The notes beneath the pieces are model-generated. The model ran no database searches. It worked only from the letters and a program-made list of their open reading frames with translations, and was not told the DNA's origin. The translations under genes were made by a program, and so were the position numbers. A stretch of 59,139 nt of DNA, the filler included, from Trichosphaerium sp. ATCC 40318 (Eukaryota > Protista > Tubulinea), in the NCBI GenBank assembly GCA_038496445.1. It is 3 parts of 3 records of this genome, joined end to end, with 100 filler letters (N's around TTAATTAATTAA, not from the genome) between each part and the next. Parts side by side here need not be neighbours in the genome. Positions count along the whole stretch, not along the records: positions 48,864 to 59,139 come from JALMLS010000151.1; 2 more parts are not named here. One strand, written 5' to 3'. Numbering within the stretch: position 1 is the first letter of the stretch; each line of letters starts with the position of its first letter. Below are positions 1-59,139 of the stretch, in pieces.

Positions 1-1749
1 TTATAGGCGTACCTGAGGACTATGATGGTATTGACGTTGTGGACGAGAAGTCTTGTAGTCAAATTAATGTGTTTCTGTATAACTACAGAGAGTATTTAAT
101 GCCTCAGGACGTTATTGAGCATATATCAAAGACGCTGAGTAAACATGATGATCCTACCGTTGGAAAACGGATTTTTAGCTTCCTTCACGAATGGGTGACG
201 AATTTCTTTTTTGATTTTAAGGTACTCGGGTCAAATCTTTTCTTTGGCTTACGCGAAGTTGTGATGCCTTTAGTTTGACACTCTTTTATAGGAAGATCCT
301 GACCTCACAGCGAGATACCAGTACTTTCTTATGTTCCAATATAAGAAGGCTGTTCCTCAAATGGCAGAACGTCTTCAAACTCATCTTACTAAGAAAGTAC
401 GATCTTGAAGTCTGCTGCGCTCTTTTAAATATGCTTTGGGCTCATTTTGTTGTTTTTGTAGATTCGTAGTACTATGATTAAGATGACTAAATCAATGTCT
501 CTTACATCTAGTGTTTCTCACACACAAAAGACTCACTCTTGGAAGAGAAAGAAGATTTTAGACATGGACCCAAAAGATATTGCGGAGCAGATCACAGTGT
601 GCCAAGTTAATTTGTACAAGGTAACTAAAATGATTGTATTGTGTTTGGAGCATTTAGCGTAACAGCAACAAAAAAGTCAAGTTAGCGCGTAGCGGTACTT
701 ACTTTGTGGTAGAAAATTGCAGCGTTGGAATTGCTTGACCGTGCTTGGTTAAAAGAAGAAACCAAGTCTAAGAATAGCCCCAACCTTTTGGAGTTTATTG
801 CACTTGGGAATCATATTACACAACTGTTTACAAGTTTATTGCTTCAAAAGGATAGCAGTGAGAGGAAACGTGCAAAGACTGTCGAAAAGTTCATTGATAT
901 AACGCAGGTACGGATGGACGACCAAAAATGTCGAGTTTTTTTTTTGTCAGTTCGGAATTTTTTTTTGTAGTGTTAACTTCCTTTAGGAACTTGTTGCACT
1001 GAACAACTTTGATGGTGCTATGAGCTTTGTTTTTGTTCTTACTTCAGTTGCTGTTTGGAGGCTACACAAGACATGGGCTGTACGTTTAGTGCTGAAACAA
1101 CAACAAAAAAATCCAAACGTTGATTGTTTTTTTTCTGAGAAAAAGATAGAAGTTTCATTTTTTTCTTATTCTCTTGTTTTAGCGTGTTTCTGTTCAGAGA
1201 CAACAGCTCTTTATTGGTTTTATGGATTTATTTGATTTATCTCAAAACTATAAAAACTATAGAACCGCATTATCTAACACTAAAGGTCCTTGTTTACCTT
1301 ATATGGGCTCAGTTCTTGTTGACTTGAAAATGATTGCTGAAGCTTTTAAAAGAAACAATTGCCCTAATAAATGTTATGATATTGTTAAAGAGAACTTTCA
1401 TCGATGGACAATGATAACAAAGGTGCTTTCGAGTACGCTACGGTTTAATGAAGAGAAGACATATAAAATCAACTCAAAATCAAGCTTCTTGATCATCTTG
1501 ACGGCTTCAAGGTATGAAACACATTTTTTCTTCTTTTTTTCTTCTTTTTTTTGAAGTTTATTTGGCTCTGCAGAGACTTACTATTTGATTAGAGGTATGG
1601 ATACACAAGCGGCTATGGTACGCTCAAAAGACCTTGAGCCAAAGAGAGAAAAGAATGGAGCTTATCGTCCTGGTCAAGGAGGACCTCCTGTGGCTTTTGA
1701 AGCACTTAAAATGGAGTATGCTCAACAGATAGAACACAAGCAATTGTGA
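1..1749 (+). CDS. RasGEF (REM + CDC25 domain) protein, 5'-truncated, multi-exon
   Basis: Exon peptides FLHEWVTNFFFDF, ILDMDPKDIAEQIT, ELLDRAWLK..NSPNL, LNNFDGAMS, NYKNYR..GPCLPYMG, ENFHRW match the CDC25/RasGEF pattern. GT-AG introns; stop TGA 1747-1749. Confidence 0.85.
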
Positions 1750-1779
1750 GATTGTAACATATGTACATAAAGTAGAAAG

Positions 1780-1985
1780 TCAAAGGTCCTGTATATTTGT
1801 TTGTTTATTAATGAATGAGATTGTGAGTTCCGCACAGCCATTTGGGAATACCTTCATCTGTGATGATGTATTTGCAGCGTCTATTGTATGAACACCAGAA
1901 ACAATTTTAATGCCTTCATCTGTTACAGCAGTGTAATCAAGGAAAATAGTATGAACGCCTTTCAACGCTTTAACACCGACATCAG
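1780..1985 (-). pseudogene. Fragment of the LRR family seen at 3903-4586
   Basis: VTDVGVKALKGVHTIFLDYTAVTDEGIKIVSGVHTIDA matches the repeat of the 3903-4586 protein, but the frame breaks and there is no proper start. Confidence 0.6.
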
Positions 1986-2088
1986 TTACTTAAGTGGAAT
2001 TTTGTTGGCAACATATTAGGATATTACGTACTAAACTGAGCATTGTTTAGGTAAAGTATTGTGAAAGTAAGATCTTGTCAACTACGTT

Positions 2089-3099
2089 TTATTCAAGTTT
2101 TACTACAGCTTTGTTTGGTCTTGTAGAAGTATTTTTTGGAAAGATGTAGGTTATGTAACGTTCAGTGCCGACATAGCAAACGATAAGAGACATCCAAAAG
2201 GAAAGACCAAAAACAATGTCCCAGTTTCTCAAACCTGGATGCTAGCACATCTCGTTAGTAATCTTGTTTTAACATACCTAGTGTACCTCATCCATATTAA
2301 CAAATATTGGTATCAAGATGGCAGGTCTTTGCATTATGGAGAAGAGGATGCAACCCAAAGACCTTAAATTCCACATGTAATGAGATGAAAACCGTTTGTT
2401 TGTTGCTGCAATGTAGGCCTTTGTCATGCAGTAAAAATACCTGACTGCAACTATAATAGACGTAATAGGTATGTGAGCATCGTGTTCAGTATTTAAAGCT
2501 AGCATAACACCAGTGACGCATAAGAAAGCACCGATAAAGTAGTAAAGAACTGGAATAAGTTAAGGCAAAACATTGGCAATAAATATGAAAGGAAACAGAA
2601 GAAAAAAAAGCGGGAGGATACAACCACATAATCTGTGGAATGTGGGGTACTTCTGTCGAACACGTTTTGAGAATTGAAAAAGTGCAATCACGCCTTTTTG
2701 AGAAAATATTAAAAATGAATCACGTGATACGTTAGCAAAACTCACCAAAGATTGTTCCAAAATGGATATGAGGGTCTATGATATACTTTGATGACGTTTC
2801 ATGGTAGTTTATTCTCTCCTTTGCTACACGTTCCAAATACCTACAAAATCGAAGTTAAAACGTCACATGGGCGTAAAAATCACGTGCTGATCTGATATGT
2901 TGTGTCCCAAACCCTTTAACAATGGCTACACTTAGATTAGATAAAAAACGTCTTTAGCTCTCAAGCTTATTGTTTTTATTACCTCAAATGGTTGTAGAAC
3001 CATGTTTGGGTTGCCGATCGCGAAACGGTAAGAGTTTGACAATGTCCATAAACAGTGTACAGCCAATCCAACTGAAGTCAGTACATACAGCACCTTCAT
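2089..3099 (-). CDS. DUF2306-like multi-pass membrane protein, multi-exon
   Basis: Spliced peptides HIHFG..ALFQF..VRQKYPTFHRLCG, AATNKRFSSHYMWNLRS and FWMSLIVCYVGTERYI follow the His/Arg/Trp pattern of DUF2306. ATG 3099, TAA 2089-2091. Confidence 0.55.
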
Positions 3100-3902
3100 G
3101 GCTAATGTTTCGGGGTCGAGTTTTTATGGATTGACATCAGGTCTACCATTTTCACACTTGACTTTACTGAGCTTGTACTACGTGATTTTATCAATGCTTA
3201 TTACTTTACCAAGCTTCTGTCATCCTTCTTGTCGTGGTGTCATGCATCTTTTTGTATAGGGCTTGTTGTTGCGCCAAGAGGCCTTACTTTTCAGGTTACA
3301 AGCCGGTTACCTTGACTTCTTAACAACTATGATTCAGTAAAATAATGTGCTGAACAGCGTTGGACATAAACTGTTTAACGAAAATCAACTCAATAAAAGT
3401 ACTGCGAATTGCCATAACCGGTTAAGTAGAAACCGTTTGCTTAGAGCTCTAGTTTCGCCACTCCTTGTATTCCTTCTTTTTTGTATTTAACATATCAGGC
3501 TCCAATTTTATTGCCTCCTTGAATTCACCTAGTGGCCATTATACCATTCCTTGCACTCTCTGTACACCATTTACAAAAGACTATATCTCAAGAGGAAATG
3601 TAGTAGGTGTTTAAAATATGTTGTTTGTCTGTAGTACTTGTTAATTTTAATGGACTATGACTGTAGTTATGTATGGTAGGGGCTTTTTATAGTAATAACT
3701 AGTGTTTATTGCTTAAGTTTGGTATCTATTCAATAAGATAGGTTGAGTTAGAGATTTTGACCTTCAAAATTCTATCAACAGAGATTTCCAGATTAAATTA
3801 ACTTTGTAACTTCAAATACACTGGCGTCATTGCTATTTTTGTGGGGGGATAGTATTTATACCTTAATGAGCCTACGGCCCTTCTTCTTTTACTTGTACAC
3901 AA

Positions 3903-4586
3903 CTAGTAGCCTACTAATGCATTGACACCTTCATCTGTTATCAGTTCACAGCCATGAAAGTGAATAGAGTGTGCACCCTCCAATTCTTTTAGACCCTCAT
4001 CTGTTATTGAGTTGCATTCCTCAACATAGATTGTGTGTACACCTGCAAATGCCCTCAAACTTTCATCTGTTATTGTTGTAGCTGATAAATCAATCTCATG
4101 TACACCTGCCAATAGCTTCACACCTTCATCTGTTACATTTGTACCTGATAAATCAATGTACTGTACGCCTGCTAACACCTTGATGCCCTCATCTGTTATT
4201 AAGTCAAATTCTGGCAAGATAATTGTGCGCACGCCTCCCAACACCTTCAAGCCTTCATCAGTTACATTTGTACCCGATAAATCAATCTCATGTACACCTG
4301 CCAAGTACTTCACACAGTCGTCCGTCATTTGTAGCCAATGGCTCAATTCAATCGTTGTATTCCGAAGTAATGGACTACCAGCAAGGATCTTTGCTTCTTT
4401 TTCTCTTCTAATACGCATTCTACCATATCCAATGTGTTTGTGGATAATTTCATGTAACACGTGGCATGTTTGCCCTGCGCGAAGTGTATACCTCCCTTGT
4501 TTGAGAATATGCACTAGCATTTCAGTTGGAAGTGAAATAAGGTCTATTACCTCCTTGTTCGGATAGATGCTGTCTTTTTTATTCAT
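3903..4586 (-). CDS. F-box-like + leucine-rich repeat protein (intronless, 227 aa)
   Basis: N-terminal LISLPTEMLVHIL followed by ~6 repeats of GVHEIDLSGTNVTDEGLKVL. Confidence 0.85.
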   Translation of the reverse strand: MNKKDSIYPNKEVIDLISLPTEMLVHILKQGRYTLRAGQTCHVLHEIIHKHIGYGRMRIRREKEAKILAGSPLLRNTTIELSHWLQMTDDCVKYLAGVHEIDLSGTNVTDEGLKVLGGVRTIILPEFDLITDEGIKVLAGVQYIDLSGTNVTDEGVKLLAGVHEIDLSATTITDESLRAFAGVHTIYVEECNSITDEGLKELEGAHSIHFHGCELITDEGVNALVGY

Positions 4587-4706
4587 TTTGCTACGATGAT
4601 CGGACTCTAAAACAGTTTGTCATGTTAGTTCAATTAGAAAAGTCTCTAATAATATACTTTGTGCCAGAATTGATACAACCTTCGTTTTTGTAGTATTTTT
4701 TTTTGG

Positions 4707-4958
4707 TCAACGAAAGTACCATTCCTCTCGATCCGGCTACACCAGTTAGTATGTCTCAAAAACGAAATAATCACGTGGAACGCTAGAAAGACGGTTGTAA
4801 AGTTACGATGATGCTGATGGCGACTGTAACAGACACCACAAAAACGTGACACGTGATTTTTAGATGGTTACCTTTACGAAACTTGCCCAAGTGATTATTT
4901 CGTTTTTGAGACATACTAACTGGTGTAGCCGGATTGAGAGGAATGGTACTTTCGTTGA
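4707..4958. repeat. Long inverted repeat (72-bp arms, 108-bp loop), MITE- or hairpin-like
   Basis: 4707-4778 is the reverse complement of 4887-4958 with 2 mismatches. Confidence 0.9.
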
Positions 4959-5334
4959 GCAGCATCAAAAGCAGTTTTTACTTTTTTTATAAGTCTGCAG
5001 AACGGTAGTTTCCTTGGCTCGTGCCATTAGACCCAAGGTCAGTTTCGCAAGGTATTTCGTCAATCCACTTGAATAAACAAGTACCACTCTTATCAAAAGA
5101 ATGCTCACTTTGTAAATATACCCAAGTTGTATTATGTCGTCTTAGCCATTTACGCTGTGACTGCACCGGTGACATTTATTGTATGAACTTTGACATGCAA
5201 ACATACTAATTAGAAGTGCTGTTATTCAAACTCGAACACAAAGGTTACAGCAATCAGATAATGATAAAAATGCTTAGTTTATTTTGAGCATGAAAAGCCA
5301 AGAACAGATGCTTTATTAATTCAAAAACAATTTA

Positions 5335-5408
5335 CAACAAGTTTAAAAGTCAGGTAGTGCAGGCCCAAAAGAAAGGGATTTATGCACATCCTTCATGGCA
5401 AGTTGTTG
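5335..5408 (-). promoter_or_regulatory. Eukaryotic SECIS element (form 2) in a 3'UTR
   Basis: Minus strand reads CAACAA cttgcc ATGAA GG AT GTGCA T AAA T CCC tttctttt GGG cc TGCAC TA CC TGAC ttttaaac TTGTTG. This gives helix I, AUGA/UGA quartet, helix II, unpaired AAA and an apical mini-stem. Confidence 0.85.
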
Positions 5409-5433
5409 GTCTAGTTGTCGAGGAGCAAGCCCA

Positions 5434-6383
5434 TCACTTCGGTTGTGCTATTAAACATAGTGAGTATTGCAAACAACATTGCTTACCAAGTAAGCCACAA
5501 TTAGCTATGTCTATAACATCGTCATCGGTAGTATTAGCTGCTTTTAATTGCTTCAATAAATCACTACAATTTCTAAACCACTCAAAGCCTTCTGCGAATC
5601 CCTACCACGACAATCACTATTTCACGTTTTTTGAGAACAGTTTTACGTACTTGCTTTGTCAGTTTCCCTATATCCTTCATACCACCCCATATGTCCGGAT
5701 TGGAATTTCGCTTCCATTTGTTTTACAAGCTCAAATTTCGCCATACACTTTATAACCCAAGCGTCAAAAGCAGCATAGGAAAGTTGCATCTCCATCTTTT
5801 TTTGAAATCAACAAGATTAATTTATCACGTGACTTGGAGAAAAAAAAATAGGCGTACATTTTCGCGAACAGGATCGATAGTACCAAGTTTATACTTTCCA
5901 TCAGGTGACAGTAAGGAGATGCTAGCGAATCCTTTTTTAAAATGAGGGTGAATTTTTTGAATTCGACGAAACTCCTTAGTTGCTGATATATCATTAACAG
6001 GGAACATATGACTTCCATCTGATACATTAAGATCATAAGGTATAAATTCTCTATTTATACGACGAATAACACGTTCATCAGAGAGTAACCCGCTCCGCAG
6101 GATTCTACCTTTTTTCGAAATCAGCGCAACAAAAAAAAAAAAACACGTGTTTTTTGGCCTTACCTCCAAGTCAACAAACTCCCGTTTCTGGTTTTTCAAA
6201 GTAATCAACAACAATTTCCATAAAAATAGGTTTATTCTGAGCCATTGCAGCGTTTTTAACTTCACTTGCGTTTTTGTTCCAGTTTATACTTGTCCACCTT
6301 TGATATGGCTCATTTGATAATGTTGTACGTATATATGATGAAGTGGCATTATACTTATCCTTACAGACTTGTTGTCTAGCCAT
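5434..6383 (-). CDS. Thioredoxin-fold selenoprotein, SelN-like Cys-Sec motif
   Basis: ATG 6383 ...NKPIFMEIVVDYFEKPETGVC-TGA(6171-6173)-LG, intron 6109-6163, then GRILRSGLLSDERVIRRINREFIP. Resembles SelN SCUGSGRTLR..L.LLNESF. SECIS starts ~25 nt after the predicted stop (5434-5436). One downstream intron needs a GC donor (GCAAGT). Confidence 0.8.
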
Positions 6384-6567
6384 TTTAAAACAAATACGAA
6401 TAGCAAATGAAATGTCATGAGTTTTCTCCCAAAACTGCCCAAAAGTTGCCGAAATATTTTTCACTTTGGTTGCCTTGTTAAAACGTTGAGTTGTATTTTT
6501 AATACGTTGACACCAAACGCTGTATAAACTACTACCAGAAGTTCCGTACTTGTGCTAATGTTGGCAC

Positions 6568-8666
6568 ATGCATTGGACAACACGAACTCTCACGCTAGTT
6601 TTATTCGCATTGTTGGAAAATATATTTAAAAACTGTCAAGGCAAGAATCAACCTGTTCATCACTTCATCGCCAAGAGCTGTGCGTTCTTTGTTGCTCACA
6701 AAACAAACACTACAATTGTTAAGCCAACTCCAATTCTATTCACTTCAAACGCTGTCATCATAGCAACCACTAAAAGAAACAACATACATTCCAGAATAAT
6801 TATAAATGTATTCCAGGGAACGCCAGTCGTTTTTGAAGTATTTGTGTGTTGTCACGTTTTTTACAGCAACAGTATGCACCAGTGGTATGTTTCGAAAAAC
6901 AAATTCCAAATACTGTTTTAACGCCAGAAGCTGACTTCTTTCTTTAGAAAAAGAAGGTAATCCACTCGGTATGGCAGCGCACTTTTCAGGTGATATGGGA
7001 GATGGCGGTATTCTTATTGAGGGCGAAGACTTCAGTAGCAACTCTATAATTTCAGTTGGCGCCTGGATAAACTTTGACAAGTTCGTTGCCTTTTATATTA
7101 ATAAGCCCTTTTCTATTCTAATGCGAGTAGAGACTGTTCTTTCGCGGATTGCTACCTACACACTATCTTTTCGACAATATCCTTTACAGGTCATGACAAT
7201 GGTAGTATGTTTAGCGTTGGTAATTTCTTCCCCTCACTATCCAAGCGGCAACTTGCGTTTGATACTTTCAACAATGGCTTTTGGGATCAATATCCTAACA
7301 CCTTCGATTCAACCATTCACCCACAAGTGCCTGCAAATGAATGGGTATGTAAGATTGTGAAGGAAATGTTCTGATCAATACACAGATTTATGTTTATTGT
7401 TCACGTGATGTAGCCAAAAATAAGATTTCACTAAAGACAATATCAAACAACACAGTAGTCAGAAGTGTATACGGCTTACATCCCCTCTCTCACTCAGACA
7501 AGGTACACAATCCCTTAAAATAGTTAGTACTAATGAGTCTTTAACAACAAAGGGATATTTCGTGATTGGTTGTCTACGTAATGGTACTGTAGCTCGATTT
7601 GGGTTCTCTGTAAGCTATTTGCTTTAAATCTATATATCTTATTGAACCACTGTTGTAGGGTGACATTGACAACTTGAGTATTTGGAACAAGTACTAACAA
7701 CAACCTTTTCACTATTTTGTAATTGTTTTAAAAAAGGGAGCTATCAGATGACGAGCTTCTTGAATTGGCATACTCTCCTAATACAATGAATCCTGATTTA
7801 CTTTACTTTTTTGACTTTGACAACGGATATGGTCCAGTTATTTCCACGAACAATGTTACTGTGTCTATAGTTGGCGCAAATGTTCAACAGCGAAATTCGT
7901 ACAACAGTTATTTTTATGTGGTCCTAATTCAGTTTAGTTCTCTTCAAATAGACTCGCCAAGTGCACCGCCTACTCCTCCTACCGGTATGAGTCCAACTGT
8001 AGTGCCAACAAAATCACCAACTAAAGCCCCAACAATTGCACCAATGAGTGGTCCTACAACCTTTGGGTTGCCACTAACTATTGAGATAAACGGAACAATT
8101 GCAATTAATGGAAGTTACGTACTCACAACAAACCACAAGGTCACTTTTCGTGAAGGAGGACGTGTCAACATTACAGGTATTGAAACACCACTCATACTTT
8201 CTCACATGTTTTAAATCAAGGTTGCTTTACTCCTTCTGGAACACTTGTTGTCCATACGGATGAGAAACAAGACACAGAACGCACTTTATTTGAGTACAGT
8301 TGTATTAATTCAACAGATGGATTCTCAGATATACTTTTTGTTCATAGTGATAGTTGTAAAAAAGTAGAAGGTTCAATCAAACAGACATCTTCAAAGTTCT
8401 CAGTTGCTATGAACATCAAAAACACGTGTTCAGATTGGTGGAAGTACTTGGTCATTGGCCTAGCTGTGTTGATCATACTATTGATCATTGTTGCAATGAT
8501 TATCGCATACTATGTACCAGTACGTTTAGATAGACAAAAAACAAATAGTCACCTTCGTAAACACTTATGTTTTATTGAACAGTCACTCAGAGCAAGAATA
8601 TTTCCTTTTGAAAAGAGACCAATATACGCAGGTGAAGCAATTCAGGCAGCAAAGGAAACAAAATAA
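6568..8666 (+). CDS. Single-pass membrane protein with ConA-like/LamG domain and Pro/Thr stalk, multi-exon
   Basis: Exon peptides ISVGAWINF, VPANEW|IYVYC, FVIG, GDIDNLSIWN.ELSDDEL, LLYFFDFD; stalk PTKSPTKAPT; TM WWKYLVIGLAVLIILLIIVAMII. 5' end uncertain. Confidence 0.65.
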
Positions 8667-9139
8667 AACTACACAGATGATTTATGTACAATGTTCTGCT
8701 AAATGAAGCGCGTTTTATCAATGTTTATTGTTGCCTTTTTACATGACCTATCTGCTGAAAATAAAAAATTGTTTAACTATTGTTCTCAGCCTGTTAAATA
8801 CCCTGGGTTTTCAACACTTAGCAAAATTGCTATGTGCCCGTGAAAGACCAAAAAAATCAGTAGGGACAGAACGCGTAACATGTTGCCGAATTTCAAGAAA
8901 AGCAGTCAATCTTCAAAAAAACACATGATTTCATTGCTCTTAAGTTTTGTTGTAGAGCAATACCAGTACTTGATTTCACTGATAGGTAAGAACCACGTTT
9001 GAGAGTCATACTTTTGCGTTTAGACGACTTTACTATTTCAAGTACGCTGCCAATACCACCGCACTAGTCACTTTTACCTACAAAGCCTTTTTAAATCCCA
9101 AAAACAACAACTTAAAAATAGCCAAGATTTCACTACTAC

Positions 9140-9270
9140 TCTGCCTGATATGGTTGCTCATTTTTCGGACAGCTAGCATTCAAATACCAAGTTATGGTAG
9201 TATTCGTTAAGAAACGAAGACTTCAGTAGCGACTATAACAAGTGAGTTACTTGGGCTTTAACGGTTTTTG
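9140..9270 (+). pseudogene. Decayed paralogous fragment of the upstream LamG gene
   Basis: ATGGTTGCTCATTTTTC..GGTAGTATTC..GAAGACTTCAGTAGC parallels 6971-7040 (ATGGCAGCGCACTTTTC..GGCGGTATTC..GAAGACTTCAGTAGC), with stops. Confidence 0.45.
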
Positions 9271-10351
9271 ACAATTACTGCGGGAGATGCAAACCTCATA
9301 CATTAATCACACCATTTAATAGTTTTAAAACAGTGTGTTTCGGACGTATACATCGCCTACACACGCGCTAGAATATAAACAAACCTTCGCTAGTGCTACA
9401 GTCGCTGCTCGCCCAACACTTTGATTTGAAATGAGGAGATAAAAGTTATGCCATTGCAAACAACATTGATAGAGAGGCAACCTTTTCCGGTGAACAGACG
9501 CATTCAATCGTATGCAAGGATTGAAATCACGCACAAAATACAATGTTATCACCTTCGGCAATAATGGGCATACAACATTAAATGCCCGAAACGATAGTCG
9601 AAACATTTTATAGCTTAGTCATCATTTGTATTAAATAAGGCTATGTCCCCAAAAAATAAAAATCACGTGTTAACAAAACAATGAAATACTACACTAAAAT
9701 CCACGTTCACAATTAATTTATCCAGTCGCGCTACCAAACTTGCGCTGGTGAATACACTGTGCTCTCCTTTTGTTGAGTCAGATACTTGAGTCTGTGGCAC
9801 TGGACCTCTAAAAGCAACAAAATTTATAACTGTAGTAGTCATATCATAACCATCAGCATTCATAAAGAAGGATTTGCACGTGATATTGGTATTTAAACAA
9901 TCTATACTTTTTTCACGTGAAGAACACAACTTTATTTACTTCACTAAAAAGAGTTCACAAAACACGAAATATCTCGAACAATATATTGTATATCATGTGA
10001 TTTTACAAAAAAACTACATTTCCCAATACGTAGTGTCTTGCTTCACTCATTGTTTACTATATTGATTTCTTCATATTTCTTTGGATAGAAAAATGGGTAA
10101 AGCGGGAAAAACTATTTCCTTAAAAAACAGGAAACAAAAGACAGCTTTAAGATATCAATAAAAAAAACAGTAACAAATACAGATTTTCTGAAAATGTACC
10201 AAGCGCTTGTAAGGCATCACGGTAGTTGTTGTGTTAACCTATTTTTTAAGTTTGTATTTCGGGATACTGTTTCTGAAAAAAACCATAATTGACTTCACCC
10301 AAAATTTGACCATTTGGCCCGAAAAACAATCAAATTAGGAAAACAATTGCA

Positions 10352-12928
10352 ATGACAACACTTCCAGTAGTACTCTTTCTTTGTTTAATATGTATTATAC
10401 CGTATTTGTTCGTATCGGCTTCTTTTGATCAGTTGACATACCCGAACAAACAAACCTTATCACCTGGTATCTTCACTTTATTCTGGCGTGTTGATGAAGC
10501 AACCCAAGACATCTTCTTTGCTTTTGAAGTTAAGACAACAGGGTACATCTCTTTTGGTATTGGCGAGCCAACAAGTGGAAGGTACGTTAGATCTAATTGG
10601 CAGTGTTAGCATTGTACTAACAGCCGATCTTTTTTAGTATGGGAGGATCTGATATGGTTTGGGGTTTTGTTGATGGTACGCTATCCTTTTTTGTTTAGTT
10701 CTCAGTTACTACTTTATGTACTGACTGCAATCTAACGTTTGCTTATAGACATGACTGGAAGAGTTGAAGTGAGCGACATGTACTGTACGAAGGTATGTTT
10801 CATACGGTTCCTCAAGCATTGTTTTAAAACACAGTTAGACTGGTGTTACACCAATCAAAGATTCTTGTCAGCATTGGAAAATTGTGTCAGGAGGACAGAG
10901 TAATACAACAACAATCATTGAAGTTACCAGAAAACTTGATACACAAGATCAAAATGTACGACCGTGAAATGATTAAACTATTTTTTTGAAGAGATTGATT
11001 TTCAGTTAGGATCGTGTCATTACGAGCGGAGTAAATAGAATTGTTGCAGCATGGGGAACCAACGATATGTTTTCTTACCATGGACAAAACAGAGGTACTT
11101 GATGTGGAGTGTCAGCTTTGAAGTTATTGCTTACCTTAAGTAGTTGCAAGTGTTGCTGTGTTTTATGGCGATTCCCCTCTTACACCGCCTTCTGGAACAA
11201 AAAAGGAATCATTTATAGCGAACGGTACTAAGCAAGTTTTGTGGTGTAGTGCACTTACTCTCTTTCTTTTTTAGACTTCGAAATACCACCAAAAACAACA
11301 ACTTATGTATGCCAGTACACCCAATTACAAAATCTTACAAAAGTCCACGCAGTGATGGTACGCGCTTTTTCTCGTATTTTGTTGGAACTAAACATTGTAA
11401 TAGTTTGAGCCAGTGATTGACAATGAAGATTACGTTCATCACATGCTATTTCATGACTGTTCAGGAATGCTTAAAACACCTGAAAGTCGTGTACTTCTAG
11501 AATCATGGAAAGGTTCTGGTGCAGAATGTGAATCACCTCAAGTACGCTATAAATAAAATAACCAGAGTTCCGTTCGGTACTAATCCTATGTCAAAGGGTA
11601 TAGTTGGATGTAGACTTGTGTGGGCTTGGGCAAAAGGAGGTCTTGGATACAAATTACCAGAAAATGTTGGTATGTTTTTCGACTCGCTAACTGCATTCTA
11701 TTCTTGTTATTTACGTTGTAAAGGTGTCCCTATGGGTGGTCCGTTAGATGCAACTGATATGGTAGTTGAGATTCATTATGATAATCCAAGTCTTGATGCT
11801 GGTATTCGTGACAAGTATGGTTTTCTTTAGTTCTGAAGTCTTTTTCACTCACATGTGCATTTAGCTCTGGTGTTGCTGTATTTACAACTACAAATCTAAG
11901 ACCAATAGAAGCCGGTATAATCAGTATTGGTGATCCAGTTTTAGCACTAAAGCCTATCCCTGCTGGGACTTCTGATGTAAGCGAAGCTTCGTTTTGACAA
12001 TAGTTGACTTACCTTTTTTGTAGCACCACATTGAAACAAGTTGCTCTCCTGCTTGTACAACAAGTGACCAATGGGTAGAAGATGAGATTACAGTTATTGG
12101 TAGCTTCCTACATATGCATGAGTATGGTATGCCTTTTCAAAACCAATAATATAAAAAGATATCAACTAACCATCGTTGTTTTCAGGTTCAAGTATTTACA
12201 CAAACATAACACGTGACGGTAACACCGTTGCATCTTCAAATCACATTGACTTCTGGACTTTGGTACGCACTTTAATAAAGTGAACAATAGCGAACCTCTG
12301 TGCATCTCACATTTCTTCAAAGCATTCCAACAGTTCACACCTGTCAACTACACAGTATCGAGAGGAGATCGCATAAACCTACATTGCAATTTCGATGCAG
12401 CAAGCTCAAGTATTGATATTGTCTTCGGCACAGCATCAAGCCAAGAAATGTGTCAAGCGTACTTGATGTACTATCCAGCGATGCCAAGAATGAGGTTAGT
12501 CTTGAATTAGTTTTCTTTTATTGTCACCAGTCTCATTGCTTCTTGTAAGGTATTGTGGACTAGCTGACAGCGAGAATTTATTTTGTGGTGGAATACAAGA
12601 TATTGTTGCATCTGTGAGTCCTCCTTTGGCAAACGCTGGTATGTTGTAACGTTGTTAAACATATCATTTGGACAATTGTATTTAATACTTTTTTACAATA
12701 GATGAAACTGAAACTCGAGCCATCACGTTTATACAAGAACCAGCCAAGTGTCCGGATACTTCAATTGACGTTACTGACACAGTTATTGAACCAGCAAACA
12801 CTCCAAGTAGTGGTTCAACATATGCTCCAACTGACGCTTCTCCCAGCTCAACATCTTCTGCTACAACTCTTACATCAACCGTGGTGGTATTTATAGTTTT
12901 CTTGCAACTCTACCATCTGTTTAAGTAG
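10352..12928 (+). CDS. DOMON + copper type II ascorbate-dependent monooxygenase (DBH/MOXD1-like), secreted, possibly GPI-anchored
   Basis: Signal peptide; DOMON (LFW..TTGYISFG..GSDMVWG); VHHML, WAWAKGG, VEIHYDNP, FLHMH, LHCNF, QEMC motifs; S/T-rich hydrophobic tail. Confidence 0.9.
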
Positions 12929-13054
12929 ATTGAAAATACAGTTGATGATTTCGAATAAAGTAGATATTTTGTTACTGCATTTATTATCTCATAGTAAATT
13001 TCTTCCGCTGTTGACAGCGTACACTCATTAAGATGTCGCGTACTAACCACTACG

Positions 13055-14674
13055 CTATACAAAACGTATTAACACACTCACTCTGGAGTATGGTGGAACC
13101 TTATACGACATAAGTTCAACAATAACCCATTTTTTTGAAGTTTATTACTGTACAGGGCGACATAGTTCTTACCAAACTTACCTGTTCTATCCAATCCTCT
13201 ACATTACAATTCTTAACTCCGAAAAATACCAAACCTATTGTATTAAGTCCGCGTTAAGGAGAGCTAACGGATAGATATGCGAATACCACTATTTGTGCCA
13301 AATCTTTTGCTTCGTGGTTTAATACTTGAAAAGAGAATCAAGCAACAAAGAGCGATTAATTGTCAAAGATTGCTGTTTATTTGTTTTGCACGTGATTGTA
13401 ATCGGTGTTCATACTTTACCTTCTAGTAATGCAGCTTTTACACCTTCTTCTAGATCCTTTGGTACGATTTCTTTTGGTAGGATATCATAAGTTTTGTCAG
13501 GAACAAGAGTCAAGTCTTTAGGTCGTTTAATGTCTAAAGTAAAAGAAAAAACAAGTTAGAAACAATTATACTTTGTCATGACTTTCAGCGTACTCTTAAA
13601 GATATCAGATGCCTTCACTTTACTAATAAGAGATGTATCAAATCCTCCAGCTTTAGCTAATGCCATACCCAGCTCATAACGGCTACATTAAACCCATAAA
13701 CAAAAAAAAGAAGTTCAAAACAACAACAATCTTGACATACCTCACTCTTCTTGGTCCACACACGTGCCATATTTTATTTTTATCCACCTTCTTTTCTATT
13801 AGGCACAAAGTAGCCTTTGCAGCATCTGTTGCATGGCAACAAGCCCTGAATTCGTCAATAAATAATGTCAAAGCTTCTCCAGCCGAAAGCTTGTCATGCA
13901 TCACTTGAAAGAACGATCCACCAAGCCCATACATTTGAGGGTATCGTATAACTTCATAGAAGTTAAAAAAGAGAGACATCCACAACGAGAAACAAGAAAA
14001 AATGAACAGAAAAAAAAAACGTGCCAATAGCTTTTCCTAAAAGTCCTTTTTCTGCATCTCTTTTGCTTTGACCGTAGATAGTAAGTGGTGAAGTATCACT
14101 GTCGATTGAATATGGTGCATTATCACCGTCAAAAACCTTGACGAGCACGTGAGTGTTTCCAAACGGCTTTTTTTTTGGTTTTTTTTGCAAAGCAATTTTC
14201 TCGTTTTAGGATTGTTTTTAAAGCGTACCATATCGCTTGATGCGTATAAACATACTGCATTAAGTTCATTGGATAGGTTAGCAATAGCAATAGGCACTAT
14301 TGTATTAATTGTTTTATATGTATCCCATTCCTCCTTTGGAGGGTTGTATCTATGTTTTAATAAGAAAAAGAACACTTAGGGCGCATACAGTGTTAATGCA
14401 GCTAATTGAATAACCACTGTCGGCTTGAACTCTCTGATACGCTTTAATACATCATCAGTATTGGATACAAGGTCTATTGATGTGCTGTTAACTCCAGGTG
14501 CCACTTCGATACTTTTTCTACCCAAAGAGCTGTAAGATATGTATAATGGCGCTAAACATACCTTCCTAAAGCCAATAATGCGCTTTTGGGGTATTTTTCC
14601 TTTATTAGTCGACACATGCGCCTACCAACAAACCCTGTGGCGCCTGTCACAACAAATCTATGATTGGATGTCAT
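13055..14674 (-). CDS. Extended SDR, RmlD/dTDP-4-dehydrorhamnose reductase-like, multi-exon
   Basis: VVTGATGFVG, PTVVIQLAA, LYASSDMV, YGQSK, LFIDEFR, RPKDLTL motifs. Confidence 0.8.
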
Positions 14675-14923
14675 GCGTAACGTTACGCTAAGAGATTTTC
14701 AACAAACCAGATACAGAAAAATCAAACAAAGTCAACCAAACTTTACTTTTGCAAAAAAACGGCTTCTTAGCTGTTTAGCTTTACTATACAAGCGATATCT
14801 TAATGTCCTGTATTACGAAAGGACTTTCTAATAGTGTCACAGGTTATATCTTATCCTTGTATGCGAGGAAACAAATCATACTTTTCGAAAAACGAAAGAA
14901 TTGTGTGGCTTTTTTTTAATCGA

Positions 14924-17650
14924 TTACTCCTGTTCCATAGCGTCTACATCAGCTTTTTTGAATTGCATAAAGTAACGATCATCTCTACCACGTGATTTCC
15001 ACATACTATCAAACCAAGAAGTACCATAAGCCTAAGTAAAATGTGAGCAACCAGAAACTTAATTAATATAAAAAAAAACACTTACAGATGGAATGCGATC
15101 GATCATGTCTTTGTTTAATGCTGTCTCAAAACCACTTTGTTTTAGTTCAGAAGCTAAGCATTCTGCGAAAGTCTTATCATCAGTAACAACAGTTACTAGA
15201 CCGTCTTCAGTAAGCATATCATAGACCTTGGAAAAAAATAAGAAAAAATCCATTGAAATAAAAGTACAATAAAACAACCGTTTAATAATACGCCATTGTC
15301 ACATGGTATTAGAAAAAAATTTATCGTATATGATGTAGGGAATATGTAAATGATGAATATCACATAAGATAATGGGACATAGTCCAGAAAAGAAGAAAAA
15401 TCGAGAGAAGAAAATGTACAAAAAAGAAAGTTTGAGTTTGAATTAAAGATTTGATTGTTCAGTTGGGTGATGATGAAGGAACGTTTAGAAAGTTCCATAT
15501 CGTTTGATATATATTTTGTAAATAACTTACGATATTAAATAAAGATGCATTGAGGAACACTGGCTTGAAATGTTGTAAAGCTGGTTCAGGGAAATTGACA
15601 AAAACTTCTTTGACTGTGTTGCTCTTAGAATAATTTTCTAATACCTCCTTGGCATCACCACATAATGCACGGATATTACGCGCTTTATGAATGACCATAT
15701 TCAACCTAACAGAAAACAATCAGACTCAAAGAAAACGCACAAGAAGTCAAAACTGTTTGTTTTCATTGAATTGCGAAGATAACTTTTTATCTCATGTTGT
15801 GGTTGGTTCGTACCATGTATAGAAAATACGGTCTTTGCGGAGTTCCATAGCTACCCAATTTGTCTTTTTATCGCTCTTTGCCTTCTCACAGATCCAGTTT
15901 CCGTTACCACATCCAATTTCAACTTTGACAGGGTTGTCGTTGTTAAATAACATTTCACTGTTCCATTCAAGCTTTGGCATCTCTGTGTCAGAATAAAACA
16001 CAAGTTTAGAGTTCTTTGGTCCTAGAATCTGAAGATAAAATCAGTCTCAAACGCAAGACAGAAGAGGAGAAAAATGAATAGTGTGACGATTTTTTAGTGA
16101 AGAAAAAAATAGTGTAGTTTCATGAAAAAAACTGGGCGTTTTGGCGTACATTGTATGCTTTTCCTTTTCTTTTTATAATCCAAGCCTTTAACATATCGTA
16201 GAAATCCATATTACCGAAAGCTAATTCAGTATCTACTTCGACAGAAGGAGATTTTAAAAAGTTAAGAAGTGCTGCAGACTCCTTTACTTTACCTATTGAA
16301 CAATTTAGAAAATCAAAACTTTCACGGCCCTTCACTTGTAGATACGGGTTTAAAACTTTCAGAAAGTGATCTTATACGTACCTAGAATACCGGAGCATAT
16401 AGCCATATCCAAATAAGTTGATTTGAAGCGAACAAAATCACCTTTTTTTAAAACTTTTAGGTAAAATAAAACTTTATCCCATCGAAATGTTCTTGCTGAT
16501 AATTTAAGCATTATATTAACCAGAGTATCATTAACAATATGTTGTTCATAAGCATATTTAAATAATTTTTCTGCTTCCTCAAACTCACAATCTCTAAAAA
16601 AAGGAGTGAATGAAGGACATAACACAAACATGTTGCGCAAAATAGAAAAAAAATCAAAGTAAAAACAAAATGTCTAGGAGAGCATCCAACGCGTTTTATG
16701 TACCTTAAAAATCCACGTAATAGAGTACCATACGTTCTAATATTCGGAATAACACCATGTTCATGCATTTCATTCAAAACAACCAATGCTTGATCCATCA
16801 TCATTTCATTGACGTAGCCTTTGGGACAAAAAAATTGCTGTCAGAATCACATATTTTATTGGTCTTTAAACGTACCTTTTAGCACTGTTGTAAATACTAC
16901 TGTATTTGGTTTAATCCCAGGAGTATTTTTAAGTTCTTCAAAAGTATCATTAAGCTTCTGGGAGTGCCCAATTCTAAAAAACAATTTTTAGAACAAAAAG
17001 TGTTAAAAAACAGGTCAAGTACTAACCTGGCGTAAACATTTAGGAGCGCTGAGTACGAGTATATATCAGGTTTAAGTCCAGTTTCAAGTAACTGCTCCCA
17101 TAGGGCCTCTGCAAGCTCGACATTTCGATATTTTGCGGCATCATTCATGTGACGGTTGTATAGTTTTAAATTGCTTCTCTTACGCGTTGTAGTAAGGATG
17201 CGCACCATTTTCTCGCGCCAAACGTCAACTGGAGGAAGATCTTCTGGAGAAAAAATGATTAATAAACTGTTTATACGTTTTAATAACGTAAATAGCTTTA
17301 TGAAAGTATGCTTACGCTCTTTATCGGGTCTAAACCTGTCTTCATCGCCTTGACCTTTTTGAAGCCCTCTACCGCGGCTTCGTACAGATACATCCACTTG
17401 TCTGAATGAGGGATTCTCCGCTGGGCGTTCTACACGCGTTGCCTGTATTTTTCGCTTTTTTCTTGCTTTAACACGCTATCAGTACAATAGTCTAAAATAC
17501 TTTCGTACCAGGTATTGGAGTATCTCTAGCACTATCTATGAGGTTTTTCCAGTTTGTTGTTTTCAATTTATGGTCAAATTCCATGTGCCGTGGGCGCTTA
17601 TAACCGCCATCGCGATTATTGCGATTATTTCTTGATTTGTTCCTTGACAT
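14924..17650 (-). CDS. Pentatricopeptide repeats fused to a TrmB-type tRNA (guanine-N7) methyltransferase (PPR-TGM-like)
   Basis: PPR motifs GLKPDIYSYSALLNVYA and GVIPNIRTYGTLLRG. C-terminal VEIGCGNG..AMELRKDRI, VFVNFPEP, VVTDD, YGTSWFDSMW. Confidence 0.85.
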
Positions 17651-17790
17651 TTTAACAAAAGCGTACAAGTTCAAATAAATAAAAGATGTTTGTTGACTTT
17701 TTTGTTGTGCGCTTTTTTACCCATTAAGTAAAGTCACGCAGTAAAAGCAACATTATTACGACTGTATAATACGTATTGTATTTAGATCCT

Positions 17791-20091
17791 ATGGATTCAA
17801 AATGGCTATTACGCGCTCTGGTTATTATTGGTTTATGCCACTCAGTTTCAGCTCTTGTAGTGACAAACGCTACAAAATACGTGGGAATGGTGCGTAAATA
17901 ATAAATAATCACATTTGTCAGCTACCTTTAAAATTACTAACAACGGCTTAAAAAGAGCTTCAATACGCCTAGAATGAGAGCAGTAGCAAAATCTTGGAGT
18001 GAAACCTTTCAAGACATATCACTTGTACTGTCAACGCGTGCAAATGTATCCAACAGGTACGCAGAAACGGTTTAATCCAATTGCCTTTTTTGCAGTTGGC
18101 GTTTGGTTTTTTTATCTTTTGTTGTAAACCTCATTAAAGCTCACACCAGACACAATTAGGCTTGTTTTGTGGCTTGAAGAGGAAAAATTAGAAGATGACT
18201 CCGGTATAGGACGAGCGTACGAAAGTGGTGCAAAAGGAGTTATATTCATTAGCGCACGTACGTTTAACTGGCTTGTTCGAATTCTAATCTATTTTGATCA
18301 AAACAACTTTTTTCGTTTGAATTCTGGACTTGTTTAAACATGTCCTAACGCAGCTCAACAGCTATTACAATACCTCCCGTCACCTTTTATTCAAAACAAG
18401 AAATTAGTACTTAAGTGAGTAAAACGTCTAAAACTAGGTTTGCGTAGGTAGAATCGCTGGGTTGTTCATAATGACACATCCTGATCAGGTTAAAGACTAT
18501 GCTGGAGTAAATTTTCCCACATTTCAAATATCTAAGCAAGACGGCCTTCAACTGGAGGAATTAATATGCGCAAATAACGGATCAATCCAGGTTACGATTG
18601 ACGGTAATGGTACGAACACCCTACTTTATTTTCAAGTGTCAGAAATCGTGATTCTATTTTTTTTTTTTTTTTTTTCTTTGATTTTGTCCCAATCGAGTGG
18701 TGGGCTGACTTGTTTAGATACTAATGTTTGGGAAGAGTATCTTCGAAATATAGTAAATATTCTATTATTCAATGTATTGTTGGGTTCATTTGCTCTAATA
18801 ACAATGGCGTTTGCAGCTGCCAAGTTTTATCAATATACTGTAATAAATGTACGATTTCAAGAATGTACTTTTTTTTTTGGTTTCTTAAAAGATTCTTAGG
18901 GATTGCACTGGTCTGTTTGTCAAGTATGCCTTAGCATGGAAATTTTTGCAAATTTTGGTACGCTTATACCCACATCTAATAACCACAGTCTCAGAGAGGC
19001 AGTTTTTTAATTTAAAGCTTGTGTAAACTGATTTTTGTATTTGTAGTGAGGGCGTTTTATTTGTTCATAGATCCAGTATTTACAAGGCTTATATTCCCAG
19101 ATATTTTAGCAAATATATTACTATCCATAACATTCCCTTTTATGCTACTCACAACTGTATTAATTGGTTTATATTGGTACACCGAATTTGTTGATAAGCA
19201 AATTTATTGGAAATTCTGACTCTTTTTTTTTTCTCAGGCAGGAACTAAGCAGGAGGCAATCTGTCGCTATACTGGTTTTTATTAAAAGAATGAAGATACC
19301 TTTCTATATTGTATTCTGTACTCTTCTATTATTTGATATCGTTTCTGCTAGTATGAGGTCTATAGTACAGGTACGTCAATGGTTTTGCGTTCTTGAATAT
19401 AGTCAGTTTCACTGAACCTTGTTTAGTCGATTGGTGAACAAATGGTGTTTGCTGCATCTTCGATTTACCTTATACTCACTATTCTTATTGTTATTTTTTT
19501 CCTTTGGGCTGGATCAGCTATTTTAAGTAAGCTCGAGGTTCCGTCTGATTCTCAATCAAAACAAAACAGGAGGTTGAAAAGGCTCCGACTTGTTACGATT
19601 CTTATCATGTCAAGCGCTATTTTTCAAGTTGTTCCCATAGTTGCTGTAGCTATTACATTATCAACAGGTCTAATTTGGTACGTTTGAAGATTCTAAGAAC
19701 TAAACAAAGTCTTCGTAGTCTTCATAAACATTTTCTCTTTTTTTTCTTCTTTTTTTTATTCACGTTGTTTTAATGACTTTTTTGTAGGGAGTATCCTGAG
19801 CTATATACTACTTCTTGGTTCGTTTTCTATTTTTGTATAATTGCTACAAGTTTTATTCAAATAATGGCTTGGGGTACCTCACGTAAGAAAGGAGGAAGTA
19901 CAAGAAATACCTCAAGTTATATATCAACAACACAAAGAGCCACAGGTGTTGATAAGAGTATTGCTGATGCACCTAATTTTAATAATAATAACACTTCTGG
20001 TACAGTTACTTCTATACCAGTTGATGATGAAACTAAAACAGTAAATGGTGAGGATGAAAAAGAGTCTGTTGATAGTCTTGAAAACTGCTAA
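17791..20091 (+). CDS. Signal peptide + PA-like domain + multi-pass (7TM-like) membrane protein
   Basis: MDSKWLLRALVIIGLCHSVSA; RAYESGAKGVIF; FPTFQISKQDGLQL; several hydrophobic helices; acidic cytoplasmic tail. Confidence 0.7.
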
Positions 20092-20455
20092 GAAAAAAAC
20101 AAGGAAAAAATAAAAACTCAATGTAATTATAAAATGAAATAAAAGACACAACAGTGGAAGATTATAAGTCTGTTTTGTAGCAATAATATAAAAGCATAAG
20201 TATACACTCTAATTGAAATAACAACCATTTGCAGTGTCTGACAAAGACTGTTAAAATGTCGATCTCAAGCATTAATACCGTCAAATATTTTGTAATGCGT
20301 CAAATAACTCTTCACAACACTCATCGAAGACATTGTAACTTGAATTTAAATTCAACAGCTACTAATTATACAATACAATGTATATTACACTGAAACTTTA
20401 AGAATGTAATAGTTCTGAAATTTGTGCTTACAACAATCACGTTACGTCAGAATAG

Positions 20456-21139
20456 TTAATAAATTTCAAGTGATTCTCCCTTTGGAGACCATCTTTTCGT
20501 TATGCCAACAGTATTACCTTTATCATATGTTTTTGTTTCAGCTAATACCTTACCATACATGCAATCTTCTGGGCAGTGGTACCTTTGAACAAAACAAATA
20601 AGTATCAAGTTTTTTTTTCCTTTTTTTTTCTTCTTTTTTTTACCTTTTGTATTCGCCATGTAATTGATTATTGTCGTAATGACTCGATATCCATATACTC
20701 CCATTACTAAAATACTCTATTGACGGCCCATGCTTTTTCCCTTTTACAAAATAACACTCTGATACTATATTTCCTTGTTCATCCCATCGTCTTAAATTAC
20801 CTTCATGCAACCCATTTTTTGTATAAAACTGAATTGCTAACCTTCCATTTGACCACCACCATCGTGTTACACCCTCAGTCTTATCACCTGATATCCAACT
20901 CTCACTCCTTAAATTGCCTAAGAGTTACAAGCTTGTCAGTACGGAGGTGTGAGCTTTTAGAGTATTGTACCTAATGCATCCCATTTTCTCCAATGGCCAC
21001 GTTTATTCAAATTATTATCGAACCTTGAGCACGTGGCTGCTGCAAAACATAGTTCAGGCCATGCCATAAATACTTCTCTGTCCAATTCGTATATGAGACG
21101 ATGAATCTCAACGGGTAGAGTCATCAGAAAAGATGTCAT
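20456..21139 (-). CDS. MORN-variant repeat protein with F-box-like N-terminus, 3 exons
   Basis: LMTLPVEIHRLIY, then an open middle exon EGVTRWWWSNGR..GLHEGNLRRWDEQGN..GKKHGPSIEYFSNG. Confidence 0.75.
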
Positions 21140-21471
21140 TTCGCTCGAACCTTCTTTTAGTTGTTTTAACGCTTTTTCGCTTTACACGCTATAGTATGAG
21201 CGTAGACGACTTACCAATCGTCCAAATAATAACTGGGCGTACTGTAGCCCAAAAGTAGAGCGGGTGGTGCTAATTTAGCGGTTGGAACGTGATATTATGC
21301 AGCAAGCGTAAACCTGAAGCTACTGCTTGTTTTTTACCTGAAAAAGCGTCTACGGTAAAAATGGAAAGCGAATGTTCAAGCAAGTCGCTGTAAGTCGTTA
21401 AACATACCAGATTTGCCTGTACAAAGGTATACCACTACACCGTTGCTGTACGCTCAGTTGACTTGCTTTAG

Positions 21472-23363
21472 ATGCGAATTGCTGTTATTTTCCTTTGTTT
21501 GGCGATTGCTAGCGCTGTAGCTATGCAATCCATGTCTATCAAGCGTACTAAGCCTGGTGTAAGCACTAACGACTTGAGAAATTTCCTTAGACTTGACCAT
21601 CCTGGCAAAAACATCCCTGTGGGCGGTAATATTGTTCCTCTTGGTATTTTTTATATTGAGGTAACAATTGGCTCTCCTCCCGTCATTTTCAATGTTGCTT
21701 TCGACACTGGTACGTTTAAACGCCCACATACACCGTACGTCGCTAACAAGAACAGGAAGCGGCGATTTAATTGTACCAGGCGAAGGTTGTGTAGGATGTC
21801 ATCTAGAAAGTACGTAATACCCATAAAAATGATAGTAATTGTATTAGAGGAGGGTATTTACGTTCCTGAAAACTCCACGAGCTCAAAGAAAGTTGACTGT
21901 GAATTCTTTACTTGCCCTAAATGCGTCGTACGCTCTTTATACTTTCAACACCCCTTTACTGATTAACATACTCGCTAATAGAACCAACAATGCGCTTTCA
22001 AAAACACGTACGACTTTTCGAACTGAAAACTTTCCTTTTTCGTTTTATATGGCTTTAACTGCTTGCAAATATGACATTACCGTGTGCTGCAGTATATGAA
22101 CATATTTTAAACGAACTTGTGGAACACAGTGCAGAGAAACGACTTGATTTTTTTTTTCAAACTTTTTTTTTCTTTTTTGCTAACTTTTTTGACCTTGTAG
22201 CTACGAAACATGTAATATCACTGATCCAAACCAACCTTGTACTGTAAGCGGTCCTGTATACGAAGATGTAACTGCTCTTGCTGGTCTCAGCACACCTGTT
22301 CGCTTTGGAACAATCGTACGAGATTTGTTTTAATCAATTCAGTTGACTTACTCGTTTTTTGACCTCTAGACTTTCCAAACAGCAAACTTTGAACAATTTT
22401 ATGTCATTGATGGTGTAATTGGTTTCGCAGATAGCTCTGGTTTTGGTGTACGTTTACTTTAAGTGACAATAAGTTGTATTGAACACTAACATGATAAACA
22501 AGGCCACAACACCTTTTGCTTCATTGGCAAAAGCAGGAAAGGTCGATAATGTATTCTCATGGTGTTTTAACGCTGGTAAATTTCCTCACTCTGGTGTTCT
22601 TACTATTGGTGGTGCTGATCCTAAATACTACACTGGTGAGATCTCATACACACCACTTACATCCGGATACTTCAAGCACGTTCACTTTATTGTGTTTCCT
22701 TGAAAATCAATAGTTTTTTTCTTACTTGTTCGTAGTGGCTACACTATTGATACCACGGGTTTGAGCCTTGGTCAAGACTCTATCAGATCTAGTAGTGCTG
22801 GTACGTAGTTGTATAAACGAGTTATACAGCAGGTTTTTTGTTAAATGTTTGATATTAGAGTACATTATTGATAGTGGTACCAATACCTTGCTTCTAAGCC
22901 AAGATGATTACCAATTGATCAAAAAGCAGTTCATTGGAAACTGTAATGGTGTCAGGTTACCTGGTATCTGCAACAGTGGAAAGACTTTCTTTGATGGTGT
23001 TTGCTTTGAGGTAAAAAAACCAAAAAACCAAACAAACTTGACACACGAGCTAGGTCTCTGCTGATGAGATGAAAGATTTCCCAACAGTATCAATGAAATT
23101 CTCTGGTGATGTAACCATGACAATGAGTGCTGAAGAGTATCTCTTACCAGATATTAAGAAAGGTAAAGAAACGTCAACTTTTCTTATTTTTTTCTGACTC
23201 CTTGTTTACAGGCGGTGACTACAAATGCTTTGGTATCCTTCCTAGTTCAATTCCTATTATTGGTGATGTCCTCATGAAGCCATACTACACCGTTATCGAC
23301 AATGCACAACAAAGATTCGGATTTGCTCCTGTAGATCGCACTGCTTGCCTAAAAGGAGTATAA
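21472..23363 (+). CDS. Secreted A1 pepsin-like aspartic protease, multi-exon
   Basis: Signal peptide; IGSPP..FDTGS, DGVIG, IIDSGT, IIGDVLM..YYTVID..RFGFA. Confidence 0.92.
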
Positions 23364-23590
23364 ATCACAAATAAACATATTTTTCTCGACACGGTTTTTG
23401 GTAGCTACTACCAAGCGTCCCTAAGTTTCAGTGGTCGTTACAGGCGTTCAGTTTTGGTCAAGTAAAATCTTTGCCAGTTGAAACTACAAAATAGTGTTTG
23501 GATCGATAGACAGCGTCATAATTACCATGTTGTAGATGAATACGCCATTATACGCGCATTGTAAGTTAATATAAGCCTGTACGTTTGAAA

Positions 23591-25900
23591 ATGTTAAATG
23601 TCACAGCTAGGAGATTGCCAAGCGCACTTAAAAACGAAAGCATCATTAAAACACGCTTTAAACGTACAATAACGAAAAAAAGACGTACCAAGGTACCAAG
23701 TGGATATTGGGATAGCAAAGACAATCAACGCACTTTTTTTGCCCGTGTAGAAGAGGAATTAGGCATTACAAAGCATGAACAGTGGTATTCAGTGTCAACA
23801 AATGATATTGCGTCTTTGGGAGGCAAAACAATGCTACTAAGGTATTATTGCGCGTCGTGACGCCCTCACAACTATTTTGAGGCAATAACTGCTTTTTTTT
23901 GATTTGTGATGCTTATTTGTTATTAGATATAGCAATTCCCTGTATAAAGCTCTATGTACATTATACCCAAAGGTTAATTGGATTAAATGGCGTTTCGTGT
24001 ACGAAATTCCACTTCTTTTTTGTTTTTTTTTCCAAGTTTCCTCTCTTCTCCGTTGTTCTGTTCTGAACATGATTTTATTGATACTCTAATAGAAAATTAC
24101 ATTCTCCAGATAATCACAGGGTTCAGATAAACATATTAGCGAAGGATATGAATGTTAAAACACTTGATGATTGGTATAATGTTAACTACAGTGAAATACG
24201 AAATAGAGGGATAAGTAATATTCTTACAAAGTGAGTTAGTTGTTGCACACGTGATATTGAAAAATAACAATATTTATTTAGATTCAGTGGGTCTATATAT
24301 AGGTGTCTTGAGGCTATATATAGCGATTATGATTGGCAATTATGGAAGTTCAAGTGCGTTCTTTATCCTTGAGATTTTTTTTATTTTTTTTTTCGGGTTC
24401 AACAGTTGATATAGATTCCTAATTCTTTTAGGAATCCTCCAAAAGGAGCTTATGGTGAAGGAAAATCTCAGATGTCTGCATCTGAAGATATGGCAGAGCA
24501 CCTCGGTATTAAAACATTTGATGGGTGGTACAATATATCAGGTAAAGATTTTCGGCGTAATGGCACTCTATCTCTACTCTCAAAGTAAGTTTGCAGAAAC
24601 GCATACTACTTAATTACCACCTAACATTTTTAAAAGGTACGACATGGATATTCCTTCAGCACTTCAATCTCTCTACCCAGTATACAATTGGGATGACAGT
24701 CAGTTTAAGTAAGTTCAAACTTAACTGATTTCTCATTTTTGGTTCTCACCAGTTTGCAAAGGTTCAAAAAGCGTATTATGACGCCTATGGCTAAGCTATG
24801 GAAATCAGGTGATCATGTCAATACGATGAGAATTCTTGAACAAAAACTTAAGGTCTATGAACCTGAATCATGGTACGTCATACAAAGCAGCTCTAATGTT
24901 AACTTAAGGAAGGTATCGAATATCACTTGCGCAGCTTTTAGAGCATGCTGGTGGTTCTGGTGTATACTTGGCGTTTCCCAATGTACTATCCTTGATGTAT
25001 CCAAATGTTAGATGGAGATGGAAATCATTTGCTTTGAGTAACAAGAAGTCTAGACAAAGGTAGCAACTTTTTAGCTATGTTTTTTTTTTGACTTGTGCAA
25101 GAATTTTGATTGAGAGCATCCGCAAGGTTCTACCTCAAGCTAAAGTTCTAGAAGAGCAATACATAGATGTAAGAGAGTATCAAAAATCTCTACTAAGTGT
25201 AGATGCGTTTTTACCAGAGTATAATCTAGCGTTTGAGTATCAAGGTAATTTCTAAAAAAAAAAAAAAGAAAGCGAATCAAAGTTGTTTAAGCACGCTAAA
25301 AATACAACCAAGGTGAACAACATTTTCATGATGTACTTCCGCATGATGTTCCTTCGGTTGTAAGTAAGGCAAGGGATGAAGAAAAGAGACACTTACTAAA
25401 AGAATCTGGTACTACAATGCTTCAAAGAAAAACCATTCTAAAATGGCACTAACTTTTTCATTCGAAAGGTGTAACACTTGTGGCTATTCCGTATTGGTAC
25501 CTTTTTAGAATTTCAATAATTTTAAACTACTTGAGAATTATACAATATCGTCATTATATTTTAAAGACAGACACTGTTCTGCTTACTTCAATATTGTAAC
25601 ATAAAAATAACACCTTTTTTTTTAAACTATGACGCATCTCTATTTGTTTTTAACTGCTTTCTTTGCAGGTGGAATGGTGATATAGATGTTCTAGGTGCCA
25701 CAATAATGTATTATAGAGAAGATATAAAATGTAATTGCAACTGGAAGGACGCTGAGCCTATTCTTATTGACGAGTTTGATGAGAACCCAAAATTTAAAAG
25801 AAAAATAGGAACTGTAATGAACCCTGCAAAGTTACTTGCTTGTACGTCTATTTTTTATCCCCATTGTAGTTATACATAACATAATGATATCATTATAGAA
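23591..25900 (+). CDS. Trp-rich repeat protein with C-terminal PD-(D/E)xK (RAP-like) nuclease domain
   Basis: About four repeats of the type W...LGI...WY.V...I...GG..LL..Y..S...AL..LYP...W, then LSVDAFLPEYNLAFEYQGEQHF..RDEEKR..GVTLVAIPYWW. Basic N-terminus. Confidence 0.7.
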
Positions 25901-26059
25901 CAATATCATTAACTCAAAATACCACCGAGCAATAACCTGCTTTCTTGTATAATTAAAAGATTTAACAAAACGTTGATGTGAAAAGTCTTGATTAAGAGAA
26001 AATCAATGAATGCTTTAATCAAAGTTACGCATTTATTGGTGGCGTCATAAATCAAATCT

Positions 26060-26990
26060 TATATGGAAAATAATATCTTGAACTTATCACGTGATGTGTA
26101 AAGGATACAACACACAAATAGCATGTGATGCATGTATCAAGGAAAATAAGTGTTGCATAGTACGTGTGACACTGTGTCAAGTTCTGTTATGCTTTCTTTT
26201 AACGTATGACTGCTTTTAGTGTCATCATAGAAATAGCATCCCATTTTAAGCTGGTTAAGTCCATACCCAATAGGCTCAATAGTTGATTTTTTGGACCAAT
26301 CAACTTCTTTGCTCAACTTTTAAAGAAAATTAATTGGAAAAAGAAATAACAAAGAGACTAGCACTGCATCCATACTTTTTCACGAATTTGTTCCTCGATA
26401 AGTGCCAGGTCTACAATAGAGTTTAGAGGCCTCATAAATAGCGTATAAATTATTACTTAATTCACTAAGAGGCAGTAGTAGATGTAGAATGGCAAAACAT
26501 GAAGAGATTTTTAACTTTTGAAAGACTTGCCTGTTTCTGCATTAGCAGGTCTTATAATGAACTGAGCTTTGCATATAGGGAACTTTTTCTGCTTTTGTAT
26601 GTTTGAGGAATCATCCTACAAAATATCACATGAGCGATGACAAGTTTCGTAGTCAGTTTTTTTTTGAAGTACTTTTTTTTCCCAAGTGCGTTGTTCTTCT
26701 TTACTGAAAGACGATACTTGGTTAAACCACCGTAAAACGTTTTGTAATCGTTGATCTATCACCTTAGGCAGGTGTTCAAGTGCTTTAACATCTGCTGACG
26801 TTGGTTCAGAGCTATTATCATAATATCAACAGCCACAGCTTTTATATTGCATTATTTTACCCGTTTATGTATTTGTTAGTGCTTAGATGCGTATTCAGTG
26901 CCTCAAGTCCCTAAATCTGCGTTAGATTCAAACCATTCAATGAGCGCTTTCTTTATCATCGTAGTACTGTTTAGCCATTGTTGATGAGTT
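26060..26990 (-). CDS. Divergent translation elongation factor 1B (beta/delta)-like protein; 5' extent unclear, may run into the gap
   Basis: GLEALNTHLSTNKYINGSEPTSADV..NVLRWFNQVSSF (EF1B N-terminal domain) and DLALIEEQIR..WSKKSTIEPIGYGLNQLKM..DD (EF1 exchange domain). Confidence 0.65.
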
Positions 26991-28045
26991 GGTTTATCGG
27001 GTTTCCGTTGCACGATTTAAGTCAACCAATGTAGATATAGATACGCAGATAGTCAAAATCGTTCACGGTATTTTTCCAAACACAAAGTTTCCTTGTATCC
27101 ACTGCTCTCTAAGTGCCTATATCGCTATGTGCAGAAGTTTTGTAGCTCCTGAGGGTAAAATTATCTCTGTACGTGCGTCTTATTATTTTAGGAAAAAATT
27201 GCATGTGTATGGTCGTAATGGCTCCAAACCATTGCCAGTACGCTTGTAAACATCCCAAAAACTATCTCTGGAAATTTTGAAGGNNNNNNNNNNNNNNNNN
27301 NNNNNNNNNNNNNNNNNNNNNNNNNNNTTAATTAATTAANNNNNNNNNNNNNNNNNNNNNNNNNNNNNNNNNNNNNNNNNNNNTAAACATTTGCCAAATT
27401 CTCAGATTAATAGTAAGAGAACTACTGATTGAATTTTTGAAGCAAAGGTATTTTAGTATATATTTGTATGTAAGTTAAAACCCTACCTCAGTTGGTAAAT
27501 AATAGTTGTGGTATTAAAGACTCAAGCGGAGAAGTGTAAATCAACAATCACTTAGTCACGAAAGAGTCAGTGTCGGTGTGATTACTATTTTCTTCTCATG
27601 ATTGTTTGGTTTAAGCAAAGCAATATGACTTATCTCTAGGATGCTTCAATAGCGACTAATAATTACAGTTATACACCTTAACTTTTGTTTTAACATAAGA
27701 TGCAAAGTAGTGTGCAACATTTAACTAAAAAAATCCACTTTCTGACAGATCTTGCAAATCCCACTTTTAGTGATATGCCCTTGCACCTGTCCAGCGAATC
27801 CAACTGTTTCAAACCATGCGATTACCAAACGGACCCAAATTTTTATTTACTTATTTTGACACCAGCGGCGTTTACAAAGCCTGGGCCGTTCAAAAAAGCA
27901 AGGATGTACTGATCTACTTTTTTTGATACATGGGCAAGTAAAATCATGCTAACAGAGTGTTATTTATCTGTAAAAAAGGTCACATTTGCTCCAACGAACC
28001 TGGATGAATTTTCATAACAAAAGTATCTTAAACTATTGTATGATT

Positions 28046-31000
28046 CTACGTGTGCTTCTTTGCACTTTCAAGTTGGGCTATTTTAGCAAGTAGAATGGCA
28101 TTTCTCTCTTGTAGGCTAGTGACGGTTTTAGATAACTTAATATTGTCTTGCTTCAGGGTATTGATGCTTTGAGATAAGTTGATAAGGCCTTTTTCTTTGG
28201 TTCTATTGTCTTGCTTCAGGATAATAGTGTCTTTCTTCAAGTTGGCATTGCTTTTTGTAAGTTTTATATTGTCTTGCCTTAAGCTGGCAATGTCTTGTTG
28301 TTGCTTTGCATTTGTCTGCTGTAAATTATCATGAAGTTTCTTCATGTTCGCATTGCTCTTCTTTAGTTGGTCAACCTCATTGTTTGCTATTTGTAATTCT
28401 AGTTCAGGAGTATGGTCACCGGTTGAGTCCTCATCATGGGCAGCCCACAATTTTCTAGTGCACAACAATAAGAAAAGGCTATTGTGGTGTCTATACCGTG
28501 TATTAATGAAATTGTCCTCAGTGTCGGAGAGATCATCATCTGAACCATCACCTTCCGCAATTTTGTTGTCAAGTTTGCTTATACCTTTCTTGGCTTTTGA
28601 TGTGTTTCTTGGTCTAGTCTGTGTCTTATAGGCAACTTTGAGAATATAGCGAGCAACAGCTTGAGTATCTGAATAACATAGTGTTAGATAACATCATGTT
28701 TTGCTGTTGTTAGTATACCTTGTCCAACAACAAGCTCATCGCACACTCCAATGGTCACTTTATCTTCAGAGAGTGGTAAACCCAAGTGATCTACCAATGT
28801 GTAATGACTTTGGTATCCTGGCTTTATCGGCTGTCCTCTTAACTTGTCTGTTGAGTTGACCTTTTGCAATTGTTATTAAATAACGTAGATACAAAAGTGT
28901 TGTTTGTGTACAGGAAATACGTTGCCAGGAGTAACAAGACTCAAAATAATAGTTTTTTCTTTGTTTCCACCAGTATCATAAGAGCAAGCATACTTTATAC
29001 TCCTCTTTGTAAAAAGTTAAAATGAACTCTTACAGTCAGCTTTTTTACATGCAACAATGTTGTTAACGTACTGTGAAATAAATGCCTTGACCATAGTATC
29101 CAGCATCCAAAGCACTCACAGTTCCAAAACCAGCTTTGACAATACTGTGAGCTGCTTTCTCAGATGTTCCATGAACCATCAATATCACTGGTAACTAAAC
29201 GACAGGTAAGTGATTGTAAGATATTTCTGAGAGCTATACCTCTTCTTTTGGTTTGTCTTCAATATCAGTACTTTGATTTTTATCTTGTTGAGTGGGTATG
29301 GCATTGTATTTTAGATAAACTCTCTCTTTGTGGTAATCGTTTTTCCAATCTTGCTTTTTAAACAATGCAGGCAATTCTCTAAAATAAACATATGTTAGTC
29401 TCTTAAAATGGACGAAAAACAAACATACTGATGCCTGTGCTGCAGTATTTTGTTGTATCGACCAAAGTTTTCAGTCAAGATTTCATTGTAAACAAGAGTC
29501 GCTTCAATGATATTGTATTTGTCATAGCCATGCATTTTTGACATTTCTTGTTGAAGGATCTTGAATTCTCTGACTGCCACTTTGTCATTGGGATCAAGAA
29601 GATTCAGCATTTTGTAGTGTGTCGCCTTTGTAATAATACCTCTATTTTCCAAAAAGTGAACAATAATAAAACTAAAATATGACATTGAACGCACGTGTTT
29701 TTAGATCTGTCCCAATTATGTGCAAAATATAATCGTGGGTTTAGATCCCATGTGTTGTTACTTGTTAATCCTTTATATTTTATTCAATAGTAAGAACAAC
29801 AGTGACTTGTACCTCCTGTGCATTCTTCTTTTGAAAACTCATTTTGATTTGTTGTATTCCATGCGTCTTTGGGCATATCATACAAGATACCCTGCATTAA
29901 TCGTCCATCTTGTTTCCAGAAGTTCTGGCAAAAAAACGTGTTATTTATAAAGAGGTAGTAACATTTTGGATATCGCACAGGCAACAGTATAAATGTTGGT
30001 TTGTATGAAGAGCAAATTAAATAACAAATGCCTTTTTCCATTGCCAGTTTAAAATAAGACCGTGTTGGCTAAAGGTCAAATGATTAGTAAAACTACCATA
30101 TTATTCAATTGAAGCATACCAAGTACGGAAGCCACTCTTCAAGATTTGTTTCAAAATCCAACTTTAAGTTTGACGAACAGGATTTCCACAGACCTTGGCA
30201 TTGTTTACCACTTGGACAGTGTTTCAAGAAGGTTACAAAAGCTTCAACAGATCCAGGGGCATTTGATACAACTCGCTTAAATAGCATGAAAAGGAAGTCT
30301 TGCCACTTTTTTTTGTTTGGCACTATAACTAAATACAATAAATATTAGTTAAATAGTCAGCTAATGTACATGAGTTGGCGTCTTTTCTATGTTCCTCAAC
30401 AACATCAATACTTGTACTGGCTTTGATTAACATTGACAATATGTCGTGGTGTCCTTTGTATACTAAATAGTAACAAGTTTAAGGTTTGTGATAACTACAT
30501 GATGTGATACCTGCGCACTTTAGGGGTGTTTCTCTAAAGTCACCAACAACATCAACGTTTGCACCAGCTTTGATTAACTTTGATACAATTTCAGTGTGTC
30601 CATGTAGTACTAAATAGTACCATTATAAAACATGTTGTAGCATATGACATTACCTGCTGTAGTTAAAGCCGGCCTGTTTAAAGTATCGTCAATGGCATCA
30701 ATGTTTGTAGTGACTTTGATTAACATTGATACGATTTCACTATGCCCTTCCTTTGCTAAATACGAACATAAGTAAAAACATATTGTATTTCATAGGTGAC
30801 ATACCTGCCCAAATCAAAGCTGTGTTTCCATATGCATCAAGGCCATCAATATTTGCTTTGGCATTGATCAACATTGCTACGATTTTAATGTGTCCCTCTT
30901 GTACTAACTCTTATTGTAAGCAAGTAAACGTTGTATCTCAGTAGTTCTCTTTGTGATATTCATTACCTGCATGAATCAAAGCTGTCTTTCTATATGCATC

Positions 31001-31860
31001 AACAGCATCAATATTTGCACTGGCATTGATCAACATTGCTACGATTTTAATGTGTCCCTTTTGTACTAACTTTTATGTGAGTAAATAGCCACGTGGTTAT
31101 GAAAATTTTCAAATTTCTGTTTGATATCTTTACTGCCCCAAGTGCTTTTATCCTGTTTTTAATGCTTCCAACCAGTTTAAAATAATTTGTATCAATTTAC
31201 GGGCTTTGAGGGCTGTTAAGCGATGCTATTTTTTGTCAAAAAATAATTTTGGCAAGAAAACTCAAAAGGACTTTGTCAAAGTACTTGTTCGTAACCCACG
31301 TCCCACCTTAAAAAAACACGCAACCGCCTTTTAATGTATCCAAACAGTTAGTCTACGCATAAAAACGCATACAGAGGCGGAAAATTTTAACTTAAAATCG
31401 ACTTATGTGATTTTCATTACCTGCATGAATCAAAGCAGTCTTTCCATACTTATCAACAGCATCTATATTTGCACCAGCTTTGATTAACATTGATACGACT
31501 TCATTGCGTCCATAGTATGCTAAATAGTAACCTGAGTGAAGGCACTGTATCTCATCGTTACCTGCATATGCCAAAGCTGTCTTTCCATTTTTATCAACAG
31601 CATCTATAGTTCTATGTACTTTAATTAAAGTTGAAACAATGTCTCTACAGCCATTTGTAGCTATAATTGGTTAACTATTTGCTAGCCAAGAATGACAAAC
31701 CTGCAAAATATAATACAAATTTAATTACGCGGACACGTGAACGATATACATTGTTGGTAAGTACTACTAACAGCGTAAGGTAATTATTAGCAAGAAGAAG
31801 ATTCAAAGCATTGTTCTTACTGGATAAATGTTGGTTTTCTTCATTTTGTGGCTCAGTCAT
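28046..31860 (-). CDS. Ankyrin repeats + PARP-like ADP-ribosyltransferase + C-terminal coiled coil
   Basis: Ankyrin exons (LIKAGANIDAVDKYGKTALIHA); WHGT..IVKAGFG..DAGYYGQGIYF..YA..GYQSHY..DELVV (H-Y-E type); heptad tail at 28046-28468. Confidence 0.8.
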
Positions 31861-33285
31861 GACGTGTCACTATTGAAGTTGTCGTAAAGCGGTATTAATT
31901 GACTTGACCTGAGATTTTTAGGTGAACTATTATCGTTTTTTTGGTGTTTTTGTTTTGTGTTGCGGTGAAATAGTTTTGTTGGTTTCTCCAAAACTCTTAT
32001 TACAGCCAAACATCCTTCTTAATACTCCAAGATTAAATGGCTAAATCTTGCGGAGATATTGCGACACATTATGTGACTGCAAAAGGCTGCTAACAAACAA
32101 TGGTATGAATGCCTCAAACACTGTTTGCTATATGTTAGATGAACACTTTTATGAGCAACTGTATGAGTAAGCAAGACTGGTTTGGAGGAAGACTAACGTC
32201 TCGGTGGCTCTAACGCAACACACGAGTAAGTGTTTATATCTTAGAACATACATTTACAAGTGGTATTTATGCAGGAAAAATGGATCCTCAAATTCAGTTT
32301 TCTCAATAAATTCAGTTTTTAGGATCAGAAAAAGTTTGTCCTTTTTCAAGGGTATAGGGTTATTTATTTAGTATACCAAGGCATTCTGGGTGGGGAAGGG
32401 GTGATCGTTGCTTGCCATCAGTTATCTGTGCTTGCCAGTATCTGGTAATCTAAGGATTGTGAGGTTGGTCAGCAAAGTTCCTCAAACGCCTGGAATTCGT
32501 GAGAATATACAGACATTTTGCTTCAAAATACAACTTAACCCTACCCCAGCCGTACTTTTTGTTGCTAAGGTTTCATTTCAAACCAATTTGTATGAGTATG
32601 GCTATGACGAACGAAGCGAGCGATTGAATGCCAAGTACGAGGGTAAAAAAAACTAACCTACAACTCCTAATTCGGACATTTGAATACAAAAACGTTTTAC
32701 TCCGTTCTTCCACCTTGACACAGTTATTTGCCACAACGACTAGTCGAACAAGATCCTTGTTGCCGGTTAACAAGGAAACATTCCCGTCGCCAACATTGCC
32801 TACACTTTCATTTCAAGTAAACTGTGTAGTATAAGCCACGGACCTTGTTTGCTCATGCATGCTCAGAACTCTGCCATTTGTTTCGTAGTTGTACAAACCC
32901 TGTTTACGTACGTTTGAGACTACGATTTACCATGAGCTGTAAGCAACTTTCACAGCATATTTGATGGTACTGGTTCAATATTAAGTATTTCGGCAGTCGT
33001 TTTCCACTTTACTTGGACAATCAATCACTGAGGCAAGGATTTACCCATCAAAAACCCAAGCAACCATACTCTCATATACAGAAGCAAAGGTCTCAGGAGT
33101 TTGTTTCTTGGCCTTATCGCTTGGTCGCTACACTGACCTTCCTACATGAGTGGTATGTAACGTGTATTTGATATATCTTCATGTAAGCGCTTATTACAGC
33201 CGTAGTAAACAAAAAATCGGCATTCTTTAAGAGGTTTGTGCAATGGTTAACCGAGCTCGCCAAAAACGATAAGTCAAGCATACGA

Positions 33286-33366
33286 TGTCACGATAATACT
33301 ACTGTACTTAGAATAAAACATCAGACTTAAACTAAACTCGTAACCCTCGCATCTCTTGTCGTAACA
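33286..33366 (+). repeat. 5' LTR (81 bp)
   Basis: TGTCACGATA...GTCGTAACA, identical to 40844-40924; contains AATAAA. Confidence 0.97.
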
Positions 33367-33371
33367 TATTT

Positions 33372-33397
33372 TGGCTACACTACAGGGTATTTGAACC
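33372..33397 (+). promoter_or_regulatory. Primer binding site (Asp-tRNA-like pattern)
   Basis: TGGCTACACTACAGGGTA-TTTGAACC begins 5 nt after the LTR. Its reverse complement ends in CCA and contains GGTTCAAAT. Confidence 0.75.
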
Positions 33398-33514
33398 TCC
33401 ACAAGTTAAAGTAATAACTCTCACAACACAAAAATTATTCTATCGGCTATACAAGGTATTCACCTTTGACGCCAGCTACAGTATAATACACTAGTCCGTG
33501 CGATTTCCGGACTT

Positions 33515-33735
33515 GGGGCAGTACATCTCCTTAAAACCTGTACACAAAATCGATACTTTCGCTTTTAGTGTTAGTATTGGGGGTAGTACATCTCCTTAAA
33601 ACCTGTACAACGTTAAACTGCGAACACCTGTGACTTTGGTGTTCACTGGAGCTATACACTCTACAAAACTGTATACTAATCGGTACACGTACTTATAACG
33701 GTATCGGGGGCAGTACATCTCCTTAAAATCTGTAC
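33515..33735 (+). repeat. Three direct ~29-nt repeats in the retroelement leader
   Basis: GGGG(C/T)AGTACATCTCCTTAAAA(C/T)CTGTAC at ~33515, ~33580, ~33707. Confidence 0.9.
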
Positions 33736-33885
33736 ACAACAAAGTTACGCTTTCTTACGGACATAAAGTTTAAACGGCAAACGTCCTTCTGTGTGCAGGT
33801 ATCTAAAGCACACCACGAAAGCTACGTACCACTACAAAATCGGAATTTCAGTTGTTACGAGATATAATTTGATCCGTCTACTTAG

Positions 33886-35622
33886 ATGTCCGATAAACAA
33901 CAACAACCACCACCGGCAACTGGACAAGGAGGCCAGCCTAAAGGGCAGTCGAACGTTCAGGGTCAAGGTACGACAGTCGAAGCTTCGCTAGCCGCTTTGG
34001 TCAGTATGGTCCAAGCTATGCAACGTGACGTTAAAGAGCAAAGAACTCAGTTAATATATTTAACAAATGAGAACAATAAACGCTCTGTTCCAGTTGCTAA
34101 GCCTCCATCTCAAAGACCTGCTAGACCACCTTCTTCTCCATATCGACAACCTTCGTCCTATTTGTATGAGACGCCTCACATTGCTGCTCAGAGACGCCAG
34201 TCGCGTCAACCTGTTCAGAATGCGCCTCTAACACAATTTGGACAAGTTAGTCAGCCTCAACCGCCAGTTACTACGGTAGCGAAACCTCCGTTACCTTCTC
34301 CTCAAATTCCTGCGACTCCGGATCCCGTTATCGTACCTCCCGTGCGTATATCTGAGGAACGTGCTAAAGTTCTCTGGGTCCTTGCAACTGATTCTGCGAA
34401 AAAATCAATTGCTGATCCTGTACTCGAAGATGACTTGAGCAACAGTGACCGAATCTCCATACGCAAGAAAACTGGGAAACAACGAGAACAGTACGCGCTA
34501 AGAATGTATTCCTCTCTTTGCGCTTCAGAAACAGTATTACTTATTCAAAAGGAAATGAATAAGTCTAAGCCAGATCCTCCGCCTCCTCAGCCTGCTCCTG
34601 CACCTTTTGTGGTTCCACAACCTTCTCAGATGCAACAACAAGCTCAAGCGCCTATGCAACAGATGATGACTCCTGTCTATTCGCCTTCCAACGTTACACA
34701 ACCGATGGCTTCTACGAATGGAAATCAATCCACACTTTATTCTGGATCGAACAATTCTTATAACGTTACACACAACTCTGGCTATCCTAGCGGTTATATC
34801 CAACGCGCTAAGCCTCGTTCTCTACCATTCAAAGGCGAACAAGGAGAAAATGTTATTCACTGGATCGATCAGATGAGAGCAGAAGCCATACATCAACCTA
34901 TGAGTGTTCAGATGTTCATTGCAATGATTGAACGTAACCTCAAAGGGTTCGCTAATGATTGGTATGTCTATACATTTCCTGGTGGCGCGAAAGAAGGTCA
35001 GCAAGACGAATTATTGCAACGTATCGAAACATATTTCTCCACTGAAGCTACTCGAGAAAGTCGGAAGAAGATATTCAAAGATTATAAACAGTCGACGCGT
35101 AGAGTTATACAATACGCTGCTAGAAAAGAAAGACTAGCCTACGACGCTGGATATTTTGGTAACGACAGTACCAAAATTGAAAAGTTTATCAAAGGTTTGA
35201 ACAGAAATATTCAAGAGCACTTGCGCAAAGAACGATTTGCTTGGTCCGATTGGGATGAATGTGTTCGTCGTGCACACCAGATCGAAGCTGCAATTCACGC
35301 TACCGATGATGCCTTCAAGACGAAAGATGCTCCCAAACAGCCAAAGCCTAAGCCTAGGCCAACGAGAAAGACGCCTACAACGACTGCGAAGACTGATAGT
35401 GGTTCAGATGGAACTACTGGTCTTAGCCGCTGGAACAATCCAAATGGCGATCCTCCTCGCGCTAGAATGCAATTCTGTACTATTCACAACCGTTGGGGAT
35501 ATCACTCTTCCGACAAGTGCCATTTGAAAACAAATGATGACAAAACGACTCCTCAGGCCACCGCGAAACCCGTTTCTGCTGCTAGTGTCCTTATCGAAGA
35601 TGATGAGTCAAAAAACGAGTAA
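33886..35622 (+). CDS. gag: Gag polyprotein (long Pro/Gln-rich N-terminus, capsid domain, CHHC-type knuckle)
   Basis: PFKGEQGENVIHWI..LKGFANDWY..KFIKGL; knuckle CTIHNRWGYHSSDKC. Confidence 0.9.
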   Translation: MSDKQQQPPPATGQGGQPKGQSNVQGQGTTVEASLAALVSMVQAMQRDVKEQRTQLIYLTNENNKRSVPVAKPPSQRPARPPSSPYRQPSSYLYETPHIAAQRRQSRQPVQNAPLTQFGQVSQPQPPVTTVAKPPLPSPQIPATPDPVIVPPVRISEERAKVLWVLATDSAKKSIADPVLEDDLSNSDRISIRKKTGKQREQYALRMYSSLCASETVLLIQKEMNKSKPDPPPPQPAPAPFVVPQPSQMQQQAQAPMQQMMTPVYSPSNVTQPMASTNGNQSTLYSGSNNSYNVTHNSGYPSGYIQRAKPRSLPFKGEQGENVIHWIDQMRAEAIHQPMSVQMFIAMIERNLKGFANDWYVYTFPGGAKEGQQDELLQRIETYFSTEATRESRKKIFKDYKQSTRRVIQYAARKERLAYDAGYFGNDSTKIEKFIKGLNRNIQEHLRKERFAWSDWDECVRRAHQIEAAIHATDDAFKTKDAPKQPKPKPRPTRKTPTTTAKTDSGSDGTTGLSRWNNPNGDPPRARMQFCTIHNRWGYHSSDKCHLKTNDDKTTPQATAKPVSAASVLIEDDESKNE

Positions 35623-35674
35623 ACGACATCGAACATGGCTCAAACGATGTCTGTACTCTCAAATCTCCTGAGCC
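35610..35674 (+). promoter_or_regulatory. -1 programmed ribosomal frameshift signal
   Basis: A AAA AAC in gag frame (35610-35616), 8-nt spacer, stem 1 GACATCG/CGATGTC, stem 2 GGCTCA/TGAGCC. pol lies in the -1 frame and is open from this point. Confidence 0.85.
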
Positions 35675-38600
35675 GAAAGGAGAAACCACAACAACAAGCA
35701 ATAAAAAATTTATTTTACAAAAAAGTGTTGTTAACTCTCCGAATCCTCCCTCATATATATTGGCGCACATAAATCAAGCTCCGGTCGTAGCATATCTCGA
35801 TGGTGGTTGTCAAAAATCTCTGATCCATGCTTCCTTCTTGAATAATATTCCTGAAGCGACGATCAGATCAACCACAGCAAAAGCAGTCGCCCTCAATTCT
35901 ACCAATTTCTCTCTTGACGGTATAGTAAAAGTCTCGTTGTCTTTCGGTAACATGACGCCGTTGGAAGTTGAATTATATGTGACTTCTGGGATGGATGAAA
36001 CAATGGTTATTGGTCGCGATCTCCAAGATCTATTCGAAATGAGTGTGAACTATTCTAAACGAATGGTTTGTTTCGAAAAGAATGATCCTATTCCTATTAT
36101 CAACAAAAGTAATAAGGATGGAGAAGTAAGATTATTATACTCTCGCGATCAAGTACAAATTTATCCTCGTGAAACTGTCATATTGGCGATGAAGTTTCGC
36201 GATGGTATCCCAAATGGAACAGCAGGCGTAGTTACTCCTGTTGGACCAATTTGGAAGAAAAAGCTAGTTACCGGTCCGACGATTGCGGTTGTTAATGCTG
36301 ATAAATGTGTCATGCAGATTACCAACATGTCGGATAAGATTGTGGTCATTCAACCTGGTCAACGTCTTGGTAAGTTCGAATCGACTACTACAAAAATGTA
36401 TGTCCGTGGTTTGAGGACCATAGACCAGATTAACGAATACAAAGCTACTCAAACTGAACTTGACTTGGTTGAAGAATATTTTGGAAAACAATTATCAGAA
36501 TGTGATTTCGAAGACGAAGAAGACGCAAAAACTATACGCAATCTTCTTGCTTCTCATCTGAAATCGTTTGACGTGTCCTTGGATAAACCTCCTAAGACCG
36601 CGGTCAAATTGCACATCAATACTGGTGATTCAGCTCCTGTCGCTTCTACTCCTCGACGATTCCCAAAGCGTTACGTAGAATTCATCCGCAAGTTTATTAA
36701 AGATTATCTATCCACGGGTTTGATAAGACCATCCACTAGTCCCTGGGCCGCTCCGATTGTGATCGCTCCGAAAAAGGATGGCACTTTAAGATTCTGTATC
36801 GATTATCGCGGCTTGAACAGGTCTAAAAAAATATACCAGTTTTTTTGGTATATACCACTTTTATACCACTTTTTTATACCAGTTTTTTATGGTATATACC
36901 AAAAAAAGTGGTATATTTTGACTGAAATATACCAAAAAAAGTGGTATATTGACCAAATATACCAACAATATACCAAAAAAAACAGGTATAAAAACAGAAA
37001 ATATACCACTTTTTTTCACCAGAAAAAAAAAAAAATACCACTTTTTTATACCACTTTTTTTAGGTATATACCAGTTATATACCACTTTTTTATACCAGTT
37101 TTTCATGGTATATACCACTCTTATATACCACTTTATGCTTACTTATAGTACACCTGCAATTCCAGAAAATACACTTTATTTAATACACAGTTTGTGAGTT
37201 ACAAGTTTTGGACAATGTCCACTACAGTTACATTACTATGGGCGTCTGGAAAATTCGTCCATCTCCATGAGCTTTCTGTACCTACTGTAAAAACATGCTG
37301 CGCACCTAATGAAAGTGGTTCCACCTGAATCTATCAATTACTAAGGCCTACGGAGGTCGGTTAATGTATATCAAACGAAAATAAAATAAAACTTTGTCTG
37401 GTACCCACGAACGTCTGTATAATACCTGCAATATAGTTTCCTCAATGTTGGTACTGGAATCAGGTCCTGCGGTTCGAATGAGCTTGGTTTGGTTAGATTC
37501 TATGATATACTAAGGTCCCTACGCACCGTTCAATGTATGACGTCCATGATCGTTCAACAAGAAAACCCATTACCAAAAAGCTCCTTAATGACCTTCTTGA
37601 AGCATACCATAAAAGTGGTATATACCAATAAAAAGGTGGTATATACCACATACCATAAAAAAGTGGTATATACCACTTTATATACCATTTTTAGAAGGTC
37701 TCATTATGTGAATGAAAAGTGGTATATACCACTTCCATATACCACTTTTTTATTCACTTAATTTTTAAAAAAAGTGGTATTTCAAAATGGTATATACCAG
37801 TTCATATACCATTTTGTTGAAAAAAGTGGTATATACCATAAAAAAACTGGTATATACCACTTTAATTTTTAGACCTGAACGCGGTTACAAAGAGAGATGT
37901 CTATCCCATACCTAACATTGATGACGCATTTGATGCGTTGGTTGGCAGTCATTACTTCTCAGTTATGGATGCCTTGTCTGGCTTCCATCAGCTACAAATG
38001 GATGAAAATTCTATTGAGAAGACTGCTTTTATCGATCAATCAGGATTATATGAATGGACGGCAATGCCTTTGGAGGTTTGACTAACGCCCCCGCTACTTG
38101 GCAGCGTTATATGAACTTGGTTTTAGCTGGTCTCACGTGGCAAATCTGCCTTGTGTACATCGATGATATCATAGTCTATTCAAAGGACTTTAAAACTCAC
38201 ATAGAACGACTAGATACTGTTTTAACTCAACTGGAAAAATTCAATGTTAAGTTGAAACCGAAAAAATGTAAATTCTTTCTCAAAGAATTAAATTATCTTG
38301 GACACGTGGTCACCAGCAATGGAAGAAAACCTGATCCAGCGAAGATTGAAGCTATCGCAAAAATGCCTTATCCTAGTGGAAAGAACAAACTTAAACAGCT
38401 TCAACGTTTCCTAGCTATGGTCAAGTACTATGGTTGTTATGTCGACAACCTCGCTAAAAGATCGTATCATCTGCGAATACTCACGCACAAGAACACAGAA
38501 TGGATCTGGTCCCAAAATCAAATAGACGCATTCAACGATTTAAGAACCTGCTTGACGCAAGAGCCTATCGTATTAGCCTATCCTGATTTTAACCGAGAAT

Positions 38601-40800
38601 TCGAGCTTCATACAGACGCATCTGATGAAGGTCTTTGCGCTATACTCACCCAAAGAGACGATGACGATAAAGAACATGTTATATCTTATTATTCTAGATC
38701 GTTAAACAAGGCTGAAAGAAATTATTCAACTTCTATGCAAGAAGCTTTGGCCGTCGTCGCTGGTGTACGCAAATTTAGACCTTATCTGTTATCCGAACAC
38801 TTTACAATTTGGACGGATCATCAAGCCCTGATATGGTTCTACAGACACCAGAACCCAGACGGAAAAATGATTCGATGGTCTATCTTTTTATCATCTTACA
38901 ATTATACTATCAAGCACCGTCCAGGAGTTAAGAATGCAAACGCCGATACAGGATCTAGATCTCCTGTTATCACTCCTGAAAGTGCTCCTAAAGAAGAGTT
39001 TGAGGTAGAAGAAATTTATACACTCCTATCAAAGCTCCTCTCGTTCAAGTCCGTGGCGCAGCAATTTACGAAAAAGAAGTTCCTTCTTTCTCTCCTGTTC
39101 CTGAACCTTTATTACGTTTACATTATTTACAACGGAAGGACTCTGACTTGAATCAACAAATTGCATTTCTACAGCATTCCGAAGCTTTCAAGTATTATAA
39201 GAAGGCTCAACAACTTACAAAAGATACTAAGAATCTTTGCCTTAACGATCATGGAATATTATGTCGAAAATGGATCCCACCAAAATCTCAGCTATCGGAT
39301 AATACGGAACGTCTTCAATTCGTCGTCCCTCCTCCTATGCGATTGGATCTACTTTATCTCAATCATAGTATACCCACTTCAGGACACTTGGGTAGAAAAC
39401 GTACCTACCTTCGTTTATTAGAAAAATATTGGTGGCCTGGTATATGGTTAGATGTACAACAATACGTTGATAGTTGTGGTCAATGCCAAACTGGCAAGGT
39501 TGACAGACGTAAGAAAGCCGGCGGCCCTATGGGAACTATAGAATCTAGATGTCCCATTGATGTCATTGCCGCGGATCTTATTACAAAGCTTCCACGTACA
39601 AGAAATGACAATGTTTGTATATTGGTGGTTATGGATTACTTCACTCGTTACGCTAAATCCATACCACTACCAAACAAAGAAGCCTCCACTATCGCCAGAG
39701 CAATCTATGAAGAATTTATACTTGAGCATGGCGCTCCTAACGTATTTCTATCTGATCAAGGCGGCGAATTTAAGAAGGTTACAAAAGAACTATTTACGTT
39801 ATTGAACGTTGATCAACGACGTACTACGGCCTATCGTCCGCAAACCGACGGACTGGTAGAGAGATTCAATTCTACCTTGGTCAATATGATTAAAATGCAT
39901 ATCAACGATAAGCAAACGGACTGGGACGAATATGTCAGGCCGTGCACTTTTGCTTATAACACTTCGGTACATTCAGAGTTAAAAGAAACTCCTTACTTTT
40001 TGATGCATGGTCGTCATGCGAATACAACTTGGGATCAAGCTTTAGGTCGTGTCAAGACCTATTCTAAGGATAGCTATGCCAAGGATGTTGCTAAAGTAAT
40101 CAAGAAGACACACGAAGTCGCCTCACATATGAGACGAAAAGCTCATATTAAACAAAAGAAAAGATACGATTCCAAACATCGCGAAACGAAGTTCAACATC
40201 AAACAGAAAGTATACCTACGCGTTAATAAGAAAAAGGATGTTCCTTGGGGTAAATCGAGAAAGCTATTCCGTAATTGGTCTGGCCCATATTATATTGCTG
40301 AAGTCAAAGGCCCACACAATTATCGTTTAGCTGAAATTAACGAAGATGATTCTATGGGTATCATTTATCCTGAAGTATATAACGTAGATAGAATCAAAGA
40401 TTATAATGATGCTATCAAGAATGGTTTTGATCGACTAGTGCCTATTGTCGAAGCCTCTCCTGTCCTATCACCTGCTGAAGAAGCATATCGAAAAGAACAA
40501 CTTGCTAAATCTGTTACTCCTGAGAAAAAGTCTCCTTTTAAAGATAGTCTATTGGATATCTACAACGCTATCAATCAACGACGTGATACTGGTCCTGTTA
40601 AACCGAAAGTGTTCAGAATTTATTTACAAGCACTTAAAGACCTAATCTCCGGTGACCATTCCGCTTTCGTAAATCGCAACTCGCGTCGAGCTTATTTCCG
40701 AAAACAGCTTAAAGATGTTACTACAGTTAAGAAATTATTAGAATATTTAGATGGCCTTATTTCTGATTTCGAGACTGTATTTGAATCTGAACTTAAATAG
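35613..40800 (+). pseudogene. pol: pol (protease, RT, RNase H, integrase) disrupted by an insertion and two frameshifts
   Basis: YLDGGC protease; SPWAAP..LRFCIDYRGLN|insert|AVTKRDVYP; YIDD; TDAS..TDHQAL; HHCC, SDQG, VERFN, GPY. Frameshifts near 38068 and 39020. Confidence 0.9.
36818..37877. mobile_element. Non-autonomous TIR DNA transposon (1060 bp) nested in RT
   Basis: Termini CAGGTCTAAAAA / TTTTTAGACCTG. Removal restores GGC TTG AAC GCG GTT (GLNAV). Dense subterminal GGTATATACC palindromes. Confidence 0.92.
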
Positions 40801-40843
40801 TATCTGCTGCTCCTTCCACTATGTAGTTCAGTTTGGGGGAGTT

Positions 40844-40924
40844 TGTCACGATAATACTACTGTACTTAGAATAAAACATCAGACTTAAACTAAACTCGTA
40901 ACCCTCGCATCTCTTGTCGTAACA
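40844..40924 (+). repeat. 3' LTR (81 bp)
   Basis: Identical to the 5' LTR; preceded by PPT, followed by TSD TACGA. Confidence 0.97.
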
Positions 40925-41453
40925 TACGACTGCTTGGTAAGCGCATGGGCTACCCCAGAGGGGCTATAAAAACTATTATAAAAAAAATCGCAGGTCACAA
41001 GGAAACAAGTACGCTTTAACCTACTTTTACGCCCAACTACAGTTTTTACGCCATTTTAACAACCGTTCAACAATGACTTGAAGTCTCGTTAAAATTATCT
41101 GTTTTTATGAATTTTTTTTGAACACTTGAATCGTTCGCACTTTTTCTCATCATTTCATAGCAACTCTTCTTGCAACATCTGTTAGTAAGTTGCGGAAAGT
41201 GGCAAAAGAAAGTGGGTATTATCAAAGTGCTCCAAACAAAGCAGGGTGGATTTGGGAGATACTGACAAGGAAGTTTCCACGTACGTATTTTCAAGCACGT
41301 TTAAATATGATTTCATTGTCACCTATCACGTGATTATATTGTCACCAAATACATTGCAAACTTACTGATATTTACAGTCATCCCAACAGACAACAGAAAT
41401 CCGCACAGGATTCCACGACTCAGAGCCAGCGTACAGCAGAGGCAGTAAGGCTT

Positions 41454-43651
41454 ATGCGTGGTCATAGCGATCTGGAAGGTCCTGGGGCTGTGGCAATGAA
41501 TGATCCAAATGCTGCTGAAATATGTGGGTATTCCAGGGATACATTGAAGGCTATGATTGCAGAACAAATGGAATCTGCGAAAAAGGATCAACGAGAAACT
41601 TTTAAAAAGGAGTTGGCCGAAAAAGACAAAAAAACAAAAGAGCAACTTGCGCAACTTAAAAAGGAGTTGGACAAAAAACCAGCAAAAGAGGAAGTAGCAC
41701 AAATGATAGTAGAGATGAATAACAATTATCTATTGACAAGATATACCGTCCGTTGGGGTGATTTTTCATCAATAGCAATAATAGGTACATTAGAAAACGG
41801 TTTACATTGCTTGTTGTGTTTCATCAATTGACTTTAAATAGCGTATTCTGTGTGCTTGAAACAGGCAGGTAAAAACAACAACGCTAATGTTGTCAAAGAC
41901 AAAGCACCTTGGCTTGAAGAAATGGGAGCCGAGGGCAAAATTGTATTTGTTGACAAATCATGTGATGCCCTCAATTATGATTTGGTCAATTTAAAATTAA
42001 AAGAGGCAGCAGAGGAAGAAGGTATTGAGTTCAAACGAGAAACCAAAGAAACAGTACTGAACAAGCATCTCTACAAACAAATAGTAGACTTCCAGATGCC
42101 TCATTTAAGGTGTATCGATTCTCATGATAAACTCTCATTCGGTGGGTATGGTATCCCGAGAAAGCATCGCCCAGACTTGATATTTACAGCTAATCTGGAA
42201 GATATAAGTGCAGTGAATCCAGATAAACTTCAAATTGTTGCTACATGGGAGGTAAAGGACAAGAAATTGACAGATTCTCACAAAGGTCAGCTGATGTACG
42301 TGGCAATTTAAGAAAACAAAGCTTGCCCAAATATCTATTGTACAATTAACTTGTTTTCAGGTGCTCTCTTGCTGCATTGATGGCTCTACAAAGTCCCCGA
42401 GAATGGATGATGGGTATATTGTCAAATGCAGAGAAGGTCATGTTCATTCGGCTGATATGGCATGGACAAGATTGCCGCTATCACTACTCTTATGAGTTGA
42501 CTAAAGAGTACTCTATAAGCAGCCCAAATGATACAGGTTCAAAGCTATTGAGTGCGTTTTTAAGCAAAACACCAAAGGATCTTGGATGGTACTTCCCTAC
42601 ATTCTTCGTCAATAATATCCAATGTACCCCAAGACGTCAGTTGGGAACTGGTAGGACTGCTTCTGTATATCGTGTATTAGTTAACAACACAAATATGGCT
42701 GTGAAAGTGTTTAACCATAACTACATGCCCTATGCAGCTATCGAGAAAAAAAACTTAACACGCTTCTCTGACCAAGATATATCTGGCATGCCTAAGTTTG
42801 TACGTTTTACCAATATTGTTGTGTCAGTGTACTTATTCCGAGAAGATAACTGATGGTGAAACTGATCAAGGGTTGCCTTACATAATAACTACTCCTGTTT
42901 GTGATCGCATAAGATCAAATGGTGAATGCCCAGACTTAGGAGTAATCGTTAAACTGCTTAAGAAAATACATAACAAAGGAATAGTACACAGGTAAGTAAT
43001 CTTTTTTTGAAATCAATACTAATTGTTTTCTTGTTTTAGAGATATTAGTGACAGTAACATAATGCGTATAGATTCAATGCCGTACCTCATTGATTGGGGT
43101 ACTGCTGCAGATTCTAACGTGGTACTACCATACTCTGGTACTCAAATGTTTGCTAGCAGGGATGTACTACTTTGTCATGCTGATAACAAACCTGTTACGT
43201 ATGAACCAAAACATGACTTGATATCTTTGGTTCAAGTGTTTATCCGATTCCACATCCGAGACAAGGATCTTTTTACACTTCGGCAATTCTATAGTGCTAT
43301 AGTATGGAAAAGGCCCGAAGAAAATGATGAGAAGAGGGGAATGAAAGCAGCGATGTAGAAGATGATGAAAATAAGATTCAGAGCATAGGACAAGGCAACG
43401 ACAAAAAACTGATTGAAGAAAGTGAGATTCAGAGCACAGGACGAACCAATGATAAAAAAATACCTTGGCAGCCATGTTTGGAGCAAACGGCATTTCAGAA
43501 CTTTCTTAAAGGTTGGACCATGTTTGAAAACGATCCAGAATTTAAACCAGCCATCACGTGTGCGCTCAACCTTGACTATATTGGTCTTGAGAAGTTTTTC
43601 AACCGGAAAATACACCGCTACAATTGGGACTTAGATGTACCCAAGTGCTAG
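41454..43651 (+). CDS. Crinkler-like protein: coiled coil + PD-(D/E)xK REase-like domain + protein kinase; apparent frameshift near 43330
   Basis: RKHRPDLIF..WEVK..HKGQL; LGTGRTASVY, AVKVF, IVHRDISDSNIM, LIDWGTA, KHDLISL. The C-terminus continues in another frame to TAG 43649-43651. Confidence 0.75.
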
Positions 43652-44109
43652 TTTCTTGTATCACAAACTGCTGTAGTTTAACGTGAATAAATCTTTGTCA
43701 GATAAATCCCTACTTTTGGACTATACGTGTTCAAAAATCCAAAATTTGTTTTCATAAAAATCATGCTTAAAAATATAGGCTCGATTTCTTCAGTTGTTGT
43801 AATTATAAAGTGACTTTATTTAAAATGTTCTAAGCTGATTTATCTTCCTTCAACCCTAACAAAAGCGCTCTCGCAGCATCCAAACACCAAGGCAGGTGTA
43901 TTAAGGTTAAAACCAGTTATTTTGCTATCACGTGATGAAAAACGCTTTGTGGATTTTTCAACAGTATGGGCTACGCGCCCAGAACACAAGTGAACTAGGT
44001 GAAAACAGAATCCGGAAGGTATATGCTGTTGATTATACACGCTAGCTTAGTAAACTGTGCTCTGTTTTTTTCTTGTTTTCTAACATTTCAGGTCAGGTGA
44101 GCATGTCCT

Positions 44110-45020
44110 TCTAAAACTTTTGTATAGTTCTTGACAAATCACAGCACCACTCGGCCTTACTTTTTCTTCCATGTATTTGTCCTAATCAAGGCATTCAGAG
44201 TGATACCATACATCACAGTACTCGCATCGTAACATAGGCTTGTCCTCTACTTCTTTCCTACTGTGTTGGCAATCTTCAAACAATGAAATTCTGGGGTGTT
44301 GATGCTTGTAACACTGTTCACCAACAGTGCTACAAACGGGTAGTAAAAGCAACAAAACAAAACACCCCAAACGTACAACAAATACCATAAAGCATCATTA
44401 TCACTTGCTTTAATTGCACCACATTCATGCAAATGTGTACAACAAGGGCGGTAGACTGATGAAAAGTGATTTATTTCATTGTAATGATTACAACAACATA
44501 TGGGCTTTGTTACTTCTCTAGCTTGTACCACAAACAAGGTCCCATACGCTCCAAAGATTTGCCTTGTTACCAGGTGTTCTACATCCTCTACAATAAGCCC
44601 GCTTTGTAACACAATAACAAAGTACTGCGTTCTGTGATTTGTGTGATTGAAGTAACATCGGAAGTGTAAATATGGTCTGAGCATTCCGGATCACGGTTAG
44701 CTGCTTCAGCGCACTCAGCAGGAATTAACCGTTCATTCCATGGTGTCGGTCGGCCTCTCATTAGCACTTTCTTGTGACATGTCTTGTAAGAGTCACCCCT
44801 TGGCATTTGTGATATCTTTTGTTTGATTCCTCCGGCATAACCCAACATTGCATCCATCTACCTTCTGTTGGACCGAACGTTTCTGTTGCTCTTCTTGATC
44901 TTACTAAGATACAAACATCAACATTTTGTGCAGGTTCTCCGAGTTGATTTGTTTTGATGTTATCTTTGCATATTTGAGTGATTCTAACCAAAATTCTCAT
45001 AATATTCGTACTTTGACGCA
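44110..45020 (-). pseudogene. Cys-rich gene remnant ending in a PHD finger
   Basis: MLRCEYCDVWYHSECL*..EWCC is PHD-like but contains an in-frame TAG; upstream exons are Cys-rich. Confidence 0.45.
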
Positions 45021-45155
45021 CTGATTATAATAGGCGAGTTGGTGCAAATATTTATTTAGAACTACAAGTACTATTATGTATTCGTAAATACACGCCTGTT
45101 GGGGTTTTTGTTTATTAACTTCCTTTCCTGTCTTAACATCAAAGCTACTCCCTGT

Positions 45156-47384
45156 TCACTGAGGTAATGGTGTCCCTGGAGGCGGTCTGTTTTTCATAAA
45201 TGATTCTGGTGGCGTGAAGCAAGGATATACAACCTTAATTGTCTTCATTGTGCCACTATTAAACATAGAGTAAGCAAGTAAAAACTCTATATTTGCTTTG
45301 TTACCTAATACCACTTTTTACTTGCCAAGTATCAGTTAACGGCATAAACGTTGATGGGAAGTATTTATGATAATCAGGTGCAGCTAAAACGACATAAGAA
45401 TTGAAGAAAGAAAAAAAAATCAGTAAATCCATAGCCACCGTTTTTCGCGACCACCAGATGCTCTCAACAAAATATATTTCTTATAACGTACGTTTCATCT
45501 TATCAACAAAATTAGGTAATGCACGTAGTGCAATTTCATAGAACTCTAACATCTCCTTGCTTGGTCGCAACAAACCCTCTTTTTTTGAAAAAACGCTGAA
45601 CAATGGAAACGTCCTAAGCTCTGATGGATCAGTCTCGCCAAACCCTACAACTGGGTAAGTGTTCTTGGTAAAGTCTTTTATATCCTACAATAAACCAAGT
45701 TAATATACAGACAATTTACACTATCTAATAAAGAAGGTTTTCTTCAACGAAAAAAAATGAGAACAAAAAAGTTTATGAAACGCACTTGATAAGGTAACTC
45801 TCTGATTGATCCGTATTGTACACTATGAATGAGTGTATCCATATCATTCCATATTTGGTCTTCAGTCTAATAATATAAGCACTTGAGGAGGTATTTCAGT
45901 AGCGTACTTGAAAGTAAAGGTTAAGTGCTTCTTTGGTAATAGAAACAGAAAGCCCATATTGGTGCGCTCCCAATCCCATCAATACGCAGTATCTACGGTC
46001 AGTTAGCTTACTAACGCAAACACATAGAGTTCACTTACTTCATTGGTAGCGATTCTACTTGTACGCCAAAAAACTGTAGGTTGTCTACATTCGTCCATGG
46101 CTCTTTGAGAGAAGGTTAACAAAAAGGCGTATGGTGGAATAAGAACATACTCTTTGTGTAAAAAAATGCTGCTGAGTCCCATAAAGCATGGACAAATTTA
46201 TGGTCTACGCCTTCTATACTCCTGTGAATTTATTAGCAAATAGTAGGTCGCACAATGAAAGGCTTAAATGGATAAATAAGGTGATAACAATGAATGGTTT
46301 TGTTTTTCAAATTTAGGTTAAAATTTTGGGTTTTCTTAGCGTACGTTAACCCAGCAGCTGCTAAATTTGGTAATCCTTGCTCTGCTGTTTGCTTTAATTG
46401 AGATACCATAACTTGCACAATTTGAGGCCTTTGACTGGCGCCTGTGTTTATATTTAAAGACGACAAGAACTCATTCACCTCAGCTTGTATATTCTACGCC
46501 GTGTAAATAATTGAGTTGCACTAGACAAAAAAACTCGAATATGTGTAAAAAAAAGTGGTGACGCAATGTGGATTTCTTTTGGTTTTTGCGATACGTCTAC
46601 GCGCGTAGACACTTGGCTGTTGGGTTTTTGCTTACCGACTGACTGAAAAGTATCTTTTGAGGTCTGAATGGATCGAGGATTGTATGTGCAGGCTGTCCTT
46701 GTACGTAAGGCTTCTCACAAAGCGAAGCCTGCAAAGAAAAAAACAGTGAGTCATTAAATAACGCATTGCCAGTTGGAATGTGGTTGTAAAACAGTGACTA
46801 CGCAATGGCAACGTACAACGAACTTCTGGAGAACATCTGATGACCAAATCTTTCCTATCTGAAAAAACCCAATGATACAGTTTCTCTGGAAGTAGAGTGT
46901 CAGCGAGTGGTTCGTGTGATAGCGTGGATTTTGCTTAAACTGTTGAGATGACGTACATCCAAGTCTGCTGCGATGAGCGCACACGTCTTTTCTGGACCAG
47001 CATTGTATGTTGGCATTTTAACGCTTACATTTTCTATGTACCTACAAAAAATGGTTTGTAACATAGCAGGCGTGGTTTAAAAAAGCTGTAAAATGTCACG
47101 CACCATTCTACGTTTTTTTGAGGAAATGATTGTATCAATGCTACGTTAAGCCCTGGTAGTGTGGGTACTTTGTCTGGTGGCGCTTCCGTTACTGGCGCAA
47201 TTATTGGCTTGTTTAGTTGGTGTTTTATTACGAGGTCTATAAGATCTTGTTTTTCTATGCACCCGGTTGTGGAAACTCTATTTTCGCGTAGAACGCGCTT
47301 TAAAGTAGAAACTGACCATTTCGAGGCGTCTTCAGGTAGTTTGTCCTTATGAACGCTTGTAGGTGCTCCTGCCGTGCGAGACAT
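45156..47384 (-). CDS. Uncharacterised multi-exon protein with N-terminal SAP-like helix-extension-helix motif
   Basis: WSVSTLKRVLRENRVSTTGCIEKQDLI; many GT-AG introns; stop TGA 45156-45158. Confidence 0.6.
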
Positions 47385-47763
47385 TGCTGTTGGGTGTATT
47401 GAATACTTGGCCAGTGTAGCTTAACTGACGAACTCACGAGATATTAGGCCCAACAAGATAGATTGACGTTGTGATCCTCATTTCTAAGCACAACTGACAT
47501 TTATTAGATTTAGTGCCAAAACCCTCAGAAAGGCTCTAAACGGTGCCTTGACATCACTCGACGCTTGTCGCGTTATTCATTAATTCAATGGTGGCTTTCA
47601 CTTGTCACGAGCAAACATTGCTGCTTACTAAAATACCTCGTGCAACCATAATCCGCGTTGTTTGCTAGCCTTATGAATTCGGCTTTGTTCTGGCTTAACA
47701 AACTTAACTTCGGCCTAGGCATAGGCATCGTACACGCGTCATAGCGTTTCTGACACTTTGAAC

Positions 47764-48763
47764 ATGAGTCTGCTAAGCCATACTTTGCGTGCTGCATCGA
47801 AAACTTTCAAAATCAAAGATATTTTGGCTGGCGCCGCTGTGGGCTTTGGAGTGTATTCTGGGTTCGCCTTGGTTAATTGGAACTTCTGGACGTGCGTTTA
47901 CGTCTCTGGTGGTTCAATGCGGCCTGTATTGAACCCAAGCATGTACGTCGTATTTAAATTACACTTTTACAGACTCTTGTGGATTCGTAAATTCATTTTC
48001 TGTAGAATGGATGGGTGTGACGCCGTATCTTTGTGGTTGTGGGGCTACAGACCTAAGCTAGGGGATGTCGTTTGTGCCTGGTAGCGAAAATGCTTTATTC
48101 TTTAGTTAACCAAGTAAAGGGGTCCGCACAAGATTGGCTCATCTGTTTTAAAGCGTATTGTGGCTATGCCAGTACGTTTAGCACTAAAACAAAACGTAAA
48201 AAGCTCATTAATTTGTAGGGAGACTATATCATAAACCGACATGGTACTGGGGCATACGAAATCGAAGAGGGATACGTTTGGCTAGAGGTACAGCGTTTTT
48301 TTATTTTATCGCTTGAAACGTTTTTCTTACACTCATTGTCTAGGGTGACTACAGCGCCAACTCAGTTGATTCAAACGTTTACGGACCTGTACGCATTTAT
48401 TTTACTGTTGGAAGCACTTCGAAGACGTCATCAAAGCGTTTAATTGAGGAGTATTTGAATTTACTCTTTTTTTTTTAGGTCGCGCAGGAATTGATTCTAG
48501 GCAAAGCCACACGCGTTATTAAGCCTCAGCGTTTGTGGAGAGATCGTGCACGTCTTTTTAAAAAGCTTGAGAATGTAGACAAGAAGCGTACAGTATCACG
48601 TGATGAGTATATTGCTTTTTTGAAAGAGCTTAATGATAGAAGAGAAAGACTTGAAAGAGATAAAGAATTCTTACCTACTGATGCACCTGAATTATACCAA
48701 GACTTCCAAGATGACTTAGCGTCAATACTCGATAGTACTACAGATAAAGACCAAGTCGCATTG
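47764..48763 (+). CDS. Mitochondrial inner membrane peptidase IMP1/IMP2-like (S26)
   Basis: VSGGSMRPVLNP, LKRIVAMPGD, GYVWLEGD..NSVDSNVYGPV..LILGKA; runs into the gap. Confidence 0.85.
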
Positions 48764-48994
48764 NNNNNNNNNNNNNNNNNNNNNNNNNNNNNNNNNNNNN
48801 NNNNNNNTTAATTAATTAANNNNNNNNNNNNNNNNNNNNNNNNNNNNNNNNNNNNNNNNNNNNAATAAATAAAAATAAATGGCAGCTACGTTTACGAACA
48901 TGCGCCGCGCGTGTTGCGTCGAACGTGAAATTAAATGGGTAAAAAAAAAAAAAAAATGAACAAAACAAAAAAAAAAAAAAACAACCAACTTACT

Positions 48995-50098
48995 CAAAAC
49001 CAAAGATAACATCTCTGTGTTCTCCAATTAGAGTACCCACAATTTTTGTTTCAGTGTTGTGGTTTCCATGGGTACTCACAATCATCCAACCAGGACTTGT
49101 TGGAGCTAAAAAGAGTATTAGAAGTGGCACATCAAATAATTACAACTAACGAAAATACAAACACGTATTTTTCGTGTTAAAAATATGACCGCGAGCTCGC
49201 GGTCGGAAACGAACACATTAAATACGTGTTACGTTCAAAACAGCATGCTTGCAGTCAGTTATAAAAAGACTTTAAAAAAAAAAACGGTTTTTAAAAAAGT
49301 ACACACTTTTTATGTGTACAAAAACCAACCACAAGCTCAAGGTCAGGTACGAACACAATAAATAAGTGTTGTATACCATATACCAAGCAAGCAATCAGTT
49401 ATAAAGCAAGACTTTTAAAAAAAAAAACGGTTTTTAAAATAGTACACACTTTTTATGTGTACGAAAACCGACCGCGAGCTCGCGGTCATGTATGAACACG
49501 TTAAAAGCGTGTTTAAAACCGTACAGCGAGCTCACGGTCTGTAAAAAAAGCAAAACAACAAAAAAAATATTAAAAAAAAAGTACACAATTAAATTGTGTA
49601 CCAAAACCAACCGCCAACTAGCGCGACTAACAAACACGCGATATACGTGTTCGAATGCCGCAGCGAGCTCACTGTTGGAAATTAAAACAAAATAAAACAG
49701 TGTGAACCAAAACCAAACGAAAAAACAACACACACGCGTTCTGCGTGTTACGAAACCCTCGTTTGGGTTTGGTTCTACCATGCAAAAAAAACCGCATGGT
49801 AACGAAAAAATCGTACACATAAAAACCGTGTACAAAAACTGTCGGTTTTTTCCTAAATTTACTTGAAAAATTAGGATTTTTGAAAAAACCATTTAAAAGC
49901 AAAAAAACCCCCTTTATTAGTCTTTAAAAATTAAAATAAGACTAATAAAGGGGGTTTTAAAAAAAAAAGAGTAAAAAAGAGGTTAGTACCTAGTACTCTC
50001 TTCCTCCTGAGCCTGGGCTTACCATCAGCTTCTTTGGAGGGCTCATCCTCATCAGAAAACTCAATGTTTATGAGAGAGAGGTCTTCATCTGAGCTCAT
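48995..50098 (-). CDS. Orphan gene, first two exons (MSSDEDLSLINIEFSDEDE.. | PTSPGWMIVSTHG..)
   Basis: ATG 50098, donor near 49990, ~880-nt intron holding palindromes, open exon ~48995-49107, next donor GTAAGT. Confidence 0.55.
49187..49674. repeat. Intronic ~140-bp tandem units with the 18-bp palindrome GACCGCGAGCTCGCGGTC
   Basis: Perfect copies at 49187-49204 and 49470-49487, CpG-decayed copy at 49327-49344, partial copies near 49524 and 49661. Confidence 0.85.
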
Positions 50099-52484
50099 CC
50101 TTGATTTATGAAAAGTCAAAAAAGTAAAATGAGGCTTTTTTTCCCCCAATAATTGCGTTGAGAAATAGACAGGAAAATTTCGTGTTTCGAAATGTGAATC
50201 GGAAATTTCGCCTGTTTAAAAAAAGTAAGAAAAAAATGAGAATTTGACAGTTTGCAAGATTGTTGATGAGGTCCTGGGTTTGTAAAAAACCCTATCTTGC
50301 TGTAACCCTACAGGGAGATTGTATGTGCAAAAAACATAAAAAAAAGCCAAAAAAATCGAAAAAATTTTACAACAGGGTAGAGTAGTGTACAAAAAAATAC
50401 AGTTGGTACATACTCCTAAACCCTAACCCTAGTATCAGTGAATTAGGGTTTTGTACACTAGGGCTTAGGGGTTTAAACCCTAATGTTCGCTGATTCTCAT
50501 TCAGTGAACCAACTACCAAAAAAGGCAAGTCTTGCTCATTAAGCGAAAATATACACTAAATATTAAAAAACTTAGTACTTCTACAAAAACACCTCATAAC
50601 TATACACCAAGGCAATATAAATGACTCATACTTTATAGACAATAAATCAAGGCATATTGACATAAGATACATCAAGCGCTACATGTATGATGATATACAT
50701 GGCGAGTAATCAAAGCAACCCTAATGGATAAAACTATAAAATGGCAAAAAATATTTATTTGCTATCACTACTAAATACCATGATCATTTAGAACTAAATC
50801 ATTGTTATTTCTATGTAGCTACAATATAATACTTTATAAAAATATATTGTATGATAACATAGATGATATTAAAACTGTTATTTATATCATTTTTTAATAC
50901 AAATAGCATTTTTGCATGTTGACATTGAGAAAAAACCTTTATTTTAGCACTAAGATGATATATTCTTTTATAAAAAGTATGTTATATATCTAATAATCAA
51001 ATATAAAAACAATTATGTATGTAATTTTAACATAAGTGGCCTTGATAGGCCTATATACCACAAAAAAAAATAAAAAACCTATAATTCTCAATAAAACATC
51101 TGTGTTGCTGCATTAAAAACATCTACTGTATTCATGTTTCACAAGTCATCAACCACCATGCTTGAGATCATGTATGTGCAATAGATTGCAAATATATGAT
51201 ATAAGTCCAACAAAATAGATGAATTACATAAACACACACCAAAAAAATTATTGGCACTATAAAAAGCTCTATGCCAATATAATTTTACATCCATGATAAC
51301 ATTTTCAAATGGATAGAAAGTAGCCATATAACAAAGATATATGGCATCAAGAGGTACCATGGAGGCAAAGCTGTTTTTGGCAAAAATGGCATTTTTTTGG
51401 TTTTTTTACCATAAAGTATGATTGTAGGTAGCTTCATCAAAATCATCTATGTATATATAATAAATTACAAGATGATGCCATGATGTTTGTTAATAGGAAA
51501 ATGAAGAATCGCACACCATAGATAATATATGGGGGGCCTGGTGCATCAACGAACAATATCATCATTTTTGGCCAAAAAGGGCACGAACTCAAAATGCTTC
51601 TAAGCCTTCAAATCCAACCATCATTTTAGTTTTTAAGTAGGCTTATATAAAGTATATTAAGATGGCATAACAATTAAAGTAAATATTCATAGGGGGTATG
51701 GTGAACGACCACTAAAAAATGAAAAAATGGAGGAAATTTCTACATTTTCCTGATTTTGGATTGCATATATGCCACCCCACCAAATAAACTATATACCTCT
51801 TATTATTACTATGCCAAGTACTATATATCCTCAGTCGCCATCGATCCATCATGTAGTTGGCCGTGACCATTTTCGAAAATATATGCTATAAAAGGTAAAA
51901 CATATAAATTAATTAATAACTATTCATGATGGATAGGTATGACAAAATAGATGAATGCATTGGATTCCTTGAGCAAAATGGCATATATGTATATGTATAA
52001 GTCAACTATAGGTGATCATGTAACTACGGCCTCAAAGCAAAGATGTATCCAATTTTTTGCTAAAAAAATCCCATTGGAAAAATCAAAAAAAATCCAAAAA
52101 TCAAAGAATGGCTCACCAAATCGACATATACTGCTATAAAATCCTACAAACCACCAGCGATCGGGTAATTTATGCCAATGTATAAGGTACAAAAAACGAA
52201 ATTGGCTTAAGCAATATGATAAGGTATGCGATAATGCATGGTTCAAATTAAATCCCTAACCCTAACCCTGCCAACATTTGCCAATATTGTTGTTTGGGAT
52301 TTTTTTACAAATCCCAAGAAATTCCTTATTTTAATGGAATATAGCAGAAATCCCATCAAAAATCCTATTGAAAATTCAGATTGCTTAGGGATTTTTTCCA
52401 CAATTCCGTTAAAATCCTTAAAAAACACGGAATTTAACAGGATTCCAGAGGAAAATCCCGTTTTTAATTTACTACTGATGTGCT

Positions 52485-53959
52485 ATGCTTTTTGGTGGAC
52501 AGAGAAGACAAATAGTTGCCAACATCAAGATAACTGATCTCAAATTTGGACCCAACAACACATTGGAATCTACATTAGGCATTGAAAAAAGACCAAGGAA
52601 AAACAATGCCTCAGCACTTTCGGTACGTGCATTCGACACGCGTTTCGCATGTCGTTCGGGTTCCGAATTCAGACCGTCTTTGAACAATCATATTTCTTGT
52701 TGTTGAATATTTGCATTTTTTTCTCCTTTTTCTATTTTCACAGTCAAACAAACACTACAGGCTACATGTTCGACGCATGTGCGGACGCGGCCCGAGCTCG
52801 TACGATACGTCACAAGTACAACGCATGTGCGGACGCGACCCGAGCTCGGACCTCCCGTTTACACGCGTTGACCTGTGCGAGCGCACTTTCTCAAATGTCT
52901 TTTTATATAGTACTAACTTGTCTTTATCACACAGATGGACACCAACTTATTCACCTATGTTGCTCTTTGGTTCAACTCTTACAGAAAGCTATTGCTCATT
53001 CCTGAAGCTGAGCATCCTGTCATTCAATTTTGGGTCAACTTGAATGGTTCTGCAATGTCCAACAACTCAATAGGAAAAATGATCAAATATGTTGGCAAAG
53101 CCTTCAACCCCCACATCACCAACCTGACCTGCTCCACTGTCAGACACCTGACCCTAACTAAACTCTATGCTGGAGAATTTGCTGAAAGATCTAATTTGAA
53201 CTTTCCTCAACTTGGCAGAGACATAACAAGACTGTTGAACACTTCTTTGGCAACTGCAGAAAAGTACTACAATGACTATGACTCTCAAAAACAAGATGAG
53301 TAAGTTACTTAAGACAATCGAAACGCATGTTCGTTCGTTAGTTCGTGTGTCACGTTGGCTCCCCCTTCTCATCTTTTTTGTGTAGGAATACTTTGGCCAT
53401 GATCAACAGAGAAGTTTTAGGAGATCTTGCTGATACAATCCAACCAAGTTCAGTCCTTGTCAACCTTGCCCAAAAAGCTGTGTTGCCTTTGATAGAAAAA
53501 GATATTTTGTCTAGACCAATTAGAGTAACACCCAGCTTAAGGCAAAACATGAGTATAGAGGAAGCTTTTTTTTATGATCCTTGTGGCCAACATATTCACT
53601 TTGACAAAGGTATGGATCTGAAATTTGTGGTTTATTTGTTGTGTTTTCACTATTAACTCATTTGGCTCTTTATTTAAGATGAACACAAAATATCTAAAGT
53701 GTTGTCCATATTTTCGAATGGCGATGGCATCTTAACATGCAAAGTCATGTTGGCGAACGACGAAATCACTGTTTGGCCATTTGATAGAGTCAGCCAACAC
53801 AACATAGCTGCATTGAAAGCTTGCATCAAGGATTCCTTTACCAAATGGCAAACCAACTTTGCCAAAGTAAAAAATGAGCTTGAAAGCACAACAAAAAAGC
53901 TGGTAGAAGCAGAAACCAAGCTGTTGCTTCAAAAACAAGAAGAATTGAATGTCAATTGA
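52485..53959 (+). CDS. Tyrosine recombinase catalytic domain (spliced, apparently 5'-truncated) with C-terminal extension
   Basis: Exons 52485-52622, 52935-53299, 53386-53609, 53679-53959 join in frame. Motifs GGQRRQI (R), EKRPR (K), FWVNLNG, TCSTVRH (R-H), LLNTS..AEKYY (Y). Confidence 0.75.
52770..52890. repeat. Intronic CCGAGCTCG(G) array in YR intron 1
   Basis: Cores at 52792 and 52840 (48 bp apart). Confidence 0.85.
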
Positions 53960-54086
53960 AACAAAAAGCTACTATAATGAACAACAACAGTCAACAAACA
54001 ACTAAACAACTAATAAAAACCAAAACTTTTTTTTTTAATAATTATTTTTTATTTGCTAGCTACTAGGTATCATTTGCCATAAACTT

Positions 54087-57000
54087 TTATTCCTCCATTT
54101 GATCAAACAAATCTTGGCTGTTGTTGAAGTTCGCATTCGTTTGCGTGTCGTCGGCGGTCGGCGCTTGCTCGTCGTCTAGGTTCGCATCCGTTTGCATGTC
54201 GTCGGCGGTCGGCAGCTGGCTGTCTGGAACAACTATGTCATCTTGACTATCCTCTTCATCATCATTGTTGTTGTCATCTTTAGACAAGAGCTTTGCTTTT
54301 TTGGCCCTGGTGGTCACACCATCAACATTTGCAGGGCCATCTGCCTTTCTTTTGTGTTTCCTCACTACTAATGTACCTCTTCTTTTAGGCTGGGGAACAT
54401 CTGGAGCAATAATATTCTCTGACTGAGGTGGTTGAAGTTGACTAGAAGCTATAGGTGTTACCTCAGCAAGTGGTATAGCATCTGTTCCAGCATTTGTTGA
54501 AGTAATTTGGCCAACAGGTGCAACAGGTTCAACAACAACATTTTCCAAAGCACTTGCAATTGATGGAACACCCTGATTATCTTTTGCAGCCTCATCTTCA
54601 TCAAAAGATGGTGGTTCATCAAAGTCTTCTTCAGTAATGTTTGCAGCTGCAATAAAAAAGGTAAGTACAAATTAAATACAAAGAACAGAGGAAATGAAGG
54701 TGGACGAACAGGTCAACGCATGTAAAGAGGCGTTCCGAGCTCGGAACCAAACTAACAGGTAAAGTGCGTGTAAAGTCGCGTTCCGAGCTCGGAAGGTGAA
54801 CGAACAGGTCAAGCGCGTGTAAAGTCGCGTTCCGAGCTCGGAAGGTGAACGAATAGGTAAAGTGCGTGTGAAATCGCGTTCCGAGCTCGGAACGTAAGAG
54901 AACAATCGATACGTATGTTTAACAACAGCCGTCGAAAAAACAACAGGTATCCTATTATTCTCCATCACCCACAACCTTCACCCACAAACAAAAAAACCTA
55001 TACTCTAACTTATTAACCTACCTTTAAAAAGCATTTTTGCCATCACATTATCTGCTGGAACCACCAATGTAATGTGAAGGTCTTGTTTCACTTTTTTCAA
55101 TGTAACATCCTCTGATGCTCCTGCCCAAACATTCAATCTCTTTCTGGTCACTTTTGTAAACTCTTTCAAAGCAACTAAATGTTCTTTGTATTTCCTCTCC
55201 CTTGTTCTAGGAGTGTCATCCATGAATAAACCTCCATAATTAGACTCAGAGCCAATTGAAGCTGTTTTTGTTGGAGTAGTTGGGGCATTTTGCTCTGTAG
55301 ATGAGGCATCTGGCTTTCCTCCATCTTGGCTTGGATCTTTTGGGCCTGTAGGTATTGTGGTTGGTCCTGTCAAAACAGTACCAGTAGTAAGGTTTGAAGA
55401 AACATTGCTTGAAGTAAGAGCTGGTTCTTTTTCACTCATTTGAGCACCACCAACAGGGGAAGTAGGTTCAATGGGTGTTAAAGGTGCTAAAAAGGGGAAA
55501 AAAGTTAGTTGTGCAAGCTGGTTCGCCGAAAATATACAAACGTCCGTTTGTATGTACCTGGTGGCTTATTGATTGGCTGGACAGTTTGTTGGTTGGTTGA
55601 TTTGTTGGTGTCAGTGGTATTTGAAACAACTGAAGCACCACCAACATTAGAGGAAGCCTGAATGGTTGCCAAAGGTGCTAGAATAAACAAAGTTAGTGGG
55701 ACAACTAGATACAATCGGGCGGCTAACAGCCATGCGCGTGTACCCGGCGGTCCGACGGAGGTTTTATTGGCACCACCAACTGTCAATGTAGCAATCTTAA
55801 TGTTACTTCTTTTGCTTTTCCTTCTTCTTGGAGATTTTGTTGTTGGCTTTGCTTTGGTTAAATCTTCTACATCTGTTTCTCCTGTTTTTTTGTTTTTGTG
55901 GCTTCTGGCATTTTTAGTATTGCCACTTTTAACCTCTTTGAAATGGCTATAACTTTCAATCATCTTTTGCTCCAATGCATCCCCTGTCGAAAACGAGTCA
56001 TTACAAACGATCGCGTGTGCGCGAACGGCGCTACTTAGTCGAATGAAATAAAAACCATCACTTACTGTTAGCTTTAACCAAGTTAGAGTCTGCACATATC
56101 ATAGCCTCCATTGCAGTGTGTGAAAACTGCAATTTGTCCAAGGAGCCCTTGATATTAAAATCATAGTACACTGCATCACTAGTCTTCTTTGGTGTGAACA
56201 ATAGCTCTGGATCATATACCAACAATTGCTTTAATATGCCATCAGACAACTCTGCTGCATATTCAGACAAAGACCATTCATCTTCAATATCAACAGGGGT
56301 TTCATCATCTATCATGTGGGTCCACCCAAGATTTTTCAGCTCTGTTAAAGCTTGTACTGTAAACTTTCTGCAAAGGTTATACCTGACAAAAAAATAGTTT
56401 TGTGATGTTGTAGGGTATAAACCATGTGTTATTGCTTTGCAAAACTATTCAAAAAAATAAGAGTTGGTGTAACTTTACCATGTGATACTTACTGATATTC
56501 TTGCAGCCAGAGGTAGGTCATTCCAAGCACCATGACTAAAATGCCTGATAGTATATCCTGGTATGGTCTTACTTTGCTACAAAAACCATGAGCAACAGCT
56601 TTTTTTTGACAAACAAGGAACTAAAAACCCACTTTTATAAAACAGATTTTCATAAATGTAATGCATGTAAAATGACGTTCCGAGCTCGGAGCGTACGCGA
56701 ACATACGTCATGCGTGTAGAAAGACGGTCCGAGCTCGGAGCGCCCGCGAACATGCGCAATGTGTGTCGAACGACGATCCGAGCTCGGAACGCCCGCGAAC
56801 ATGCGCAATGTGTGTCGAACGACGATCCGAGCTCGGAACGCCCGCGTACATGCGCAATGCGTGTCGAACGACGATTCGAGCTCGGAACGTTCGCGTACAT
56901 ACATTATGCGTGTATAAAAGGGCATAATAAATAAAATACACTTACCCTTTTATCCACCACAGAAGTCATTTGTGTCCTCACTATTGCAGGCACAGGCATG

Positions 57001-59139
57001 AAAAACAATCCAGATTTGATGATCTCTGCTGTTTTGCTTTCACTCAGACCACCAAATTTACCTTTTAAACTGTCTTGTGTCTAATAATCAAAACAATTAG
57101 TTATGTCATTAGTAAAAAAAATAATGTTCAGGGGCTAATAAATGGACATACCAAATGTATTAATTTTGTTTTATATTTAATAGACCTTGCAATACTCCAC
57201 TTCCGTTTGTTTATCCTGTTGTCCTTTACCTTGGGATCTGCATGATAGTCATATTTCAGGTTAGCAAGTGTCATGAATGTCCCCAAGGCAGCTATGCACT
57301 TATCCACCAATGTATGCTTTGTGACTTTGGTTTGGTCTTCATTCAGCTTGGAGCAATATGTTGATATGGCATTTAAACCCTTAAAAGGATTAAACCATGT
57401 CAACTGCTTTCCCAATTTAAAATTGCTGACAGAGTTGGTCCTGGCATTTGTTGGACTTGGTTTGCTAAAACAAAAATGTCAGGCAAGCGCAACGTCTGTG
57501 CGACTGCGTTCGATCGTGACGTACCAGAGAGCTGTCAACAAGCAATGAGCTCCATCAACAACACCAAACCCAGGTGTTTTTACCCCATTATAGATCACAG
57601 GGTTATATGTCAATATCAAAGGTTTGAGATGAGTATCTTTTAGTTCCATCTTGTCCAAGATATTTCTAGTGTTTACTGATCTGACATCCATAAAACACAC
57701 AATATGAGACATTTCATCAGCTTTTGGTTCAATATCCCCAGGAAGTAGTAGGTCTTCTACTTTCATGCCATCTTTAGCTGCTGTATGATTTAAAGCTTCT
57801 AGATCCTTTTTATCAATCAAACACAGATTCATTGACTCATGTGCTTTAGTGCAACTAATATAGAAGTAAGTACAATATCAAAGAGTAAACGAAAATATAC
57901 ACATGCGGTCGGCATGTTCGTTCGGACGTACGACATGAATTCATCAAAATCAGCAGCTTGCTGAAAGGATAGTGAGTTTCTGGCATACACCATCAACAGT
58001 GCAGCATAGTATTCAGAATCTGTCAGATTTAATGCTGTGGCCTCATACAATTGCTCTGTCCAAATAACAATCTGCCAATATAATATTCTTTCCACACAAG
58101 TATTATACCAAGTCTGTTTGTCCATTTCTCCATCATAGGCCATAGGCTCCCACCACTCAGAAGGAGCTTCATTAAAAGTATTTATCACTTTGTTTAAGAA
58201 TGTTGCCAAAGAGTCTTTGGTATCAAAGTGAGGAAATCTTATCTAAAAAAAACAAACAATGTCAGCATCAACAATTCTGATAAATAAGTAGACTAAAAAG
58301 GCATGTGTGCTAACCTTCCGAGCTCGGAACGCTACCGGACAAGAAAACGCGTGTAAGTATACGTTCCGAGCTCGGGACGTGCGTTTACATACATAGACCT
58401 GTTTGGATTTCGTTCCTAGCTCGAAACGCTATCATAAAAGAAAAATGCATGTTAACATTGGTCCCGAGCTCGGACCGCTATCACACAATAAAAACGCGTG
58501 TAAGGTATAGGTTCCGAGACTGGGACCCTACGTGACAAGTGTGTGTTTATGAAAGGGAAAATACATACCTTGAACAAATTTGATAGCTGCTCTGGATCAT
58601 TCAAATCACATGCTGCAGCCAATGTATTTGTAAAACTGAGTGAAAAACTATTGCTCAAAATATTTTCCAATTGCTCTAAAGGCATACTTCTGACATGTAC
58701 TTGGGTAATATCTTTGTCTGGTAAAATTGCTTCTCTAAATACATGTAAATAAAACATTGAAAGGAACAAAAGTATATGAGAATCTAACAAAGCAACATAC
58801 AAAAACCCAATGGCAATACCATCCTCTTTGCCCAACAGAGTGCCAATAGCTTTCTTCCAATTCAAGCGTGAATTTATATTTGCCAATATAAACCAGCCAA
58901 TACCTTTGGGCTCTGGAACTAGTGTAAAAGTTAGTCATAGTCAACAATAAACAAGTTAAAATAGAAATATCAACTAAATATATAAAACAATGTATGTAAA
59001 CGTACGTTCCGCGCTCGGAACGTATCCAAACAGGTCAACGTATGTAAACGTACGTTCCGAGCTCGGAACGTAACCAAACAGGTCAACGTATGTAAACGTA
59101 CGTTCCGAGCTCGGAACGTATCCAAACAAGTCAACGTAT
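54087..59139 (-). CDS. Large orphan multi-exon gene (start beyond window) with a weak ParB-like motif and low-complexity S/T/P/D-rich C-terminus
   Basis: Open exons join across GT-AG introns (e.g. FMS|CTKAHESMNLCL). KPLIL..GFGVVDGAHCLLTAL at ~57530-57625. Stop 54087-54089, convergent with the YR gene. Not all junctions verified. Confidence 0.6.
54710..54895. repeat. Intronic palindrome array, 4 units
   Basis: CGTTCCGAGCTCGGAA cores at 54735, 54783, 54832, 54881. Confidence 0.95.
56660..56915. repeat. Intronic palindrome array, 5 units of 49 bp
   Basis: Cores at 56680, 56729, 56778, 56827, 56876. Confidence 0.95.
58310..58530. repeat. Intronic palindrome array, 5 units with heterogeneous spacers
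   Basis: Cores at 58318, 58366, 58415, 58464, 58514. Confidence 0.9.
58990..59139. repeat. Intronic palindrome array, at least 3 units of 48 bp (truncated by window end)
   Basis: TACGTTCCGAGCTCGGAACGTA cores at 59009, 59057, 59105. Confidence 0.95.

What the first reader, a model, noticed from the sequence alone, without database searches (positions are those of the whole stretch)
5335..6383. Hidden selenoprotein with Cys-Sec motif and canonical SECIS
Seen: TGT-TGA in the middle of a thioredoxin-like sequence, with coding continuity across the next intron, plus a canonical SECIS just past the stop. Known: SelN has SCUG.GR.LR in the same context, and eukaryotic Sec insertion requires a 3'UTR SECIS. 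The protein is much shorter than animal SelN and lacks its N-terminal region. Inference: a small SelN-related family that standard annotation would truncate or splice around, possibly undescribed in this lineage.
Basis: partly seen in the sequence, partly recalled or inferred. Interest (0 to 1): 0.75.

Follow-up and report, generated by a model that had tools for sequence, protein, structure and literature searches.

The report
Unannotated Cys-Sec thioredoxin-fold selenoprotein gene
This is a real, five-exon selenoprotein gene of a marine protist whose in-frame TGA encodes selenocysteine, and it belongs to a widespread thioredoxin-like family, shared with Planctomycetota bacteria, that gene callers routinely cut in two and that I did not find in current family catalogues.

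Summary
On the minus strand, 6383..5434, lies a 5-exon, 735-nt gene (244 codons). It has TGT-TGA at 6176-6171, and the reading frame continues across four GT-AG introns of 39-62 nt. A type II SECIS-shaped hairpin (5408-5335) starts 25 nt after the stop.

Evidence that the TGA encodes selenocysteine:
- The genome has tRNA-Sec(UCA), SepSecS and SPS/SelD.
- A paralog on another contig has TGC-TGA at the same site plus its own SECIS. Its MMETSP transcript keeps the TGA in frame.
- A third paralog has Cys at that position and no SECIS.
- All five outside homolog contigs I opened carry TGA in the same column.
- About 100 of 123 database relatives are "proteins" that begin just after that column.
- 11 of the 14 best-matching loci from a sample of 301 Planctomycetota genomes carry TGA there (e.g. 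EC-U-LGGRILRG). The other 3 have Cys.

The fold, modelled on the Cys paralog, is thioredoxin-like and closest to the Thioredox_DsbH/Thioredoxin_7 group. The Sec site sits at the N-terminus of helix α1. No Pfam or NCBIfam model covers the family.

The SelN link is only partly supported. The C-U-x-x-x-R-x-x-R spacing matches published human SelN residues. No sequence-level homology could be shown, and SelN's membrane anchor and EF-hand are absent.

The parts
6164..6383 (-). Exon 1 (ATG 6383; 70 codons, then Sec, then L-G and the first base of a Gly codon)
   Evidence: The N-terminal half of the domain (EPYQRW..INW..KPIFMEIVV) aligns with homologs.
6174..6176 (-). Cys70 codon TGT, next to the Sec codon
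   Evidence: Cys is at this position in L021, L024, L025, L026 and most Planctomycetota members.
6171..6173 (-). In-frame TGA, read as Sec71
   Evidence: The same column is TGA in 5 of 5 outside contigs and 11 of 14 top Planctomycetota loci. It is Cys in paralog P0002 and in the CC/VC-LGGR forms.
6109..6163 (-). Intron 1, 55 nt, GTAAGG...AAAAAG
   Evidence: Most differences between the C386 and C342 copies in this neighbourhood fall here.
5858..6108 (-). Exon 2 (G-RILRSGLLSDERVIRRINREFIPYDLNV...)
   Evidence: It is the core of profile A1, which found 123 relatives.
5796..5857 (-). Intron 2, 62 nt, GT-AG
5651..5795 (-). Exon 3 (helical region following the thioredoxin-like core)
   Evidence: The LSY..F pattern matches P0002 and P0016.
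5592..5650 (-). Intron 3, 59 nt, GTACGT...CGCAG
   Evidence: An alternative acceptor at 5603/5602 gives an early stop. I rejected it because the exon 4 frame is homologous to the C-terminus of P0002.
5487..5591 (-). Exon 4 (ends ...NCGLL)
   Evidence: compare ...KTGLLG in P0002
5448..5486 (-). Intron 4, 39 nt, GTAAGC...AATAG
   Evidence: An 11-nt indel against the C342 copy lies inside it. The intron position is shared with the Cys paralog, and introns of about 36-64 nt are confirmed by transcripts in this genome.
5434..5447 (-). Exon 5 with the stop TGA (5436-5434)
5335..5408 (-). Type II SECIS-like element. Helix I 5408-5403/5340-5335, core ATGA 5396-5393 and GA 5351-5350, unpaired AAA 5381-5379, mini-stem CCC/GGG.
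   Evidence: The core is unchanged in the C342 copy; its two differences fall outside the core and both helices. Equivalent elements exist in L021, L024 and L025.
5312..5317 (-). AATAAA, a likely polyadenylation signal 18 nt after the SECIS
   Evidence: Read from the sequence. The paralog transcript ends about 25 nt after an AATAAA that likewise directly follows its SECIS.

Best explanation
The gene encodes a 244-residue thioredoxin-fold selenoprotein. UGA codon 71 is recoded to selenocysteine by the eukaryotic SECIS pathway. The 3'UTR hairpin would recruit SBP2, eEFSec and Sec-tRNA(Sec) to the ribosome. That recruitment step is inferred, not shown.

The Sec lies at the N-terminus of helix alpha1, where the nucleophilic Cys of a thioredoxin CxxC motif normally sits. 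It is directly preceded by Cys70. The two most likely cycle between a selenolate/thiol state and a Cys-Sec selenenylsulfide, as in the GCUG end of thioredoxin reductase. This would make the protein a thiol/selenol oxidoreductase. The two conserved arginines at Sec+4 and Sec+7 line the same helix.

The protein belongs to a family defined by KPIF(strand)-loop-C-U-L-G-G-R-x-[ML]-R-x3-LSD-x2-VI-x2-IN-x2-F[IV]P-x3-N[VI]T-x2-GFP. The family has Sec forms and Cys forms. It occurs in many microbial eukaryotes and, with signal peptides, in Planctomycetota. I did not find it in Pfam, NCBIfam or the 2026 catalogue of prokaryotic selenoproteins. The substrate is unknown.
For: Gene anatomy.

SECIS shape and rarity.

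Sec machinery in the same genome:
- tRNA-Sec at 61.7 bits (gathering score 47) with anticodon loop CUUCAAA.
- SepSecS exons, all above the family cut-off.
- SelD/SPS exons.

Paralogs:
- C27 has NVC-TGA-LGGRL.
- C154 has IAC-LGG, with Cys in place of Sec.

Transcript of the C27 paralog (L021, 98.5-100% identical to the genome):
- It keeps TGC-TGA in frame.
- It is spliced as predicted.
- It ends just after its own SECIS.

Relatives outside this genome:
- 123 relatives at E<=1e-3 among 1.84e9 proteins. About 100 of them start at residue 1-3 just after the Sec column.
- In 5 of 5 contigs opened, an upstream ORF ends in TGA in frame, with conservation on both sides.
- SECIS-like elements follow the stop in L024 (which has a poly-A tail) and L025.
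- 93 of 301 sampled Planctomycetota genomes match, mostly with one TGA inside the match. The aligned motifs include EC*LGGRILRG and YC*LGGRLLRS. Cys forms read CCLGGR and VCLGGR.

Fold:
- AlphaFold2 model of the Cys paralog has pLDDT 84.5. Cys83 immediately precedes helix 84-91.
- Best structural matches are 3ira, 7tkv and 2ju5 (Thioredox_DsbH), then a DsbD-like C-terminal domain (3f9u), the UAS domain of UBXD7 and DsbD-gamma.
- There is a weak PDB sequence hit to 3ira and weak Pfam hits to PF03190/PF13899.
Against: - No transcript of this particular copy was recovered, so retention of its TGA is inferred from the paralog.
- Neither Rfam scan listed a SECIS family. The folding z-score of the hairpin alone is modest at -1.45.
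- eEFSec could not be told apart from EF-1alpha-like genes. SBP2 was not searched.
- The near-identical copy on C342 carries two 1-nt deletions in exon 1, so part of this small gene group may be decaying.
- Enzymatic function is inferred from fold and motif only.
Confidence: 0.88

Rival explanations
1. It is a short, pre-metazoan relative of selenoprotein N. The CULGGR domain would be homologous to the SelN thioredoxin-like catalytic domain, and animal SelN would have added a membrane anchor and an EF-hand.
For: Same vicinal Cys-Sec in a thioredoxin-like setting. Arginines at Sec+4 and Sec+7 (R75, R78) have the same spacing as human Sec462, Arg466 and Arg469, which are disease-mutation sites (PMC12839072; PMC3541580). 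The structural neighbours include ER thioredoxin-like proteins and a UAS domain.
Against: The residue after Sec is Leu, not Gly (SelN has G463). No EF-hand or transmembrane segment was found. The family profile found no SelN-sized protein at E<=1e-3. The literature treats SelN as animal-specific (PMC2375036). No SelN sequence was available by reference, so no alignment or profile comparison was run.
Confidence: 0.4
2. The TGA is a true stop. The locus would be a pseudogene or two unrelated ORFs, and the hairpin a chance structure.
For: No transcript for this copy. The sister copy on C342 is frameshifted. Rfam is silent on the hairpin.
Against: Conservation runs straight through the TGA in paralogs, protist mRNAs and bacteria. 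All four introns keep canonical sites and the frame. The SECIS core is intact in both copies. Sec machinery is present.
Confidence: 0.05
3. TGA is reassigned in this organism (to Cys or Trp), so the codon is ordinary sense and not Sec.
For: Some protists reassign UGA. A Cys paralog exists at the same position.
Against: Under the transcript-supported exon model this gene ends in TGA. The paralog transcripts' ORFs end where their homology to relatives ends. A canonical tRNA-Sec(UCA) and SepSecS are present. The TGA co-occurs with a SECIS in every Sec-form mRNA and the Cys form has none.
Confidence: 0.02

Closest known systems
Selenoprotein N (SELENON/SEPN1) catalytic region
   Same: Vicinal Cys-Sec in a thioredoxin-like domain. 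Arg at Sec+4 and Sec+7. SECIS-dependent recoding. Presumed reductase chemistry.
   Different: SelN is a 556-590-aa type II ER membrane glycoprotein of animals with an EF-hand and an SCUG motif. This protein has 244 aa, no anchor and no EF-hand, reads VCUL, and comes from a protist with close bacterial relatives. Homology was not demonstrated here.
Thioredox_DsbH (PF03190, DUF255) / Thioredoxin_7 (PF13899) thioredoxin-like proteins (DsbH, YyaL-like N-domains, DsbD-gamma, AGR2/ERp19, UAS domains)
   Same: These are the best structural matches and the only sequence-level matches. They share the layout of strand (KPIF...), loop, then active site at the start of helix alpha1.
   Different: Those families use CxxC or lack a redox site. 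Here the first Cys position is Sec, the second is Gly, and an extra Cys precedes the Sec. Only one bacterial member (P0038) passes a Pfam threshold. The window protein's exons match nothing.
Thioredoxin reductase C-terminal GCUG redox centre
   Same: Adjacent Cys-Sec that can form a selenenylsulfide. Gly-rich surroundings.
   Different: In TrxR the pair lies on a flexible C-terminal tail of a flavoenzyme. Here it is at the thioredoxin-fold active site, 173 residues from the C-terminus.
Catalogued bacterial Trx7-type selenoproteins (VPGUxxT family NF041383, Trx7/PDZ NF041199)
   Same: Thioredoxin_7-like selenoproteins. Weak cross-hits of 11-18 bits.
   Different: Scores are far below the cut-offs of 275 and 300 bits. 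The motifs differ (VPGUxxT and CxxU against CULGGR). The 2026 table of 119 prokaryotic families has no matching entry in the part I read. The rest I only searched by terms.

Membership tests
Eukaryotic SECIS-dependent selenoprotein gene | In-frame UGA with conserved coding sequence on both sides | tested here: met
Eukaryotic SECIS-dependent selenoprotein gene | SECIS element (AUGA...AA...GA kink-turn hairpin) in the 3'UTR | tested here: met
   The pattern and MFE fold give a type II SECIS shape. Equivalents exist in three related mRNAs. Caveat: no SECIS family appeared in the Rfam scans, and SECISearch3 was not available.
Eukaryotic SECIS-dependent selenoprotein gene | Sec machinery in the genome (tRNA-Sec, SepSecS, SPS, eEFSec, SBP2) | tested here: met
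   tRNA-Sec, SepSecS and SPS/SelD exons are present. eEFSec was ambiguous. SBP2 and PSTK were not searched.
Eukaryotic SECIS-dependent selenoprotein gene | Homologs with Cys or Sec at the aligned position | tested here: met
Eukaryotic SECIS-dependent selenoprotein gene | Mature mRNA retains the UGA | tested here: inconclusive
   Shown for the C27 paralog (L021). No transcript of this copy was recovered.
Selenoprotein N (SELENON) | SCUG motif with Arg at Sec+4 and Sec+7 | tested here: inconclusive
   C-U, R+4 and R+7 are present (PMC12839072, PMC3541580). The residues flanking the Cys-Sec pair differ: Val for Ser before it, and Leu for Gly463 after it.
Selenoprotein N (SELENON) | N-terminal transmembrane anchor and EF-hand, about 556-590 aa | tested here: not met
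   244 aa. Only 24 residues precede the conserved start of the domain. No Pfam EF-hand.
Selenoprotein N (SELENON) | Detectable sequence homology to SelN proteins | not testable with these tools
   No SelN sequence was obtainable by reference. The family profile returned no SelN-sized hit, and the word search was uninformative.
Thioredoxin_7 / Thioredox_DsbH branch of the thioredoxin fold | Thioredoxin fold with the active site at the N-terminus of helix alpha1 | tested here: met
   Model of paralog P0002, Foldseek matches and the PDB profile hit 3ira. These were tested on the paralog, not on the window protein itself.
Thioredoxin_7 / Thioredox_DsbH branch of the thioredoxin fold | Pfam model score above the gathering threshold | tested here: not met
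   The window exons have no hit. Only the bacterial relative P0038 reaches 31.9 bits against 27.
CULGGR thioredoxin-like (seleno)protein family (defined here) | W-x-I-x-W...KPIF strand, C-[UC]-L-G-G-R-x-[ML]-R, LSD-x2-VI-x2-IN-x2-F[IV]P, N[VI]T-x2-GFP | tested here: met
   The window protein has the first three blocks. The last is degenerate (NVSDGSHMFP, with a 2-residue insertion).

The most novel reading that the evidence does not exclude
The CULGGR family is the long-missing non-animal lineage of the selenoprotein N catalytic domain. On this reading SelN would not be an animal invention. It would have arisen when an ancient thioredoxin_7-type Cys-Sec reductase, shared with or acquired from bacteria, gained a membrane anchor and an EF-hand. 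The small soluble protist and bacterial members would then be tractable models for the chemistry of a human myopathy protein.
Probability: 0.4. Interest if true: 0.8.

Novelty: new variant of a known kind. Interest (0 to 1): 0.62.

Why it matters
- It adds a real selenoprotein gene that routine annotation cuts at the UGA.
- It also exposes a large Cys-Sec thioredoxin-like family that gene callers split in two. About 100 of 123 database relatives are post-UGA fragments.
- The family is common in Planctomycetota and in microbial eukaryotes, yet no Pfam or NCBIfam model covers it, and I did not find it in the 2026 catalogue of prokaryotic selenoprotein families.
- If the motif-level similarity to SelN reflects homology, the family gives SelN a deep evolutionary origin. 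SelN is a human disease protein whose catalytic mechanism is still unclear. Small soluble homologs would then be available for structural and enzymatic work.

Tried and rejected
- Rfam scans of the whole window and of the 3'UTR alone found no SECIS family, only sub-threshold noise.
- Pfam on the four exon translations found nothing.
- A word-index search with exon 2 found nothing. With the 48-row alignment it returned only two of the alignment's own members, apparently swamped by low-complexity words of the first row.
- The metagenome locus scan gave one weak locus, which I did not follow.
With P0050 the scan found nothing.
- MAFFT/RNAalifold could not align the four divergent SECIS elements, so no covariation count was obtained.
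- ARAGORN missed the tRNA-Sec that Rfam scores at 61.7 bits.
- eEFSec sought through TIGR00475 was confounded by EF-1alpha-like genes.
- Lineage identification failed. The EF-1alpha-like query was a divergent paralog with at most 60% identity to anything. The only COX1 match is a degenerate copy with 20 stops.
- The alternative acceptor at 5603/5602 was rejected, because it gives an early stop and loses homology.
- Papers and supplements gave no SelN sequence as text.
- The joined spliced protein was never assembled, searched or folded. All searches were exon by exon or used natural paralog proteins.

Full report
**Observation**

The feature is on the minus strand.
- An ATG at 6383 opens 70 codons that end in GGA GTT TGT, followed by TGA (6173-6171), then CTT GGA G and a GTAAGG donor.
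- After a 55-nt intron the frame continues as G-R-I-L-R-S-G-L-L-S-D-E-R-V....
- Three further GT-AG introns of 62, 59 and 39 nt give exons 6383-6164, 6108-5858, 5795-5651, 5591-5487 and 5447-5434. The total is 735 nt, or 244 codons plus a TGA stop.
- The 39-nt intron is supported in three ways. An 11-nt indel against the sister copy lies inside it. The Cys paralog has an intron at the same place. Transcript-confirmed introns in this genome run from about 36 to 64 nt.

**SECIS**

- Helix I begins 25 nt after the stop (CAACAA, 5408-5403, pairing with TTGTTG, 5340-5335).
- Next comes an internal loop, then ATGA (5396-5393) and an 11-nt 5' arm of helix II.
- After that come an unpaired AAA (5381-5379), a CCC/GGG mini-stem, the 3' arm, and GA (5351-5350).
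- The unconstrained MFE fold reproduces this type II architecture.
- A simple pattern-plus-pairing finder hits this site. In shuffled windows it gives 2.4 hits per 54.6 kb, or about 0.007 per 150 nt.
- The Rfam scans returned no SECIS family. I record that as a negative, but comparative evidence outweighs it (see below).
- An AATAAA follows at 5317-5312.

**Is the TGA selenocysteine?**

The window is contig C386 of a 70.3-Mb, 642-contig eukaryotic assembly.

Sec machinery found in that assembly:
- A tRNA-Sec scoring 61.7 bits against a gathering score of 47, with anticodon loop CUUCAAA.
- A multi-exon SepSecS gene.
- SelD/SPS exons.
- eEFSec could not be separated from EF-1alpha-like genes. 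SBP2 was not searched.

Three more copies of the gene family are in the genome:
- C342 is 96.5% identical over 3.2 kb, flanks included. It has two single-base deletions in exon 1 homopolymers and an intact SECIS core.
- C27 is 39% identical in exon 2. It reads N-V-C-TGA-L-G-G-R-L, with its intron in a different place. A SECIS-like hairpin starts about 20 nt after its stop.
- C154 is 34% identical. It reads I-A-C-L-G-G, with Cys in the Sec column, and my finder reports no SECIS there.

**Transcript evidence**

- The database products of the C27 and C154 paralogs come from an MMETSP transcriptome.
- The 1376-nt C27 transcript (L021) is 98.5-100% identical to the genome and spliced at the predicted sites.
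- It carries TGC-TGA-CTG-GGT-GGG in frame at 751-765, continues for 163 codons, and ends shortly after the SECIS.
- The gene caller split it into a 251-aa and a 158-aa product either side of the TGA.
- No transcript of the C386 copy itself was recovered.

**The family**

- A profile of the three exon-2 equivalents (A1) found 123 proteins at E<=1e-3 among 1.84 billion, 48 of them at E<=1e-10.
- About 100 start at residue 1-3, aligned to profile position 3 or so. The ones I fetched typically begin M-R-x-x-x-L-S-D. They are ORFs called immediately after the Sec column.
- I opened four further contigs besides L021. In each, an upstream ORF ends in TGA, in frame, 6-15 nt before the called start, with strong conservation on both sides.
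  - L024 reads ...KPVFIEIIVGRLADAGSDVC-TGA-LGGRLMRTTALSDERV.
  - L025, L026 and L027 are analogous.
- L024 has a poly-A tail and a GUGA-type SECIS. L025 has an AUGA SECIS that closely resembles the window's.
- Full-length relatives have Cys in the Sec column: CCFGGR, CCLGGR, ACLGAR, and SCLGSR in two proteins fused to a tyrosine-kinase-like domain.
- In a sample of 301 Planctomycetota genomes, 93 had a match at E<=1e-5, mostly with one TGA inside.
- Of the 14 best loci, 11 carry TGA in exactly this column (EC-U-LGGRILRG, YC-U-LGGRLLRS, HC-U-LGGRITKS...). The other 3 carry Cys.
- One subgroup lacks the preceding Cys (FQ-U-RGYYGMRG).
- The full-length bacterial Cys forms fetched start with signal-peptide-like N-termini. 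The window protein and its paralogs do not.

**Fold and mechanism**

- The AlphaFold2 model of the natural Cys paralog P0002, with the family alignment, has mean pLDDT 84.5 and pTM 0.77.
- It shows a thioredoxin-like core followed by a helical C-terminal region.
- Cys83, the Sec-equivalent, immediately precedes helix 84-91. That is the position of the nucleophilic Cys of CxxC.
- Foldseek's best matches are 3ira and 7tkv (Thioredox_DsbH domains) and DsbH 2ju5, followed by a DsbD-like C-terminal domain (3f9u), the UBXD7 UAS domain and DsbD-gamma. ERp19 and AGR2/3 rank lower.
- The PDB and Pfam sequence hits agree, but only weakly.
- I therefore infer a thiol/selenol oxidoreductase in which Sec71 attacks a substrate disulfide or oxidised thiol. 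Cys70 would resolve the intermediate as a Cys-Sec selenenylsulfide. This mechanism is inference.

**Comparison with what is known**

- The exon translations have no Pfam hit.
- Family members scanned against NCBIfam score only 11-18 bits on NF041383, NF041199 and NF045694, whose cut-offs are 275-805 bits.
- The 2026 table of 119 prokaryotic selenoprotein families lists no CULGGR or DsbH-like entry in the part I read. The rest I searched by terms only.
- For SelN, the literature gives SCUG with Sec462, and pathogenic changes at G463, R466 and R469.
  - This protein has C70, U71, R75 and R78, which is the same spacing. It has Leu where SelN has G463.
  - It lacks SelN's anchor and EF-hand.
- SelN has been regarded as animal-specific.
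- No SelN sequence could be obtained by reference, so homology remains an open and attractive possibility, not a result.

**Organism**

I could not name it. It is represented in MMETSP. Its genome is about 36-37% GC across this window. The two transcript-mapped paralog genes carry 8 and 4 short introns. The assembly shows no RuBisCO large subunit or LHC genes, which suggests a heterotrophic marine protist.

**Verdict**

- The SelN interpretation is only partly supported.
- The broader result is a widespread Cys-Sec thioredoxin-like family that appears uncatalogued and that annotation systematically truncates.

Noticed in passing
G000 contig C342:914-4162 (L002): A second copy of the whole locus, 96.5% identical including flanks. 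It has two 1-nt deletions in exon 1 homopolymers (equivalent to window 6278 and 6226) and an 11-nt insertion in intron 4. It could be a diverged haplotype, a young pseudogene, or homopolymer assembly errors.
   Followed up: partly
L027:1-55 (NCBI GCA_029260825.1, JAJDCM010000249.1): A bacterial member of the family lies about 1.1 kb downstream of a T4_deiodinase-like gene, a family that also has Sec members. An 8-bp hairpin starts 15 nt after the member's TGA and could be a bacterial SECIS.
   Followed up: no
Planctomycetota genomes G230, G214, G243: Single genomes carry 4-7 separate matches to the N-terminal half of the profile, most with one in-frame TGA and most inside open frames of 350-520 aa. 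This suggests large expansions of Thioredoxin_7-type selenoproteins that may include further families.
   Followed up: no
P0100, P0106: In two eukaryotic metagenome proteins the Cys form of this domain is fused to the C-terminus of a tyrosine-kinase-like kinase domain. That hints at a cytosolic, signalling-linked role.
   Followed up: no
window 3903-4586 (-): A single-exon 227-aa ORF with leucine-rich repeats (LRR_6, E=2e-15) and a sub-threshold F-box-like N-terminus. It is the neighbour downstream of the selenoprotein gene.
   Followed up: partly
window 16897-17397 (-): An ORF with a near-threshold pentatricopeptide repeat match (PPR_2, 29 bits against a cut-off of 30), probably one exon of a larger gene.
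   Followed up: no
window 8539-8663 (+): A weak H/ACA snoRNA-like match (SNORA27, 25.7 bits against a gathering score of 64, E=1). It is probably noise.
   Followed up: no
G000:C309:3755-4807 (L028): The only COX1 match in the assembly has 20 stops inside. It looks like a degenerate nuclear copy of mitochondrial DNA, so the mitochondrial genome seems to be missing from the assembly.
   Followed up: no
G000 contigs C134, C388, C86, C419, C58 and others: There are many EF-1alpha-like gene copies. The one tested is at most 60% identical to any database EF-1alpha, which is unusually divergent for this protein.
   Followed up: partly

Follow-up and report, generated by a model that had tools for sequence, protein, structure and literature searches.

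The window is a stretch of 59,139 nucleotides, filler included, and we analysed the piece of about 10 kb at positions 48864-59139. The gene content of this piece comprises a plus-strand tyrosine recombinase (YR) gene, of which four exons were seen, and two orphan genes on the minus strand, B and C. The initial annotation had described a YR with a convergent and a divergent orphan gene, and all three gene models were re-found with GT-AG junctions and an open frame kept at every junction. There are 15 complete predicted introns in the 10 kb, and their positions were set by frame logic. Searches with the spliced models used one exon at a time. No conserved host gene was found in the 10 kb. The coding features are as follows.

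52479-52622, plus strand: first recognisable YR exon (tblastn to the relatives' loci L003 and L004, E = 2e-4, and also to L001 and L005)
52935-53299, plus strand: YR catalytic exon (phmmer to P0001, E = 3.8e-4, and P0002, E = 7.5e-4), with zero CpG
53386-53609, plus strand: YR exon 3, a linker with no homologue
53679-53959, plus strand: last YR exon, to the stop, at the position of the relatives' chromodomain
54087-58918, minus strand: gene B, orphan, 12 exons, 5' end beyond the right edge
58820-58918, 58569-58734, 57932-58242, 57525-57854, 57152-57464, 56946-57080, minus strand: gene B exons 1-6
56479-56576, 56066-56382, 55744-55983, 55558-55677, 55022-55486, 54087-54646, minus strand: gene B exons 7-12
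49990-50098, minus strand: first seen exon of gene C, with an ATG start and an acidic, then basic stretch (weak codon score, 0.07)
49106-49989, minus strand: gene C intron of 884 bp, with five variant sites
48994-49105, minus strand: gene C exon 2, in phase with exon 1, with a TAG acceptor and a GTAAGT donor

The assignment of the YR gene was borne out transitively. The catalytic exon of the window matches P0001 and P0002, and the relatives match XerD and XerC (E = 4.7e-5 and 5e-4) and PF00589 (E = 0.004); the window exon alone gave no direct family match. Only four relatives were found, P0001-P0004, all of them proteins from environmental contigs. Judged from these similarities, the gene product is a real but distant tyrosine recombinase. 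The box I arginine lies in the motif GGQRRQ at about 52503, the lysine at about 52587, the second arginine in TVRH at about 53142, and a tyrosine pair at 53265-53270; all four sequences in the alignment share the second arginine and the tyrosine pair without variation. The R, K, R and Y residues are thus present, but both catalytic histidine positions are replaced in the window YR and in all its relatives, so the activity of the enzyme is uncertain. The frame breaks upstream near 52479, and no coding-like frame or homology, including that of a core-binding domain, was found upstream of this point. An open frame at 52238-52480 was rejected as the N-terminus (codon score about 0, similarity not significant). 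This copy of the YR therefore appears to be 5'-damaged, and it is probably not autonomous. At the other end, P0001-P0004 carry a C-terminal chromodomain (PF00385, E = 3e-8 to 2e-5); the last window exon resembles one by eye, but it scores no better than shuffles, and the similarity to a chromodomain is not significant there.

Further searches did not enlarge this family. Scans of single exons against Pfam, PHROGs and NCBIfam gave no significant match for any exon of the window, and a search with the YR-family alignment yielded no additional members. A word-indexed search with a region of P0003, which sees proteins of similar length only, returned P0001 and P0004 only. One match of the YR query in a prokaryotic genome was dismissed as chance similarity within an unrelated protein. 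Structure models of single exons were of too low quality for use (pLDDT 46 and 49).

Gene B is convergent to the YR gene, with the two stops 128 bp apart, and it extends over about 1050 codons before it is cut by the right edge. The reading frame of its most upstream exon (58820-58918) is provisional, and the C-terminal 40% of the protein is low-complexity. Exon-by-exon searches gave no database match; a word-indexed protein search with exon 57832-58242 found nothing among the similar-length proteins that this method sees; and a single-exon structure model (pLDDT 49) was closest to unrelated folds (best Z 4.5). A ParB-like motif, VVDGAH, was noticed by eye only in exon 57525-57854, with the arginine of the ParB motif replaced, and searches of Pfam, NCBIfam, PDB, plasmids and phages gave no match that would support a ParB identity. 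The relatives' loci are too short to show a gene B homologue. Gene C is divergent from the YR gene and is cut by the left edge after two exons. Its second exon lacks CpG and has a coding-like codon score (0.22), and no homologue or fold assignment was found for this gene.

The larger introns contain arrays of a palindromic site, which are listed below by position.

52778-52863, in YR intron 52623-52934: two perfect 48-bp units, and one degenerate unit at about 52648-52686
54721-54904, in gene B intron 54647-55021: four dyad sites, period 48/49/49
56666-56899, in gene B intron 56577-56945: five dyad sites, period 49
58304-58537, in gene B intron 58243-58568: four dyad sites and one degenerate, period 48/49
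58995-59139, in an intron cut by the right edge: at least three dyad sites, period 48

Exact copies of the core, CGAGCTCG, occur 18 times in 48864-59139, while a first-order null for this piece alone gave a mean of 0.013 and a maximum of 1 in 300 replicates, which confirms the enrichment that the initial annotation had noticed; its comparison with the preceding 48 kb is not usable here. All 18 exact cores lie inside predicted introns. Sites were found in all five complete introns of at least 312 bp and in none of the 10 introns of 60-96 bp, a contrast that is partly circular because the arrays themselves lengthen those introns. The five arrays share a two-part symmetric site, TGT-N12-CGAGCTCG-N12-ACA, and a period of 48-49 bp, and the full dyad has 15 matches in the piece and none in shuffles. 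Self-complementarity is 0.83-0.89 at 17-19 bp from the centre versus 0.06-0.17 at 13-16 bp, a pattern that fits a protein-read dyad rather than a hairpin; the site is thus a candidate two-fold symmetric DNA site. A structured-RNA reading of the unit was discarded, since any tandem palindromes should give such folding z-scores and the lack of pairing at 13-16 bp favours a DNA site; Rfam gave no match at the gathering level. Flank identity is 0.70 within arrays and 0.47 between arrays, and the geometry of the site is kept despite the diverged flanks.

The same form of site occurs in the YR gene and in the large gene B, and the YR intron is joined to gene B introns by inverted near-copies (pairs I1, I6 and I8; 87% over 55 nt for I1 and 85% over 40 nt for I6). 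The earlier claim that arrays occupy the larger introns of all three genes holds for the YR gene and gene B, which share one type of site, but the sites of gene C belong to another variant, GACCG-CGAGCTCG-CGGTC. Its cores lie at 49192, 49332, 49475, 49527 and 49664, with spacings of 137-143 bp and one of 52 bp; only two of the five are perfect, and three of the five show CpG-to-CpA decay. The arrays had also been called phased, which is correct for the fixed period but not for the helical face, since 48.5 bp corresponds arithmetically to about 4.6 helical turns. In the YR intron, two units proved perfect and the third degenerate. Outside this genome, the dyad was not found in the prokaryotic genomes scanned, and a scan of IMG/VR with the site patterns gave no match. 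When metagenomes were scanned for three cores spaced 48-49 bp apart, only three matches came up, all unrelated GC-rich bacterial coding repeats, and a CGAGCTCG array is absent from all the YR relatives' loci examined.

Two readings of these sites concern the movement of DNA at the arrays themselves. The sites of lox, FRT and dif illustrate the typical size and layout of a YR site, which a 38-bp dyad with an invariant 8-bp centre would match. The dyads might then be crossover sites with two arms around an 8-bp spacer, and recombination between arrays would invert or shuffle exon blocks and spread units among introns; the inverted near-copies do indicate that units moved between introns in both orientations. 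We consider this very unlikely, because YR spacers are usually asymmetric and their arms most conserved, whereas in these dyads conservation is found at the centre and not in the mid-arms. If twenty such sites were active inside genes, exons would also be lost, yet the open frame of gene B has stayed collinear, and no recombination joints were seen in one run of very low cover. It is even less probable that the array introns arose through the insertion of Introner- or MITE-like elements, one for each intron. Such an origin would agree with the common internal unit and with CpG-rich introns within CpG-poor exons, but the ends of the four complete array introns have nothing in common except GT and AG, no exon flanks are duplicated, and the unit numbers and flanks differ.

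The CpG contrast bears on a third reading, in which the arrays are a host trait. CpG is depleted in exons (observed/expected 0.16-0.18, with a TpG/CpA excess of 1.46-1.48) and reaches an observed/expected ratio of 1.79 in array introns. CpG clusters (ratio 1.5), with similar short words, are also found in small introns that lack arrays, so the contrast may be a trait of the host. Accordingly, the arrays might be a host-wide intronic minisatellite or chromatin-factor site, with B and C as lineage-specific host genes, the YR as a decayed transposon remnant or a domesticated gene whose intron gained the repeat by conversion, and the exon CpG loss as host gene-body methylation. The arrays are locally homogenised as minisatellites are, gene C carries its own variant, the YR lacks its 5' part, its relatives lack the array, and a multi-copy signal is absent. 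The one public run containing this DNA (share 0.06, depth 3-6) lends no support to a high copy number. A neutral minisatellite, however, would not be expected to preserve the two-part dyad and the fixed 48-49 bp period amid otherwise diverging sequence, and all three genes are orphan or mobile-type, with no conserved host gene in the piece. We regard a host-wide origin as possible, though less likely than a mobile element.

The DNA upstream of the YR gene contains the following features.

50414-50430, plus strand: imperfect telomere-like run, a direct repeat of 52253-52269 (88% over 17 nt)
50431-52252, no strand: AT-rich non-coding stretch between the telomere-like runs (30% GC, CpG observed/expected 0.44)
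52254-52269, plus strand: telomere-type run CCCTAACCCTAACCCT, which ends 210 bp ahead of the first YR motif

The same telomere 16-mer is present in the window and at L002, L003 and L005, in each case on the strand of the YR, and L005 terminates directly after it. A telomere run thus adjoins the YR in four of five independent loci (the window and three of four relatives' loci), an association that was noticed post hoc and that may depend on the telomere content of the hosts. We consider the run at 52254-52269 a candidate target site or element end, and the stretch at 50431-52252 may possibly be a nested non-autonomous insertion. At L002, the telomere run could merely supply an intron branch point. 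At L003, a 15-bp tandem array lies upstream of the YR exon and the same array lies inverted downstream of it; the two have 44 12-mers in common in inverted and 0 in direct orientation.

Taken together, the sequence features are compatible with a fragment of a large Crypton- or Starship-like YR DNA transposon that targets telomere repeats and carries protein-binding sites in its introns, and we put the chances of this reading at about even. The piece would be an internal fragment of a large, intron-rich element with a YR of an uncharacterised eukaryotic clade; the element would leave as a circle and insert into a short core of telomere repeats, (CCCTAA)n, in the manner of other repeat-targeting YR elements. 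The 48-49 bp arrays would be clusters of sites bound by an element-encoded protein of two-fold symmetry, perhaps the gene B product or the YR itself, and would hold or organise the element DNA in the synapsis of its ends or the retention of the excised circle. Because the genes would be packed end to end, introns alone would tolerate the arrays. The element would have been CpG-methylated and deaminated, with the sites escaping through binding or selection. The YR and array part of this reading is supported by the inverted near-copies, by the conservation of site geometry relative to the flanks, and by the adjacency of the YR to telomere runs. The analysis met with no element end, no empty site and no second complete copy. 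A more specific version, a new class of YR element that integrates in (TTAGGG)n, carries a partition-like system with a ParB-derived gene B protein on centromere-like intronic dyad arrays, and protects its sites from CpG methylation, seems unlikely to us.

The same features might instead belong to a piece of an endogenous large DNA virus, with the arrays as hr-like origins or enhancers and the YR as a telomere-targeting integrase. Dispersed tandem arrays of imperfect palindromes are the architecture of hrs (PMC4758234), telomere repeats are insertion sites of nimavirus YRs and introns occur in some nimavirus genes (PMC10871703), PLVs use YRs (PMC12220804), and clusters assigned to viruses are among the Atlas look-alikes of the YR exon. 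However, the 10-kb piece showed no viral hallmark, whether for capsid, packaging, polymerase or another function, and IMG/VR gave no relative of the YR, of two gene B exons or of the site. The 15 complete introns in 10 kb also correspond to the density of nuclear genes, whereas endogenised viral genes are mostly intron-poor (PMC11244446). We judge a viral origin to be improbable.

With regard to the transposon reading, the proposal of a new large element is plausible, but large YR-mobilised, intron-containing and repeat-targeting elements are already known kinds, among them Starship/Enterprise, CryptonV and the endogenous nimaviruses. Large YR elements with cargo have been well described from ascomycete fungi, but little is known of them in other groups. 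If real, a divergent clade of spliced YRs that prefers telomere repeats would extend cargo-YR mobility beyond ascomycetes and offer a sequence-specific eukaryotic integrase. Should the arrays serve segregation or synapsis, they would bear on how big YR elements maintain their excised circles and insert them again; should they be host-wide, they would represent an unusual intron and methylation architecture worth describing. Our limited literature search found no selected fixed-period intronic binding arrays as a transposon feature.

Plasmid partition offers one formal parallel to the arrays. The sopC locus of the F plasmid consists of 43-bp repeats, each with a palindrome, and resembles the window in its fixed-period tandem dyads, and gene B shows the ParB-like motif seen by eye; the ParB similarity is without tool support, and the window arrays are dispersed in introns. 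Baculovirus hrs likewise form several tandem arrays of imperfect palindromes, which are dispersed and vary in copy number (PMC4758234), but the window arrays lie inside spliceosomal introns, have a 48-49 bp period and a two-part dyad, and are without viral context. The endogenous nimaviruses Majanivirus and Pemonivirus combine YR-mediated insertion into telomere repeats with some intron-bearing genes (PMC10871703); the piece differs in having no viral core gene, a six-base rather than the arthropod five-base repeat, and a far higher intron density. TATE, DIRS and Ngaro elements also use a YR integrase, and TATE is telomere-associated (PMC6390901), but RT and RNase H are absent from the frames of the piece and of L001-L005, and the introns argue against an RNA intermediate. 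The giant YR repeats associated with Plavaka in Amoebidium, another protist, are large and methylated, with YR genes of patchy distribution (PMC11244446); they form intron-poor tandem clusters with a Plavaka transposase, none of which was detected in the piece.

Cryptons are similar in that they have a YR without RT, as does this piece, in whose 10 kb no RT or RNase H frame was found, and Crypton-type YR genes often bear introns (PMC13465315). Crypton terminal direct repeats are 4-6 bp (PMC3212892). Some CryptonV families insert in microsatellites (PMC8869645), which is compatible with the telomere run in four of five loci. Neither GCR1_C (CryptonF) nor DUF3504 (CryptonA) was matched in Pfam by the window exons or P0001-P0004, and DUF3435 gave no match to them at E up to 1-10. 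A limited literature search gave no intronic dyad arrays for Starships. In overall layout, Starship/Enterprise, with its captain Kirc, is like the window in having the YR to one side of large spliced genes that resemble cargo, and pointing towards them. Starships have their captain at the 5' end and are bounded by short direct repeats; here the right end would lie outside the piece, and 52254-52269 is a candidate for the left end. The Enterprise captain carries a chromodomain (PMC8092012), which the C-terminal chromodomain of the YR relatives resembles (PMC8092012, PMC11162782).

The genomic sequence analysed for this feature was 48864–59139, and we regard the block as a candidate YR (tyrosine recombinase) DNA transposon of unusual type, with putative mobility. 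A eukaryotic origin is indicated by its splice signals and branch points and by TTAGGG-type runs. All of its introns are predictions from sequence.

Genes modelled in the block
Stop at 53959, plus strand: YR gene, four exons
54087–58918, minus strand: gene B, 12 exons, GT-AG predicted introns with branch-like motifs, about 1050 open codons, cut by the edge
From 50098, minus strand: gene C, two exons, in phase

When exon 52935–53299 was searched against 1.84 billion representative proteins, two matches were returned, P0001 (E = 3.8e-4) and P0002 (E = 7.5e-4); two further relatives from environmental contigs, P0003 and P0004, were recovered in subsequent searches. The weak matches to P0001 and P0002 are credible because the upstream YR exon of the window independently matches the GGQRRQ motif of the relatives. 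P0004 matches XerD (E = 4.7e-5), XerC, and PF00589. Together, these results bear out the YR assignment of the initial annotation. The alignment shows no variation at the second arginine or the tyrosine pair, whereas other residues stand in place of the two canonical histidines in every member. A chromodomain model matched P0001–P0003 directly, and the domain is on record for P0004; the last YR exon of the window lies at its position and resembles it visually, with a score no higher than that of shuffles. Upstream of 52479, scoring detected no coding signal and the frame is broken, so this YR copy appears to be without its N-terminal part. The 200 bp at 52270–52478, which separate the YR from the telomere run, are rich in AAATCC/GGATT words, and an open frame across them has LGIFS and LLMC in common with the relatives, a similarity that is not significant.

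By a leave-one-out codon score, the modelled frame ranked above the alternative sense frames for 13 of the 14 exons of gene B and the YR; in exon 58820–58918 of gene B the frame is ambiguous. The stop codons of the two genes are separated by 128 bp. No homologue of gene B or C was found in any database search run. The VVDGAH at the end of exon 57525–57854, preceded by a hydrophobic strand, recalls the ParB motif; no tool supported this reading, and a single-exon structure model was of too poor quality to assess it. It is doubtful that the block represents a class of telomere-repeat YR elements with its own partition-like system, in which a ParB-derived gene B protein would act on intronic dyad arrays. 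Just upstream of gene C, the telobox-like word AACCCTA is clustered at 50288–50482, with six occurrences spread over the two orientations.

The initial annotation had described palindrome arrays shared by the introns of all three genes. The arrays are real: the block contains 18 exact CGAGCTCG cores, where its own dinucleotide composition predicts 0.013, and they form six clusters in predicted introns.

Core clusters
49192–49664
52793–52841
54736–54882
56681–56877
58319–58465
59010 to the edge

The period is 48 or 49 bp in five clusters, and the consensus unit comprises a two-part dyad, TGT-N12-CGAGCTCG-N12-ACA, and then a linker of 10–11 bp. Self-complementarity is 0.8–1.0 near the centre, 0.06–0.17 at 13–16 bp, and 0.83–0.89 at 17–19 bp; with at most one mismatch, 15 full dyads were counted, and none in shuffled sequence. 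The clusters are not uniform: that of gene C consists of variant units whose inner arm differs and whose spacing is about 140 bp, and three of its five copies show CpG-type decay. Near the donor of the long predicted intron of gene C lies an inverted repeat (49903–49957) whose arms pair perfectly over 21 bp around a 13-base loop. Loci matched by a metagenome scan for three cores at 48–49 bp spacing (L006, 5306–5411; L007, 2240–2345; L008, 2018–2123) are unrelated bacterial coding repeats with CCGAGCTCGG in 48-bp steps, the L006 repeat being a 24-bp unit within an amidotransferase-like frame.

Outside the central 16 bp, unit identity is 70% within arrays versus 47% between them with the dyad kept, which argues for local array expansion and homogenisation with dyad and period held. 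We infer selection for a putative symmetric protein-binding site at fixed spacing. That the dyads are instead crossover sites seems very unlikely. The main rival, weighed on evidence from this block, is a host-wide intronic minisatellite next to a decayed YR, which we regard as somewhat unlikely. Inverted copies across introns (58352–58406 versus 59074–59128, 87%; 52840–52879 versus 54705–54744, 85%) are read, from sequence comparison, as units relocated between introns in inverted orientation. Identifying the array-bearing introns as Introners is the least probable reading considered.

The exons are nearly CpG-free (o/e 0.16–0.18; TpG/CpA 1.46–1.48), with one CGN among 45 arginine codons, whereas CpG o/e is 1.79 in array introns and averages 1.5 in small introns. 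This contrast, a composition measured in this block, is what methylation and deamination would leave if some islands were protected. The sole CpG-rich coding stretch, with 16 CpG, belongs to the last exon of gene B (54113–54213), where 51 bp are duplicated in tandem. Short CpG-rich islands also occur in array-free small introns (48889–48924, 53319–53353, 55524–55545, 55716–55756, 55988–56040, 57488–57520, and 57890–57931) and have words such as CGCRTGT and GTTCG in common with array flanks. Low-depth contigs (depth 3–6) of a public DNA run, X1, match 56568–57021 and 58313–58958 at 95–99% identity; their few substitutions, two of which alter amino acids in exon 56946–57080, point to a further strain or copy.

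The telomere-type run CCCTAACCCTAACCCT lies at 52254–52269, 210 bp upstream of the first motif of the YR. This 16-mer also occurs on the YR coding strand in three loci encoding relatives, giving four of five independent loci including the window.

Telomere-type runs in relative loci
L002, 86–107, YR strand: just upstream of the YR exon
L003, 2944–2959, YR strand: 3′ of the gene
L005, 2253–2268, YR strand: 3′ of the gene, locus end two bases on

L004 is a shorter copy of L003, and L001, which has no telomere run, stops 60 bp past the gene. The L002 run could be a branch point. In L003, a 15-bp tandem array (1–490), apparently intronic with an acceptor near 505, precedes the YR-chromodomain exon, and its inverted form follows at 2270–2940; L003 resembles a complete YR element of small size, with the telomere run as its end. 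The simplest reading of this association, noticed post hoc, is a YR family targeting or ending in telomere repeats, with repeat arrays as cis sites. In the window, an imperfect telomere-like run (50414–50430) and the run at 52253 flank a 1.8-kb AT-rich non-coding stretch (50431–52252), possibly a nested non-autonomous element between telomere-like direct repeats. Between the YR stop and telomere run of L005, G/C-run hairpins and GCGAGCGA repeats occupy 1920–2050 and 2150–2250.

If other YR elements (PMC3212892, PMC12220804) are a guide, the unit would be excised as a circle and integrated through recombination between a short core and a target of telomere repeats. A dimeric protein encoded by the element would be recruited by the dyad arrays to several places on it, aiding end pairing or circle retention; the arrays would be confined to introns for want of space elsewhere among the genes. 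We give this scheme, inferred at every step, an even chance.

Nimavirus YRs target telomeres (PMC10871703), TATE elements are telomere-associated (PMC6390901), and baculovirus hrs are dispersed palindrome arrays (PMC4758234). An endogenous virus, with the arrays as hr-like origins, is an improbable alternative. A limited search of open-access literature returned no description of palindrome arrays within spliceosomal introns of a YR element. Domain searches with the block's YR and its relatives gave no match to the DUF3435 of Starships or to the domains of CryptonF/A; unlike YR retrotransposons, the block contains no RT. Starships and CryptonV resemble the proposed scheme in YR mobility, large spliced passengers, and a repeat target (PMC8092012, PMC11162782, PMC8869645).

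Follow-up and report, generated by a model that had tools for sequence, protein, structure and literature searches.

Fixed-geometry bipartite arrays in introns beside a tyrosine-recombinase gene of Trichosphaerium sp. coincide with local CpG retention

Results

Genes of the locus

The window is a stretch of 59,139 nucleotides (filler included) from Trichosphaerium sp. ATCC 40318 (GCA_038496445.1). The analysis was carried out on its positions 48864-59139 (JALMLS010000151.1), a single piece of eukaryotic DNA of about 10 kb with one copy of the element. Gene models were built by hand with GT-AG introns only, and the two resulting convergent genes, both predicted, contain no internal stop; one encodes a tyrosine recombinase and the other was named G3. 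Searches were made with the individual exons, and the joined models served for frame checks, codon and dinucleotide counts and a brief look-up of motifs. A further gene, G1, was read near the left edge of the piece (Table 1).

Table 1. Features of the analysed piece, with positions counted along the window.
Feature	Position	Strand	Description
Gene G1	48994..50098	-	Exon 1 ~50098-49990; exon 2 ~49105-48994; runs off the left edge; read from sequence
Sixth, related array	49161..49831		G1 intron; 11 boxes; GCGAGCTCGC-type cores; 12-13-bp linkers
Four single boxes upstream of the G1 start	50169..50388		Spacings 78, 63 and 62 bp; few CpGs
Tyrosine-recombinase gene	52479..53959	+	Exons 52479-52622, 52935-53299, 53386-53609, 53679-53959; 337 aa open; 5' part missing
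Degenerate extra unit, array A intron	52636..52700		Two boxes 48 bp apart flanking a core variant with AATT centre
Array A	52764..52876		Cores 52792, 52840; three boxes; last spacer inverted, B-like; recombinase-gene intron 52623-52934
Single boxes in short introns	53314, 55536, 55726, 56003, 57901; one-mismatch copy 57483		Own CpG cluster each
Single boxes in coding DNA	53735; 54133 and 54184 (51 bp apart)		Own CpG cluster each
Gene G3	54087..58918	-	12 visible exons with an open frame of 1,066 aa; N-terminus outside the piece; introns with arrays B-E
Array B	54708..54918		Cores 54735, 54783, 54832, 54881; five boxes; G3 intron 55021-54647
Array C	56652..56913		Five cores, 56680 to 56876; period 49; six boxes; G3 intron 56945-56621
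Array D	58290..58530		Cores 58318, 58366, 58415, 58464, 58514, two degenerate; G3 intron 58568-58243
Array D inverted spacer	58376-58414		E-type spacer, inverted
Array E	58981..59139		Cores 59009, 59057, 59105; period 48; cut by the piece edge; upstream of G3 acceptor 58919

By sequence comparison, the plus-strand gene is a 5'-truncated tyrosine recombinase, kin to recombinase-chromodomain proteins. Its main exon matched two proteins among 1.8 billion, P0001 (E 4e-4) and P0002 (E 8e-4), both of which bear a C-terminal chromodomain, and the upstream exon independently matched the GGQRRQ box of the relative P0004, which itself matched XerD (E 1.7e-4). For the relative P0003, the top rows returned by a low-confidence model were integrases (Cre, Xer and Tn1549). 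It is through relatives that the family assignment is supported. The catalytic elements occur in the proper order (R in GGQRRQ, K, STVRH, LLN and YY), with the H positions substituted as in the relatives. The frame opens only five codons before GGQRRQ and no acceptor is present there, indicating a lost or disrupted 5' part. Word searches with the recombinase exon, which cover only proteins of similar length, returned either nothing or P0001 and P0004 alone; neither the exons nor the relatives gave a Pfam match to a Crypton- or Starship-type domain (DUF3435 or DUF3504), no terminal repeat was found within the 10-kb piece, and the motif described below was absent from the loci of the relatives (L121-L125). 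By eye, the last recombinase exon could contain a degenerate chromo-like domain, for which the searches gave no confirmation.

G3 contains a VVDGAH motif in the exon at 57854-57525 and a low-complexity acidic C-terminus. A match to ParB_N (Atlas language-model score 0.92, fourth listed row) gives a weak hint of a ParB-like domain, without support from Pfam, PHROG, NCBIfam, PDB or fold searches (model pLDDT 49). The part of the protein that was seen has no methylase motif, only two H-x-D triplets and no Walker A motif. PPR matches in one of these searches were sums of sub-threshold repeats. Between G1 with its promoter and the recombinase gene lie 2.3 kb of AT-rich DNA and an unexplained break; G1 and the promoter may therefore not belong to the same element.

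Arrays of a bipartite unit with fixed geometry

A preliminary description of this DNA had reported five intronic arrays with given core-to-core distances, and every one of these spacings was exact; arrays A-E all lie within GT-AG introns of the two open, predicted gene models, array E being assigned from its acceptor side, which alone falls inside the piece. Together they hold 19 cores. Perfect copies of the core palindrome CCGAGCTCGG were found 14 times, compared with none in 200 dinucleotide shuffles. The repeating unit is composed of the 10-bp core CCGAGCTCGG, 11 bp, a 17-bp box (ACA-N11-TGT) and another 11 bp, 49 bp in all. The palindrome and the second box upstream of it do recur as first described, with the correction that this box forms only the right-hand side of a larger dyad of 16-17 bp, ACA-N10/11-TGT, whose centre lies midway between cores. 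The distance from the TGT end of the box to the core is 11 nt in 17 of the 19 units and 12 nt in the other two.

Array A begins at ~52764, its intron holds an additional degenerate unit, and a related array, the sixth, had been overlooked in the intron of G1. There, the ACA-N11-TGT box alternates with cores of the GCGAGCTCGC type, the period being ~52 bp within higher-order units of 140-143 bp; these G1 cores have lost the CCG/CGG triplets, and the box has been kept. Across the introns of the recombinase-bearing block, arrays recur every 1.4-1.9 kb.

Conservation and copying of units

Divergence between arrays was unevenly distributed along the unit. Identity between arrays reached 1.0 for TGT and 0.93 for the core, versus 0.29-0.37 in the linkers and the box interior, so that linker sequence is near chance between arrays with linker length held at 10-12 bp. 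Conserved columns were clustered (P 0.014); heterogeneity among columns outside the core, with one unit per array, was not significant (P 0.08). Since the core had served to pick out the arrays, its conservation is partly ascertainment.

The spacers, which had been described as differing between arrays, do so in their linkers, but some are related. Spacers of array B share 65-71% identity with those of array E, while two others match spacers of another array in inverted orientation: the second one of array D (E type, 84% identity) and the flank that follows core A2 (B type, 74% identity), each against a shuffled null of 47% with a 99th percentile of 62%; within an array, units are up to 97% identical. 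Related and inverted spacers in different arrays show that units were copied between introns in either orientation with the geometry unchanged, and the ancestry of the arrays is, as judged from these alignments, partly common. Changes in the palindrome arms were uncompensated in 40 cases and compensated in 3, and this near-lack of compensation points to recognition as double-stranded DNA.

Self-BLAST aligned the array bodies only and intron ends differed, which speaks against a MITE or an Introner; the arrays being pieces of an ordinary MITE, the outcome named beforehand as fatal to a binding-site reading, was not what was found. A CRISPR- or TIGR-like guide array was also rejected, since spacers repeat within arrays, at up to 97% identity. 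The longest match of the spacers elsewhere in the piece was 8-11 nt, mostly motif.

The box as a motif beyond the arrays

The box occurs 35 times in the piece (5.2 +/- 2.1 expected), with a strong excess at spacing 11 only, and 32 of these copies are in non-coding DNA. Outside all six arrays it was found 13 times versus 4.1 expected (P 0.007 after correction for 17 spacings), and these single boxes have in common an inner YGCR consensus that formed no part of the search pattern. The majority of boxes have no core.

CpG dinucleotides persist around the boxes

Low CpG with an excess of TpG and CpA is the signature of methyl-cytosine decay. The exons had a CpG observed/expected ratio of 0.17, with 1.43 for TpG and 1.50 for CpA, and the introns had a CpG ratio of 1.68. 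Sorted by distance from a box, the ratio was 1.8 within 10 bp, 1.25 within 20 bp, 0.32 at 21-30 bp and 0-0.4 beyond. Of the CpGs that lie outside the five arrays, 63% were located within 30 bp of a box, compared with 19% of the GpCs, and random placement of boxes matched this proximity in 0 of 5,000 trials. CpGs were present in all ten box-bearing introns (one of them with a one-mismatch box) and in none of the four box-less introns, and the two coding clusters, 53714-53765 and 54132-54210, coincide with boxes, leaving only two CpGs unexplained across the 6.5-kb gene region.

Near single boxes the CpGs are spread over offsets 1-15 and then fall off, without fixed positions, forming a zone of ~47 bp that is near the array period. 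Within arrays, 36 of the 38 core CpGs are intact, and box variation is mostly CG to TG or CA. No CpG is close to six of the 17 isolated boxes. The CpG-rich flanks of single boxes could also descend from decayed 49-bp units.

Discussion

Relation to known self-recognition systems

The feature is more ordered than first noted and is a putative variant of transposon self-recognition arrays, with binding predicted from sequence features. In Arabidopsis, the VANC protein of VANDAL transposons binds motifs that occur as tandem repeats within introns and elsewhere in the non-coding DNA of the element, and lowers methylation (PMC5735166). The non-coding position of 32 of 35 boxes and the six arrays are alike in kind, whereas VANC motifs are 8-9 bp long, non-palindromic and found in Mutator-like elements, and here two palindromes stand at a fixed distance (PMC5735166, PMC10398659). 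Family scans of the piece reported no VANC-related family. The closest resemblance is to PAG3 of the Plavaka element in the red alga Bostrychia, where a ParB-like gene lies beside tandem inverted-repeat arrays in a eukaryotic DNA transposon and its product is proposed to bind its own element (10.1101/2025.02.11.637652). The ParB likeness is a hint only in our case; moreover, the Plavaka mobiliser is a DDE transposase rather than a tyrosine recombinase, and the arrays reported here differ in being intronic and bipartite with a rigid 49-bp geometry. No oxygenase domain, as in the PAG3 comparison, was identified in the part of G3 that was seen. In the giant transposon Sola1-1_Ec32 of Ectocarpus, a ParB-like methyltransferase accessory protein of ~1,100 aa is encoded opposite to the mobiliser gene (PMC12477816); G3 is similar in protein size and orientation and differs in having no methylase motif in the part seen and in its other mobiliser.

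The recombinase gene itself invites another comparison. Cryptons and Starships are tyrosine-recombinase DNA transposons, with an intron-containing recombinase gene accompanied by neighbouring genes. The likeness of the present locus lies in the recombinase gene and its neighbours; it has no Pfam match to these families, and its nearest relatives are the recombinase-chromodomain proteins. Such an arrangement was not described for any recombinase element in the literature searched, which covered few subscription papers.

A candidate mechanism

The best explanation of the whole, to which we give an even chance, is that the arrays are phased binding sites and that the protein bound there, encoded by the element, keeps non-coding DNA unmethylated. 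The piece would belong to a large mobile element of the tyrosine-recombinase kind in a CpG-methylating eukaryote, and the arrays would be multimers of a double-stranded DNA site made of the 17-bp ACA-N11-TGT dyad and the 10-bp core palindrome 11 bp off. Each box would be occupied by a protein dimer that covers ~47-49 bp and whose most likely source is the element itself (G3 being the candidate), with the core as a second or cooperative site; units would pack side by side at footprint length, which would set the array period. If occupied DNA stays unmethylated, CpGs would persist there and decay elsewhere. The arrays would then act as strong anti-silencing nucleation sites placed in introns, where coding is undisturbed, and the genes of the element would stay expressible through the escape of bound DNA from CpG methylation. 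The fixed 11-bp linkers, the boxes outside arrays, the uncompensated arm changes and the survival of CpGs all favour the phased protein-binding arrays that had been proposed at the outset, but give no support to a parS, centromere or iteron function as such. What the sequence shows directly is the geometry, the enrichment of the motif, the intronic location, the CpG pattern and the family of the recombinase; methylation, binding, the identity of the binder, anti-silencing and mobility are inferred.

The locus provides an exact candidate site with fixed geometry together with a sequence record of its likely effect, namely a zone of CpG survival about one unit long. Self-protection is thereby opened to direct testing in elements of a third kind, those based on a recombinase, and CpG-survival footprints could help to locate such sites in other silenced elements. 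A bolder version looks doubtful to us: it supposes an undescribed class of large tyrosine-recombinase elements in which a ParB-derived protein loads on bipartite, parS-like intron arrays, shields them from CpG methylation and leaves a readable evolutionary footprint, and in which the recombinase may also recombine the cores.

Alternative explanations

The presence of the motif in G1 and its promoter, possibly outside the element, would suit a host transcription factor that binds the sites, with the box/CpG pattern being genome-wide or a co-opted enhancer. The core also agrees with CCG-N4-CGG, an everted site recognised by Zn2Cys6 factors, Leu3 among them. However, the GCGAGCTCGC-type cores of G1 have no CCG/CGG triplets and yet retain the box, and the recurrence of arrays every 1.4-1.9 kb in the recombinase-bearing block fits a VANDAL-like, element-specific build-up of motifs, so that we consider a host factor unlikely. 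Replication or segregation arrays of an episomal or viral form, comparable to baculovirus hr, sopC or the EBV family of repeats, would account for dispersed arrays of 2-5 palindromic units with an hr-like restriction-site centre, and the weak ParB-like hint in G3 and the resemblance of the core arms to parS arms might be added. The F-plasmid sopC and chromosomal parS have fixed-period tandem units with a palindrome and GTTCC/GGAAC arms, and it was with these that a parS-, centromere- or iteron-like function had been suggested. That function found no backing: the 16-bp parS consensus had 0 matches in the piece at 3 mismatches, on which ground canonical parS was rejected; no viral, Rep or ParA gene was seen in the piece, which is cut at both ends; and the arms here are 6 bp apart, not 4, in eukaryotic introns and with a second dyad. 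The arrays of baculovirus hr are dispersed and consist of 3-8 palindrome-bearing units of 64 bp (PMC4535591), whereas those described here are intronic and far denser, in a piece that holds no viral gene. Since viral, prokaryotic and metagenome collections gave nothing beyond chance among the matches listed, and the single exon boxes with their CpG footprints would be left unexplained, this origin is quite unlikely.

A neutral minisatellite or short repeat family, in which an ancestral 49-bp unit spread and was homogenised by slippage and gene conversion and the single boxes are its decayed copies, draws on the high identity within arrays, the likeness of the B and E spacers, the two inverted spacers from other arrays and the non-significant column-variance test. 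It is nevertheless very unlikely in our judgement, because linkers at chance identity are still 10-12 bp long, conserved columns cluster, the methylation-prone core CpGs are the best-kept positions, the box is retained in the 52-bp variant and in coding copies, and array introns align within arrays only. The inverted spacers, with junctions at cores, likewise recall recombination: the cores could be crossover sites of the element's tyrosine recombinase, whose gene adjoins the arrays, with boxes as accessory arm sites and with spacers inverted or swapped between introns, the palindromic overlap permitting both orientations. Exchange between introns, however, would leave exons inverted or deleted, and both genes have kept a colinear order and an open frame; the identical pattern also arises by gene conversion between inverted repeats, and the core is missing from most boxes, which together render crossover sites highly improbable. 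The smallest weight of all is given to an action of the arrays as RNA, through intronic fold-back hairpins that yield small RNAs or guide splicing. Introns C and D do form much stronger folds than their shuffled versions (z -6.4 and -5.1), but any dyad array folds likewise, arm changes are uncompensated, array orientation is independent of transcription, no Rfam family reached threshold, and boxes are present in the promoter too. The double-stranded site of an element-encoded protein is the reading we prefer.

Occurrence of the array patterns elsewhere

In viral contigs the array patterns gave 0 or single chance matches, and scans of the same contigs for related loci gave no match; prokaryotic genomes gave one chance match in coding DNA. 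A metagenome scan for the array patterns returned at least 120 loci among the matches listed, unrelated and mostly GC-rich. One sequencing run contained scattered short, low-depth pieces, several of them with few differences.

Repeats and intron-exon junctions of G3

The last exon of G3, a minus-strand gene with array-bearing introns, contains two 51-bp (17-codon) repeats. Because these repeats keep the box, the element-wide ACA-N11-TGT dyad, with one mismatch and together with 16 CpGs, a box site appears from the sequence to be encoded inside protein-coding DNA. Two adjacent intron-exon junctions of the same gene showed 73% identity over 67 bp, a likeness that suggests local exon duplication.

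Recombinase gene and non-coding surroundings

An AT-rich, partly palindromic stretch adjoins the point where the tyrosine-recombinase frame opens, which may mark an insertion, a frameshift or a deletion; no counterpart end matching this stretch was found within the piece. The last recombinase exon resembled by eye the chromodomain of related recombinase-chromodomain proteins, but the two gave no alignment in BLASTP.

Very AT-rich non-coding DNA of ~1.7 kb (21-36% GC) lacked an exact box and a clear gene. The first intron of G1, another minus-strand gene, holds a long AT-rich hairpin with ~21-bp arms, which scored under the Rfam thresholds.

Loci of the relatives

Short CCCTAA (telomere-type) runs were observed near the window's recombinase gene and at three loci (L122, L123 and L124) from its relatives. 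Such runs may indicate an element terminus or a target site, or they may be a trait of the host. At L124, 15-bp tandem arrays of ~29 copies each, in mutually inverted orientation, lie on either side of the recombinase-chromodomain gene; what looks like a branch site with its acceptor marks the end of the 5' array. Their motif differs from that of the window arrays, whereas non-coding placement is common to both.

Positions of the features described
Feature	Sequence	Position
Hairpin, first G1 intron	Window	49901-49964
CCCTAA runs	Window	50414-50430; 52254-52269
AT-rich non-coding DNA	Window	50560-52230
AT-rich, partly palindromic stretch	Window	52270-52478
Last recombinase exon	Window	53679-53959
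Repeats, last G3 exon	Window	54113-54213
G3 junctions	Window	55443-55509; 55634-55697
CCCTAA run	L122	~85-105
CCCTAA run	L123	3' end
CCCTAA run	L124	~2945
15-bp arrays	L124	1-442; 2412-2887
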